In this document: piece by piece, positions 1-64,000 of the stretch
Layout of the letters: each line of letters starts with the position of its first letter
Position numbering within the stretch: position 1 is the first letter of the stretch
From: Lepidodermella squamata
Taxonomy: Eukaryota > Animalia > Gastrotricha
Length of the DNA stretch: 64,000 bases
Assembly (NCBI GenBank): GCA_047495785.1
Contig: JBLDXI010000024.1
Span: 1,550,001 to 1,614,000 of the forward strand
Direction of reading: 5' to 3'
Program-made: the position numbers and the translations under genes
The notes under the pieces: generated by a model
Databases searched by the model: none
What the model saw: only the letters and a program-made list of their open reading frames with translations
What the model was told of the DNA's origin: nothing

Positions 1-498
1 CTTCAAGGAATGCTCGAGGTCACTTTTCGATTTGCCGAGTTCAAATAATGAGTTTATAAACCTTTTCGACTCGTTTTGATTCGCTGGATCCATCAAATTC
101 ATCGACCATTCGTAGCAGTCGAGCCAGAAAACCAGTTGAATATTGCATTGTTGCTCGAAAAATTCGCGTAGTGACGGCCGTCGTAGACACTGCGAAATTA
201 AGGTGGATTTTCCGACCCCGGATGGCCCGGTTAGTAAGAAGATACCGCGACCTGGGTTATTGCACAGCTCTTCGAAACAAATCAGGAGATTTTGCTCGTC
301 ATCCGGCCGCGGGAAGTAATTGCCGTTAATTTGAGGTAAACCAATGCGACTTCAATAAAAAAAATTACAGTAGTACAAATTAGGAAAAAATCAAGAAATT
401 ACTAACCACTCGTTCTCATGAAATGAGGCTTCTTTGCCCATTTTCTCAAAATGAGCCGTTAATTGTCGAACGAGGGTTTTATGCTTAATATCGTCCAT
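1..498 (-). CDS. NB-ARC (Apaf-1/CED-4-like STAND NTPase) protein, 5' part; continues off the left edge
   Basis: Hand translation, not in the ORF track. ATG at 498 (MDDIKHKTLVRQ...ENEC), a GTTAGT..TTGAAG intron at about 407-350, then RIGLPQINGNYFPRPDDEQNLLICFEELCNNPGRGIFLLTGPSGVGKSTLISQCLRRPSLREFFEQQCNIQLVFWLDC open to base 1. Walker A GPSGVGKS, the upstream GLP..F.R and the downstream VFWL match the Apaf-1 NB-ARC start. Confidence 0.8.
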
Positions 499-803
499 AT
501 TATTCCTTAGCTAAAATTAAGGAGTTCTCTCTAATATTTTTTAGCTTAAAAGAAAGTAGCCTTAGCATAAGATGCATTATTTAAGGCCAACGCACTTCGA
601 TTCCCTCCAGTAGTTGCCTGGTAATGTCGATAATAATTACGCATTGTCCTGCGCGTGAGATTATATTGATTATTGACCACCTTAAAATGCAAAGTGTGCA
701 TCTTTCACCCTGGCGTGAATCGACGCTCTAAAATAACACAATTCTAGGGTATCATATTATTATTCAGCCACCTAGCGTTTTGCCTATAACACAAAATGTC
801 GAT

Positions 804-2052
804 ATGGGAAGGCTCGCTCAGGCAAAAATTCTTCTGGTTCTCATAGGGTTACTAATTGTAATAGACATTTTCACTCGTTCTCCAAATGATGAGCCTGAGA
901 CTAAATTCATCATTCAGCCTTTATCATCTCCCACTCCGGCGATTAGCCCAGAGCCCGAAACTGAAACGTCGACTTATAGACCGGTCACCACTTCGAAGAT
1001 AGTCACAGCTAAAGGTCGCCTTGGCTTTGAATTGGACCTGCAATCAGGGTGTTCTAACGAGCCAGGGTGTGACTTGGAGTCCGTTTTCGAGAACAGGAGG
1101 CTACAGTTGAGATTAGGATGCCAAAAACATTTCCTATACACCCCAGGAAATACGCCGCAAAATTTGGATGAATTAGTCAACTTATTAGACATCCAATATA
1201 CTGCACTGGAAAATTTTATGGTGGACGACCAACATCGGTTGATTTTCTGCAAAGTACCTAAAGTCGCATCCACGACGTGGTTGAAGGTCCTGGCAATTTT
1301 ACGCGGCGGACCTTCGTTCAACTTCACCAAAGTCGAGCAGATAGACGACGAGTTCCTATACAATTCGCGGCAATGGTCTAATATGAGCGCGGTTCGAGTT
1401 CTGTCAAGCTACTCAAAATCTGAGAGATCGATGCGGCTGAGGAATTACAGAAAGGTGATGTGGGTCAGACACCCTGTACTACGGCTATTTTCAGCTTGGC
1501 AGTCGAAACTCACTGATGAGAAAAACGTTTACTGGAATGTGAGTCTTTTGAATTCACATTATCCACCTTAATAATTTCCATTTTTAGATGGTTGGTCGGC
1601 ATATTCTGGAAAAATATGGGAGAAAAGGCGAACCTCGAGGTAAACCTGGGGTGACTCTTGAAGAGTTTTTTCGATATATGGCAGGTTTGCCGAAATACAC
1701 GCGAATATTCGACGTTCATTGTAAGAATTTTAAACAAAGAAATTGGCTTTTAACAATGCAATTTCGCTTTTCAGGGGATCCTTACCACCTTCATTGCTGG
1801 CCTTGTTTCTTCAACCCAGAGTACATTGGTCATTTTGAATCGATGAAGCCGGAAGCTGATTATGTGATAAGAAAAATTTACGGTCCGAACACCGAGTTCG
1901 AATTTCCGAGCGGTCAATCAGCGATGAAGAAGCGAAATGATGCGCTGGTCGAAATTTCGAAGTTACCGAAAGATATACTCCAGTTAGCCCTTAACAAGTA
2001 CGAACAGGATCTGGAGTTATTCGGTTATATATTGGACTCTAAATGGGTTTGA
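804..2052 (+). CDS. Golgi carbohydrate sulfotransferase (Sulfotransfer_2, CHST8-14/HNK-1ST family), type II membrane protein
   Basis: Exons 804-1538, 1588-1720 and 1775-2052. N-terminal TM, 5'-PSB motif FCKVPKVASTTW and 3'-PB motif VRHPVLRLFSAW. Removing the in-frame 54-nt intron 1721-1774 restores the conserved DVHWDPYHLHCWPC motif. Confidence 0.9.
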
Positions 2053-2062
2053 TCGGCCGTAG

Positions 2063-3326
2063 ATGTTTCTATCGGAACAATGTCTCTATTACGCGGAACA
2101 AAATATCTTCCACCGTCGGAATCTATCGGAATAATAAAAATATCTCTTTTCATGCGAAATTACTTATTTTCCACTCTCAATATCTTTTTCGTCGAAAAAT
2201 GTCTTTTCGATGACAGAAAAATCAACCACGCCTCTAGCCATCATGAACAGGGGCCGAGCTTCCACTGCCTAACGGGAAACTCAGCTTCGGGTCACACGAC
2301 CATTAGGAACAATATGTAGGACCTCTACCGCGATTTTGTTATGGGTTACAAGTAATACAAGCGCTTCGCATGCTTGTATTACTTGCAACCCATAACTACC
2401 TCCTCAAATAGAGCTGCCGATTTTTGCCGAACTCAGTATACTCAACAGGGCCAGTTGCCCTGCCTGTTCGATCTCTCATACTCCATAGCTCCAACCGGTT
2501 TTCGGCGACGAACGGGCTTAGGACATCGTTTTAACTTATAACAGTTAGAGGGACAGATTGATGCCACGGATCAATAGCGACAAATCATAGCTCGTGGGCC
2601 AAAGCCAACGCATGGCAACAGGGCTTTTTCTTCGCTCTGTAGGAAAATGTCTTCATAACGGCGGAATGGGTCACCTCAGCCTTCCAAGTCGCCAGCCTTG
2701 CAACCACAAAGTCGCGAACTTTCCATCAAAGCTGCTGAATATCCTCTGAAAATGTCTTTTAAGCGACGGTAAGTGGCATAATTGAAACTAAGATCCCACA
2801 TTTACCTTACCCCTTATCCACATTTCACGCGCAAAAGGCGATAAATTAAAAAAAACACGAACTATCGCTAGTTAATTTGATGTTTGAAGGTTCTCCATCG
2901 ATGACTAGGAAAAACAGGTTGACAGGTCAAGAACATTTTGTGAAGAAATTTATGAGCAATAGAAGATTTGAAGCTCGGGTCGTATAAGCGACTTATCAGC
3001 CATGTGGTATGCGAAAAGGGCGATTTTAACATCAAAAGATCCCCATGTTTAAATATAATTTAGCAAATTAAATTAAACTGAGAACTGAGTGCACTGTGGT
3101 ATTTCAAAATATCTGGAAATTTGGTTACTATGGCTAAATTAGCCAGGATTGACTAGGCCGGCTGCCGCCATTGCTGTAGCGTGACTTTCCTATTTTATTG
3201 CTTCATTGTTCCGACGGAAAAGAGATACTTTCCGATAAATTCCGCAATTTTCCGCATTAAAACGTCTTTCGGATAATTGTCGATATTTTGTTCCGTGAAC
3301 GAGAGACATTATTCCGATAGAAAGAT
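2063..3326. mobile_element. Candidate degenerate terminal-inverted-repeat DNA transposon relic
   Basis: 2063-2107 matches the reverse complement of 3282-3326 at 39/45 nt, with further inverted similarity between about 2117-2150 and 3215-3245. No intact internal ORF. Confidence 0.45.
2338..2396. repeat. Near-perfect hairpin (25-bp arms, 9-nt loop)
   Basis: GTTATGGGTTACAAGTAATACAAGC (2338-2362) pairs with GCTTGTATTACTTGCAACCCATAAC (2372-2396) with one mismatch. Confidence 0.9.
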
Positions 3327-3847
3327 ATTACCTCGTTTGATCTTGAGGTGAAAATTGTCTTTTTGCTGATTTTTCTTCCAAATAAAGGCGTGGTGAAATC
3401 GGGGTGAGTGTCTCCCTTAAAATAATAGTGCAACAACAATGTGCAAGAAATTGCCAAAATAAAAGCCTAAAAATGTACTCATGGTTTAACGACTCCATGT
3501 TTTATTTTCAAATAGAAAAACTGAAACATAAAATTCAAAAAAATGTAATTCGAAAAGTTTAACATTCAAAATTTAAATTCAAAGAAATAAAATTGCTGAC
3601 TAATTGTCTAACTTTGTGCAGGTAAAATTCAGGTAAAATCGCCAAAATTTACCAACCGATCAAAAATCTCCATCTTCGTCAAAAAATATCAACATTTGAA
3701 TTTCGAAAGTTTTCCAGCGTTTCGGTATAACCACTCAAACTTTATTGTAACAAAAAAATCAAAGATGGCATTTTTATCCAGAAATTATTTGTTTAATGAA
3801 CAGTCAAAAAGCAAGTTAATAAAAAAGTTGGAAGTCCGTGATCATAT

Positions 3848-4816
3848 TCACGAGTCTTCCTCGACATCGCTGTTATCTTCATCGTCATCAACTTTGCCGC
3901 ATTTCAGAATGCTATCCAACGATCGTTGGTAGAGGCGAAGCGATGGCAAAGCATTCTTCGAACAACCTTGATACTTTTTCGCCTCGGCGACAAAACATTT
4001 CGAGACAGTGCAGATCTTATCGCGACGCCGGCGTGAAACTTTCGGAAATTTACACTGCTTAGGCCTCCAATTCGTAAGATCATCCTCATCATTCTCAACG
4101 TCATCTTCATCATCGCTGTTACTGTCATCCGTCATTAGATCAGGATCCATTTCGACTGGCCGGATGAGCTGAGTCAAGTCGTCGCTGGTAATTTCATCGC
4201 TTAGATCGGCATCAGTGATTTCATCGATTTTAGCCTTGCAGCTCTTAGCAATGCTGTGAAGATCGCAGCGATCGCATAGAACAGCAGTCGCCATTTGCGT
4301 CGAAGCTTTCCTAACCTCGGCTATAGTTAAATTCATCACCTCAGCTCCACATTTCACGCTGGCTGCTTTGCAATCAAGCAGGCAGTTATCACAACGTTGA
4401 ACCTCGGAGTCACAACGAGATTTGGCTGGGTCGATTTCTTCACCCTTATGGTGGCATTTCCCGGCGAGGACGCACTGCTTCCAACATCTGGCTCGTTGCC
4501 AATGTTCGATGTCATTCTCTTCAACGGGTCCCAGTTCGCCGAGAAACGCAAGTCGCTCGTCGTCGTCGGCATAAGCTGGATCCGGGGTAGTTGCTTCGAC
4601 GAGAACTTGATGATCTTCACCGTCAGATTTCGAGTTCCTGAATCGGTTTAATAGAATCGGAAGAAATTTCCCTAAAGCTTCCTCGGCGTCTTGAATAAAG
4701 ACATCCTGCGCGCCTGCGCCGACGTAAATCAGCCTATAAAAAAATTTAATAAATTTTCTGGAATTTTCTAGGCATTTTCAAGCTTACGATACAGCTAAGA
4801 TTTTGCTCCACAACAT
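3848..4816 (-). CDS. Secreted acidic 16-cysteine protein, paralogue A1 (family not recognised)
   Basis: Exons 4816-4788 and 4733-3848. Signal peptide MLWSKILAVSLIYVGAGA, acidic pro-region, 11-Cys domain (RCWKQCV...CDNCLLDCK...CDRCD), Asp/Glu linker, 5-Cys domain, acidic tail. Clearly paralogous to 10691-11841. Confidence 0.85.
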
Positions 4817-5094
4817 TTTACCTAATGACGGAATAACCAACTAAAGGTGTTGAGCTGTATTTCTGCGGCGTGGGAGTAGTAAAAGCCGCCTGTTGTAAGC
4901 CGATCTAGGCGCTTTTTTTCATCCAAATCTAAAATAAATAAACACTTGTGAAGCAAAAAATAGTTGTTTGCGTTCACGTGCTGGGAAAAGCAGGCGGCCT
5001 TTGTTTTGTTAAGATTTTTTTATTTGATCAAATAAAACCGGGTTAATCATAGAAAATCAAAGAAAAAAATCAAGCTAAATTTTTTCTAAATTAT

Positions 5095-7936
5095 TTAAAT
5101 GGTTAATTTTTCAAGGAATCGCAGTAGATCCTCATTTGTAATGAAACGAGGCACTTTGTACTGATTTATGACATTGCCGTTGCGTTCCAGGCAGAAGTCG
5201 CGGAACTTGATGAAGCCGCCCTTTTTAATCGTAAATACCTGTTAATAAATTAAAATTGTAAAAATTATTTTAAAATTTAAAATGAATATCTAACCTGAGG
5301 AGGAGCAACAGCTTGCCGAACTCGGTAGACATTGTAGATGGCATTTTTCTCGCAGACTTCTTTGTCAATGATATCGGCCACTTCTTGGGAAAGCTTCTCG
5401 TCATTTCCGCCGGTTGATTCGATGAAAATCACGTACCACATGTCGATACTACCCGCTAAATTTTCGAAAATTTCAGACTCATTATAGATCGAACAAAAAT
5501 AAACCTACGTTTCTTGTCCTTGATTGGAAAATATTTGGTCCAGACACTGCTAACAGTTGTGGTGAACTCGTGAAGCTGCCCAGCTCCTTTAACGCTTGAA
5601 ACAGCTTTTTTAATCGCGTTCAACATTAAATCTTCCCCAACTTTCTCGCCGACCAGGTCGAGAAGACTGCCCTGCCGCCCGCAGTACCTAATAACTGGCG
5701 TCAATCCGTGCCTCATTTGAACAATTTCGACCAAGTCTCCGATGCGATAACGGTAGAAACCAACCGCTGTCGTGATGACTAGCTCATACCTCTTCCCGAT
5801 TTGAACCTCCTCCATCAGGTAAGTCTTTGGTTGTTGTTCAGCACAGTCGCTCTCTTCGATAAACTCGTAAACGGCTGAGGTTGGTACCATAGTGAAGTAA
5901 GGCTCTTCCTTGCCGTAAGGAATGCAAAGCCCACCGAAATTAATGCCGAAAAAGCCTTCACTAGCGCCGTAAGATGGCGTGAAAATTCTGATGTTAGGCC
6001 CGCAGTAGTACTGAATTCGGTCCCGTTGAAGTTGATGGCAGCCAGAAATTGCGACATTGATAGCGCCTTGAAACAAAGTATCCCTTAAAACTAGCTATTG
6101 GTAAGTAATTTTACTCACTTAATCGAGGCCATAATCGCTCAAAAACTCCTTCGACGGAACTGGAGAAAGCTCGTTCGATCTCATCAGCCCGTTCGGGGTC
6201 TGCCTGAAACAATCCTTGAGCCATAATTTTGTCTTTAATCTCTTGAGGAATCGTTTCAGGGCCGGTGATAACGCCGCGTCTAATGTCGTCCGCCATTGAT
6301 TTCCAGTTGTTTTCAAGGACTAGAATGCCGCCGAGAACACTGCCGGGGAAAACGCCTTCAATTCTGAACAGTTCCCAATCGGCCACAGCGAATAGCCAAC
6401 GCATGTAAAACTGTGCCATATCGTCGTAGTGCTGATTCTCAACCTCAGGCGGATAGACGCGGCTAAGGTGGTACGCGTCGGTTTTCAACGATTTCGGGGG
6501 GACTGTGATGATGCTGACTGAGTGGCCGGCCTCGGTGAATTTCGCTCGAGTTTGAAGAACGATTGACATGGATTTCAGCGGTGCGAGCCAGTGCTCCTTT
6601 TTGAAGTGGTAGGCCTCGGCATAGATCGAGAAGAAAAACTTGAGGAGGCTGTTGTAGTAGTAATTGGTCGCAGGCAGGAGCTTGGGTTTTCCTTAATAAA
6701 ATGCATAGAAAAATTAATTAAAATACGAAAATAAATAAAAAAGAGTAGATAAATTAATTCTCCTATTAATTTAAAAATTAATTATTTAATTTAATTAACT
6801 AAAATCGTATGGTTCCATACAGCTTGTCCCATAAGTAACGCAAGCAAAGAAAATACACGGAAAAAGGCTCAGAAACTCTAAAATGAGAGACGAAGTCACA
6901 TCTCATGCCCAGAAAAGTTTAGAAAAATTAATAAAATCGCGAGAATAATAACCAAGTACATATGTCACTTGTTAATGGGATTAAAAAAGTCCGGAGAAGT
7001 TTGGTCCAACCGGGTAAATACCAACAATTACCGAACCAGTAACCATCCGGGTTTTCCGGGTTTTCCGGGTTTTCTCCGGTAACTTTTGTTATTACTTCGG
7101 TTAAATCGCAGATAAAAGATGGAATATTCTCTCCATAGGTTTAATTTGTTTTAGTTGAATGTCCCACAAAAAGCTGCAAAATTAAAAAGTTGCGCAACTT
7201 CTGGGACAGTACAGAGAATCCCAAGTACTTAACTTTCAGATTCTTAAGGAATTTCTAGGAGATTGTGAGGAAGTGAAACTCGATATTGGCAAAATTTAGT
7301 GCCGTAGCCCTACTTAAAGGATTCCTACTAATTCTATGTTCTATAATAACCAGTTTTATTATTCATTTCCATTTTCATTGTGGAACTATCAAATATTTTC
7401 TTACCTGTAGTTCCGGTTGAGGTATTGAAGTGGAAGACTTCGTCCGATGTGAGAAGGTTCTGTTCCCCCGTAGTACTAATTCTGTCGATATAAGGCCGGT
7501 AGGTCTCGTAGTCCGTCACTGGATGGTTCTTCTGAAAGTCCCTCCTCGATTTTATTTTGCTAAAATTATGCTCCCTGCCATACTCAGTGTTCGCATTTCT
7601 CTGCAGCAATTCTTGAAGCAGTTTTTCCTGATAAGGCGCCGGATTTTCCAGCGACGACTTCATCTTCTTCAGCGTCAAGCTTCCAGCAATGTGAAGACCT
7701 GCGTTGACCAGCGCGTGTTTGATGACGCGAAATACTGACCGGTGAAGTCGCGAGACTGGGCAGAAGGCTAACCGAGCTAGAACTAGGGCGAGGCATAACA
7801 GAGGCAGCTCGATGAGAAACGCCAAAATCTTGAATGCGAAACCACGACCGATAGTTGCTCGCCACAAAAAATCGCCGCCGATAAGAATCGAAACAGCGAT
7901 TAAAATTAGTTGAAGTGTAAATCTATTTGTTTCCAT
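5095..7936 (-). CDS. GH3-family acyl-acid amido synthetase (GHDC-like), copy a, with N-terminal hydrophobic helices
   Basis: Exons 7936-7405, 6691-6119, 6066-5509, 5455-5295 and 5238-5095. GH3 motifs LLQRNANTEYG, TSTGTTGKPKLLP, YGASEG, GFYRYRIGD and QYKVPR. Confidence 0.9.
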
Positions 7937-8165
7937 GGTTTTTTCTTTTAATATTCAAGTGTCTGGAATCAGCCTAAAGAAAGATATGGAGGAGGGGCTT
8001 ATCATTTGTTTCCCCGGTGTGTACGACTTATCAGAACGCAGCCTTAATCACAACCAGGGTGAGAAAGTTCGAACATTGAGATGTCTGGATTGTATAATAG
8101 TAGATAAAAACGTGATAAGCTAAGAGTCATTTTTATTTATTCGCTAAATCAACAAATATGTTTTT

Positions 8166-10333
8166 TTAAATTGTCCATTGGCTCAGAAATGTCAGGTGAT
8201 CTTCGCTGGTCAAAAATCGAGGCACCTTGTACTGGTTAACAACATTGTCATTTCGTTTAAGGCAGAACTCGCGAAAAGCTAGGAATCCACCTTTTTTGAT
8301 TGTGAAGACCTGAAAACATTTTGTTTGAATTATATTAATGGGACAGCTTTTCATTAGGAACTCACCTGGGGCCGGGCGACAGCTTGCCGAACTCGATAAA
8401 CGTTGTAGATGGCATTTTTCTCGCAAACTTCTTTATCGATAATGTCTGCTACCTCTTCCGGGAATTTCTCGTCCCCACCGGTAGATTCGATGAATATCAC
8501 GTACAACATATCAATACTTCCCGCTAAAATTTCAGGAATTTCAGACTTGATAGATCGAACAAGATTGAACTTACGTTTCTTGTCCTTGATTGGGAAATAT
8601 TTGGTCCAAACACTGCTAACAGTTGTGGTGAATTCGTAAAGTTGCCCAGCTCCTTTAACGCTTGAAACAGCTTTTTTAATCGCGTTCAACATTAAATCTT
8701 CCCCAACTTTCTCGCCGACCAGGTCGAGAAGACTGCCCTGCCGCCCGCAATATCTCATAACCGGCGTCTTGCCATGCAACATATCGACAATTTCCAAAAC
8801 ATCGCCGATTCGATAGCGATAGAAGCCAACCGGCGTGGTCATGACAAGTTCATATCGCTTGCCAATCTCCACCTCCTCCATGAGGCGAGTCTTAGGCTGG
8901 GCTTCTGTGCAATCTTTCTCTTCGATGAATTCGTAGACGCCGGTTAGTGGTATTAACGTGAAATAGGGTTCCTCTGTTCCGTATGGGACGCACAGTCCAC
9001 CGAAATTATACGCATAGAAACCCTCGCTAGCTCCGATAAGTTGGGTTGAGATTTTAATGTTCGGTCCACAATAGTGTTGGATGCGATCCCTTTGAAGCTG
9101 GTGACAGCCCGAGATAGCAACAACGATGTATTCTACAGAAAACGTGTTAACAGCAATGATGCAACAGTTTCATTTTCATACCCATTCTTGGCCAGAGTCG
9201 GTGAAGAACTCCCTCGGTTCCCTTCGAAAAAGCCTCCACGATCTGGTCAGCCCGTTCGGGGTCAGCCTGCAAAATGCCTTGAGACATGATTTTGTCCTTA
9301 AGCTCTTGCGGTATAGTATCAGGCCCTGTGATCACTCCATTCCTTACGTCGTTCGCAAGTTGCTGCCAGTTGTTTTCGAGGACTAAAATACCGCCCAAAA
9401 CACTACCGGGAAATACGCCTTCGATCCTGTACATATCCCGGTCCGCAACACTGAATAGCCATCGCATGTAAAACTGAGCCGAATCCTCGTAGTGATCCGC
9501 TTCAACTTCCATGGGGTAGGTTCTAACCAACTGTAAAAGTTTGCGTCTCATGCTTTTCGGGGGCACTGAGATGATACTGATCGGATGTCCAGCTTCAGTG
9601 AACTTGTCTTTAGTCTGCAAAACGATGCCCATTGTTTTGAGCGGCGAAAGCCAATGCCCCTTTCTGTAATTCATCGATTCAGCAACCGTTGCAGTTACAA
9701 GTCCGAGGAATTTTTTATAGAAATAACCAGTCGCTGGCAACAATTTAGGCTTCCCTGTAAAATACGAATTGGATTATTGAAGCTAAAATCAAATGAATGA
9801 CCTGTAGTTCCCGTTGAAGTGTTAAATTGGATGATCGGATCTGATGTCAGCAAATTGTGGTCGCCTGTTTTGGCGATTCTATCAATGTAAGGTCGATATG
9901 TTTCATAATCGGTTAAAGGATGCTTCTCCAGGAATTCCCGACGTGATTTGATGCTACTGAGGCCATGCTTCTTGCCATATTCGGTATTAGCATTCCGTTG
10001 AAGCAACTCTTGCAGTAATTTTTCTTGGTGCGGGCCAGGATTTTTGAATACTCCATGAAGCTTTCGAAGTGAATATTTACCAGCCACATGAACGGCTAAG
10101 TGAAGAAACGCGTGACCTATGACTTCGAGAAGGGACCTGTGAAGACGCGATACCGGACAAAACGCCAATCGGCCTAATAACAGGGCGGAACCCAATAACG
10201 GAAGCTCGATGATCGCTGCTACAATTTTGAACGCAAAGTGATGACCACTGGTTAACCGCCATAATGCTTCGGCCCCGAAGAGGAGCGAAACAGCGAGTAA
10301 AATTAGCTGAAAGGAAAATCTGTTCGTCTCCAT
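8166..10333 (-). CDS. GH3-family acyl-acid amido synthetase (GHDC-like), copy b
   Basis: Exons 10333-9802, 9754-9182, 9132-8575, 8523-8366 and 8309-8166. Same intron positions and motifs as copy a, except motif II reads IGASEG. Confidence 0.9.
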
Positions 10334-10690
10334 GACAAAAAATGTAGAGGGTGTGTGTGTTTGTTTCACCGGCAGTCTGAGAAGGGCAATGATAAGACGA
10401 TTATAACCCAAGTAAACAACCAAGGCGTCATATTGTGTGGTTTTCATTCGCTATCAGAGACTGATAAAACCTGCGCTTCGAGTTGGAATAGGGCTACGGA
10501 CTGGTTTATGCCATTTATTTTACACCTAATGACCTGACAGCTAAAACTGAAGAAAAAATTGTTGAGGGCCGGACTCAAAAGTAGAAAGGGAAATTTGTTT
10601 TTGTTTATATCAGCAAACCGATCTAGGCAGCTGTGTTAAAGAATCAGGTTCCTTAAAAAAGAAGTCTTAGGGCAGGAGTGTTGATACTTT

Positions 10691-11841
10691 CTATTCATCA
10701 TCAACAGACGAGTCGTCCATCCAGTCATCGTGATCGTCGCCTCCAATCATCGGAGCATCTACGGTTTTCTTGCACTTGAAAATGCCATCGAGTGCCTTCT
10801 GGTACAGCTCGAAAACCGGGGCAGCATTCTTAGCGCAGTTCTTAGCCTTCTTCGCCTCGGCAGCAATGCATTGAGAAACAGAGCAGATGGTTTGACGCTT
10901 CTTAGCCGGAATCTTGTTGACCGGAATTTCGCACTTGCGTGGGCGCCAGTTTCCCTCGAGATCTTCCGTAACGTTGTACATCCTGTCGTCGATAATGAGT
11001 TCAGAAGATTCGTCATCATCTTCGTCATCATCCATCAGGGCACGGAAGAATTCGGCCTTCTCGTCATCCGAACCGTAGGACAGTAGCATCATCTCCTCAG
11101 CTTCGTCAAGTTCATCCCTTTCTTCGTCGCTGAGGTTGAAGGTGAAGATGTTGGTGATATCATCATCGTCATCCTCAACTTCCCAGCTGTCGAATCGTTT
11201 CGGCTTGCACTTTTGCATGATGCTGCGGATGTCGCACTTGTCGCAAACAGCGGCTACAGCCATCTGTTCCGAGGCATGGCGAACCTGCTCAACGGTCAGT
11301 TTCATAGCATCAGCACCGCATTTCACGTAACGGGCCTTGCAGTCCAAGAGGCAGCTGTCGCATCGATGAACTTTAGCTCTGAAGCAAAATCCTTCTTTAG
11401 AAAGAGTTTTTATTGTGAAAATTTGACTTACGGGCAACCTGCGCTGCCGTTGTTAGCGACGACCATCTCTTCCTCGAAGTCTTTCTTGTGGTGCTTGCAT
11501 TGATCTGCGGCAACGCATTGCTTCCAGCAGTACCTGTGACGCCTCCAACGATTCTCGACGTCATCTTCGTCCTCCGGGTCGTCAAGGTCCATCATTCCGA
11601 AACTGGACTCAGCAGCATCCTCATCTTCGTTTTCAAATTCTTCGGAGCCATCGTCAACAAAATCTTCATCATTGTCGTTTTCAGACGAAATGCTGATTCC
11701 GGTGATTGGGCTAGGATTCACTGGTCTTTGAGCGAATGCGGTCCCGATGAAAGCTCTATCGAATTCAAAACGAATTATAAGGTTTGTACGTTGAACATCA
11801 ACTTACGCCAAAAGAAGACAGATCAGTGATGCGAATTTCAT
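10691..11841 (-). CDS. Secreted acidic 16-cysteine protein, paralogue A2
   Basis: Exons 11841-11807, 11755-11432 and 11378-10691. Signal MKFASLICLLLAAFIGTAFA. All 16 Cys align with A1, and the phase-2 intron inside the signal peptide is shared. Confidence 0.85.
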
Positions 11842-13573
11842 TTTTCGCCTAATTATTTGTCAACCTTATTTTGTAAAATGTCGAAACGTGAAATGGCAGA
11901 GGCTAAACACTGTCATTGCCAGCAGCCAGGGCCCCGTCAAGAAAATTCCGTAAAACCATGCCAGCGTACACGTGTTCGACCTTAGTTCTATAGCATATAT
12001 TTTTTTCTTCATCATACCACGGGGCTGCAACCCTGTGTATCGTGCTCATCACTTATTTGAAACAAGCCAATGAGACATGAAATATTATTTGTTTACAGCA
12101 GCTTTTCTAGGTAGCAGCATGAGGGAAACGACAAAAGCTGCAACTCACCACACAGTCACGACTGGGATAGTACCCTCAACTTCGTGTGGTTAGCAAAAAT
12201 TTGGCAATTTTCAGTTAATTGATGAGTTCAAATTGGTGTAAATGTTTTAGTCATAGGATGAAAGCTTGAAATTGCCGAAATTTTATTATGTGAAATAATT
12301 TGTGAGCTATAATGTCTCTTCTGCTGCGCATTACTTTTTCGATTTTTCTTGATACAAAAAACCTAAAATTGGTAACAAGATATGTTATTGAAGAATTGTT
12401 CAACAATTATCAGTGGCTTTCTGTAAAAGCGTGGTTTTGTCCAATCGGTGTCAGTGCTATTTATATCAGCGGCATAATGATTCATCAAGAATTTGCTCAA
12501 AATCCTTTTTTGTCATTTTTAATTAGTTCAAAATCATTGAAACGCTCCTGCTTGAAACATCCGCCGGAAATCATTGTTGGGGGGAAAAATTAAGATAGAA
12601 ATAACTTAAAAACAGGGTGAATTTGAAACCCAACTGTGATCCGTGACAAAAATTTATTCGCTTCTGTTTCCGGAAATCACCGATCGATGATCCAGTCAAA
12701 TTCGAAAAATAGCAAAATTGATAGCCATGATGCCGCTGATTTATTGGACATTTTCCTCCGCAAAAACATTAGGCGAAAAATAGTGAACAACATTTTACCG
12801 GTGTGTGTGTGTGTGTATTAGCGCCATAAAAAAACAAAAGCACTGAAACGGATCGGTAAACATAGGTAAATCCGCATGATCCGATATTCTTTCAGGGACT
12901 TTCAGCCCTCGTATTATCAGCCTCCACTCCGTCGTCTTCATCAAATAAAAGCAATAAAAACAGGATTTACCAGTCCGTGGAGTCAACAAAAAAACAAGCA
13001 ATATATTCGGTACAATATTCACTTAATCGCGTCTCTAATGAATTATCAACACCTTCGCGTATTTAAAGCAATTCTCGGGGATGTACGGTCTTTACTTCAG
13101 AAAAGTTGACTCTCCAGCGACATTCCTCGCATTTTTATTAAATCCTATGTTGTATGACCTCAGTGCTGCTGTATACTATATGCCGGATCTCATAGCACTT
13201 TTCAGCCCATTTCCGTCATTTCACGTCATTTTAAAAATATTTTGAACGCGGTGTAGACATAACATACTGAACTCTGAGTGATGCCTGCAAAACCGGACAG
13301 AGGCGAAGGTGGCGATTATAAATTCATTCATCAAAAAATATTCTGCGCATGTTCATCCTATATTATCCTACTATAAAAATGGTAGTAAAGTTTGATTGAT
13401 TGATGCGTTATTCATCAATGAGTCCTCACTTTAGAACGCACTTTCCTATCCTTAGGGAAAATAACGTGGGAATGTAATTATAGCTAGGGGCTAAAATGCA
13501 ATTCAGTTATCTCATATAACAATTACTTGTTTTTTTAGGGAATTTAGGCTAGAAATTTTACATTCAACTAAAA

Positions 13574-14011
13574 ATGAACATGGTATTAGTTGCCTCACTT
13601 GCAATAATTTTCGCTATTTTTTACGAGTCTTACGCTTCAGGTATTTGTAAAAAAAAACGATTATTAGCTTAACAATAATTTTTTCATCTTTCAGTTGTAA
13701 AAAGGCAATCGGGTGGCGCCGTTTTGTTACCTGGAGTCGATCGATTTTGCACGAAAACATGTGGCCTACGAGATGGCAACTCGTTCGGCGATTCTCAGCG
13801 GCAAATCGCTGAAGTTGGCTCTTCAGCCGGTACACACGGCCGGTTTTCAATAGTCTCTATGATTGACAGCAGCCGGCGTCGGCCGCAGACTAGATCGAAG
13901 AAGTTCCGAACCAACATTGAAAATATGAGCTATTTCGCTGCTAAACGAGCCGGCAATGCCGATCTAGCTGTTTTATGCCGATTGTGCAGGTCACATGGTT
14001 TCAGCGAATAG
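13574..14011 (+). CDS. Secreted prepropeptide P1 (two Cys modules)
   Basis: Exons 13574-13640 and 13695-14011: MNMVLVASLAIIFAIFYESYAS-VVKR-QSGGAVLLPGVDRFCTKTCGLR...KR-AGNADLAVLCRLCRSHGFSE*. Confidence 0.85.
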
Positions 14012-14527
14012 ATTTCTGATCTCGACATTAAAAAAAATAATAACAAATTGTTCTTAGTTTTTCCTTGATTAGCAGACGTTGGAAATACAATAAAATTGAA
14101 GCTGGTCTTCCTGCAAAATTTGATCGAAATTTTGCCATCGCTAGGGACAGTTCACACCTGGGAATAGGGATTAAGTGAAAAAAATAGATCTTTCATTTTC
14201 CTCAGGTATAAATGTAATCCTTAGGATTAGCTTCAAGTCAAAGACTTGAGATAATCCCGCGTCTCTATTAATCAATAATCTTTGGCTTCGAAAATTTTCT
14301 CGAATCTGGAAATAGAATGCGACTCAATTTAACAAATGTATCCTGAAATGTCCGCGACGCCATGTGTTTTTTTTACAATTAAAAACTGAGGTGTTAATTC
14401 CAGATGATTAAATAAAGCATCGCGACGAGTGGGTGAGATAGACATAGGCCTGCGTAATATATACGGGAAAAAGCTCCTGATTGACGAATTTCTCGATGAT
14501 TTGTCGGCTATTTCATCGGAAAAAGCT

Positions 14528-15004
14528 ATGAGGGAAACTTCAAAAATTTCCACACTTTTTATTCTTCTGATCCTTTGCTATGACTACCACGTTTCCTGCC
14601 AAGCTATAGGTAAACAATTTCCCTATATTTTGATATTTCAAGACTGTTTTCTTCCAGCTAAAAGAGACGATGATAAATTTTTGAGATTTTGTACTACAAC
14701 CTGCGGGCTCGCTGATAAGCGGCCGAAAACCACGCCACCACCTGCATCAGGCCGGCGTTTTATTATCGGCTCTCTAACTCGAAGCGGCGATTTCAACCGA
14801 GCTAAAAATTCGAAAACGAAAAACGACGACGCAAGTAACAAAAAATCGCGGCGGCGTATTTCAGGCTCTCGAACTGTTCGAAGTGTTGAGGACGATTATT
14901 TCGGAGCAGGCGATGGGCCCTTTGTTAAAATTGCAATCGTGAAACGAGCCGCCGGTGATCTGCCACGGCTTTGTAAAATTTGTTACTCGAGCGGATTCGA
15001 ATAA
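14528..15004 (+). CDS. Secreted prepropeptide P2
   Basis: Exons 14528-14609 and 14658-15004 (48-nt in-frame intron): signal...AKR-DDDKFLRFCTTTCGLADKR...KR-AAGDLPRLCKICYSSGFE*. Confidence 0.85.
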   Translation: MRETSKISTLFILLILCYDYHVSCQAIGKQFPYILIFQDCFLPAKRDDDKFLRFCTTTCGLADKRPKTTPPPASGRRFIIGSLTRSGDFNRAKNSKTKNDDASNKKSRRRISGSRTVRSVEDDYFGAGDGPFVKIAIVKRAAGDLPRLCKICYSSGFE

Positions 15005-15251
15005 CGATTAAATCAATATATATAAACTATGTATAAGCCGATACTAATTATTTAGAGGATAGAGACGATTCCTGGGAGATTTTTTCATCTTTGTTTAAAT
15101 AAAATGTACCTAGTTACCTATAGCGCTTTTAACTCACTGATTCCATCACTACGTAGCTCATGAAATTCTGAATGGAAATAAAAAAAATCCACTGAGAATT
15201 GATAGTAGGAGTTGATAGTGTTAAAAAAATTAACGTTTCGAAATCAGAATA

Positions 15252-15636
15252 ATGAAAAATTTTCACGTTCTCAGCTGCCTCTTGTTAGTCCTTGGACTAC
15301 TTTCCTCAGTTGCTGACTCATTCGGTAATTTAATTATTTTTTATAAAATATTTGAAGTTTTTTCCTGTTTGATTTGAAGACAAAGAGATAGTCGCGGGTT
15401 TCAAGAAATTTTGCGCGTCAACATGTGGAATGTTGAAAAGTGGCATCGACCCAAGCCGAAATTCGTTGATGCAGAACAGCCGCAAGCCGGGAGGTCGGTC
15501 TTCGCTTCACCGGCACATGGACAGCAGTTTGAGGCGCGGGAAAAATTCGATTAGCAACACCAAAGTCGACAAACGAGCTCCTGATTTGACGAAACTTTGC
15601 AAATTATGCGGGGCTTATGGCTTCTCCAGCTTATAG
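15252..15636 (+). CDS. Secreted prepropeptide P3
   Basis: Exons 15252-15324 and 15380-15636: MKNFHVLSCLLLVLGLLSSVADS-FDKEIVAGFKKFCASTCGMLK...KR-APDLTKLCKLCGAYGFSSL*. Confidence 0.85.
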
Positions 15637-16002
15637 AGCAGCCAAGATTTGATTAATTTTCGCTAAAGTGCAAGCTTTTTTCACCGTTAATTTCAATCAA
15701 TTTAATTCCTGATAGTAGAAGCAGGATATCTAAACTTGTATCTTGGACACTAGGTTGTTCAAAAAAGTGCGTCATTAGATAGCCTGGAGCATGAGTGTCA
15801 CAATTTTTTGTAAATTAAAAAATGAGCAATTTCGATGAAGGAACGCGAAGCTGTAAACACCTTTTATATACGTGAGAAGAAAATCGCCTACGGAGTCTGT
15901 GTTTTAATTAAAGTTGCAAGACATATAATTTCAATAAAAGCACACTTTCAGTGACTAAAACTCGAAATTTACTCGTCCTTTCGCCGCAGTTTTAGGCTTA
16001 AG

Positions 16003-16621
16003 ATGAGGTTTGATGTTTTGGCAGTTTCGATAATTGCCGCATTGATGCCGGAAATTACAATCGAGGCCCCGTCCCACCCAGCGAAAGCTCGAGATAGTAA
16101 GTATTTCTACATTTCGACTGCAAATTTTTAGAATTTTGGTAAATTTAGGCAATAAAGCCGTTTTTCATCAATTATTTTCGAATAACGGAACGTTGAGTCA
16201 AATGTCGCGCCGGCAATTGAAGCACACGGCGGCTCGGCTTTGCGATCTCTGCCGGGCGATGAATATATATGTCCCAATAACTGCCCCACAGCACCTCAAA
16301 TCAGGCTCCGAAGCATTCGGCCACAGTCACGGTCTGCCTGAATCGGCGCCTACTATGGCAACTGGCCGCGTGAGCCTCAGCGACCGGCGAACGAGGCGAT
16401 CCCTTCAAATGCCACGCATGAGTGTTGTTTCAATGATGGGCAGTGCGTTGAGGCGGAAAAACGAAAACGACCGCGATGATTTTTACCACCCTAACGCGGC
16501 TATTTCAGCCATGGCTAATCAACCGCTGCACGGTCCTTCAGTTGCGAAAAATGGCGGAACTGCGCCGAAAAGCCTCTCGGACATGTGCGCGACTTGCGAT
16601 GTCATAAAACGCAATTTATGA
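16003..16621 (+). CDS. Secreted prepropeptide P4 (divergent, two CxxC modules)
   Basis: Exons 16003-16096 and 16149-16621. Hydrophobic N-terminus, then RR-QLKHTAARLCDLCRAMN, internal RRTRR and RRK sites, and a C-terminal APKSLSDMCATCDVIKRNL*. Confidence 0.75.
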
Positions 16622-16793
16622 ACCAATTTTTATTTTCCAAACTGCAATCAGTATATATTTATTACGTGTCCGAAATACCCGTGGTAAAGATAATTAGTCA
16701 GGAAAATCAAAATTAGCTAAACAATATTATAAAAACGCAACTTCCATCCATTAAAATATTTCAATTTTTTCTTAAATTTTTAAGGTGGATTTT

Positions 16794-17369
16794 TCACTCT
16801 TTTGAATAGCAGAACTGGCGGTAAAAGTCGCAGAGTGAGGCGTCGTAGGTTCGTTGGCACTGAACGTTGATGCGGCGGCAGAAATCGACGTGACCGAATT
16901 TCGGCCTAATTGGGTCATTGCCCATTGCCTGCGCTGTGAGGCTGGCGGTTAATTGCTCGGCCGATGGACGAGCTTGATGCCGCCGCACTTTAGGCTTGAA
17001 CTGCTTGCCGATAGGCTCGACGACCCCGTCGCCCTGAACTGACATCGGGTTCGCATCTGCACTGTCAGCGCTTGGCTCTTTAAGACTCGGAACTATAAGG
17101 ATAAGAAAATTAAAATTAAAACTCAGCCTAATTAAATTTCAGTGGATTTCAGTGTTTTTCGAATTTGCTAATGATATAATCAGCATTCATCTAAAACCTA
17201 ATTCCAAGCTATATGGCAAAATTTTAAGGTTATTTCACACTTCAACGTCTTCAAAGTTACCTTTGTCTGAACCTTTCGGCTTGACGGGTGTATAGGCATA
17301 TGCGTTCATTACACACAAAACGAGAACGCAGGCTGAGAGGAGTTGAATGTGTCGATGAATGCCCAGCAT
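16794..17369 (-). CDS. Secreted prepropeptide P5 (C-terminal 4-Cys domain)
   Basis: Exons 17369-17261 and 17092-16794. Signal MLGIHRHIQLLSACVLVLCVMNAYA; ends DFCRRINVQCQRTYDASLCDFYRQFCYSKE*. Confidence 0.8.
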
Positions 17370-18622
17370 TGCTATTCACATGCAACTTCACTATAAAAAT
17401 GAAATATTTTTTCAGACAATAAATTCTAATATATTTCCTTCATAAGCGATTCGGTATGTGTCGCATTGAGCCACGCCAACCCTAAACTGATCAATATTTT
17501 ACGGCTCGACGAGCAATTAAAGCAAGCTATAAGAGAGGCTTTGACGTGGGGATGCGTTTGCTGAAAACTGATTGCTGAATTTCGTCAATTTTTTTTACTA
17601 TCGCACTATAATGAATTAAAAAGGGATGAATTAAAGCAGGAGGTGGTGTGCGTAAAATTTTATCGCGCCAGTCATCGCCGTTAGTTTTTGAAACAATCAA
17701 AGATAAAACGATGCTTATTGGAGGAAAGGCCGCTATAATTGTTCGTCACTAGAGACGCTGGACTAGATGCGGGCGTTTTGGTCCATTAAAATTGCCATTT
17801 ATAAGGTTTAATTGGACAACAAAGCTTTGCTCATTTAGCTAGAAAATGGGTCAAAATATGTCAAATCGTAATTACTATGATGCAGTCATGGCCTCGTTCT
17901 AAGAAAATAATTAATCTTGAATAAATCAATCAAAATGTCAAGATCCTTTGAGAATATTTTTTAGACTTAATCGCTATATTGTTTTTTATTGTGCACGGCG
18001 CTTGTGGGATAGAAATTCGAATGAAATTTTTATGTCGGTATGACGCAAATGGCTATCAGAATTGATTTGCTAAAGCGATGATGATTTGAAAACATGTTAG
18101 ACTATGTCACCGTGTTATAATGGATAACTAAATAATTTACAACAAATCCGGCGCGACTGCAATAAAACAACTTATTACGTATTAGCACCTCTCCTCGTGC
18201 GACGACTCGATAGTTAATTGACAAGGAATTTTGTTCTAATGCCTGATTTTGTCCTAAGATCGCAGAGCTAATTTATCCAGCTTTTGAGAAATCCATTTTT
18301 ATTAGGTTAATGAAGAGGCTTTTGATTTCCGATGTGAGAGTTGAGCATCCGGGCTGTAATTCTATTTTCTTATTATTTCGAGCCTAATATATGAGTGGCG
18401 AAAACGTGCCACCCACGAAAAAATGGTTGAAGTCTCTAATCTCAGTTCATTTCGCGGTTACAGCGGGAAATGTGGGCTGGTAATTTTCTATAAATTTCAC
18501 AACCTAATTAGCACCTCAAACAAAAGAGCATTCCTCTTTACTTTTTTTCCATTTTTAACTTGACATAAAAAATCAGATGAAGCATAATATAACAACGACG
18601 TCGGGTACTAGCAATCACGTGA

Positions 18623-19065
18623 TCAAGAGAATGATTTATTCCCGTTCTGGTAAAAGCAAAATCGCTTGAATGACTTGCACATCTTGTCGTAGCGTCCGAG
18701 CGTTGCGTAGACGCGGATGCAGTGGACGTTTATCCGCCGGCAGAAACCAGAATTGCCGTAATTGAACGCAATTTTCTGCGTCGCCGCCCCGCCGCCCATC
18801 TCTGCACTGTCTTCGTCATCGCCAAATTCGCTACTTGATGCGAAATTTTCGTGACCGTTATCGTTATGAAGATTAGCCGCGAAGACGCTTGGCGATTTTA
18901 CAGAATCTGTCCTGATTTCTATCAAATAAGCGAGACATTTTATGTCTGCGAAATTAGGACAATTTATTGGGACTTACCAGGCCGTTTGTTGTAGAGGGCT
19001 AACACTTGATTTTGTAATATCAAAGCTGATATTATTGAGAAAGCAATTAATTCCGAATTTTTCAT
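18623..19065 (-). CDS. Secreted prepropeptide P6 (paralogue of P5)
   Basis: Exons 19065-18978 and 18918-18623. Signal MKNSELIAFSIISALILQNQVLA; ends GFCRRINVHCIRVYATLGRYDKMCKSFKRFCFYQNGNKSFS*. Confidence 0.8.
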
Positions 19066-20313
19066 GATTCACCTATGTAAAATACGAATAAATGCAATTG
19101 CCAGCTATTTCATCGTAGCCTTTAATATACGATATAGACGTCGAGCCAGCCACCCCCTGTGCGTGGTGAGAGTATTGTTGTAGTTCGATATAATTGAAAT
19201 TTGCTTTTTTTATTAACACATGTTTAGTGCGCAAAACCTTGATGGTCACTGTGGGGCGCAAAAAAATACCTTTGGAACACGCGGTATAGCAATAAAATCG
19301 CGCAAAATCACGCGCTCGATTGTTTTGATGAACGCAGAGCTTAATTTCGAGGGAATTAGATTGCGCAAACAAACAATAATTAAATGGGTGGGAAGTGTTT
19401 TAAATTTTGCGCTCCGATTTTATACCTCGTGTAGTTGAAAAGAATCCGCGCTACCTTAATGACTAAATAAATGGCGCATCTGAGAGTTTTGTAATCAGTG
19501 GCGCGTGTCGTGCTTCGCACTTGAAAGTCTTGTATCAACAGTAAAGATACTATAATTCTTTTATTACATCGTTTCCTTTACGCCATTCAGCAGTGTGAGA
19601 GGATATACGATATATCATCACGAACTGCACGAACTGCAACAAATCGCAGGAAATTGTTCGAAATTTGGCACTAATGTTATTATTTACCAGACGTGGGGGC
19701 AATAGAAGGGGCAAAACAATGCGATTATCGACTGAATTTCCACGAAGGACCGTCATTTCCTTATTTAGAAGGCGAGGTAATAAATCCAGGATGCAAAAAA
19801 TGTCCTTAATGATTTTTTTTATGAGAACGATTACATCGTCAAGTTGATAATCGATAATATCGTAGGCAAAATAAATGAGATTATTATCAGGGCAGTGAGA
19901 AGCCTCTTTAAAATGCGAGGTCCAGTGCAAATTTATATGAATCATTCCCGAACTAAATGGCACTCGATTAGCCTAGTGAAAATGAGACACCCTATTGTTA
20001 ATTTTTGATGTGTCACCAATTAATCTCAATGGAAATCCATTTGAAGTAAAAAATTCAGTTTTATTGCTCCATTTTTGCAAGTGTTAAAGGGCGTGATAGA
20101 AGGCTAAAATTCAGCGGTAGGGAACATATTAGGAATGTTACAAAAACTCGTAAAAAGAAGGACATGGTATGTCGCTAGTAACAGATTTTTTCAACATGAC
20201 GGGAATGGTACAAAATGAAAAGAGGTTAATTTCACGTAAATCGGTAAAAATCTGGAAAAATGTCATTAAATTTGTTTATTTTCATTAAAACTGCATAGTA
20301 TATAGTGAGGCGC

Positions 20314-23300
20314 TTAATTGTCTAATTGACAAATGAGCGCCACGCCGCGATTTATCCAGTGTTGCTGCGGGCGGCCATCGATCGGCAGGTTCATGGCGAA
20401 TACGAATTGCGGCGTGTTTTTGCCCGATTTCGCCCGCCCACCAAAGGACGCGCGCGCCGTTGTTCGGTAGACCGGGCACACGTACGCTGCCATCGGCTTG
20501 AATTGCGCCACTTCACCGGGTTTCAGCCATATCTGAGAAAAATTAGCGGACAATAAATTATAAAAAAATGGCAGGGCTGATCAAGAGGTCTACTAACCAC
20601 TGGCATAGGATCGTACAGCACATTAGGCTCGCTTTCGACCAATATTTTTGACGCGCGAGACCAAGCTGCACCCTCGAGATACAGGCCGTCAATGTACGCT
20701 CCACTGGTCTGGAAAATTGCAGTTAAAAATTAGAAAAAAAACATTGAAAAAATGAAAAAAATGCATTTAGCACCATAGGACATTCCAAAAATGTCCCTTT
20801 CTGTTTTTCGACAGGTCTATTTCGGCTTATCGTTTCTATTTTTGAAATTTATCCCAATTTTCTCTCAATTGAAAATGATAAAATTCCCTAAAATGCCAAA
20901 AAAAATCATGGATCAGGGTGACACATTTCAAGAAAAATATAGGACCACCCTGCAATGTGAGGCATCTGCAGTGGTTTCAGAGGTACATAATTGCGTGAAT
21001 GGAAAATTAAAAAAAATTCCAAAATAAAATTTTGAAAATGTTTACCGCATCACGTTTTCGAATCATTTTCAAATTCGAAGATTACTGAATTTTTTGAAGA
21101 TCAATTTGTTGAAATGACTAAAAACGTCATAAGCCAGATTAGACAAAAAATTCAATTTTAAAATTTGAACTCCCAAAATTGAGGTCCCAGGACTAAATTT
21201 AACCTTTTAACCCTATTTTCGATTTTTTCCAATTTCGAAATATTTCCTTCCTTGATCGATGCTGATCGATCTTGATCTGGTACCCGAAAGTATGTAGACA
21301 TTTTTCAAATTCCGGCTTCCAAGACTTGTAATATTGGAAAAATCACTAATTTTTTAAATCGATATTTGGAATCAATATCGATACACGCAATAGTAAGATA
21401 TATCGGTTAGGAACAAATTGAGATTCGAAAGAGAACTAGAAATCTCTTATTTTAGAGGAAATTAGTGCTGGAAGCTTGAATTGAGCACCCTAAATCAGGT
21501 CCAATATGCCGAACCCGACAAATTATATTTTCATTGGAAAAATTTCGAAAATACTTACCGCTCTTCGATTGATATCAGCCTTATTTCCCATGAAATCGAA
21601 CTCGAAACCAACGTCCGATATCGATTGCTGATTGCGCCTCGCGTGATTCTGCCGAACAGCCGTTAGAAACGACTGAGTGAAGAAAAAGCTTGATATCCAG
21701 AAAACTTTCGGCATTCCCTCACTGATCCAAGTTTTGAAAAATTCAACCCGAGCAAGCAGATCAGTTACATAGCTACCCAGCGCCCGCATGGTCGGGTACG
21801 AATTTTTCAACCACGAAGATGGAACTCGACTCGTGAGAATCGCCTCTGAAACTTCCTCCAACTCGACTGACATGACAATTTTGCCTTGATAAGCCTTATT
21901 AAGCTCGGTTAGCGACTTCCGAATAACAGCGATAAGCTGGTTGTATCGCGTGATTTCTTGAATCAGAACGCCATTCAGCGCCTCCTCGTAACGAATCGGG
22001 TATTGCTGTTGAATTGCAGCGATTCGAAATTCGACCGGTATTTTTGACAGCATGTCAGAGGACGTTTTCATTGCCATTGCCACTTGCACTTTGTTGTCAT
22101 TATGTCGACCTGAAGCAGTGACAACTTCGCGCGGTAATGTGAGGAGGATGTCGGCGAAAATTTGGTTGATCTCGTTTTTCTGGCGCAGGACATTCGAGTT
22201 GTCGTGCAGGCCGAAGTAGTCGGGTGTTGCGAAGCGGGGTTGGGCTCGAATCGCCTCGACAAAGGCTGAGTGCTCTAATGATTCAGGAACTGGGCAGGTA
22301 CCGCTTTCGGTTAGATGGTACCCAGGGACTGAGAAAACTTCACTGCAGAAGTACTTGTGAAACAAATTTCCTAACAAACGCCGATCCCAATCGTCCGTCA
22401 CTCGATTTCCGTAGTAACAATTGCCTGAAAAAATATTATTTTAAATCAGAAATTCACGAGAAGCGGGAAAATTATTGAAAATCCCATTTTGCGGAGTAAT
22501 TGGAAATTTTTAATATAAAAATTAATATTCATCGCATCGATCCGAAATAAAAAATTTAAATTTAAATTAAAAAAAAAATCGCAATTTTAAGTAATTTTTC
22601 AATTTTTAAGAATTTTCCAAGGCACCACGATTAGCAATTTTCGGCTCATTTTCTGCATATTTTTCTACTTAGATGAGACGCAATGAATATAAAAAAATTA
22701 CAATGTGGCCGCTAATAACCGAAAGGGGTGAAATTTTTGTCGTTTTGAGATTTTGATCGCTTTTATTATGGGGATTTTGCGGGGTTTCCAGCCTTTTAAA
22801 AAGAATTGGAGCATACTCAAGGTTTGGAAAATGAAATTTTTGAAAAAAACGGCAAAGCTCAGAATTGTTATTATTTTAAGGTCACACTTTACGAATTTTT
22901 GAATTTTTGTGGGAAATTCGATAAAATTCGAAAAATTCACGGTGAATTCGGTCATATATTCTTCAATTCCGACTATTTTTCTACCAATTTTCACTCACTT
23001 TGCAAATAAATATTTAGCTGAAAAAATATAGGACTTACTGATTAAGTAGGTCAAAGCTTCAATTGGTGGATTATCCGGAAATTCGTTAATAAAACTTTGC
23101 AGTTGATTGACAGAAATTCGCAGATCCGAATCGTTGAAATCATAGCGCACATTCCACCCGATCGGGCCGAATTTCCGCCTGATTTGAATGACAGCATGAA
23201 AGAAAACCAGGCCATAGAGCAGGCGTTTAAACACCTCAGGCCGGCGGCTCGACTCGAAAACCGCCTCATCCGACACAACCGGGTTGGCTACGTACGACTT

Positions 23301-26300
23301 CAACATATTAGCCCGTAGGGTCATCGGTGAATCATCGATGATTTTGACCCCGTTTTGCAGTATCGTAACCGGGAAATCATTCGACGGGAACGTTGTTAGC
23401 CAAAGCCGAAAATTTTGATTCACCTTCGATTTATCGAACAAAATTGTCTCGAAAATTCGCTCGAGCTCAGGCAGCCAGGTCGGGGCGAGATGGCAGTTTT
23501 GAAGCACGACCCAGTTGCCGGTCTCAATGCCTGTCATAATCGTCCGTTCCGCGATCGGACCTTGACCCCGACCTAACGAAACCGAGGTCAATTGTTCGCT
23601 CGATAGGCCATGCTGAGCCGCTAACTTCGCAACAGTCATCATCGGGTCAGAACCGGGTGATAGAATGAAAATCATCGGAGCTTGCGGGGTCGACTCTTCA
23701 AACACCCTGACCAGGTCGGACGGGGGTGGCTCGACGTAAGTCGGGCCTAGACTCTGCGTGACATAGGCTCGCATCGACGATAGCAGCCGTTCTGGCTTGA
23801 AAATTCGATAGATGATCATTTTTTGAAAATCACTCAAATTTTCGTTGAATTTATGCGGAATCGGCTCGCAGCTTTCGGTCTCGGGCGTGATGAATTTCTG
23901 CCACGCCAATTTATTTTCGCGAATATGCTCGACAAAACCGTCGAACGCGGGCAATTGCGCCGCCCGCAACACCTCTTGCCACATTTTTTCGGAAATAAAT
24001 TCCGGAGCCGGGTTTCGAGTCGTGTTATCAATTGTATAGCCGCCACTTAGTAAGAACCGCCACTCAGCCGGGTTGATTTTCCCGGCGGTTATATCCAAAT
24101 TAGCGGCTAATAGCAGTGAAAATACGATTTTATCCTTTTCGAACAGCGAGTTGGACACGCTTTTGAAAACGTTGTCCGCAAAATGTTTGTTTAAGGCTGC
24201 GATTCGTTCCTCGAGGTTACTCGACTGCGGCGCGTTACGAATCGATTTTTTGAACATGCTGATCAACCAGGTCAGCCGATGTTGATACATGTGGTTTATA
24301 CTAGCGAGGCTTGACACGGTGAAGTAGATGGTACTGCTGTACAGAGCCACTGGAGCGTAACCGTTTCGAACCGAGTCGATTTCCTTCTCAGTTTCGACTG
24401 AGGCCTCGTTTTCGGTGGAAATTTTCGATTTTATTACATCGCCTGATGTCATTAAATCAATAGCGGCGCCGTCCTCGAGGATGTTACCCTCTGATGATGA
24501 GAGAATTTCTAAGATTTGATCTTCGATTTCTTTAAGGCGGCGTTTGTTCGCAGCAGCTTCGACGATTAACGTGTTTTTCTTCTCCTCAAGGTCGGGTTTT
24601 TCCAACGCGACTACAATGCCCAACATCTGATGCTGAAGGGCGTCAGGGGTAATCCGGAAATTCACAAGAGTCACCTAAAAAATAAAAATATTATTAGTAT
24701 AATCCAAAAAATTAAATTGAAATTTTCATTTGAGTTCTTTTCAATTTTTTTGAAATTGAAATTTTTAATTAATTTTTTTCCATTTTTTAATTAAATTTTT
24801 CAATTTTAATTTTTTCAATTAATTACCTTAATTGCGACTTCAGGCATGAAGAGAGGATTTCTCAATCGAGTTGTCATGTAAAATCGGAAATCTTTCGAAT
24901 ATTCGACTTGATGATCGCCGATCCTGATATATTCCGCCGAGTTTTGCCGATAAACCGCCTTAAGAAGTAGTGGCTCCAGAACAGGATCCAACTCCTCGCC
25001 AACATTTTCCAGCAAACAAGGCGTGCCGAATTGGATGCAAGTTTCCAGCGTTTGCAGATAACTCGGGTCTGAAATTTTGATGACGGCTAATCGGTTCGAT
25101 TTTTCAATGTTCCTGATCCATCGATTTGCTTGGCCTTGCGGGTCGATGATCAACGGCCAGCGGCTGGCATGTTTGATTATTAAGCCATTTTCGGTTGAAA
25201 AACTAAATAACAATGAAACATTGAAAATTTTAGAATTTTTCTCTCATTTTTAAAGACTTACTCATCAACAGGAAGGCCGTTCAAGTGCCAATCACGAATC
25301 TTTAGAGGATCTCCGATTACATCTATCAGGTTAAATTTTGGCGAGCAAGGTATGCCGAGGTCGATAATCTAAATATTTAAATTAAAAATAAAGAAATTAA
25401 AGAATATTTGCAAATAACCCACCCCAAATTTAGGGACCCACTACTAGATTTACCAAAAATATTGCTTTGCGAGTTTCACTTTTCCATAGAATCTAAATAT
25501 TGTAGGTATATGCCTTAAAGATATTGATTCCAAGTATCGATTTAACAAATCAATGGTTTTTCCGATATCGAAAGTCTTCACAGGAAAAATTGAACATTTT
25601 TTTGCTTAGCTGACGGTGTAATTTAAAATATAGAATCCTAGGATCATCAGTAGGGATCAAGAAAAGCGAAAGCTAAAATTAAAAACAATCGGAAAAAATT
25701 GATGGACGATTCAATTTTGAGCTGGAACCTCAATTTTATTGGTGCAAATATTCACCCCCTTCATAATTTTATGGAAAAAAAAATCAATCAAATTATGAAA
25801 AGTTTACCCTTTTGTGCCAATCGGCAACTGCTTGCCCGCGATATTCGTGTGAAAAGCCGCCAAGATACGTAAAAACCGCGACCGAGAGCAGCGAATCACC
25901 AATCGCGTAATCATAAGTCCGCGACAAATCATCGATAATCTCCAACCACCGCTCTTTCTCCCCACCCAATCCGGCAATCAACTGCTCAGCACGCGAGATT
26001 TTCAAATGGCAATTGTCGATATTTGATTCCAACTTCAGCTTCTCATCAACCTTCGCTTGATATTGAGCTTTTAAGGTGGCCAGTTTTTCTTCAAGAACTT
26101 TCATTTCCGCCCGCTTCGCTTTCAATTTCAACGTTTGTTCCGCTAATTGCTCCTCGGCTTGTTTCAGGCTTTTCCGCCTGGGAGCGATTGACGTCGCAAC
26201 TCGATCGTATTGCTCCATAGCCCGGACCCATTTGCATAGACCTTCACAGGCCGACGATACATTTTTAATAGCATTCGGGTCAAATTCCGGATTCGCAACA

Positions 26301-29300
26301 TATTTTTCGCGAATAGTTTTGATTATCGACGCCGGGATGTTGTCTTTGTTGTAGTCACGTAGGGTGTCTAAAAATTTCATATCACTCAACATGCGCTTCG
26401 CTTCCGGCCAGTAGTCTTCCGTCGTTTTGCCGTTCTCGTCCTTAACCTTCGCCGGTTTAATCCCTCGCATCACGCAAATAGCTTCCATGACAAGCCGCAC
26501 GCCAGCCGGTGGTTTCTGCATGGTTTTAATAACGGTAATATGGCTGGAATTCAGGGTGTTCAACGCAGCGATGGCCGCGTTAAGCGCAGGCAACGCGTCA
26601 GCGAGCGCGTTTTCACACTCCTCCTTAATCGTGCGCGCCTCCTGCGCGCTTTGATTCGCCGCCGCCTCATCCGCCTCGACAATCGCCTTTTTCGCCTCAA
26701 CCTGCCGCGTTTCCGTCTCGATAACAGCGATAAGCTCGTTCGTCTCGCGAGTCGTGCGCTCGAGAAGCGGCGGGATTTCGCGCAGTTCAACGCGCATCAG
26801 GTCGATTTGTTTACCGGAAGCTTCGACGCGTTCCAGCCCCATGGCGTACCGCTCTTTCGCCGCTACAACCTCATACTGCCGTTTTTCGACGAGGTTTTTG
26901 AACGATTTCAGCAACTCGAGGAAGTACGTCGGCGTGACGTAGATGCGGCTTCGCGTGATTTGCCAGAATTTTTCAGCCATCGCCACGACTGATTTGTGAA
27001 TTTTGTCGCACATTACAACGACGTTATTTCGAATATTTGACGGCATTTCAATGGCTTCCAGCTGCCGATTTGCAACCATTTCGAAAGCATCGTCCGGCCA
27101 CGGTCGGAACCAGTCGAGCGTGCAACAGGTGATAATGTTCGGGAACCGGCGGATTCTGCTTCGAAACGCATCTCCGACCGGGCTGAAAGCCAGTACAATG
27201 TGGAGGTGTTGACGAATTCGGGAGATGAAAAGGCCGTATAGTTGAGCTGGTGAAAGGTCCACTGAGGCTTTCTCTTCGTTCGCAACCACTTGCATCTAAG
27301 GAAAAGAAAAGGAGGAAAGATATAGACAAAAAATTTGAAAAATTAAATTTGAGGCTCATGAGCAAGATTTTTCGAAAATATGGTTTTCCCACTTTCGCGT
27401 CATCTTTCGAATCCCTATTATTCTCTTTTCAAGCCCAGCCGTTAGATCTCGCTATTACGCGCATTTTGCGCTCTCGGTGGTTCGTTTACGAGTCACACTT
27501 CAGTCTCTAGAGCAAATATCGATTCCAATTATCGATTTTCCAAATCAGTGATTTTTCGATAAATTTTAACCCAATTTTTGCGATGGAAATTTGTAGACCT
27601 ATTTGAGATGATTGCCTAATAAAAAATTTCGCTTACATTTTCCATGATATCCTTCTTCTCCTCGCCTTCGAAAATTCCAGGTAAATCGCCCGAACTCAAC
27701 AGAACACCTATATCTTCCAAGAAAACATCCTCCTGAAATGAAAAAAGATCGATAATTACGTGGAAAATTAAGGAAAAAGGAGAAATTACAAGGCTTTCTT
27801 CGAAACCAGTTGGCTTCTGTAGACAGTCCAAGGGGAAGGATCAGGAGTCAGAGGAAAGAAAGAAGAAAAATCGATTAGTTGGACAGAAATTCAACGAAAA
27901 ATTATCAAAATTGCCTTGATTTGATGATCGGTGAAAATGAAAACCGTATGTTTGCCTTCATCGCCAGTTCGCCGAAGCAGCCGCCTTAAACTTTTCCGCC
28001 ACTCGCTCAAGCTGAACGTTTTTGTTATTTCAACCTGAAACAACTCGTAGCCAGCGATGAAGGTCGCTAATTTCGCCAAACTCTGCCGGCCCGAACCGCC
28101 CATTCCTACGAGAAGGCAGTGGCCACCAGGCTGTTTAAGGACCCGGCTTATCCTGGAAATGTGTTCAATCGCAAATCGGAACATGACCAAGGGCATGGGA
28201 GTTTTAGTCGCTGCGTTGTAGTCGTCGACAAATCGCTCCATTTCTTCCTGAGCTTGCTCAAGGTCTAGGATTTCGTCGTACTCGGCATCACCCTCGCCCG
28301 CGTTCATGCAGTCGTTGAACATGAGCGAGCGCAGATCATCGTCGGTTATTGTAAGGCCCTTTTGTTTGATGAGGTGGGAAAAGACTACGTTGAATTTCTC
28401 GCCCATGATGCGCTGGCTGATATCCTTGACGGCGGAGAACAGCGCTTCGCGATCACTGTCCTCTGCAAGCCGGTCGTAGAATACCCGGTACACTTCATGG
28501 ACCCAAAGGCGAGTTATCTGATGAAAAAGAACATCTTCCGTTAAATTTCAAAAAATTTTGGATTTTTTTCAATTTAAATTCAATTAAAAAAATTAACATT
28601 TTAATTTTAAAATTCAATAAATCAAAATTGGAACAGCTGAATTCATCAATCAGCCAATTCAATTTATAAAAATTTTTTCCGAAGCTGAAGCTACTTACTT
28701 TTCCGCGACCCTCCTCTCCGGCGAAAATAGCGCCCTTTGCCAGAAGTAGGCCTTTTACGACTCGAGCAAAGTCCTGAAGATTGAAGACGTAGTGAGCTTT
28801 TTGCGGCGTTGGTAAAAACGTCAGAGTTGAGAATTTATAGACCTCCAGCGTGCCTTTAACAAGAAGCTGGACATACGACCTGACCGTGCTTGGGAAGCCA
28901 CGGCTGAAGTGATTTTCAAGAATCGGCGTGAAAATACTGGCGATCATGTCTTCAGTGAACGGCTCGATTGCAAGAACGTTAAAATGCCGCAAGAAGCGCG
29001 GTGAAATCTCGCGCTGGTTGCTGTCTGATGTCGTAAGTGAGGCGCAGAGTGTTAGGCCGGATGTTTGAAGCATAGTTGCATCTCGGGCGTCGAATACGTA
29101 GGAATGATCGATGAGTTGGCGTAACAGCTCGATGGGAGGCTGATCGCCGAATGCGTCGTGTTCCGGCATTCCAACGTCATTTATGAACATTATCATCTGC
29201 TTATTGTGGCTGGGGGTATAAACGCCGTCCCTCCTACAAGTAAAAAAAAAGAAGGAAAAATTATTAAAATTGTACAAAAATCCTCCTTAAAATTTAATTT

Positions 29301-32300
29301 ATTTATTAAAATTAAAATTAAAAATTAAAACCAGGAGATGAATTTTCAAAATTTTTGCGGCTCAAGTGATAACTTATGGAGAAAACAAAAAAACATGCGT
29401 GATTTTCCTTCCTCATTATCTTGAAAGCAATCATGTTTTAATTAAATTATTCGAAAAATGACGTGTGAATGGAAAACAATAACGACTTTGGACTTTGTAC
29501 TTCAGAATTTTTAGGGTAGAACGTTAGAAAAATTGTTAGAAAAAATGTGCACAAATTATTCCATCTCATCGGCATTCGTGGGACTTGAGAATCCAGGTAA
29601 AAAATCGATTTTCAAAACGGTGAAAATAATTAAAAGAATAAAAAAACTAATTTTCTGGATTTTCTTAAAAAATCTAAACAAATTTCAAAGACGAATTTTA
29701 ACTAGGCCGCTGCATATGCAAATGAGCGTCAACAATGACTCGCTAATTTTCCGAGTTCAGCCAAACGCGTTTCAAATTTCGAAATATCTCGTTAAACTAG
29801 ATAAATTCGAAAAAATTTCAGGAAAATCAGGAAATTTTGGTTCAAATTTTAGAATTGAAGGCTGATTTTTGATCTCCAAAAACCAAAGTTTCCTCTCAGC
29901 GTTTGAAATTTGGTGCCCACTGAAAAACATTATTATAATTTTTCTACTCACTTTTTCAATTTCGAAAATATGATATCTTGAATTTGCGTTGGGCCAGTTT
30001 TAGCCAGCAATGACATTGAATGTCCGATGAATTTCGCCGCATCCATCTTGAGCAAATAATTCGAGATAACCACCGTTTTACCGGTACCCGACGGCCCGAC
30101 AAACATGACTGGTTTATGCGCCGACAACAGCTTTTGAAGGAAAAAGTTCTGCCGAACAGTTTCAACGGTTTGAACGAACATCTCCACGCCGGAAGCTTTA
30201 CGTTCGCTCGCCATAACTGCCGGGGCGATAGGGTCGATCATACTATTCCACGGCAGCCAGTCGTTGTACGGCATTTTCGGTTGGAAGAAAAAGTCGAAGA
30301 TGCGATTGCCGTTTCGAGGGAAACAGCAACTCCTCGGCATCATCAGACCAGGCGGTCTTAAGCAACTCGGGTTCGAGCCTTCGGTTAAATCTCGGAAAAA
30401 TTCGTCGAATTTCATGCGGGAAACAGTGTCGAGGGTCGCGCCAACTGTCCAAACCAGGGAAAACAGGAACTGGCAAACCAAACCTTGGTATTGCGATTCG
30501 AGTTTCCTATCGTTCTTCTCAGCCATTATTCTAGCAAATTCCTGCTCTGTCATGTCTTCCATATTGTGAATGACCCCATCTTCCTCCTCCATTTGGCCAA
30601 ATCGAATTTCATAGACCAAGACCTCGTAAAGTTTAAGCAGGCTCTGGACTAGATGCATCTTCCCGCATTTCAAATAATGATGGCCAGACCTAGCGATGTA
30701 AGCGAAACACGCCGGTACTAGCCATTTACTCAACAAATTAATCGCTTTTTCATGTTCCGGCGCGAATTTTTGACTAGCGATCCATGTTGTGATCAAAGTT
30801 TCGTAGCCGAGATGCGACGGGACCATGAAAACAATCCCGCATCGGCTTATTGTAGCCGGGCTCGCTTGAACTAGATCTCGAGTCTCGAAAATAATTGTCT
30901 GTTTCTCGCTTAGAGTCAGCACTTCCCCGGTATTAAGGCAGAGTTTCCTATTATCGTCCAAAACTGTGTTAATATTTTCCGCCCAAATCGAGTCGATAGG
31001 TCCGTCGAAAATCATCCATTTCCGCTCGCTCGAGTTTTCTTTCGAAAATTCTCGAAAGGCCTTAGTCAAAACGCCGTCGGTCCATTCCCTAGAAATAGGA
31101 TCATGCTTCCCGTAGAGGTGTTGAATGCTACAAGCTTTAGGATTGATGAACCGATATCTGACAGGGTGCTCGTCTGGGGTTTCAGCCAAAGCACTCGCGA
31201 GGGTTTTAATTGCCGTAGTTTTCCCACTAGCAGGCGCTCCAACGATGATTATCCCATGTTTAACCTGAATTAGCCGGTACAATTGCGAAATTTTGTTGAC
31301 AAAATACGGCAGGGGTTGTAGGCCGAGTTTCGGTAGAACGGCTTCAACTGTCGCCAGCAAATCAGCATTAACACTCGGGAAGTAATTAACCCCCGGGAAT
31401 AGATCGGTAATAATTCCATTGAAGATTTGAACATCGTTCGGGACAAGTTTCGGCAAATTGAAGTCAATTATCGAATTCAGCACCACCTGCTCGTCAGATT
31501 CAGCCGGGTCGAGGAGGCGGAGCGCCCCAGCCGCCATTAAGCAGCTCTTGATCGATCTGAGCCCGAACTCGTAGTGATTTTGTTCGGAAAACTGCTCGCC
31601 GAAAAGTCGGAACGTATCGACCAGCTTTCGAGCAACATTTCGAGCATTCGAAAATCCCATTGAATGCAACGCAATCTCGGCGATTATTTCGTTATCTGGC
31701 ACGACCATGGCGATGGATCGAAATAGGACCTTCAGATTATCAGGCAGGTCGTACCGGCAGGCATAGGACGGGTTCAGCGTGATGAAAACCGTGCAAGTCG
31801 GGTTCAAATTTAAGGAAGATCCTTCGAAATTGAAAATCGGCGATCTCTCCGCAATTGCCCTTTGCAGTGTTTGAATTTGCTGTGCAATTACAGATAACAC
31901 CTCGATGTGAATTCGATTGAAATCGTCGAAGCAGATCCAAGCGCCTAGCCTGGCGAGGCCCTTGAAAAATTGGCCAATAACCTTGTGATTTAGACCCTCC
32001 GAACAGTTGTAGACAACACATTGCTTCGCGAAAGCTTTCGCCAGGTCTTTACAAGTTTCAGTCTTCCCTGTACCAGCCGGGCCTTCTAACGCTCCGCCTA
32101 AATGAAACCTCATCGCAGTCATTATCGTCCTATGGCAGCGTTCTGTCAAAGGGGTAATGACTAGCCGATAGGTATTTCCAAGATATTCATAGCTATAAGG
32201 CAGGTTGGCCGTGATCATCCTGACTTGAACGCTGTTATCCTCAGGCATGACGTAGTATTGAAGTTGAGCCAGCCAATCGAAATCATTCAAATCGGAACAG

Positions 32301-35300
32301 TCCTTATCCTGTAAACAGGCCAAAACATCGCGCCAGTGCACTCCAAGCACGATTAACGAGTACAAAGTCGCTCGAAAGTGGGCTGAAATCGGCTCAGTCA
32401 TAGCTTTTCGAATCCTTTCAACGCAATTATCGACCAATCTCGAGTATTTCGACGAAATAATCGCTAGATTAGTTTCAGATCTCGTTATAGCCTTCAACGT
32501 ATCTGCCGTCCATTGAATCGCGAGGACAGTCAAACAAATCTGGCCCGGGTGGGTTTGAAGCCAGGTTAGGAAATCGTTCGCCTGGTAGCTACTAATCGCA
32601 TCGTCCATCTTAACGCGTAAAATGTGCCGCATGTTGGTTTCAACCTGCTGTAGCCACACCTCGACCAGGCCATTTGCTAGCTCTGGATTGATCAACTCGT
32701 CAAATGCAACACATTCGCCGTGGGAACTTTCCATTCCAATGATGATCTTCTCCTCGTTGAAGGTCAGGCGGTACAGGCCTTCGAAGACCTTCCGCAAATG
32801 AGGCTGGACCTGTAGCGGGTTCAGGATTTCGCTCAGGATATCGAGCAGCTCATCGTCGGATAGGAAGAAGAACTGCGGGAAGAACATTCGCTTACCCTCG
32901 AGGTACTCTTGAAGTCGCCGAGCTACAGTGCTGAGTTGCTTCTCAGCGGCTCGAAGCTTCTCGAGAATATTTTCCTGGGACAAAACGATTAAAGCTCGCG
33001 GGTTGACGATTGATTGCAACAGAATCTCCCGCCAACTTTCGTCAACCTCCTGGAACATCCTCCCCTCTTCCGGCATTTGATTCCTAATATTTTCCGAGGT
33101 GAAAATCGAGACTAGGTAAAGCCAAGATGACTGGACGTGGAGCCACGACTCCATTATCGCAGTCATATGAACCAACTTTTCGTCCCATTCGTGAATTTCC
33201 TGTTGGAACGGGCCGATATAGGGCGAACCTTTGATTGCCAATGTCTTCAAAGCGTGATCGTCCAACATTGTTTGAACCTCGTCGATTGAGGTTAAAATCG
33301 ATACGCCAGTTTGTTTGTACGGGACAAATTCGAACCTCATATTCTCCCAATCGGTCTTCATCTTGACAATCGCCTTTTCCAGGGCGAACTCAACAGTAGC
33401 CTGGGCTGAGACCTCTTGAAGGATCGGTAGATGTTTCTCCAGTCCCTGCTGAATTATCGTGGTAAGAGTCACGTCATCATTCAGCTCGATTCTAAACCCG
33501 ATTTTTTTGTGAATCGTGTTCCAGTGACGTTCTTTCAGGCCAGGGTTGCAAATCGCGGAGATTAGCGGCAAGTCACGTTTGACCTTTTCCAGCTTCGACT
33601 TGACGTTTTGAGCAACCTTGAACGGGGCTTTTGTGTCGTTTTTCGAGAAGATTTTCAGCAATTTGTAAACATCTCTCCACAACGAGTCGACCTCTTCCTC
33701 GACCTTCCCGGAATTCACCGCAGTTACAGGTCCACTCATCCACATTTCATTCTTCCGCTGAAAGGTCAAAGCAAGGTTCCAGAGCTTGTCATACGGCTCT
33801 TTCCTCATCTGGAGTTGCATCAGCTGGGTGAAGGGAGATTGCTCAGAGGATTGAAGCAGGACTTCCTCGTGATTAATCGCCTTCTTTTCTTCCGTCATTT
33901 GTTCGATTTGTTTATTGAGCTCGTGAATTTCCTCGACAATCGTCTGAGCCTCGCTGACCCGATCCTTTTGCGTGTATTCCTTAATCCGCTTCGCAAACGC
34001 GTCCAACTGCTCGTTGAACGCCTTGCGCCGCGCGACCAGGTTAACATTAGCCTGTTCGATCAGCCTAGTCAACATGTCTTCAACCTGAGCAATGATCGGC
34101 TTGATCTTATCCGGCCAATTGGTCGTATTCGTGATGAGTTGAAGCTGGTCCTTTTCCAGCAGCCGGTAGTCGTAGAGAAAAATCACATGCTCCACGGCTT
34201 TTCGCACCATTTCAGCTTTCATCCTAGCCAGCTCGGACTGGTTCAGATCGTCGATGTAGCTCTGCAGCGAGATGAAATCGTCCGTTGTCTCGATTTTGCC
34301 CAACAATCGCCGCGTCATTCTCTCGTACTGTTGGCACGTTGAAGAGCATAGGGCTAGCGATTTTTCTGTAATGAAATCTGTCAACTGATCTGCGTAACTA
34401 TTCGCCCGGTTTAACAGCCACGTGTTGATACTAGCGCAGTCGAGCTGGAAAAAGTTCATAGCAACGGATTGAGGCAGTTTGACGGTTGAATTCGCTATCT
34501 CTTGAAATCGAACTATTTCAGCCCCGATTTCTTGGAGGGAGTGATTTTTCGCTAGAAAATTCACGATATGAGCTTCGGCCTCGTCGCCAGAAATGAAATC
34601 ATATTCGTTATAAATGCTCTTGTAACGCCTAGGCCCCATTGTGTTGGCGTTTATCGACATAGAAATCGACTTTTTGACCCTGGAAACGACTGTCTCCCAA
34701 TGCCGAACTGCCCGGATGTACTTGATCTTCAACCCCTCAACAACCTGGAATAGCCGAAATTCGATTCTCGGCAGCGTTTGAACTGAATCGATCAGTCGAT
34801 CGACAATTTCCGATAACAGCCGATCGAATTCGCCGAAACCTGGAGTTATCGTGTAAATTCGCTTCCCTTCACTCATAGTTGGAGCGTTCAGGGTGATTGA
34901 AAACGGAACAGGCCGGACTGGTTGGAACCGAGCTGCAAATACGTCGAATTCGCCTTTGTAAGAATTTCCATTTATGTACTGCTCGACCCAGATTTTAAAA
35001 TTTCTCAGGGTATTTTGCAAAAATTGGCGAAGACAAATTGCCATAACGGAGGCGATGGCTGCGAATGATTTATCCAGCTTAACCTGGCGCATTTCCGGCA
35101 ACCCGCTCGGCATCATTCGCTCGATTTCATCGCGGTGTAAATGCACGATTTGGCAGCAGTCTTCGATCCATTGATCGTTGAGAATCGCCACATTTTCCGT
35201 GATTGACTGCTCGACTTTGGCGACGAAGTCAAGCAAAGCCATTGGCATGTCCTTTTCAAGAGATTTCATGTCGAAAAATAGGAAAGAGCCGTACTTCGCC

Positions 35301-38300
35301 TGCGTGTGGACGTGAATCTGCTGCGCGACGTGCATTGTAACTGGGAAGTCGTTTTGCATCCAAGCTCTGACTTTCAGTACAGTAGTCCGCCATGGGAAAA
35401 CGGGCGGCTCGGCTGAGACTGGTTGCTTCTTCACGGCTGTAACCCCCAGCCGGATTTGTTCTTGCGGGTCGAGCAGGATGTAGTTGAGCAGGGAGATGCG
35501 GATAGCCCGGTTGTATTCATACCTGGTTTCCGACAAAATTGCTTGCACTAATTTCGGATATTTCTCCTGGAGTTTGCCTGGGACTAGCTTGAGCAAATTG
35601 TCTATCCAATCGGCGGACAGCGGCGCGACTACGGCGGGCTCGATCGCTTTATCGACCAAATGGTAAAAGCGAGGTATGTCGCGATCGATCGGCGTATTCG
35701 GCCGGGTCATGCCTATTGTCGACGTGTACCACGGCGAGAAAGTTATGGCTAAACACGCCTGTGTCAGGTCGTTGTGCTGCGGCTCAGATTCGCGCTTCGA
35801 GTCACTCGCCGAGCGATTTCGAAGGTAAAAAGTCGGCTCGCCGTGGTGCGCAATCAACGTGTTCGATCGACTTACGTTGATAATCGGCGGCAATTTCGTA
35901 TCGTCAACCTGTTCGATTAGCCTAGTGTTCATCCGACTTTTTAAACTGAGCTTAGTTGAGAACTGAGTGGTAGTTCGGTCTTTCAGTAAGGTCGGTGCTC
36001 GTGATAATGGCCCGTTTTGCCCGGGTTTTTTAACGTAGTTGCTGTTTTTCAGCGCCGCTTTTTCTCGGCTTATAGTTCGAACGTCGAGGTCACGAGCTAA
36101 CGGCGAGTAGTTGTTGCCGATCGCGTCGCTTACACCGCGCGAGTAAGAAGCCTCTTTTACTGGGCATGACTGCGTCAAACCTCCTCGATCGAAAATTCTT
36201 GGAATATCGCTGTAGGCAGGCTGAAAGAATCATAAAACTAGGACCATTAATTTTTCTTAAATTGTTAACTCAAATTTGATGAGCTTTTTCAATTCTAAAT
36301 TCAAGGCTTTGAAAAATTGAAACTGTCGTTTTCGAATAATTTCGTTAAAGCATGATTACGTCGCGTTCTCAAAGTGACGATCAGTAACAGACCCGGCATG
36401 GCGTGTACACCGGAGTGGATTTTATTCTTTAGCACGATCCTGTTGTTTGTTACGTTTTCTTATCCCTTTTTGTTACTGCAAAAGTGCTCAAAGAATAACG
36501 AAAATGTAATTGAATGATCATACAGTTAGGTACAATGGAAAAAGTTTTCGTGAAAATGATAATCAAGTGCCACTAATCAACTCATCAAACAACCACTCGG
36601 TTTTTGAGGAGCAAGTCTTTAAGCGAGAAATAACTTAGGGCAAGACTGGTAGTGGATGATAGCAAGAGCGAGGTGAACGACGTGGCTGAATGCTGACTAG
36701 ATTGGTTTTGTAGAGTGAGAATGATCAGTATCGCGCAGAGTAACAATGACAAAGTATTTAGTGGGCCAACGACGATTCCCCCAATCTCCTGGCAGCAGCT
36801 GTTAACCATAGTTTTCAAGCCCTGTTTTACGCGATAGCCTTGATAAGAACAGAATGCTAACACTACCACGTGTAAAGCAGCGATGCTTGCCATCCAAGCA
36901 ATGGCATTCGGCGAAGAACAAACAACTTCTGATATTTCGAAATAAGTGTCCGTAACCGGGTCATAATTATTAATTCGTGGTGCGACAATCAATTCACAGG
37001 CAAATGAATCAGCGAGAAGCCAAATGATTAGGAGCAGCATGCAACCAACAGCAAAGATAAAAGTGGCTAGTAATGTTCGCTTTTGGATGCCGCCTTCAAA
37101 CTCGACCATTGGATCTTTCGCAGTATTACCGTGACTACTACCTGGGGAAACCAACATAATTGTGCGGCTTGGTTGGACGTCCACTTTCGACTTTTCCGTC
37201 GTTTTGTTTGGGCTAACTTGTCTTGCAGACTTATCAGGTGCCATAACAGTCAACATGTTCAAAGTTTTGCCGTTCTGCATGATTTTCACTCGTTTCGGGG
37301 GAGGAGGTAGTTTCCTTGCCAGGAAAAAAGCTCGGAATGAAACTACGCCAACAATGATTGACATCGAAAACACTAACAAGACAAGGCGAGCAATTGATAT
37401 GGCGAAACTGTCAATGCTGGTCTTCATTGAAAACGCAACTGCAGCCCCATTCAACACAATGCATCCAGTATACCCGGCAATCTTGATGAAAGGAGATGTG
37501 CCAAGTTCTGGTTTTCCGCGATTCTTGATGGTCACGAAAATAATTCCAAGCTGAAACAAGGTCAAGATGGCAGCTATAGTTGCAACAGCTGTTGCAACTT
37601 CAGGAGTAACCTCTCGCGTCAGCGAAACTGAAAACGCAACATCCCTCGGTGGGTTTCCGCCGTTGTTCCAAGCAGCCCAGTCCATCGGCTCGAGAGGGAA
37701 GACTTTATAGCGGCCATAGAACATGTAATTTCGACTAGTATCCACCTCAACAGAAGCGAACTTGTTGCGATACCCCATAGGATCATAGTAGGAATAGAGG
37801 ATCAAATCATTCTCGGAGTAGCCTCTCTTGCTGAAACGAAGTTGACCTCTGAGGCCTGAGATGTTGACAGTCAGTACAGATTGATTCACGACTTTCATGA
37901 CGAATTCGGGGTTCGTGTTCATGTCTCGCAACGACATGTTGTATTCGCGTTTCAATCGATTATCGGCATTATGCATGGCGTATATCCCCATCAAAGTGGC
38001 ATCATGGCAAACGTATTTCAATGATCCTGCAGTTGCGGTGCGAGGAACCTTTAGGATTTCGAACATTTTCTCTTCAAAATAGGTTGTATTGTAGCCTAGC
38101 TCGCTAACCCTGCTATCATCCATGACCTGAGTGACCGGACCGACAAACAATGAGTACTTGAGCTGCGTTCTGATTATTTCCCTGTTACACCAAGGATCCA
38201 AGATAGCATTTGGTAAAATGTTATTTGGCTCAGCAGCAAGAGAGTTTAGCATGAAGAACATGTACCGAGGCCCTGTCAACCCAGCTAGGTAGGCTTTGCA

Positions 38301-41123
38301 CTGGAATCGCCAGAGAAACGGCTCATTCGTAATATATACCACGATGACTCTTATGTCGTGATAACGAATTTCGTCGATAGCATCGTCTGTTATGTCCAAG
38401 ACAAGGTTAAAAGTTGGAACCTTAATACCACTCTGCAGCGCGTAATTGTTGACGTATGTTGCGGCAATGTAGTCGTTTGGAGCGCTGGCCAGTGTTATAA
38501 TTCCTATTTTCGACCACTTGCCAATGTCTTTGAAGAAGTGAACCATAGATATTGCGTTAAGCTCTCCATTAGACTGCACGGGGTACAAATTAGGATAGGT
38601 CACGTGATCAGCGAGAAATGGAGCAGAGCATGCGATGGCAAGTCCAACCATGTTGAAATATTTCAGCGGCTTCCCGTAGGGTTTGCAACCAATGGAGAAA
38701 AATGGCCCGAGGAATATCGGCGAGCGAATTAGACCGTCATCTGATCTGTTTTCCCACATTCGGCCGTATCTAACGAGTTCGCGGACTGGGGCGTAGCCTT
38801 GCGTGAATCCCTCTTCATCTCGATAGTCAGGCACAATGTTGTAGTCAGGCAGAACGTCACTTCTGTTGTTGGCATGATCTATCGCGATTTTCACAGCTGG
38901 CGCGCACGGTGCATGCACAATGGGGAACACTTGAAGTATAGAAATGTTGAATTTCTTTTTCTGGCAGCTAACATGCGTGGTAAATGCAAGCAGAATCAAG
39001 AAAATGTATTCCATTCGCGACATGCTTGCGAAAATGTACGTTAAAGGCAGGTTAAAAATGTTAATTAATGATTTTGCTTTTCGCAGCTTTAATGAGTTTA
39101 CCAAAAAGCATCCCACGCGAATATCGCCGCACCGGGACATGTTTTTTTAATATCATCATCTCCGCTATCGTGGAAATGTTGAAGTTACGAGGCGTTTTAT
39201 TTATAAGTATGTCTATATTTCTAAATATATTGACCAGCAATCAAGAATGCAGGGGAAGGGGTTCAATTTCCCCAGAGGAAATCCGCGCTGTAATTAGTGA
39301 TTTCAGGTAATAACTACGGAAGCTTCGATATAATTATCAAGGTGTCTTAAAATCAGGTGGCTGAAATCATCGAGCGATGATGTCGTTCTTTGCTGCTCAT
39401 CGGCCAGCTGAGATAACATTGTTTGTTTGCTGGTAAAGTCAGGAGTTTTTTCTCTGTTTCGTAAAGTTCAATCTAAGGTTCAGGATCTCAAAGGTTTATG
39501 AGCTTTCCAACTGCAAAATCATGTCTTTGCGAGCAAATTTGAAAAGGCTAAGTTATCTCAGTTTTACAGATTAGATATTATTCTTAATCCGTTTGAAATG
39601 CAGAATATTAAGGAAAACATGTCGAATATTACGTAACCGGAAAGCCGGAAAGCCGTCCGAATTCGTAGAAAATACAGGAAAAATAAAATATTTCTGTAGC
39701 GAATTTTCGAAAGCAAAAACCTGTAGCAGTAGCTGTATTTTTTGTTGCGAATAAAAAAACCCTCACAGATTTTAGGGTATTTTATTTGGATTTTTATAAT
39801 CAATCATTAAATTCTGAACAATTTTGAAATGCATTTTTGGGCGAATTAATTATTCAAAATAAGGATCCGCTAAAAGAAGGACCCCTTAAATAATTTCACT
39901 TCAATAATTTTGAATTTCGGCCCATTGAATATAAGGCCCATTTCTGATATATAAGAAATTATCCGAAGAAAACTATGGGCGGTCATTTGAAGTTCCAGCC
40001 CCCAATTTGAGGCTTCAGCACTAGATTTCTCCAAGAATGGTTGTCGAGTTCTCGATTTGCAAACGTTTGTATCATGTTAGATTGATTGATCTCACTGCTA
40101 CACGTTATCGGTGGTCAGTTTATAATTTATGCTTCAGCCTTCATAGAGCCGATATAGATTTTAATCATCGATTTTACGATTAAGCGATTTCTCCAATATT
40201 TGCAGTGCTGGAAGACAGCATTAAGAATTTTTTGCCTGAGGATGCCATTTAGATAAAATACACAATCTCAAGGTCACATGGCGTATCATTATTGAACAAG
40301 GATGGAAAAATCGAAATCGCAAAAAATAATCGCACAAATCAAGTCCACCTCAATTTTGCGATCCAGATATTTTAAACCTTTTTGGTCGTTAGAAAAACAT
40401 TTTTCACATATTAATTCGTTTTAAATGGGTAAGTTTCACATTGCAGGAGGAAAGAAACACTCTCGTTCTGTCGCAAGGTTAAACGTCCCTGGATGTTCCT
40501 AGTCCAAGTCCTAGTCCGAGCCATTTCAACTACCTAGTTAATCTAAATTCATTAGGTCGATGCCCGAGAAAACGGGTTGAACTTATGTGTACTTAGATTT
40601 CATTTGCGAATGGTATCAGTCGTTGAAATAATTAGAACAATTTATGTCACCCTTTGCTTATCAAGTCTACAACGACACTTGTCAGTTTTACTTGAAAAAC
40701 AAAATAGCTCATATAGCCCATTTTAATTGGGAAAATTGTCTTTAAATATCACGAGGTCTCAAATTTCTGGGCTATAACTAATTGAAGCTAATTTACGGAG
40801 CACAAGTTATCTAACTATAACGTACCTCATCGACGGAAAGAGGCGGTAAATGGTTGAAAATAGCAGGCCTGTGGTTAGCCTCGAAATTGTTCGGTTTCGC
40901 GATCGGAATCGACCAAGTTGTCATTTGCCGTTGCATTCGGGCAAGCTCCTACGTGATAAAAATTGGGACATTTTATCTTAAAATCAATCAACTGAAAAAC
41001 CTCATCGTCGAGATCCCGAGCGGCCAGGCCGCCGTTGTAGCGGGAAATCGTCGGCTGACCCGCGCTTTCGGTCGGGGCATTTTCAGGCAGCCGAAAGCCA
41101 ATCTCCTTCTTTCGCGCAATCAT
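20314..41123 (-). CDS. Axonemal inner-arm dynein heavy chain, DNAH3-like divergent paralogue (copy B)
   Basis: Exons 41123-41001, 40948-40826, 36220-29952, 29233-28699, 28517-27915, 27732-27637, 27295-25808, 25368-25262, 25202-24827, 24674-23039, 22424-21559, 20708-20598 and 20532-20314. AAA1 GPAGTGKTE, stalk/MTBD and C-terminal [15 protein letters not shown] are present. The 5' exons are assigned by homology to copy A. Confidence 0.88.
21170..21500. repeat. Dispersed intronic repeat family, copy 1
   Basis: AAAATTGAGGTCCCAG...TTCCAAGACTTGTAATA...AAATCGATATTTGGAATCAATATC matches 54820-55200 in the same orientation, and 25420-25745 and 27380-27560 in reverse. Confidence 0.7.
25420..25745. repeat. 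Dispersed intronic repeat family, copy 2 (inverted)
   Basis: GATATTGATTCCAAGTATCGATTT...GCTGGAACCTCAATTTT is the reverse complement of the copy 1/4 blocks. Confidence 0.65.
27380..27560. repeat. Dispersed intronic repeat family, partial copy 3 (inverted)
   Basis: AGATCTCGCTATTACGCGCATTTTG...ATATCGATTCCAATTATCGATTTTCCAAATCAGTGATTTT matches the reverse complement of about 54970-55090. Confidence 0.65.
36585..39023 (-). CDS. Class C GPCR, GABA-B-receptor-like (Venus flytrap domain plus 7TM), intronless, nested in a dynein B intron
   Basis: Single ORF with probable start MSRMEYIFLILLAFTTHVSC (signal peptide). Flytrap motifs PAVKIAIDHANNRSDVLPDY, IFLGPFFSIGC, YPNLYP and GLRGQLRF, then PPRD and seven hydrophobic segments. 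No Cys-rich domain, as in GABA-B receptors. Confidence 0.88.
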   Translation of the reverse strand: MSRMEYIFLILLAFTTHVSCQKKKFNISILQVFPIVHAPCAPAVKIAIDHANNRSDVLPDYNIVPDYRDEEGFTQGYAPVRELVRYGRMWENRSDDGLIRSPIFLGPFFSIGCKPYGKPLKYFNMVGLAIACSAPFLADHVTYPNLYPVQSNGELNAISMVHFFKDIGKWSKIGIITLASAPNDYIAATYVNNYALQSGIKVPTFNLVLDITDDAIDEIRYHDIRVIVVYITNEPFLWRFQCKAYLAGLTGPRYMFFMLNSLAAEPNNILPNAILDPWCNREIIRTQLKYSLFVGPVTQVMDDSRVSELGYNTTYFEEKMFEILKVPRTATAGSLKYVCHDATLMGIYAMHNADNRLKREYNMSLRDMNTNPEFVMKVVNQSVLTVNISGLRGQLRFSKRGYSENDLILYSYYDPMGYRNKFASVEVDTSRNYMFYGRYKVFPLEPMDWAAWNNGGNPPRDVAFSVSLTREVTPEVATAVATIAAILTLFQLGIIFVTIKNRGKPELGTSPFIKIAGYTGCIVLNGAAVAFSMKTSIDSFAISIARLVLLVFSMSIIVGVVSFRAFFLARKLPPPPKRVKIMQNGKTLNMLTVMAPDKSARQVSPNKTTEKSKVDVQPSRTIMLVSPGSSHGNTAKDPMVEFEGGIQKRTLLATFIFAVGCMLLLIIWLLADSFACELIVAPRINNYDPVTDTYFEISEVVCSSPNAIAWMASIAALHVVVLAFCSYQGYRVKQGLKTMVNSCCQEIGGIVVGPLNTLSLLLCAILIILTLQNQSSQHSATSFTSLLLSSTTSLALSYFSLKDLLLKNRVVV

Positions 41124-41674
41124 ATCAGGGTCCAATTGCTGCTGCTGCTGCTGTTGGCATTAGATGCGAATAAGTGCTGTAACTACCGATCGCTAAATGT
41201 TTTGATTTTTGTGTGGATTTAATGCGCCGTAAAATATTGAGACGAAGGTACGCAGTATCTTAGAGCTTGTTTTCGTGCTAACAACTCGATCTATACTACG
41301 CGCGTAGTTAGACCGAGCTTTATTGGGGGCCTCATTCGCTAAATTATGCATCATCGCTGTTGTCTCGTAGGGCGGCAGCAAAAATCGACCCGTAAATCGC
41401 ACTAACACGTGTTTCTTACCGCCTTGGCGACAAAAAAGAGAAATAAAATCTGCTCGAGACCTGGAAAAAATAAAATAAATTTTCATTAAACTCTCACGAA
41501 TATTTTTCAATAAATTTTATTCAAATTTCAACAAAAAAAATTCGGTTTAATATATACGGATTTTCCAGATTCCACTGCAAAGAGAAAAACAAAAAAAGCC
41601 AGCAATTAGAAAAAATTAAGAAATATTATTGCATTATATTATAAGATCAAATATTATCACAGTCTTTAAGAGAT

Positions 41675-44600
41675 CTAATCGTCAAGTTGGCACAGTAAGG
41701 CAACACCGCGATTAATCCAATGACTTTCATCGCAATCGATCGGCAACCGGATGGGTAGAACGTAATTAGTTGAATGGCCAGTTGTCGACAGAACGCCCCG
41801 CCTCGCCGAAGTTTTGTAGACCGGGCAGTTGTAGTTGGGCTTGACGGCAAATTTCGACTTCTCGCCAGGTCTCATCCAGATCTGGAAAGAAAAAATAACG
41901 AGAACGCAGTGATAAAAAGCAGGACCAAAATAAGAGGCGCGTAAACACGTTAATTATTAATCGATCGATAAATACTTACAATGGGCATTTGGTCGTACAG
42001 GACTTTCGGCGCGCTTTCGGTGAGAACATTGCGCTCGCGCGACCACGCCGCTCCGTCTAAAAATAAGCCACGACAGTAGGCGCCTTGAGACTGTGGTGGA
42101 AGAAAAAATGGGTCGTTAAATCGATACGGTTACAAAGCAACAAGGTCTTAGCAACGCAATCAAGTATAATTAAAGCTTAAATAGCATGCGATAAAAACTC
42201 ACTGTGCTGAATGATGACGGATACTTATCCCCAGTCGGCTGTTTTTTTAAAAGGTGGTTTTTGAAAAAAATTAAATGAGTGAAAAATTAGAAATTAAATC
42301 GAAAATTAAATACCGGTTTTAATTTGACGGTAACTTCGTGAATCATGACTTCGAATTCGAACCCAACCCTGTCGATCGGGGTATGCGTCATTCGGGCGAA
42401 ATTTTGCATGACACCAGTCAGGAAAGATTGAGTGAAATAGAAGCCGGAGAGCCAGAAAACCGCCGGCGTTCCTTCGTTTATCCACGACCTCAAAAACGCA
42501 ATTCGAGCCAGCAGATCCGTTACGTAACTGCCAAGCGGCTTCAACGATGGGTAGGACTTAGACATCCACATTTGCGGAACTTTACCGACCAGCATGCTGT
42601 CGAATAGATTTTCTAGCTCTGAAGACATGACAATTTGTCCCTTCACAGCTTTTTGAATATCGGCAAGAGACCGCCGAACGACCGTGATAAGGCGGTTGAA
42701 TCTGATCAGCTCTTGAATTAGGACTGTATTCATCGACTCGTCGTAACGAACAGGAAATTTGATCATCACATCTTCGACTCGGAATTCGGTAGGCATTTTC
42801 GATAAAATGTCCGCGGCTAGGTCAAAAACAACCTGTTGCGAAGATTTACCTTCGCCAGACATCTCCCGCGGCAGGGTGAGTAGAACACCGTCGAATAGCT
42901 GCAGCGTTTCTTGCATATCTCGAGACATATTGGCGTTTTCGTGAAGGCCAAATACCTCAGGATTAGTCAGGCGGGGTAGTTGTCGCAGTTTTTCGACAAA
43001 ATCTTGATGGGCCTCAACGCTAGGCACGACGTAGACCCCAGACGGGGACAATTTGTAGTCCGCTTTCGCGCAGACGTCTGTGTTGTAGTAATTTTTCAGC
43101 AGACTACTGATCAAACGGCGGTCCCAATCGTCCGTGACACGCTTTATAAATAAAAAAATATTTTAAGGAGGATTTTTTAGATTTATTTAAATTTTTATTA
43201 TTTATTATTTATTTTTTTATTATTTTTTTATTTTCTTATTAAAACTAACCCCGCTAAATTTTTATCATTTTTTCTATATTATTATTCTTTTTATTTAAAT
43301 ATTATTTTATTATTTCAACTCACCCCGCCGTAATTGCACTCTCCCGTCAAATATTTGAGGGCGTCAAGTGGGGTCTCTTCGTAGTCATTGATGAACATCA
43401 ACAGCTGCCGGACTGATATCCTGAGATCCGACTCGTTGAATTCATACGGGATGTTCCAGCCTAAAGCACCAAACTGCCTCCGCTCTTGAACAACAGCGTG
43501 GAAGAAAACCAGCCCGAATAGGAGCCGTTTGAACGTCTCAGGCCGTTTTGAAGACTCGAAAAACGCCATGTCCGAAATTGGGTCATTCAAATAGGATCTC
43601 AGCAAATTTGACCTCAAGCCTTTCGGAGGCTCGTTTATCATTTTCACCCCGTTTTGAAGGACAGAGACTGGAAAAGCTGGTGACGGGTAGCTGGTTAGCC
43701 AAAGCCGGAATTCGGTGTGAGTTTTCGTCTCATCTGATATTACAGACTCGCAGAGCCTTTCAAGCTCTCCCAGCCAACTAGCGGCTAGATGGCAATTTTG
43801 AAGTACAATCCAAGCCCCGTTTTCAACGCCTTCAATAATCATTTTTTCAGCAATCGGGCCCTGACCTTGCCCCAGCGATATTGTTTGTAACCGGCTCCCA
43901 GTCAAACCCCTCTCCTCAGCAAATTTGTATAGTGAAGCCATCGGATCAGCCCCGGGCGATAGGATGAAAATCAAAGGAGCCGTTGAGACAGAATCTGAGT
44001 AGCAAAGACCTAGGTCGAAAGTTGGAGGTTCGACATAAATCGGCCCCATATGGTCGCTGATGTACTGCTGAACGGCCGGGACAATTTTATCACTTCGAAA
44101 CAACCGGAGGACGATAAGTTTTTGCATTCTCGTCAATTTTTCACGCCACGGATCGCTGAGCTCTTGCGACTGAGGTTCAGCCGAGTCGTAGAGTTGCCGC
44201 CAGACGGCTGTGTTCTCCTGAACGTGCTCCATCAGCCCGGCGAGACCGGGTAGAGCTGACGCCCGGACAACCTCTGACCACGATTTATCGGGCAGCCACT
44301 CAGGCGCCGGGTTCTTGTGAGGGTTATCTAACGCGACACCTCCCGTCAACAGGAACCGCCATTCCACATCATCGATTTCGTTCCTGGAAATGTGGACAAT
44401 TATAATATCTGAATTTTCGGATAACAAACCGGGAAATCTCTGAAGCGTGGGCTATTCAATTTTCTTCATTTTAAATCATGGTTTTACCCTTCAAGTGGCA
44501 ATTCAAAAACACCTACAACGGACTTCTGGAATGGATAAGGTAAGTAATATTGTCAGTTGTCATATCAAAATCGAAAAAATTAACTATGAAGGAGTGGATC

Positions 44601-47600
44601 GTATAAGACCGTTAACAAGTGAAAACTGGGGTTTGACGTATTTTCTGTATTTTCCAGCAAATGCTAAACAGTGTGCTGTCTTGAAAAAGGACGATTCTTG
44701 GATTCCTAGATGCTCTTTTACTTAGTTTTTCTTGAGGATTTCGAATTTTCAAATCAGAATATCTTTTAGCGCGGAACCAAATTTTAGATAAGAAAAAGGT
44801 CGCTTTTCGAATATTTCCACGAAATTAAGGCAATTTAAGAATTCTATAATCAATAATGCGTCTTATACAGAATTTCACGCTGAATTCAAAGATAATTTAT
44901 TTAAAATGATGCCGATCAATCATGACATCCCTAAGAGGTTCGAAAATGGGGTTTAGGCCCATTGAAAATTCCAAAATTTGGCTCCGCTAACCCGCAAATT
45001 TGGTTCCGCTAAAAGCAAGACCTTTTTCAAATTCAGACCTCTAGAAGGCTCCATCCCCCTCAAAAAATGGGAAACCCAAAAAACCGCCGAAAAGGCTTAT
45101 CGATTCAGGTTGAAGTAGAAGCACTAGCTTGATTCCATCAAACTTTTTGAAAATCTAGCAAGATTCACCACCTCAGATAAACCCCAAAAAATCACGGCTG
45201 CGCATGAGAAAAATCAGCCGAATAATTTGCGCTACGAATTATTAATTGATGCAATAAAAACTGAATTTTTCGAAATTAGCAATTTTCACCTGTAAACTTT
45301 GAAGCCAATCTCCCCAGCAACCCTGATGACTATTGACCTCTTTTTGATATCGTTCCACTCCTCGTTCACTGATTTGAAAGCGGCATCAAAATTTCACGAT
45401 TTAAGTAATTTCGCCTAATTCCACTTTTCACTTGTTAACGGTCATATCTGAATTTTCGGATAACAGACCGGGAAATCTCTGAAGCGTGGGTTATTCAATT
45501 GTCTTCATTTTAAATTGCTTTCACCCCTCAAGTGGCAATTGAAAAAAATCGAAAACGGACTGTTGGAACGGATAAGGTAAGTAATATTGTCAGTTGTCAT
45601 GTGAAAATCAAAAAATTAACTATGAAGGAGTGGATCGTATGTGATAACCTGTCAATTAGAACCTACTTAGTTTTTTGAAGTGAGATGCATAGCAAGAATG
45701 AAAACAACAGCTTGTCTTTCTCGAACAGCGATCGGCACACATTTTTGTAAATGCTGTAGGTAAAGTACTCGTTCAAATTGTGAATTCGGTCGTCTAAAAC
45801 ATCAGACGGCGTGCTCTCGGTGATGGACTATAGGGACAATATACAGTAATATGTCTAATTGCTAGGACGTTTAAATTAGTTTTACCCGAATATACAAATT
45901 GATGAACCAGGTGAGGGAGTACTGGTACATAGGATCTATGTTGGCCATGTCCGATATTGTGAAAAACAGCACACTGCTGTGCTTAGCCACAGGCCGATAC
46001 CCGTTTCTCACGTCATCAATTTCTTTTTCTGTCACTGATGCGATTTTCTGCTTTTCAGAAATTTCTTCGGACAAAACTTTGCTGGATGACAAAACGTTAA
46101 TTGCCTGTTCGTCCTCGAGAATATTGCCCTGGGATGAGGACAGAATTTCGAGAATTTTGTCCTCAAGTTCCTTCAATTGGCGACGATTCTGGGCAGATTC
46201 CAGGATCAAATGGTTCTTCTTCTCCTCAAGTTGAGGTTTCTCCTTAGCTGCAACAATGCCTAACAACTGGTCCTCCAACCCAGCCGGGGTGATCATGAAG
46301 TTGACCAGGGTGACTTTAACGCTAACCTCAGGCAAATAGTGCGGGTTCCTCAGTCTAGTCGTGATATAGAACCGGAAGTCTTTCGAGTATTCAATCACGT
46401 GATCACCCAGACGCAGGTAATCCACCCCGTTTTGCTTGAATACCGATTTAAGGAGGAGCGGTTCGAGCACAGGATCCAGCTCTTCGCCGATATTTTCGAG
46501 TAAGCACGGCGTCCCGAACTGAATGCATGTTTCTAAGCTGCGCAAGTACGTCGGGTCAGACATTTTGATGACGCACAGCCGATTTCCCTTCTCCATATTC
46601 TTTATCCAACGATTAGCTTGCCCTTGCGGGTCGATCATAAGAGGCCACCTCGAGGCATTCGCAACGATGATACCGTTGTCAGTTGAATAGCTGTATTAAA
46701 TTTCAATTTTTAGAATTCCTGAGCTAATTTTAGATTATTTTTACCTATCGACGGGCAGACCTGCGATTTGCCAGTCTCGGATTTTCACCGGCTCGCCTAA
46801 AACCGTGGCTAGGTTGAAGATCTCCGAGCAGGGTATGCCTCGTTCAATGCATTGATTGTGCCAGTTGGTGACAGTTTGCTGTAATCAAAAATAGACTCTT
46901 CACCCACGTGAAAAAAATCGGTCAATTCCTGATCAATTAACGCAAATTAAATTCCGCGTCAAAGTCTGATTTTTTTGTTCTGTTCTAGAAGTTTTAAAAG
47001 CTTGTGGGATAACTAGCATTTTTCTCGACGATGAGTATCTCTGCATTATGTCTCTTATTGGCTTTACTCATAATCTCTACGGCTGGTTCCGAGCAGCTTC
47101 AGCCATCAGCGGATAAACGCTTCACTCAGCAAGCAATAACGAATTCAGTTATGATGAACAGACAGCGAGGAAAAGCTAATGTAAGATCCTATAAATTTTC
47201 TTTCAATTTTCAAAAATTTCAATTCTAGGACCCTTGGATGAACATGCGATCAAAAGGCCGAGATTTCGACATTTTCTCTGGCCGATCAAAAACCCGCAAC
47301 AAAAAGCAACTGCTAACAACTACGAGAAATATAAAACGGAGTAAAAGCTACGTCGAAGACCTAAAAATGGAGCCACTTTTCACTCATTGTTGCGTGATAG
47401 GTTGAGCCTCAATCACCCCGGTTTCTGACGTTTTTATCTCAGAATAAACATACCTGTCTGAATTGAAGTGTCAAAGGCCCGAGATAGGTGACAATGCCCG
47501 CTGATAGAAGGACATCTCCTATGATGTTGTCGTAGGTCCGACTTAAAGTTTCGACAATCGACGTCCATCGGTCTCTCTCCCCGCCCAGGCCACTTATCAA

Positions 47601-50600
47601 TTTTTCAGCTCGTTGAATCTTGACACCGCACATGATGATATCAGTCTCAAGATTTTTCTTCTCCTCAGACTTTTCCATGAATTCCTTTTCAAAGGCGTCC
47701 AGTTTATCGAGGTAAACTTTCAATTCGGCCTGTTTCGCCTGTAGTTTGCTCATTTGCTCGGCTAGCGAAGCTTCGGCAGCTTCGAGGCTCTTCTTTTTAG
47801 GTGCTACGACCTTAGCAACCCGTTCGTAGACCTCAAGAGCCCGGACCCATTTGCACAGACCCTCGCAGGCAGATGACACGTTTTTGATTATCGCTGGGTC
47901 AAAATCTGGATTACTGATGAATTTATCTCGGATTGTTTTGATGATCAGGCCTGGAATGTTGTCTTTGTCATATTCGCGCAGTGAATCAAGAAATTTCATA
48001 TCACCAAGCATCTGAAAAATAAATGAATAAAAATTAAATTAAAATTAAAAACTGTAATTAAACTTTAATTAAACTTTTCAATTTTATTTTTTTCATTTTG
48101 TCAAATTTGAATTTGAATTTTTTTTAAATTCCGCTAAATTTCATAATTTTAGAAAAAATTAAGGTGGAATTTTTACCTTTTTAGCTTCTGGCCAATAGTC
48201 TTCGATCATTTTCCCATTAGGATCTTTGACACGAGCTGGTTTGATGCCTTTCATAACACAAACAGCTTCCATGACCAATCTAACACCAGCCGGGGGTTTC
48301 AACATGGTCTTCACTACAGTGATATCGTTTGAATTTAGGGTGTCCAAAGCTGCTACAGCAGCTTGCATCGCCGGCATAGCTTCGGCTAGTTTTTCCTCGC
48401 ATTCATCCTTAATAGCCTTCGCCTCCTGAGCCGCTTGATTCGCAACAGCTTCATCAGCCTCGACCAACGCCTTTTTCTCCTCAACTTGCTGCGTTTCGGC
48501 GATAATCACTTTCATCAACTCCTCAGACTCGATGTTTTTCCGCTCGAGTAAGGGCTGTTTTTCAGTCAGTTCGACCTTCATATCTTCAACCTGCCGGCCT
48601 GAGAATTCCAGTTTCTCCAGCCCGACAATGTATCGATTTTTCAACGTCAACAGCTCTTGTCGCTTTTTCGCCAGCAGCGACTTGAAAGTTTTGATCAATT
48701 CTAGGAAAAACGTTGGCGTGATGTAGATACGCCGCCGCATCATTTGCCAAAATCGGTCGCTCAAATCAACGACAGATTGATGGAAAAGCTTGCACATGTG
48801 AACGGTGTGCTGGCGAACCTCCGGCGTCATCTCAACAGAATCAAGGAATCGATTCGCGACCAGCTCCAGCGCATCTTCCGGCCACGGTTTGAACCAATCG
48901 ATTGTGCAACAGTTGATCAACGACGGGAATTGTCTTAGACGATTTCGGAATGCGTCGCCAATTGGGCTGAAAGCTAGTACAACGTGTAGGTTTCGCCGAA
49001 TCCTTTCAACAAATCGATTGTACAGATTCATCGGTGTCATTTCAATCATGGCGGCTTCAGCTTGGGCAAGAGTTTGCATCTGAAAGAAAAATAGTTGTAA
49101 GGTGGATTCTAGGAGGTGATATTGGACTCGGTAACTTTTCGGGGTTGAAAGTTACGAAAATTGAGTTTTTGCATAAAATTGACCGTTTCATTAGATTTTA
49201 TTTGAAATAAAAATAAAGGTTTTAGGACCCTCTCATATCTTCGTGAGATCGAAAGTTTGTGAATAAAAATCGGATATTTTCTATTTCCTATTCTCCCTGA
49301 AAAAAAATCCGGTGATGAATGTTGGTAGGGTGGAAAATCCGGCAATTTCCAGGTAAAAAAACCATGTATAAAATCGCACTTTCCTTGAGTTAAAAAAATC
49401 CCATCTCAAATTTTTATTCGCCAGTCGTCTGAATTTGCCAAAAACTTTTTTAATTGCCAAAAAAATATAAAAGAAAAATTATATAAATTCGCGAAATTTA
49501 CAGGAAAATCAGGTATGACCTGAGTTCGAATTTCGGATTTTTTTTTTATCCTATGCTGATTTTTGGCCTTCAAAAACAAGTTTTCTCCAAAGTTACCTCT
49601 CGTTTTTTAAGTTGAATTAAAAAAAATTACGTGTTCAATGATTTCCAGTCGCTCTTCATTTTCGTAAAGATTTGGGATATCAGCCGTGTTTAGGATCATG
49701 TTGATATCTTCAAGGAATGCTTCATCCTTAATCTGATGGTCTCCGAATAGGAAAACAGTCTGCATCCCCTCATCGCCAGCTAGACGCAGGACCTTTCTAA
49801 CGTCATTTCGCCATTCATTGAAATTGTAATTTTTCGCAATTTCGATCTGAAACAAATCGTACTCGGCCATGAAAGCTGCGAGTTTAGCCAAACTCTGCCG
49901 GCCCGACCCTCCGATGCCGATTAGCAAACAATGACCGTTTGGCTGCTTCAAAACACGGCTGATTCTCGAAACGTGTTCAATAGCGAAACGAAACATGACT
50001 AGATACATCGGCGATTTCGAGACTAAATTGTACTCTTCGAGATATTTTTCGAGAATCTAATGAAAAAAGAGTTAAAAATTGGTAAAAAAAATGAATCCAA
50101 CCTACATTTTGCGTTTCTTCAAGGTCGGATACTTCATCGTAGATCCTGTCAACCTCTTTCAAGCTGTGAAAGTCGTTGAACATCAGCGATCTAAGGTCGT
50201 CATCTGTCGGAGTTAATGCAGCTTGCTTCATTAGATGAGCGAATAATTGCGGAAATTTCTCCCTAAGCAACCGCTCGGACGTATCTCGAACCATGTTGAA
50301 GAAGAAATCGCGATCGGAATCGTCGACAAGACGGTCGTAGAAAACTCGGTAAACTTCATGCACCCAAAGCCGGGCTAATTTCGACTTCCCATCAGCATCG
50401 AAAATACTTGCTTTAACCAGCAAAAGACCCTGAACTACTCGAGCAAAGTCTCGCAGGTTGAAGATGTAATGACTTTTAGTCGGAGTTGGCAGGAAAGTGA
50501 TCATAGCTGATTTGTACACCTCCAATGTAGCCATAATCAACATTCGAGCGTAGGTCTTGAAATTAACGTCGAAACCAGTCTGGCTGTAATGCCACTCGAT

Positions 50601-53600
50601 AATCGGCGAGAAAATCGACATCATCGTATCGTCATCGAACGATTCGATCGCGATTGTATTGAAGTGACGCGTGAATCGAGACGTGACGTCATTTCGCCCT
50701 CCCCCGGGCGGCGTCATCGCCGTACACATCGTAATGCCGGCGAGGTTCAAAACACTGGTATCTTTCCGGTCAAACCAGTAGCCGTGATCAATAAATTGCC
50801 GTAAAACTTCAATAGGAGGCTGGGCGCCGTACTTCTCCTTCATCGGCATGTTGAGATCATCGACGAATACGACCATCTGCTTACCGGGCGGAGGGCCGTA
50901 CGTCCCTCGGCCTCGCTTCTCCAGCTTCGAGAAAATAATGTCCTGAGTTTGATTCGCAGTCGTCTGAGCTGAGAAATTTACGTTGTTAATCACGTATTTA
51001 TCTCGATTTAACTTCATTAGGAAGTTATTGGTAATCGCCGACTTCCCGGTACCAGTCGGCCCGACAAACATTATCGGCTTATCTTTCATCAGAACGAGTT
51101 CGAGAAAGTACTTCTGCCTCGCAGTTTCAGTTGTGTGGATGATAAGTTCATTGACCTTGGTCCTATCGTCCAGAGCCACTTTTTCGACGAGATTAGTCCA
51201 CGGCGACCATTGCGGCGCCATTTGGTGGCGATCGAAAAAGAACTCGTAGATCGACCCCTTGCCAGGGAACAGGTACTTCTTCTCAACAATCAACGCTGGC
51301 GGTTTCGGGTAGTCGGTCATCTTGCCCTGGATGAGCTCTTTGAAGAACTCGTCGAATTTCACGCGGGAGTGGCCGTCCAACGTCCCGCCGACTGACCAAA
51401 TGCAGGAGAACATGAAATAGCAGAAAAGACACTGATTCTGCTGCTCGAACAGCTTTTCGTTCTGTTCAGCCATCATTTTCGAGAAGGCCTCCTCGCTCAG
51501 CTCTTCTACAGCCTGATCCCCACCCTCCGTAGGTTCAGTCGCGGCAACTGGGGCGTCCAAATCATCGCCATCCTCGCGGCCTATCGCCCGAACTTCGTCG
51601 AGTAAACACGAGTAGAGCTTCAATAAATTAGTCGCAAGGTGCATTGGGTGGCATTTTAGGTACTGGTTGCAATTACGCCCGATATAGGCGATACAAGCCG
51701 GGACAATCCAGTCGTAGAGCGATTGGACTATCAGTTTTTGATCTGCCGTGAATTGCTGAGCCATTTCCCTGGCTATCCATGATTTAACTAGGGGGTCAAG
51801 GCCGAGTTGCAACGGCTCCATGTAGATCATACCGCATCGAGATACGGTAGCCGGGCTGGCTTGTTCGAGGTCTTGAGGCTCGAAAATCATGTTCTGTTTA
51901 CCTGACATTTGAATGATTTCCCCGGACATAAGACACAGCTTTTTGTTATCGTCCAATACCGTGTTCATATTTTCGATCCAAACCGCATCGACTGGCCCGT
52001 CGAAAATGATCCATTTCCTATCTTCGGACGTATCAATCGCATGTTCTCGGAAGGTGTTGGCTAGAATTCCGTCCGACCATTCGTGGGAAATCGGGTCGAA
52101 CCTCCCGTAAAGTTGGCCCATAGTCACGGCTTTCGGGTTGATAATTCGATATTGAACGCAGTACTCTTCCATCAATTTCGACTCGTTCAAATCGGCAAGA
52201 GCTGCCGCCAGGGTCTTGAATGCCGTAGTTTTCCCGCCTAACGGGTCTCCGACAATCATCAGGCCATGTCGGACGAGAATCATGTCGTAGACCTGGATGA
52301 TCTTCTCGATGAACCACGGAACAGATTGTAAGAAATGCTTCTCTAAATTAGCATTCAAAGCCGCGTCCAAATGGGTGTAGTCAGGTTTCTGCCGTTCCGC
52401 GCCCGGGAAAAGATCTGATAAAATACCCTCGAACAACGGAATGTCCTGGGCTAAGAATTTCGGTAGATTGACATCGATAATCGACTTCAAGACCAGCACA
52501 TCTTCCTTCTGATCCGGGTAACGAAGTTTCAAATTACCAGCGGCAGTTAGGACAGATTTGACGGCTCTCATGCCGTAGTCGTAGTGATGCTGTGAAGAAA
52601 GCTGCTCGGAACAAAGTTTGTAAGTCGCAACTATTTTAGTTGCCAAACTTCGAGCGTCGACGAAACCCATCGAGTACAAGCTGATTTCAGCAATCATCGC
52701 GTAATCAGGGACCATCATAGCCACAGTTCGGAACAGGACCTTCAAATTGTCCGGCAAATCAGACCGACCGGCGTAACCAGGGTTCATTGTGATAACTGTA
52801 ATTTCAAATAAATGCCATTATTCAAAAATGAGAATTTTTAATAAAAGTCACGGACAGCATTTTCGTCATCAATTTTTCTTGCGAACCCCATTCTAACGAA
52901 AATTTGAGGAACGTTTACCCCAGAATAGAACTATCGACTGGCGAAAACCGCATCAAAAAATTCCTCATGGTTATGAAGTTATTAAAAAAAGCTATAGGCA
53001 AAAAAGTTTGCGCATACTTTAATTAAGGAGGACTTTTTTAGTTTGAAAAACTTACAAATAGTGCACGAGTCGTCTAGTGTTAGAGGGGTTCCTTCGAAAA
53101 TGAATGTCTCAAGATGTTCAGCTATAGCCCTTTGAATGGTCTGGACCTGCTGGGCAATGACGGATAGTACCTCAAGATCGATTCGATTGAACTCATCGAA
53201 ACAGGCCCAAGCTCCTGATTGAGCCAGGCCTTTGAAGAACTTGCCCATGGCCTTATAATCAAGACCATCCGAACAGTTGAAAACAATGCATTGCTTCGCG
53301 ACAGCTTTCGCCAAATCCTTCGACGTCTCAGTCTTGCCTGTTCCAGCTGGACCTTCCGGGGCGCCTCCAAGGTTCAACTTAAGCGCCCCTAGAAGGGTTC
53401 GATAACACCTGTCTGTCAACGGGGTGATGACTAGGCGACCAGTATTGCCCAGATATTCATAGCCGTAAGGTACGTCAGTCGTTATCATATGGACTTGGAC
53501 GACCTCCTTAATGAAGTAATATCGAAGTTGAGACGACCAGGCAAAATCGCCTGGGTTCGAAATGTTCGCCTTAGCCAATTGCTCCACGACATCGCGAGCG

Positions 53601-56600
53601 TGGACGTCGATTACAATCAAGGCGCCCAGGGTGATTCGCTCCATTTTCGACCTTTGACCCCGAACCATGGCGACTATGTCATCGATTTGTTTAGTACACT
53701 TCGCCGTGTATTCATGCAAGCCATTCGGCTGTTTTGTCATAGCCTCGCTAACCTCAGCTGTCCAGTGGACGGTTGAAGCAGCTATAACAACCTGGCCAGG
53801 GTGTTGTAGCACCCACTCTTTCCGGTCAGTTTGGGCGTAAGACTCGACGGCTAGTTTCATCAATCGCTTCAAACTTGACCTCATGACTCGTTCGACCTGT
53901 TGCAGCCAGACTTCGACCAACCCATGAGCTTCTGACGGGTCGATAATTATGTCGAAAAGGACCTTTTCCTTCTCCGCACTCTCCATGTGAGTCGCAATTT
54001 TGTTCGCGTTGAATGTCAACTGGGCGATGCCTTCGAAGCACTTCTTCAAATGCGGCTGGACTCGAAGCGGGTCGCGAGTTTCCGACAAAATTTCGAGCAA
54101 CTCGTCGTTCGATAGGAAGAAGAACCTCGGGAAGAAAAGTCGCTTCTTCTCGAGGTATTCATTCAGCCCGCGCTCAATCGCGTCTAACATTGACTCGGAT
54201 TTTCGAAGTTTTTCCAACATATTCGGCTGCGACATGACAGCTAGAGCTTGCGTGTCAACAAGCGATTGATTCATGATTTCCCGCCAATACAGATCGACCT
54301 CCTCAAACATTTTGCCTTCAGTCGGCATTTGGTTGCGAATGTCCTCAGAGCCGAAAATTGGGACTAGATACAACCACGCGGCTTGAACTCTGAGCCAAGA
54401 ATCCATAATAGCCTTCATTCTCACCAGTTTTTCATCCCATTCGTTGACCTCATTCGCGAATGGCCCGATGAAGGGTGAGCTTTTCATGGTCATAGTCTTG
54501 ACGGAATGATCGTCCAGCATAACTTGAATATCATCAACTGCGGAGAGAATCGAGACACCGGTATCTTTGTAGGGCACGAAGACGAAGAAAAGCGATTGCC
54601 AATCGATTTTCATCTTTGACAACGCCTTTTCGAGGGCAAATTCTTTGCTGGCATTCGAAGAGATCTCCTGTAGCTCAGGTAAAATCCGCTCGAGGTTCAT
54701 TTGCAGCATTTCAGACAACGGGGTCGTCTCAGTTGGAGTTACAGCTGCTCCAAACTAAATTTTAAAAATTTGATAGAAAATCAAGTAAAATTAGACCAAA
54801 CGGCCCATATTGAGTACACGGCTAAAATTGAGGTTCCAGCCCTAAATTTAGGCGTTCTGGCATTACTTTTATCCCCGTGACGCTTGGGATACCATCAGAA
54901 AATTAGAAATGGCTCGATATGCCAAAATTAGAAACATTTCAGATTTTGATTCCAAGACTTGTAATACCAGAAAATCACTGATTTGTAAAATCGATACTTG
55001 GAATCGATATCTGCTCTAATGGCTGAAATATAGCTCGCAAACTGATCGCCGATAGCTCAAAATACGCGTAATAGTGAGATCTATCGATTAGGCTTGATAA
55101 TGAAGCAAAGCGGTTCTATAGGAAAATCAAACTCGTAAAATGAATTTTTTTTTAATTTAATGCTGGAGCCTCAAATTTAGAGCAGGAACCCTAAAGTTAA
55201 TGGTATATAAATTTGAAATGTTTACCTTTTGATTGATTTGTTCCCAATGTCGCTCCTTGAGACCAGGATTGCAAATCGCGATGATCAGCGGCATTTGAAT
55301 CCTGAATTTTTCCAGTCGACTTTTCATAGTCTGAGCAGCTCTGAACGGGGCTTTCGTATCCGGCCTCGAGAAAATTTTAATCAATTTGTAAATTCCCTTC
55401 CACAAGCTTTCGATTTGTTCCTCAACTTGACTAGCATCAACCGACCGCATAGGCCCATTCAACCAGCCATCAATTTGCTGGCCGAAATTAAGAACGGCAT
55501 TCCACAATTTGTCGTAAGGCTCTTTCCGCATCTGAAGCTGGGCAATCTGGTTGAAGGGCGTCGTCTCCTCGTTGCCGATGAGTTGCTCTTCTCGATTAAT
55601 CTGCCCCTTTTCGCGGTTGTAATCCTCCAGAATTTTGCCGATTTCAAGCAGTTCATCACAGTTTTGCTGAGCCTCGCCGATTCGATCTTTTTGAGAAAAC
55701 TCCTTCAAACGTTTCCCGAGTTGGTCTAATCGATCGGTGAAGTCCTTCCGCCATTTGTCTAGACGAATAACAGCGTTATCAAACAGCTCTTGAAGCCGTT
55801 CTTCAGCTTGGTTAATGACAGGTTTGATACGATCAGGCCATTGGAACGTGGTGTTAACCATAATGATGTGTTCATCCTCGAAAATGACGTAATCAAACAC
55901 AAATGACACGTATTCAGCCGCCTGGCGGACTTTGTCAATGGTCAACGTAATCAATTCACCACCTTGCAGCGTTTCGAGATATTTCTGAAGGTTCACTATG
56001 TCTTCAGTTGATTCAGGGAATGACGACAGTTTCCGATTTATCACATCGAACTGACTACACATCCCGCGGCAATACGTTTCAGTTTTATCGGCGATGAATT
56101 TGATCAGTTGATCAGCCAGCGAATTCGCCCGGTTTATCAGCCAGCCGTTCATGTTACGGCAGTCGAGTAACATCAAATTATGCGCGACTTCTTCGGGTAA
56201 CATAGCGGCATTGTTCGCCAGCTCTCTGAAACGCGCGATTTCTTTCGCAAGATCGCGCAGATCGCGAGGTTTAGCCAAAAATCGAGCGACATGCTTGTCA
56301 CCCTCTTCGCCGTTGATGAAGTTGAACTGGTCGTAGATCATCATGTAACGTTCAGGCCCGGGTATGTTAGCTTTCAGGACAGCTGTTAAGCGCTGTTTTG
56401 ACTTTGAAACGACCTCCTCCCAATCTCGGATTGTTCTGATGTATTTGACTCGAAGGCCGGGGATTGGTTGGAAGAGGCGAAATTCGATTCGAGTCAGTGA
56501 TTGAACCGACTGGATCATCATATCGACAACTTCGTGCAGCATGCCTTCGAATTCGGCGAAGGTTGGGCTCATGAAACGCGACTTTTTCGGGTCAGGATTT

Positions 56601-59210
56601 GGGGATGCATTCTAGAAAGAAATTCAAAAAATATTTCATAAAAAAACCGTAACAAGGTGAAATTGGACACTTCTGGCTTTGGAACGATAATAAATTTTAA
56701 ATGAAATAAAGGTTGGAACGAAAACCAATTTTTGAATTTTTTTAAAAGCAGGGCAATGTCGGATGTCGACTTCATATATACCTCAAAAATAACGATTTTT
56801 AGATGAATTTTAAAATGAGGAATCTCTAAGCATTGCTCTCTGTAAAAATTGGGAAAAAATCGAATGATCTTGTTGGCAAGGCAAAATGAACTTCAGACGC
56901 AAAATTAGAAAATTTTAGCCCCTAAAAAAGGCTACTTAGAATACCAATTTTTTTTCTTGAAAACAGCTCATAATTTTTTTTAAATTTTAGCCAAGGTTCA
57001 ATGGAAACTCTGTGAAGTCTTAAGGTACCTAGTTTTGTATGCTATTGAGCGACCAAAATTACCCAATAATTTCCCAACCTTTAACAAAAATTTGAAGTGC
57101 AACATTGTCTCAACTTGTTTTGAATTTGATATTGCTAAAAAGCAGGTAAAATAATAATAATAACTTCCAATGAAATTGCCAAAAATCAATTAAATTTCTT
57201 AAAATCGCAAAAATTTCAACACTGATCAGAAAATTTTTTCCCTAAACTGGTCCAAAATATCAAAATTTTCAGATTTAACGCTGATTTTTAATTCTAGAAA
57301 AACCAATTGCCGTTCATAGTTACCCTATAAGTGTTTGATAATTCAAAAATCTTACCAGAAATATTCTGAACGGCAAAGGCCTGATTGGTTGAAATTCGGT
57401 AGCGAAAATTTTATAGCTGCCTTCGTAAGCATTGCCCTTGGCGTAGAGTTCCGCCCATTCGACCAGCTCAGTCAACGTGTCGTGCACAAAACTGCGCAAC
57501 AAGTGCGACATGAGAGCGCCAACAGTCGCAAACATTTTATCCATTTTCATCTGCCGCAAATCCGGCTTAGGCGGCATGCTGCGCTCGATTTGATCGCGAC
57601 TTTGATGCACGATCAAGCAGCACTCTGGCAGCCAGTCGTTGTCAAGAATGAACACGGCTCGTTCAATCGACGTCTTGACATTCGCGTGGAATGTCTCCAG
57701 GGTCATCGGTGCTTGTGCGATTAAAGCCGGTAAATCAATCAAGCGGAACGAGCCGTATTTTAAGGCGGTGTGTTTCGCAATTTCTTGCATAATCGGCTGT
57801 AAATTCGGTATATCGTTGAAAAATGTGAATCTCAGTTTCGACATGGTGTCTTTCCAAGGGAAGCCCCAACGCCCGGCGGTTACTGACGGTTTCGGCGGCA
57901 GTTCGACCCCGAGCCGAACCTGCTCCGCCTTATCAAGTAAAATGTACTGTAATTGAGCAACTCGAATAGCCCGGTTAAATTGCTGCTTCGCGTCCTCGAT
58001 TTCGACTTCCAAAGACTTCTCTCGCTGCTTCAATTTTTCCGGGACTAATTTCAAAATATTCGTCAGCCAGGTCGGCGCCAAGGGTGCGACAAATTGAGGG
58101 TCTATAGCGTTGTCGGCGAGGCTGAAAAACCGCGGCACGTCGCGGTCTATGGGCGTGCTAGGGCGTGACAAGCCGATGGTAGATGTAAACCAGGGCGGGA
58201 ATTCAACAGCTAGACACCGCTGAGTATCAGGATCGTGAGTGGGTATTTGTTTCCGAGCCATCAAATCAGCCTTTCTCCTTTTCCGCTCCTCTTGCTTTGT
58301 CAATTTACGAATTGGCTCGTCGAAGGTCACGTGACCTAAAAATTGGCTCAAATCATCCGGGCTGGTATTTGCGATTGGCGGCAGAACCGGCTGAGGGTTG
58401 AGATCGAGGCTTTTCGATAATTTTTGCCCCGGTAAGTCATCTTGATTAGGATTGCTTTGTTTTCGTTTTGTTAAGTTAGGTTTCGATTTTGAGACGTGGG
58501 GCTTGGGTTGCGGCCGGATTTTGCTTTGTTCGTACAGAACGCGGACATCTAAATCACGAGCTGCTGGGGAGTAATTGTTGCCGATAGTGTCGCTAACACC
58601 ACGGCTGAAGGCGAGTTCTTTCACGGGACAGCTTTGGGTCAAAGCGCCGCGGTCAATAATACGAGGCCGCTCGCTAAAAGCAGGCTGGAAAAATCAACAG
58701 AACAATTTAAAAAAATCCAGCTTAATAAATTTTTAATTGAATTTTGAAATATTTATTAAACTTACCGGTATATGGCCTGTGTAAACGGGATTTTTACGTT
58801 GCTTTCGTAATTTTTTCTCAATGAAATTTTTAATAGATAAATCCTCCTGGAGGTAAGAATATTTTTTCTCCATTTTTAATGGAGTAGTGCACTTCAGTAA
58901 TTCAGATTTGTTATGACCAGCAAATCTACTGCAGTTATTTTGACTGAAATAAAAATCGATGCCTGCTCACCTCGTTTACGGAAAGCGGTGCTAAGTGATT
59001 GAAGAAACTCGGCCGTAAATTGGCTTCGAATTCGTTCGGCTTGCCGATACGCTCAGCCCACATTGCGCTAGGCAGCACACCGGGTGGCGACGGTGACTTG
59101 CCATTTTTCTGCTTCTCGAGTATTTCCGAAATATAAATTCGATAAGAATAAAGTAACAAACTCACCTCAGGCGGCTTCAGGTTCGATTTGTGCCGCGTGA
59201 GTACTGACAT
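41675..59210 (-). CDS. DNAH3: Axonemal inner-arm dynein heavy chain 3-like, conserved copy A
   Basis: About 18 exons, including 59210-59166, about 59114-58971, 58891-58766, 58684-57356, 56611-55226, 54754-53056, 52795-50106, 50056-49631, 49079-48177, 48011-47454, 46878-46745, 46690-45886, 45827-45667, 44383-43324, 43141-about 42334, 42238-42203, 42090-41980 and 41881-41675. Canonical [23 protein letters not shown] and VFVDDLNMP motifs. N-terminal [15 protein letters not shown] resembles DNAH3; the subfamily call is from memory. Confidence 0.9.
44405..45640. mobile_element. TIR-bounded element (44603-45447) flanked by about 200-bp direct repeats, filling a dynein A intron
   Basis: TIR ATAAGACCGTTAACAAGTGAAAACTGG (44603-44629) matches the reverse complement of 45421-45447 at 25/27. 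Direct repeats 44405-44604 and 45444-45640 are highly similar. Confidence 0.7.
47031..47405 (+). CDS. Small secreted prepropeptide nested antisense in dynein A intron 46879-47453
   Basis: Exons 47031-47180 and 47229-47405 with a GTAAGA..TTCTAG 48-nt intron. Signal [26 protein letters not shown] sites, ends [23 protein letters not shown]. Confidence 0.7.
54820..55200. repeat. Dispersed intronic repeat family, copy 4
   Basis: AAAATTGAGGTTCCAGC...TTCCAAGACTTGTAATACCAGAAAATCACTGATTTGTAAAATCGATACTTGGAATCGATATC. Confidence 0.7.
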
Positions 59211-60368
59211 TGAAAAATTCTCCAGAGCGGAAATTTGTTAGTAACACAGCATTATTAAGAGAAAATGCCACTCCCCCTCCTAGAAAAATTTCAAGAGTTC
59301 GTTGTTATTGTGTACAAGGGGTTAACAAGCTTAAACTTTCTGATAAGGCTAAAGCTATGCTGCGTATACCGTTTTTTCTCTCAACTTCTATTGTTTTGGC
59401 AGACGGCGTTCGATTTTTCCGATATTGTAATACGTCACCGGTCGCCTAGGTGCTGCCTATCTTAAGCTATAGCTGAGCGCACCTTGGCGAACTATCTATC
59501 AGCCGTTAAATTTTTCGCCTGATAAAGGCTAGAACGTAGTTGTTTGGCATTAAAAATTGATAGTGCACCCCGACGCACGTGTGCATAAAGCGTAAAAGCA
59601 CTGCGAGTATCTTCTATTTTTTCTGAGTGTGGCAGTAGGTATTTAAGGTGGTGTCTCCGGTCATTGATTACAGGTTAATGATTAAAATAATCAAAACATC
59701 TCAATCACAGCAATAACACCTTCCTTATATTTGGAAAGACAAAGAGCCGCATAGAAACTGTAGAATGCATGGCGATATCTTCTGAATCAGCTTTGAAAAT
59801 GAAAGCTGCGTAGTGTTTTTGAGGTTGTTTATCACTCGTTGACCGACCTAATTTTGTAGCGATTATTGTTGGTAATAAAACATGATGGTTTTATTGCTTT
59901 TATTGCTTGTGTGCGAGTAAGGTTTCTGATTTCACGCACTATTTTCGAGACGATTTTCACGCACGGGCTTTCCCAATTGGCTTTCACAAGTTTTTGCTTT
60001 TTATCAGTGCATCGAAGCTGAAAATTCGTGAACCGCGACGGAAATTCGTATGCAACGTGGTACGAGAAGAGACAGCAAGAATTTACTGTAGTTGAAAAGA
60101 ATGAGAGCTCCAGGTGGGTTGAAGGTTTGAAAATGACGCTGAACTTTTTTCTAGCTGCAAAAAATTGTTGCGTTGGCAAGTCAAACGTGTTGGTCCTGTC
60201 TTATTATAATACCTTCTAACAGCAGCTAACACGTGGGTGGATGTTCGCTGGAATTAACAGGGCTAAGGCTGAAATTATAAGCTTGTGCTGAGGTTTTCAA
60301 AACAAATAGTATCATTTCCTGAATTTGTAGCTTTGTTGATACGAACATAAATTTTACAAAATAAATTA

Positions 60369-63300
60369 ATGAAAAGCATTGATTTTACTCTCGACTTGCT
60401 CGTATTAGCAAGTGTGACAAGCTTGGCAATCGGATGCTTATCAACCTCGGGAACAGCAACTTCTGGAGATACTTCTGCTGCGAGTAAAATTACCGGCTCA
60501 GATTCTTCCGGATCTGTAATCAGTGCGAAAGATCCTACAGCACCGACTGGCACAGTATCGAAACCTGCGGCGGGGACGGATTCCAAAGATGGTGGTGTCG
60601 CGACAACTACAACAGAACCCAAGATAGTCACTGCAGTTCTGAACAATGACATCCCCGGCTTGAAGAAGGAGTTGGAAGGCGGAGCGAGTCCAAATACCGT
60701 AGACCGCCAAGGGACACCTGTACTCATTCTAGCAATCAGGAAGAACTTCTTCGACATGGTTACTGTTCTTCTGGATGCCAAAGCTTCCACCGAAGCGCCA
60801 GCCAATGGTCGTAATACTCCCCTGATGGAGGCCGCGAGGGCCTATTGCGACGCTGCAACTGGTCCTAGAGTCATTGATTTACTCCTAGAACGAGGCGCCT
60901 CGGTTATCCCATCCAACGGGGATGGAGCTTCCGCGGTTCATATGGCATCTTGCGATGTTACCATTCTCAAGAAATTTGTTGTAAAAGGCGCGGTAATTGA
61001 TTCAGTCGACAACAACGGAACTTCCGTATTGATGTTTTCGACAAGATTTGTCACATCGGACTACGCGACCCGTCTAGCAGCGATTGTTACCATTGGCGCC
61101 GATTTCAAAAAAGTCGACAAGCAAGGCCGAAATGTTTTATTTTACTTGACAGCTCCGATAGTTGTCAAAAACTACTCAAGCTCTGTGACGTTTGATGTGA
61201 CAGCTGTCAGGATTGAGGCGTTCAAAGGGTTTCTTGCACTTGGTCTTACAGCTGCGGAAACTGCTTCGACCAATATCATGGCTGCTGCTTGTCGCCCTGA
61301 TATCGACAGGAATTTCTTCAATTTCCTTGCGTCAATATTCACGTGCCCAGCCACTTGCAACATGTGCTCGAGTTCGGTAAGATCTTTTGAGCTTCCCGAG
61401 TTAGAAATAGCGAAATACTTGATTGTATGTTACAGAATCCTTCTCAGCCTGAAATTGTTACAGCTGTTCAAAATAACGATCTGAACACTGTTACGAGAAT
61501 TTTGTCAACTAACGCGGACGCTGTTAACGCCGTCGACCCATCAACCGGAGAAGCCATTCTCCTCACAGCGATCCGCAAAAATTTCATCGACATCGCTCGT
61601 CTCCTCATTTCGAAAGCCAACGTTAACCTTGAAGTTCGAACACCAAGTACAAGCGCTTCGGGAGCCGGATGGACGCCGATTCTCCTAGCCTTCAGCATGA
61701 ATTGTCAGTTCGGGAATACGCCGATCATCAGGGCACTCATTGACGCGAAAGCCTCGGTCACTTCGACTACCCTTGATCGCAAAATCACTGCTCTTCACAT
61801 CGGCGGTTGCGATCTGTCAGTTTTCGATGCTTTACTTGCAGATGGTCCAAATGTGAATGCGGTTGATGTTGAAGGATCGACCCCAATCATGTGGGCCGTG
61901 AGGGATGCTCGACCTGATCTTTTGAGTCGTTTGGCGAAACTCACTGCAAACGGCGCTGATTTGTCGAAGCGAGATAACGGGGGTAGGAATGTGTTGTTCT
62001 ACGCTGTTGGTCCTCTTCCTGTGGCAACAACAGCAGCAGGCACTGTTCCCAATGGATATCCAAGTGGCTACAACCCAGCTCCCACTCGCTTAGCAGCTCT
62101 TCAGTTCTTCGAGACAAAAGGAATGACCTTAGACGACAAAGACTCTGCTGGAAAAACGTTGATTTCCTACGCTTGCCCAAATGACGATAGTGTCTTCTAT
62201 TACATCGCTACTAAAGCAAATGTTTGTGCTACAGATTGCCCCAAGCGCTCGACGGTAATTTTTCTTTCTCGTAAAAACCGCAAAAGGTTTGACTTTTTTA
62301 ATGAATTTTGCTTGTAGAATGCTTTGCTAACAGCTGTAATCTGCGGGAACTTGGACGCTGTAAATGCCGCTCTAGCGATTACAGGAACTGATCCGAACAC
62401 AATTGATCCATCGTCGAGAGAAACTGTTTTGCACATCGCAATCAGGAAGAATTCATTGGCTATTGTAAATGCTCTTCTTGCGAAAGGCGCTGATGTTGAG
62501 AAAAGAACTCCGGTCGCCAATGCCGCAACAGCCGTACCCGGTGGCAATACTGCAATCATACTAGCCGCTAGTTTTAGCTGTGGGATCGATAATATCGAAC
62601 TGATCAAGGCGATTCTAGCGAAAAATCCGCAGATAAATGCTGCGAACGAAAGAGGCCTTACAGCACTTCATTACGGATCATGCAAAGGCGCTGTTATCGA
62701 GTTACTAATCGCTGCTTCCGCCAATGTCAACGCGATCGATGTTGAAGGCAATACAGCTTTAATGCGAGCGACGAATGAAGTTCGAGATAGTTTGCTGATT
62801 TCTCGAGTCAACAAATTCCTGAGCGCTACTGGTTTCGACTTAGCGAAAACCAACAGTCAAGGTAGAAATGTTCTATGGTTTGCAGCGGGTCCGTTTCAGC
62901 CTTCAAGTGGCTCAACCTTCACCGCTGCAGATATGTCTGCATTGAGACTCGAGGCCTTGAAACTTTTCGAAAGCAAGGGCTTGAGTCTTGATGCCAAGGA
63001 CAATTCTGGAAAGACTCTGACATCCTATTCGTGCCAGTTCGACGAGACAATTTTCAACTACATTCTTAGCAAAACTTCTTGCCCTGCAGATTGCGTCAGG
63101 TGCGCAGATGTGAGTCCAAATTCTTTTCTCTACAGCAGAATTTTCAAGATTGTTATTTCCAGTCCGCTCAAAAACTTGTGACCGCAGTTCAGAATGGAGT
63201 TCTAGCAGATGTTACAAACGCTCTAAGCTCTGGAGCTGATCCAAACACCATCGACCCAGCTACAGGCTGGAATGTGATTCACTTAGCTATTCGGAAAAAC

Positions 63301-64000
63301 CAAGCATCGATTGTTTCGGCCCTGATAGCCGCTGATAAGATCAACCTTGAGGTAAAGACTCCTGTTCAAGTGACGACGATAACTGGGACAAATTTGGTAG
63401 CAACAATTGGCGGCATGACACCACTAATCCATGCAGCTTTTGTCAGTTCGAGCTGCGCCTTCGACAACACAGACACAATTCGCAGCCTTGTAGCTAAGAA
63501 TGTCAATATTAACGCCAAAGATTCACAGGGCAATACAGCTCTGATTTACGGTGGCTGTACTTCGGCGGTGACCGATGTGCTGCTAGCTGCATCGACCCCA
63601 GCCGATCCTAATGCAGCGAATGCTGAAGGAATGACAGCGGCGATGAGAGCGACCATCGATGCTAGGCCAAATACTGTTGAACGGCTGGAAAAACTGTTCA
63701 ATGCTAGGGCTGATTTGGCTAAACGGGACAACAGGGGCCAAACTGTTCACTGGTACGCTGCTTCACCGTTACCACCTCCATCATCGACCTCCTCAACCGC
63801 ATCTGGTACTAGCTCCACAGCTGCGATCAGGCTTGCAGCTCTCAAGTTCGCTGAAAGCAAGGGCGTGCCCTTGAATGATAGGGATGCAGCTGGACGACTG
63901 TTGGTGTCATTTGCGTGTCAGAACGCTGTTGGAGATCAGAACGCTGATTCAGTTTTCAACTACATCTTATCAAAAACCTCCTGCCCGGCCGATTGCTCAA
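60369..64000 (+). CDS. Signal-peptide-bearing ankyrin-repeat protein made of at least 4 one-exon super-repeats; 3'-partial
   Basis: Exons 60369-61376, 61436-62254, 62318-63109 and 63163->64000, all joined in phase 0. Each exon has the motifs TAV.N, LAIRKN, TP(L/I), GRNVLFY and a Cys-rich end (CPxxC). N-terminal LLVLASVTSLAIGC is followed by a Ser/Thr-rich stalk. Confidence 0.88.

Follow-up and report, generated by a model that had tools for sequence, protein, structure and literature searches.

Tandem genes for an orphan family of four-cysteine proteins in the gastrotrich Lepidodermella squamata: possible two-chain proproteins

To our knowledge, two-chain disulfide-linked signaling peptides that derive from one precursor come mainly from the insulin/relaxin superfamily. 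Insulin and relaxin carry six cysteines, arranged as C-x10-12-C in the B chain and CC-x3-C-x8-C in the A chain. Cystine-stabilized helix-loop-helix mini-proteins also include the scorpion kappa-hefutoxin-type CS-alpha/alpha toxins. Alpha-hairpinins, with the cysteine motif C-x3-C ... C-x3-C, pair two antiparallel helices and brace them with two disulfides, and the plant members are released by proteolysis from signal-peptide-bearing precursors (PMC7191063).

The window analyzed here, a stretch of 64,000 nucleotides from L. squamata, contains four co-oriented two-exon genes in tandem (P1 to P4; 13574-16621, + strand) that a sequence-only reading had described as insulin-style precursors with a non-insulin cysteine code. 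As in insulin and relaxin, the proprotein has a predicted signal peptide and then, at either end, a short cysteine-bearing segment predicted to be helical, the connecting region is rich in basic sites, and KR directly precedes the C-terminal segment in P1 to P3. As proposed, the two chains would also be held by two interchain disulfides. The cysteine code is indeed not that of insulin, because each mature part has four cysteines instead of six and the six-cysteine framework is absent. With four cysteines (Cx3C ... Cx2C), no intrachain bridge is possible in comparison with the insulin framework. Further differences are that P1 to P4 have no Pfam insulin-type match at E values up to 10, that they lack a conserved dibasic site behind the first segment, that their connecting region has a conserved motif of its own, and that P4 has no second cleavage site. 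The KR ahead of the second cysteine module, which is conserved in P1 to P3 and in P0001, an ortholog of P1 described below, fits the insulin-style B-C-A scheme. The lack of a conserved dibasic site directly behind the first module, the lack of one ahead of the second module in P4, and the conserved stretch inside the supposedly discardable linker speak against a simple form of it. P1 to P4 are not members of the insulin family, and insulin serves here as a working analogy.

The alpha-hairpinins and CS-alpha/alpha toxins resemble this family in having four cysteines in two pairs, a Cx3C element, and, as modeled here, helices. In contrast, the second element is Cx2C in all five proteins (P1 to P4 and P0001), both elements are Cx2C in P4, and a fold search turned up nothing closer than generic helical hairpins (Z ≤2.7). 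The alpha-hairpinin loop is short, whereas that of P1 to P4 spans 57 to 111 residues, is basic, is modeled as disordered, and looks open to cleavage; there is no sequence similarity, and the alpha-hairpinins are from plants while these proteins are from an animal. Bilaterian neuropeptide and prohormone precursors are likewise small secreted proteins with conserved segments bounded by KR, RR, or RRR. They share with P1 to P4 small residues behind KR, Gln behind a basic site (here a pyroglutamate candidate), and Gly before a basic site (here an amidation candidate), and the genome encodes convertases. P1 to P4 fit no known family of such precursors, and their conserved segments bear unpaired-looking cysteine pairs where those precursors have one ring or a linear, amidated peptide.

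Gene models and transcripts

Each gene consists of a hydrophobic signal exon, a 48- to 55-nt phase-1 GT..AG intron, and a second exon encoding exactly four cysteines. The four models proposed from the sequence, each with a signal exon and a phase-1 intron, are all present and comprise the following features.

13574..13640, +: P1 exon 1, start codon and predicted signal peptide, 22 codons plus 1 base, phase 1
13641..13694, +: P1 intron, 54 nt, GT..AG; X1 contig joint 13635>13690 (cut +5) skips 54 nt
13695..14011, +: P1 exon 2, 104 in-frame codons plus stop; Cys at residues 18, 22, 94, and 97
13745..13768, +: P1 module 1, FCTKTCGL (Cx3C), predicted helix; AF2 helix at residues 12-21
13838..13882, +: P1 middle motif, G-R-F-S-I-V-S-M-I-D-S-S-R-R-R
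13943..14008, +: P1 module 2, KR and A..DL..LCRLC...GF to the C terminus (Cx2C); AF2 helix at residues 87-99
14528..14609, +: P2 exon 1, start codon and predicted signal peptide, 27 codons plus 1 base; X1 contig across the junction
14610..14657, +: P2 intron, 48 nt, GT..AG; X1 joint 14607>14656 (cut +2) skips 48 nt
14658..15004, +: P2 exon 2, 114 in-frame codons plus stop
14687-14710, +: P2 module 1, motif match in exon 2
14942-15001, +: P2 module 2 with KR, motif match in exon 2
15252..15324, +: P3 exon 1, start codon and signal peptide, 24 codons plus 1 base; predicted only
15325..15379, +: P3 intron, 55 nt, GT..AG; predicted from splice signals and phase
15380..15636, +: P3 exon 2, 84 in-frame codons plus stop; X1 contigs on exon 2
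15409-15432, +: P3 module 1, motif match; AF2 helix at residues 2-13
15493-15537, +: P3 middle motif, in exon 2
15571-15633, +: P3 module 2 with KR, motif match; AF2 helix at residues 69-78
16003..16096, +: P4 exon 1, start codon and predicted signal peptide, 31 codons plus 1 base
16097..16148, +: P4 intron, 52 nt, GT..AG; X1 joint 16096>16149, shorter side 107 letters
16149..16621, +: P4 exon 2, 156 in-frame codons plus stop; divergent member
16208-16216, +: P4 RR-Q, ahead of the first CxxC
16235-16252, +: P4 first CxxC, in exon 2
16412-16459, +: P4 middle motif, in exon 2
16571-16618, +: P4 second CxxC module, in exon 2
16622..16690, +: P4 3' UTR, ending where poly(A) is added; an X1 contig runs on into 21 A behind 16690

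RNA evidence was taken from the cDNA contigs of the whole public run X1. These contigs skip exactly 13641-13694 (P1), 14610-14657 (P2), and 16097-16148 (P4), which bears out with exact junctions, for these three genes, the claim that the genes are split by introns. One contig covers the 3' part of P1 exon 1 joined to exon 2, another of 591 nt spans 15990-16096 in P4 and is likewise joined to exon 2, and a single P4 contig ends in a poly(A) tail after 16690. Spliced cDNA, on whose presence the sequence-only reading had staked its claim, was thus found, and P1, P2, and P4 are confirmed as real, transcribed genes that are spliced as predicted. For P3, X1 contigs lie on exon 2 only, with none on exon 1 and none across the junction. 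Its splice is predicted from the GT..AG borders, the phase, and the clustering of variants and a 7-nt indel in the proposed intron.

P1 to P4 are under purifying selection. The listed exon-2 variants comprise 14 synonymous and 4 nonsynonymous changes overall, with both P1 variants synonymous (2/2) and synonymous-to-nonsynonymous counts of 3 to 1 in P2 and 8 to 3 in P4. All listed indels that are not multiples of three lie in introns or intergenic sequence, and the coding sequence is free of frameshifts. In X2, the P3 intron carries four substitutions and the 7-nt deletion, the P2 intron three 1-nt indels, and the P4 intron a 2-nt insertion.

Joints between opposite strands in X1 contigs were put down to assembly artifacts. 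Neither the nematode SL1 leader nor a rotifer spliced leader (an unreliable query) was found in the genome. The P1 to P4 array sits within a cluster of other small secreted cysteine proteins.

Conserved features and relatives

The hydrophobic core of exon 1 is present in all four genes (best 9-residue Kyte-Doolittle mean, 2.9 to 3.2), and the proteins are probably exported by way of an N-terminal signal peptide. The cysteines follow a Cx3C ... Cx2C pattern in P1 to P3 and P0001 and a Cx2C ... Cx2C pattern in P4. The modules are 57 to 111 residues apart, and the last cysteine lies 6 to 8 residues before the C terminus in five of five proteins (P1 to P4 and P0001). The motifs FC(T/A)xTCG(L/M) and KR-A..DL..LC(K/R)(L/I)C...GF occur only in P1 to P3, both in the six frames of the 64-kb window and in the 121-Mb genome. 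The proteins are strongly basic (net charge, +10 to +13), and Ser, Thr, Gly, Asn, and Pro make up 33 to 37% of residues.

Several basic sites recur. Ahead of module 1, a basic site is followed by Gln in P1 (KR-Q), P4 (RR-Q), and P0001 (ER-Q), so the Gln behind a dibasic site that had been noted in P1 and P4 as a pyroglutamate candidate is present in both. KR-(A/S) before module 2 is invariant in four of the five proteins (P1 to P3 and P0001), where KR forms an island of identity amid variable neighbors at a distance of 7 to 10 residues from the cysteine; P4 has no dibasic site ahead of its second module. RR or RRR follows the middle motif in all five. No conserved dibasic site was found directly behind module 1 in P1 to P3 and P0001, which leaves the C-terminal end of chain 1 undefined. 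Ahead of the middle motif, Gly precedes a basic site in P1 (HGR), P2 (SGRR), and P3 (GGR). Gly in this position is a signal for amidating enzymes, and these sites are possible amidation signals.

The middle motif is recognizable in all members, and hypervariability does not extend over the whole linker. The earlier description of a hypervariable basic linker thus fits its basic and variable parts but not the conserved stretch inside it. P4 had been called a divergent version with two CxxC modules, and that pattern is present. Sequence comparison by itself links it weakly to P1 to P3 (hhalign P, 0.012, aligning only the middle motif), and the kinship is argued from its place in the array, the gene structure, and the order of the modules.

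When 1.84 billion proteins were searched with a profile, a single relative came up, P0001, an ortholog of P1 with an intact ORF on a metagenome scaffold of a related animal. Ordinary proteins of its source animal are 58 to 69% identical and locally syntenic. P0001 retains Cx3C-G-L-R-D, the middle motif, KR, and the Cx2C...HGF tail. The best-conserved stretch between the two species (P1 versus P0001) is the middle motif, inside the supposedly discardable linker. P0001 scores 72 bits against P1, much closer than P2 or P3 (31 to 38 bits), which indicates that the paralogs predate the species split and were kept. No further copies were found in the 121-Mb genome, and the family consists of four genes.

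P1 to P4 form an orphan, lineage-restricted family whose known relative is P0001 only. With E values up to 10, hmmscan of the four exon-2 proteins against Pfam-A and a profile search of the PDB both returned nothing. Protein searches with P1 exon 2, profile A4, and P4 exon 2 yielded nothing but P0001, no relative was found among the JGI metagenome contigs scanned, and a literature search with the module strings gave no occurrence. The best score of an ESM Atlas feature search (0.75) was noise, an Atlas fold search reached TM ≤0.38 with unrelated bacterial proteins, and the generic hairpins mentioned above came from a VIA-align fold search of 48,161 chains. A strong hit to a known family, which would have spoken against a new one, did not appear in the Pfam, PDB, protein, or fold searches. 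Two matches in the animal's own genome were rejected, L004 (E 1.9) as a frame without family features and L016 (E 6.3) as weak. A match of P0001 to Pfam GPR15L (E 5.6e-4) was also set aside, being below the cutoff and limited to the signal-peptide end.

Cysteine pairing, processing, and competing explanations

AF2 models of P1 and P3 place a helix at each cysteine module (block-mean pLDDT, about 70 to 80) within models of modest-to-low confidence overall (mean pLDDT, 57 to 61; alignments of 3 to 4 rows). Helical cysteine modules, as had been proposed, are thus predicted at both positions. The linker is modeled as disordered, and the only two bridge segments are short ones, one behind each module, which therefore probably pair with each other. 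This suggests that the cysteine modules touch. A two-chain prediction for P1 residues 4-35 and 72-104 scored 0.03, which counts neither for nor against binding.

The best explanation, to which we assign a probability of about 0.4, is a lineage-restricted proprotein in which two helices are cross-linked by two disulfides and the linker is trimmed by convertases. The signal peptide would be removed first. The two short amphipathic helices (Cx3C near the N terminus and Cx2C near the C terminus) would then pack together and be locked by two disulfides between the modules. Subtilisin/kexin-type convertases would subsequently cut the long, basic, disordered linker at the RR/RRR behind the middle motif and at the KR ahead of module 2. 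In P1 to P3 the outcome would be a two-chain disulfide-bridged peptide, perhaps accompanied by a short peptide of its own derived from the conserved middle motif. Features of the prohormone class are present, namely a hydrophobic signal core, conserved basic sites bounding conserved segments, and encoded processing enzymes. The convertase P domain PF01483 (P_proprotein) was found above the Pfam cutoff at at least 10 genome loci, so convertases are available in the organism. The likeliest role would be extracellular signaling, as a hormone, neuropeptide, or pheromone.

Chance ORFs, pseudogenes, or noncoding transcripts are a highly improbable source of these genes. The lack of homologs in Pfam, the PDB, or JGI metagenomes and the absence of RNA from P3 exon 1 would fit such an origin, but the exact splice junctions and poly(A) tail contradict it for P1, P2, and P4, as do, more generally, the ratio of 14 synonymous to 4 nonsynonymous exon-2 variants without coding frameshifts and the intact ORF of P0001 in another species. 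A more serious competitor, possible if still improbable, is that the proteins remain uncut or are only trimmed at their ends, as disulfide-stapled helical hairpins with a long, basic, disordered loop and a defensive (antimicrobial), adhesive, matrix-binding, or other extracellular role. The basic pairs would then be a mere by-product of a Lys/Arg-rich loop. The net charge, the Ser, Thr, Gly, Asn, and Pro content, and a tandem array among other small secreted cysteine proteins agree with this picture. The missing KR in P4 and the conserved middle of the loop also favor it over processing, and the strong basic charge suits uncut defense or binding proteins as well. Against it, KR-(A/S) is invariant in P1 to P3 and P0001 while its neighbors vary, RR/RRR is retained in five of five proteins, KR-Q, RR-Q, and ER-Q precede module 1 in P1, P4, and P0001, and a family of four copies without expansion is unlike typical defense families. 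If the proteins are uncut, the outcome is the more modest one of another lineage-specific secreted mini-protein family.

Cleavage without interchain bridges is the least likely of the readings that accept a real family. The precursor would then be split into three pieces that act on their own, namely a peptide from the N terminus whose Cx3C cysteines close an intrachain ring, a linear peptide (F-S-I-V-S-M-I-D-S-S type) from the middle, and a 20-residue peptide from the C terminus whose Cx2C cysteines form an intrachain ring as well. In agreement with this, three segments are conserved separately and have basic sites at their borders, the middle motif is the best conserved between species, and Gly precedes the basic site ahead of the middle motif in P1 to P3. 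Small rings of the CxxC kind typify redox-active sites and not stable secreted peptides, which weighs against such products. In secreted mini-proteins, cysteines at i,i+3 or i,i+4 face the same side of one helix and usually bridge to a partner element, and the P1 and P3 models run a helix through each cysteine pair with bridge segments behind both modules, suggesting contact. The Cx3C...Cx3C hairpins are an example of such bridging (PMC7191063).

A bolder form of the cross-linked, convertase-trimmed proprotein is an independently evolved two-chain hormone family that, as in insulin, arises by linker excision from one precursor and is held by two interchain disulfides, with a new, minimal cysteine code (Cx3C on one chain, Cx2C on the other) and a linker that also yields a third, conserved linear peptide. 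We regard this version as doubtful, ranking it below uncut chains and above independent pieces. If true, prohormones of this design would have arisen a second time without kinship to insulin, here with a simpler cysteine code, which would be a clean case of convergence, and a little-studied invertebrate lineage would gain a further peptide system. With four genes and one ortholog the family is small, and chains of the proposed length could be synthesized chemically.

Expression and variation of the gene cluster

P1 to P4 all lie on the + strand of the window within 13574-16621, spaced 250 to 520 bases apart. Exon 1 of each starts at ATG, encodes a hydrophobic stretch of 22 to 31 codons, and stops after the first base of a further codon; next come a GT..AG intron of 48 to 55 nt and exon 2, which continues to the stop codon. 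Contigs of X1, a public sequencing run from 2015, end loosely in poly(A) and adapter-like sequence, presumably a SMART-type cDNA adapter, which identifies the run as cDNA. Introns were exactly skipped in X1 contigs at 13641-13694 (P1), 14610-14657 (P2), and 16097-16148 (P4). A single 591-nt contig covers 15990-16609 of P4, and a poly(A) tail begins after 16690. X1 contigs for P3 are limited to exon 2, so its exon 1 and intron are predicted. Spliced-leader probes (nematode SL1 and an approximate rotifer leader) had no match in the source genome assembly (G000; 121 Mb, 151 contigs, 43% G+C), in which the window is C24:1550001-1614000.

A DNA run from 2024 (X2) covers the whole gene stretch and differs from the window at many sites, with some of the differences common to X1. 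Among the differences listed, a subset beyond which there are 67 more, 14 in exon 2 of the four genes together are synonymous and 4 are non-synonymous. All listed indels that are not a multiple of three are intronic (P2, P3, and P4) or intergenic, and the sole coding indel among those listed is a net gain of 3 nt in the P2 signal peptide. Together, the cDNA joints and the variant pattern show that P1 to P4 are expressed, spliced genes under purifying selection, the P3 splice being predicted.

Within P4 exon 2, two X2 contigs span 16177-16387 at about half depth each (47.5 and 56.8); one equals the window exactly, and the other carries 11 differences that are also carried by X1. The pattern points to two clearly distinct alleles or haplotypes in the region.

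Cysteine modules and relatives of the family

Exon 2 alone was used as the query for searches, folds, and alignments, and exon 1 was analyzed separately. Each protein has exactly four cysteines behind the predicted signal peptide. Near the N-terminus, P1 to P3 share module 1, R/K-F-C-x3-C-G-(L/M), and at the C-terminus module 2, KR-A-x(1-3)-D-L-x2-L-C-(K/R)-(L/I)-C-x3-G-F; the last cysteine lies 6 to 8 residues before the end in all members, including P4. The second and third cysteines are separated by 57 to 111 residues that are basic, rich in S/T/G/N/P, and dotted with KR, RR, RRR, and KK, and the mature parts have net charges of +10 to +13. A motif of the type G-R-F-S-I-V-S-M-I-D-S-S-R-R-R is discernible at the linker center in all members, so the linker is not featureless. 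In P4, the modules are R-L-C-x2-C, closer in look to module 2 of the family, and M-C-x2-C. The family profile aligned with P4 at the middle motif alone (hhalign, P = 0.012), and P4 is included because of its tandem position, identical gene structure, and same order of elements. The sequence-only reading had placed a Gln after a dibasic site ahead of module 1 in P1 and P4, and translation of exon 2 bears this out (KR-Q and RR-Q, respectively).

The exon 2 proteins had no Pfam match at E values up to 10 and no match in a PDB sequence search, and Atlas searches returned no relative. A single match, P0001 (E = 4e-9), emerged when 1.84 billion representative proteins were searched exhaustively with a profile. 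No further relative came from three word-indexed searches covering 5.8 billion proteins or from two scans of metagenomes, and no other copies were found in G000 with the full-length profile, the module 2 profile, P4, or P0001 as queries. The likeness to insulin-type B-C-A precursors is in outline only: the cysteine framework differs and a profile match is absent, which rules out membership in the insulin family. The family itself is new; its kind, a secreted Cys-peptide precursor bearing convertase sites, is known.

P0001 is an intronless open reading frame on a 23.6-kb ENA metagenome scaffold (L005). It retains L-C-x3-C-G-L-R-D, KR-S, I-C-K-I-C-x-x-H-G-F, and the middle motif nearly letter for letter, with R-Q ahead of module 1. 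P0001 scores 72 bits against P1, versus 31 to 38 bits for P1 against P2 and P3; it is thus a P1 orthologue, and the paralogues had diverged from one another before the two species separated. The scaffold comes from a related animal, as its EF-hand and Ribosomal_S7-family genes are 58% and 69% identical to their G000 counterparts. These two genes are adjacent and divergent both in L005 (14414-17553) and in G000 (C24:5252549-5255483), the latter on the same contig as the window and 3.7 Mb from it. The P1 orthologue lies about 5 kb from the pair in L005 versus 3.7 Mb in G000, which points to an intrachromosomal rearrangement. P0001 (L005 9026-9406) lacks an intron at the boundary of signal peptide and mature part, where P1 to P4 have a phase-1 intron; an intron was gained or lost there between the related species. 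The called reading frame begins at GTG; the likely eukaryotic start is an ATG six codons later.

Predicted fold and proposed maturation

AlphaFold2 models of P1 and P3 (alignments of 4 and 3 rows, respectively) agree in making each Cys module helical, at a block-mean pLDDT of about 70 to 80. Bridge segments were limited to one of 2 to 3 residues just after module 1 and another at the C-terminal G-F. Confidence was low throughout between them, and the mean pLDDT was 57 to 61. As there are only two such segments per model, they probably pair with each other, a hint that the modules are brought into contact. In Cx3C...Cx3C helical hairpins, the cysteines of each pair lie on one helix face (PMC7191063), as would those of P1 to P3 at i,i+4 and i,i+3. 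The proposed fold resembles these cystine-stabilized hairpins, but P1 to P4 have neither the Cx3C...Cx3C motif nor the short loop.

We tentatively propose (probability about 0.4) a two-disulfide, two-helix product from which convertases cut the linker. The signal peptide would lead the protein into export, two amphipathic helices would pack and be cross-linked by two disulfides, and the conserved RR/RRR and KR would serve as convertase cleavage sites, yielding a two-chain peptide and perhaps a linear peptide from the middle. The N-terminal chain of P1 to P3 could be amidated, given the Gly directly ahead of the basic site that precedes the middle motif in all three. KR followed by Ala or Ser, with no Arg at cleavage-site position P4, is of the neuroendocrine PC1/PC2 type and not the furin type, and the genome has at least 10 convertase P-domain loci. 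Our best argument for selection on the site itself is that KR is invariant in P1 to P3 and P0001 though its neighbors and its distance to the Cys (7 to 10 residues) vary.

Against two-chain processing stand the lack of KR ahead of module 2 in P4, the lack of a conserved site following module 1, the conserved linker core, and the high overall charge. The products might instead be uncut basic mini-proteins, a somewhat less likely reading in view of the invariant KR. That the peptides act independently, with intrachain rings, is unlikely; the models hint at contact between the modules.

Neighboring genes

Other genes predicted in the window
16794-17369 and 18623-19064, - strand: second two-exon secreted family, predicted, just downstream of P4 and convergent
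36585-39140, - strand: class C GPCR, 851 residues, intronless
3848-4357 and 10691-11437, - strand: two paralogous, very acidic Cys-bearing proteins, bracketing the GH3 pair
5456-7936 and 8354-10447, - strand: two tandem GH3-family (amido-synthetase-type) genes, from Pfam

The second secreted family is unrelated to P1 to P4; its two proteins have no Pfam match and carry a compact C-terminal four-Cys domain, F-C-R-R-I-N-V-(Q/H)-C ... C-x6-C. The nearest ESM Atlas clusters to the GPCR (score, 0.96 to 0.97) are mostly diatom, not animal, proteins, which may reflect gene transfer or merely sparse sampling. Pfam assigned no family to the acidic proteins and confirmed the N-terminal and middle domains of GH3 in the pair between them.
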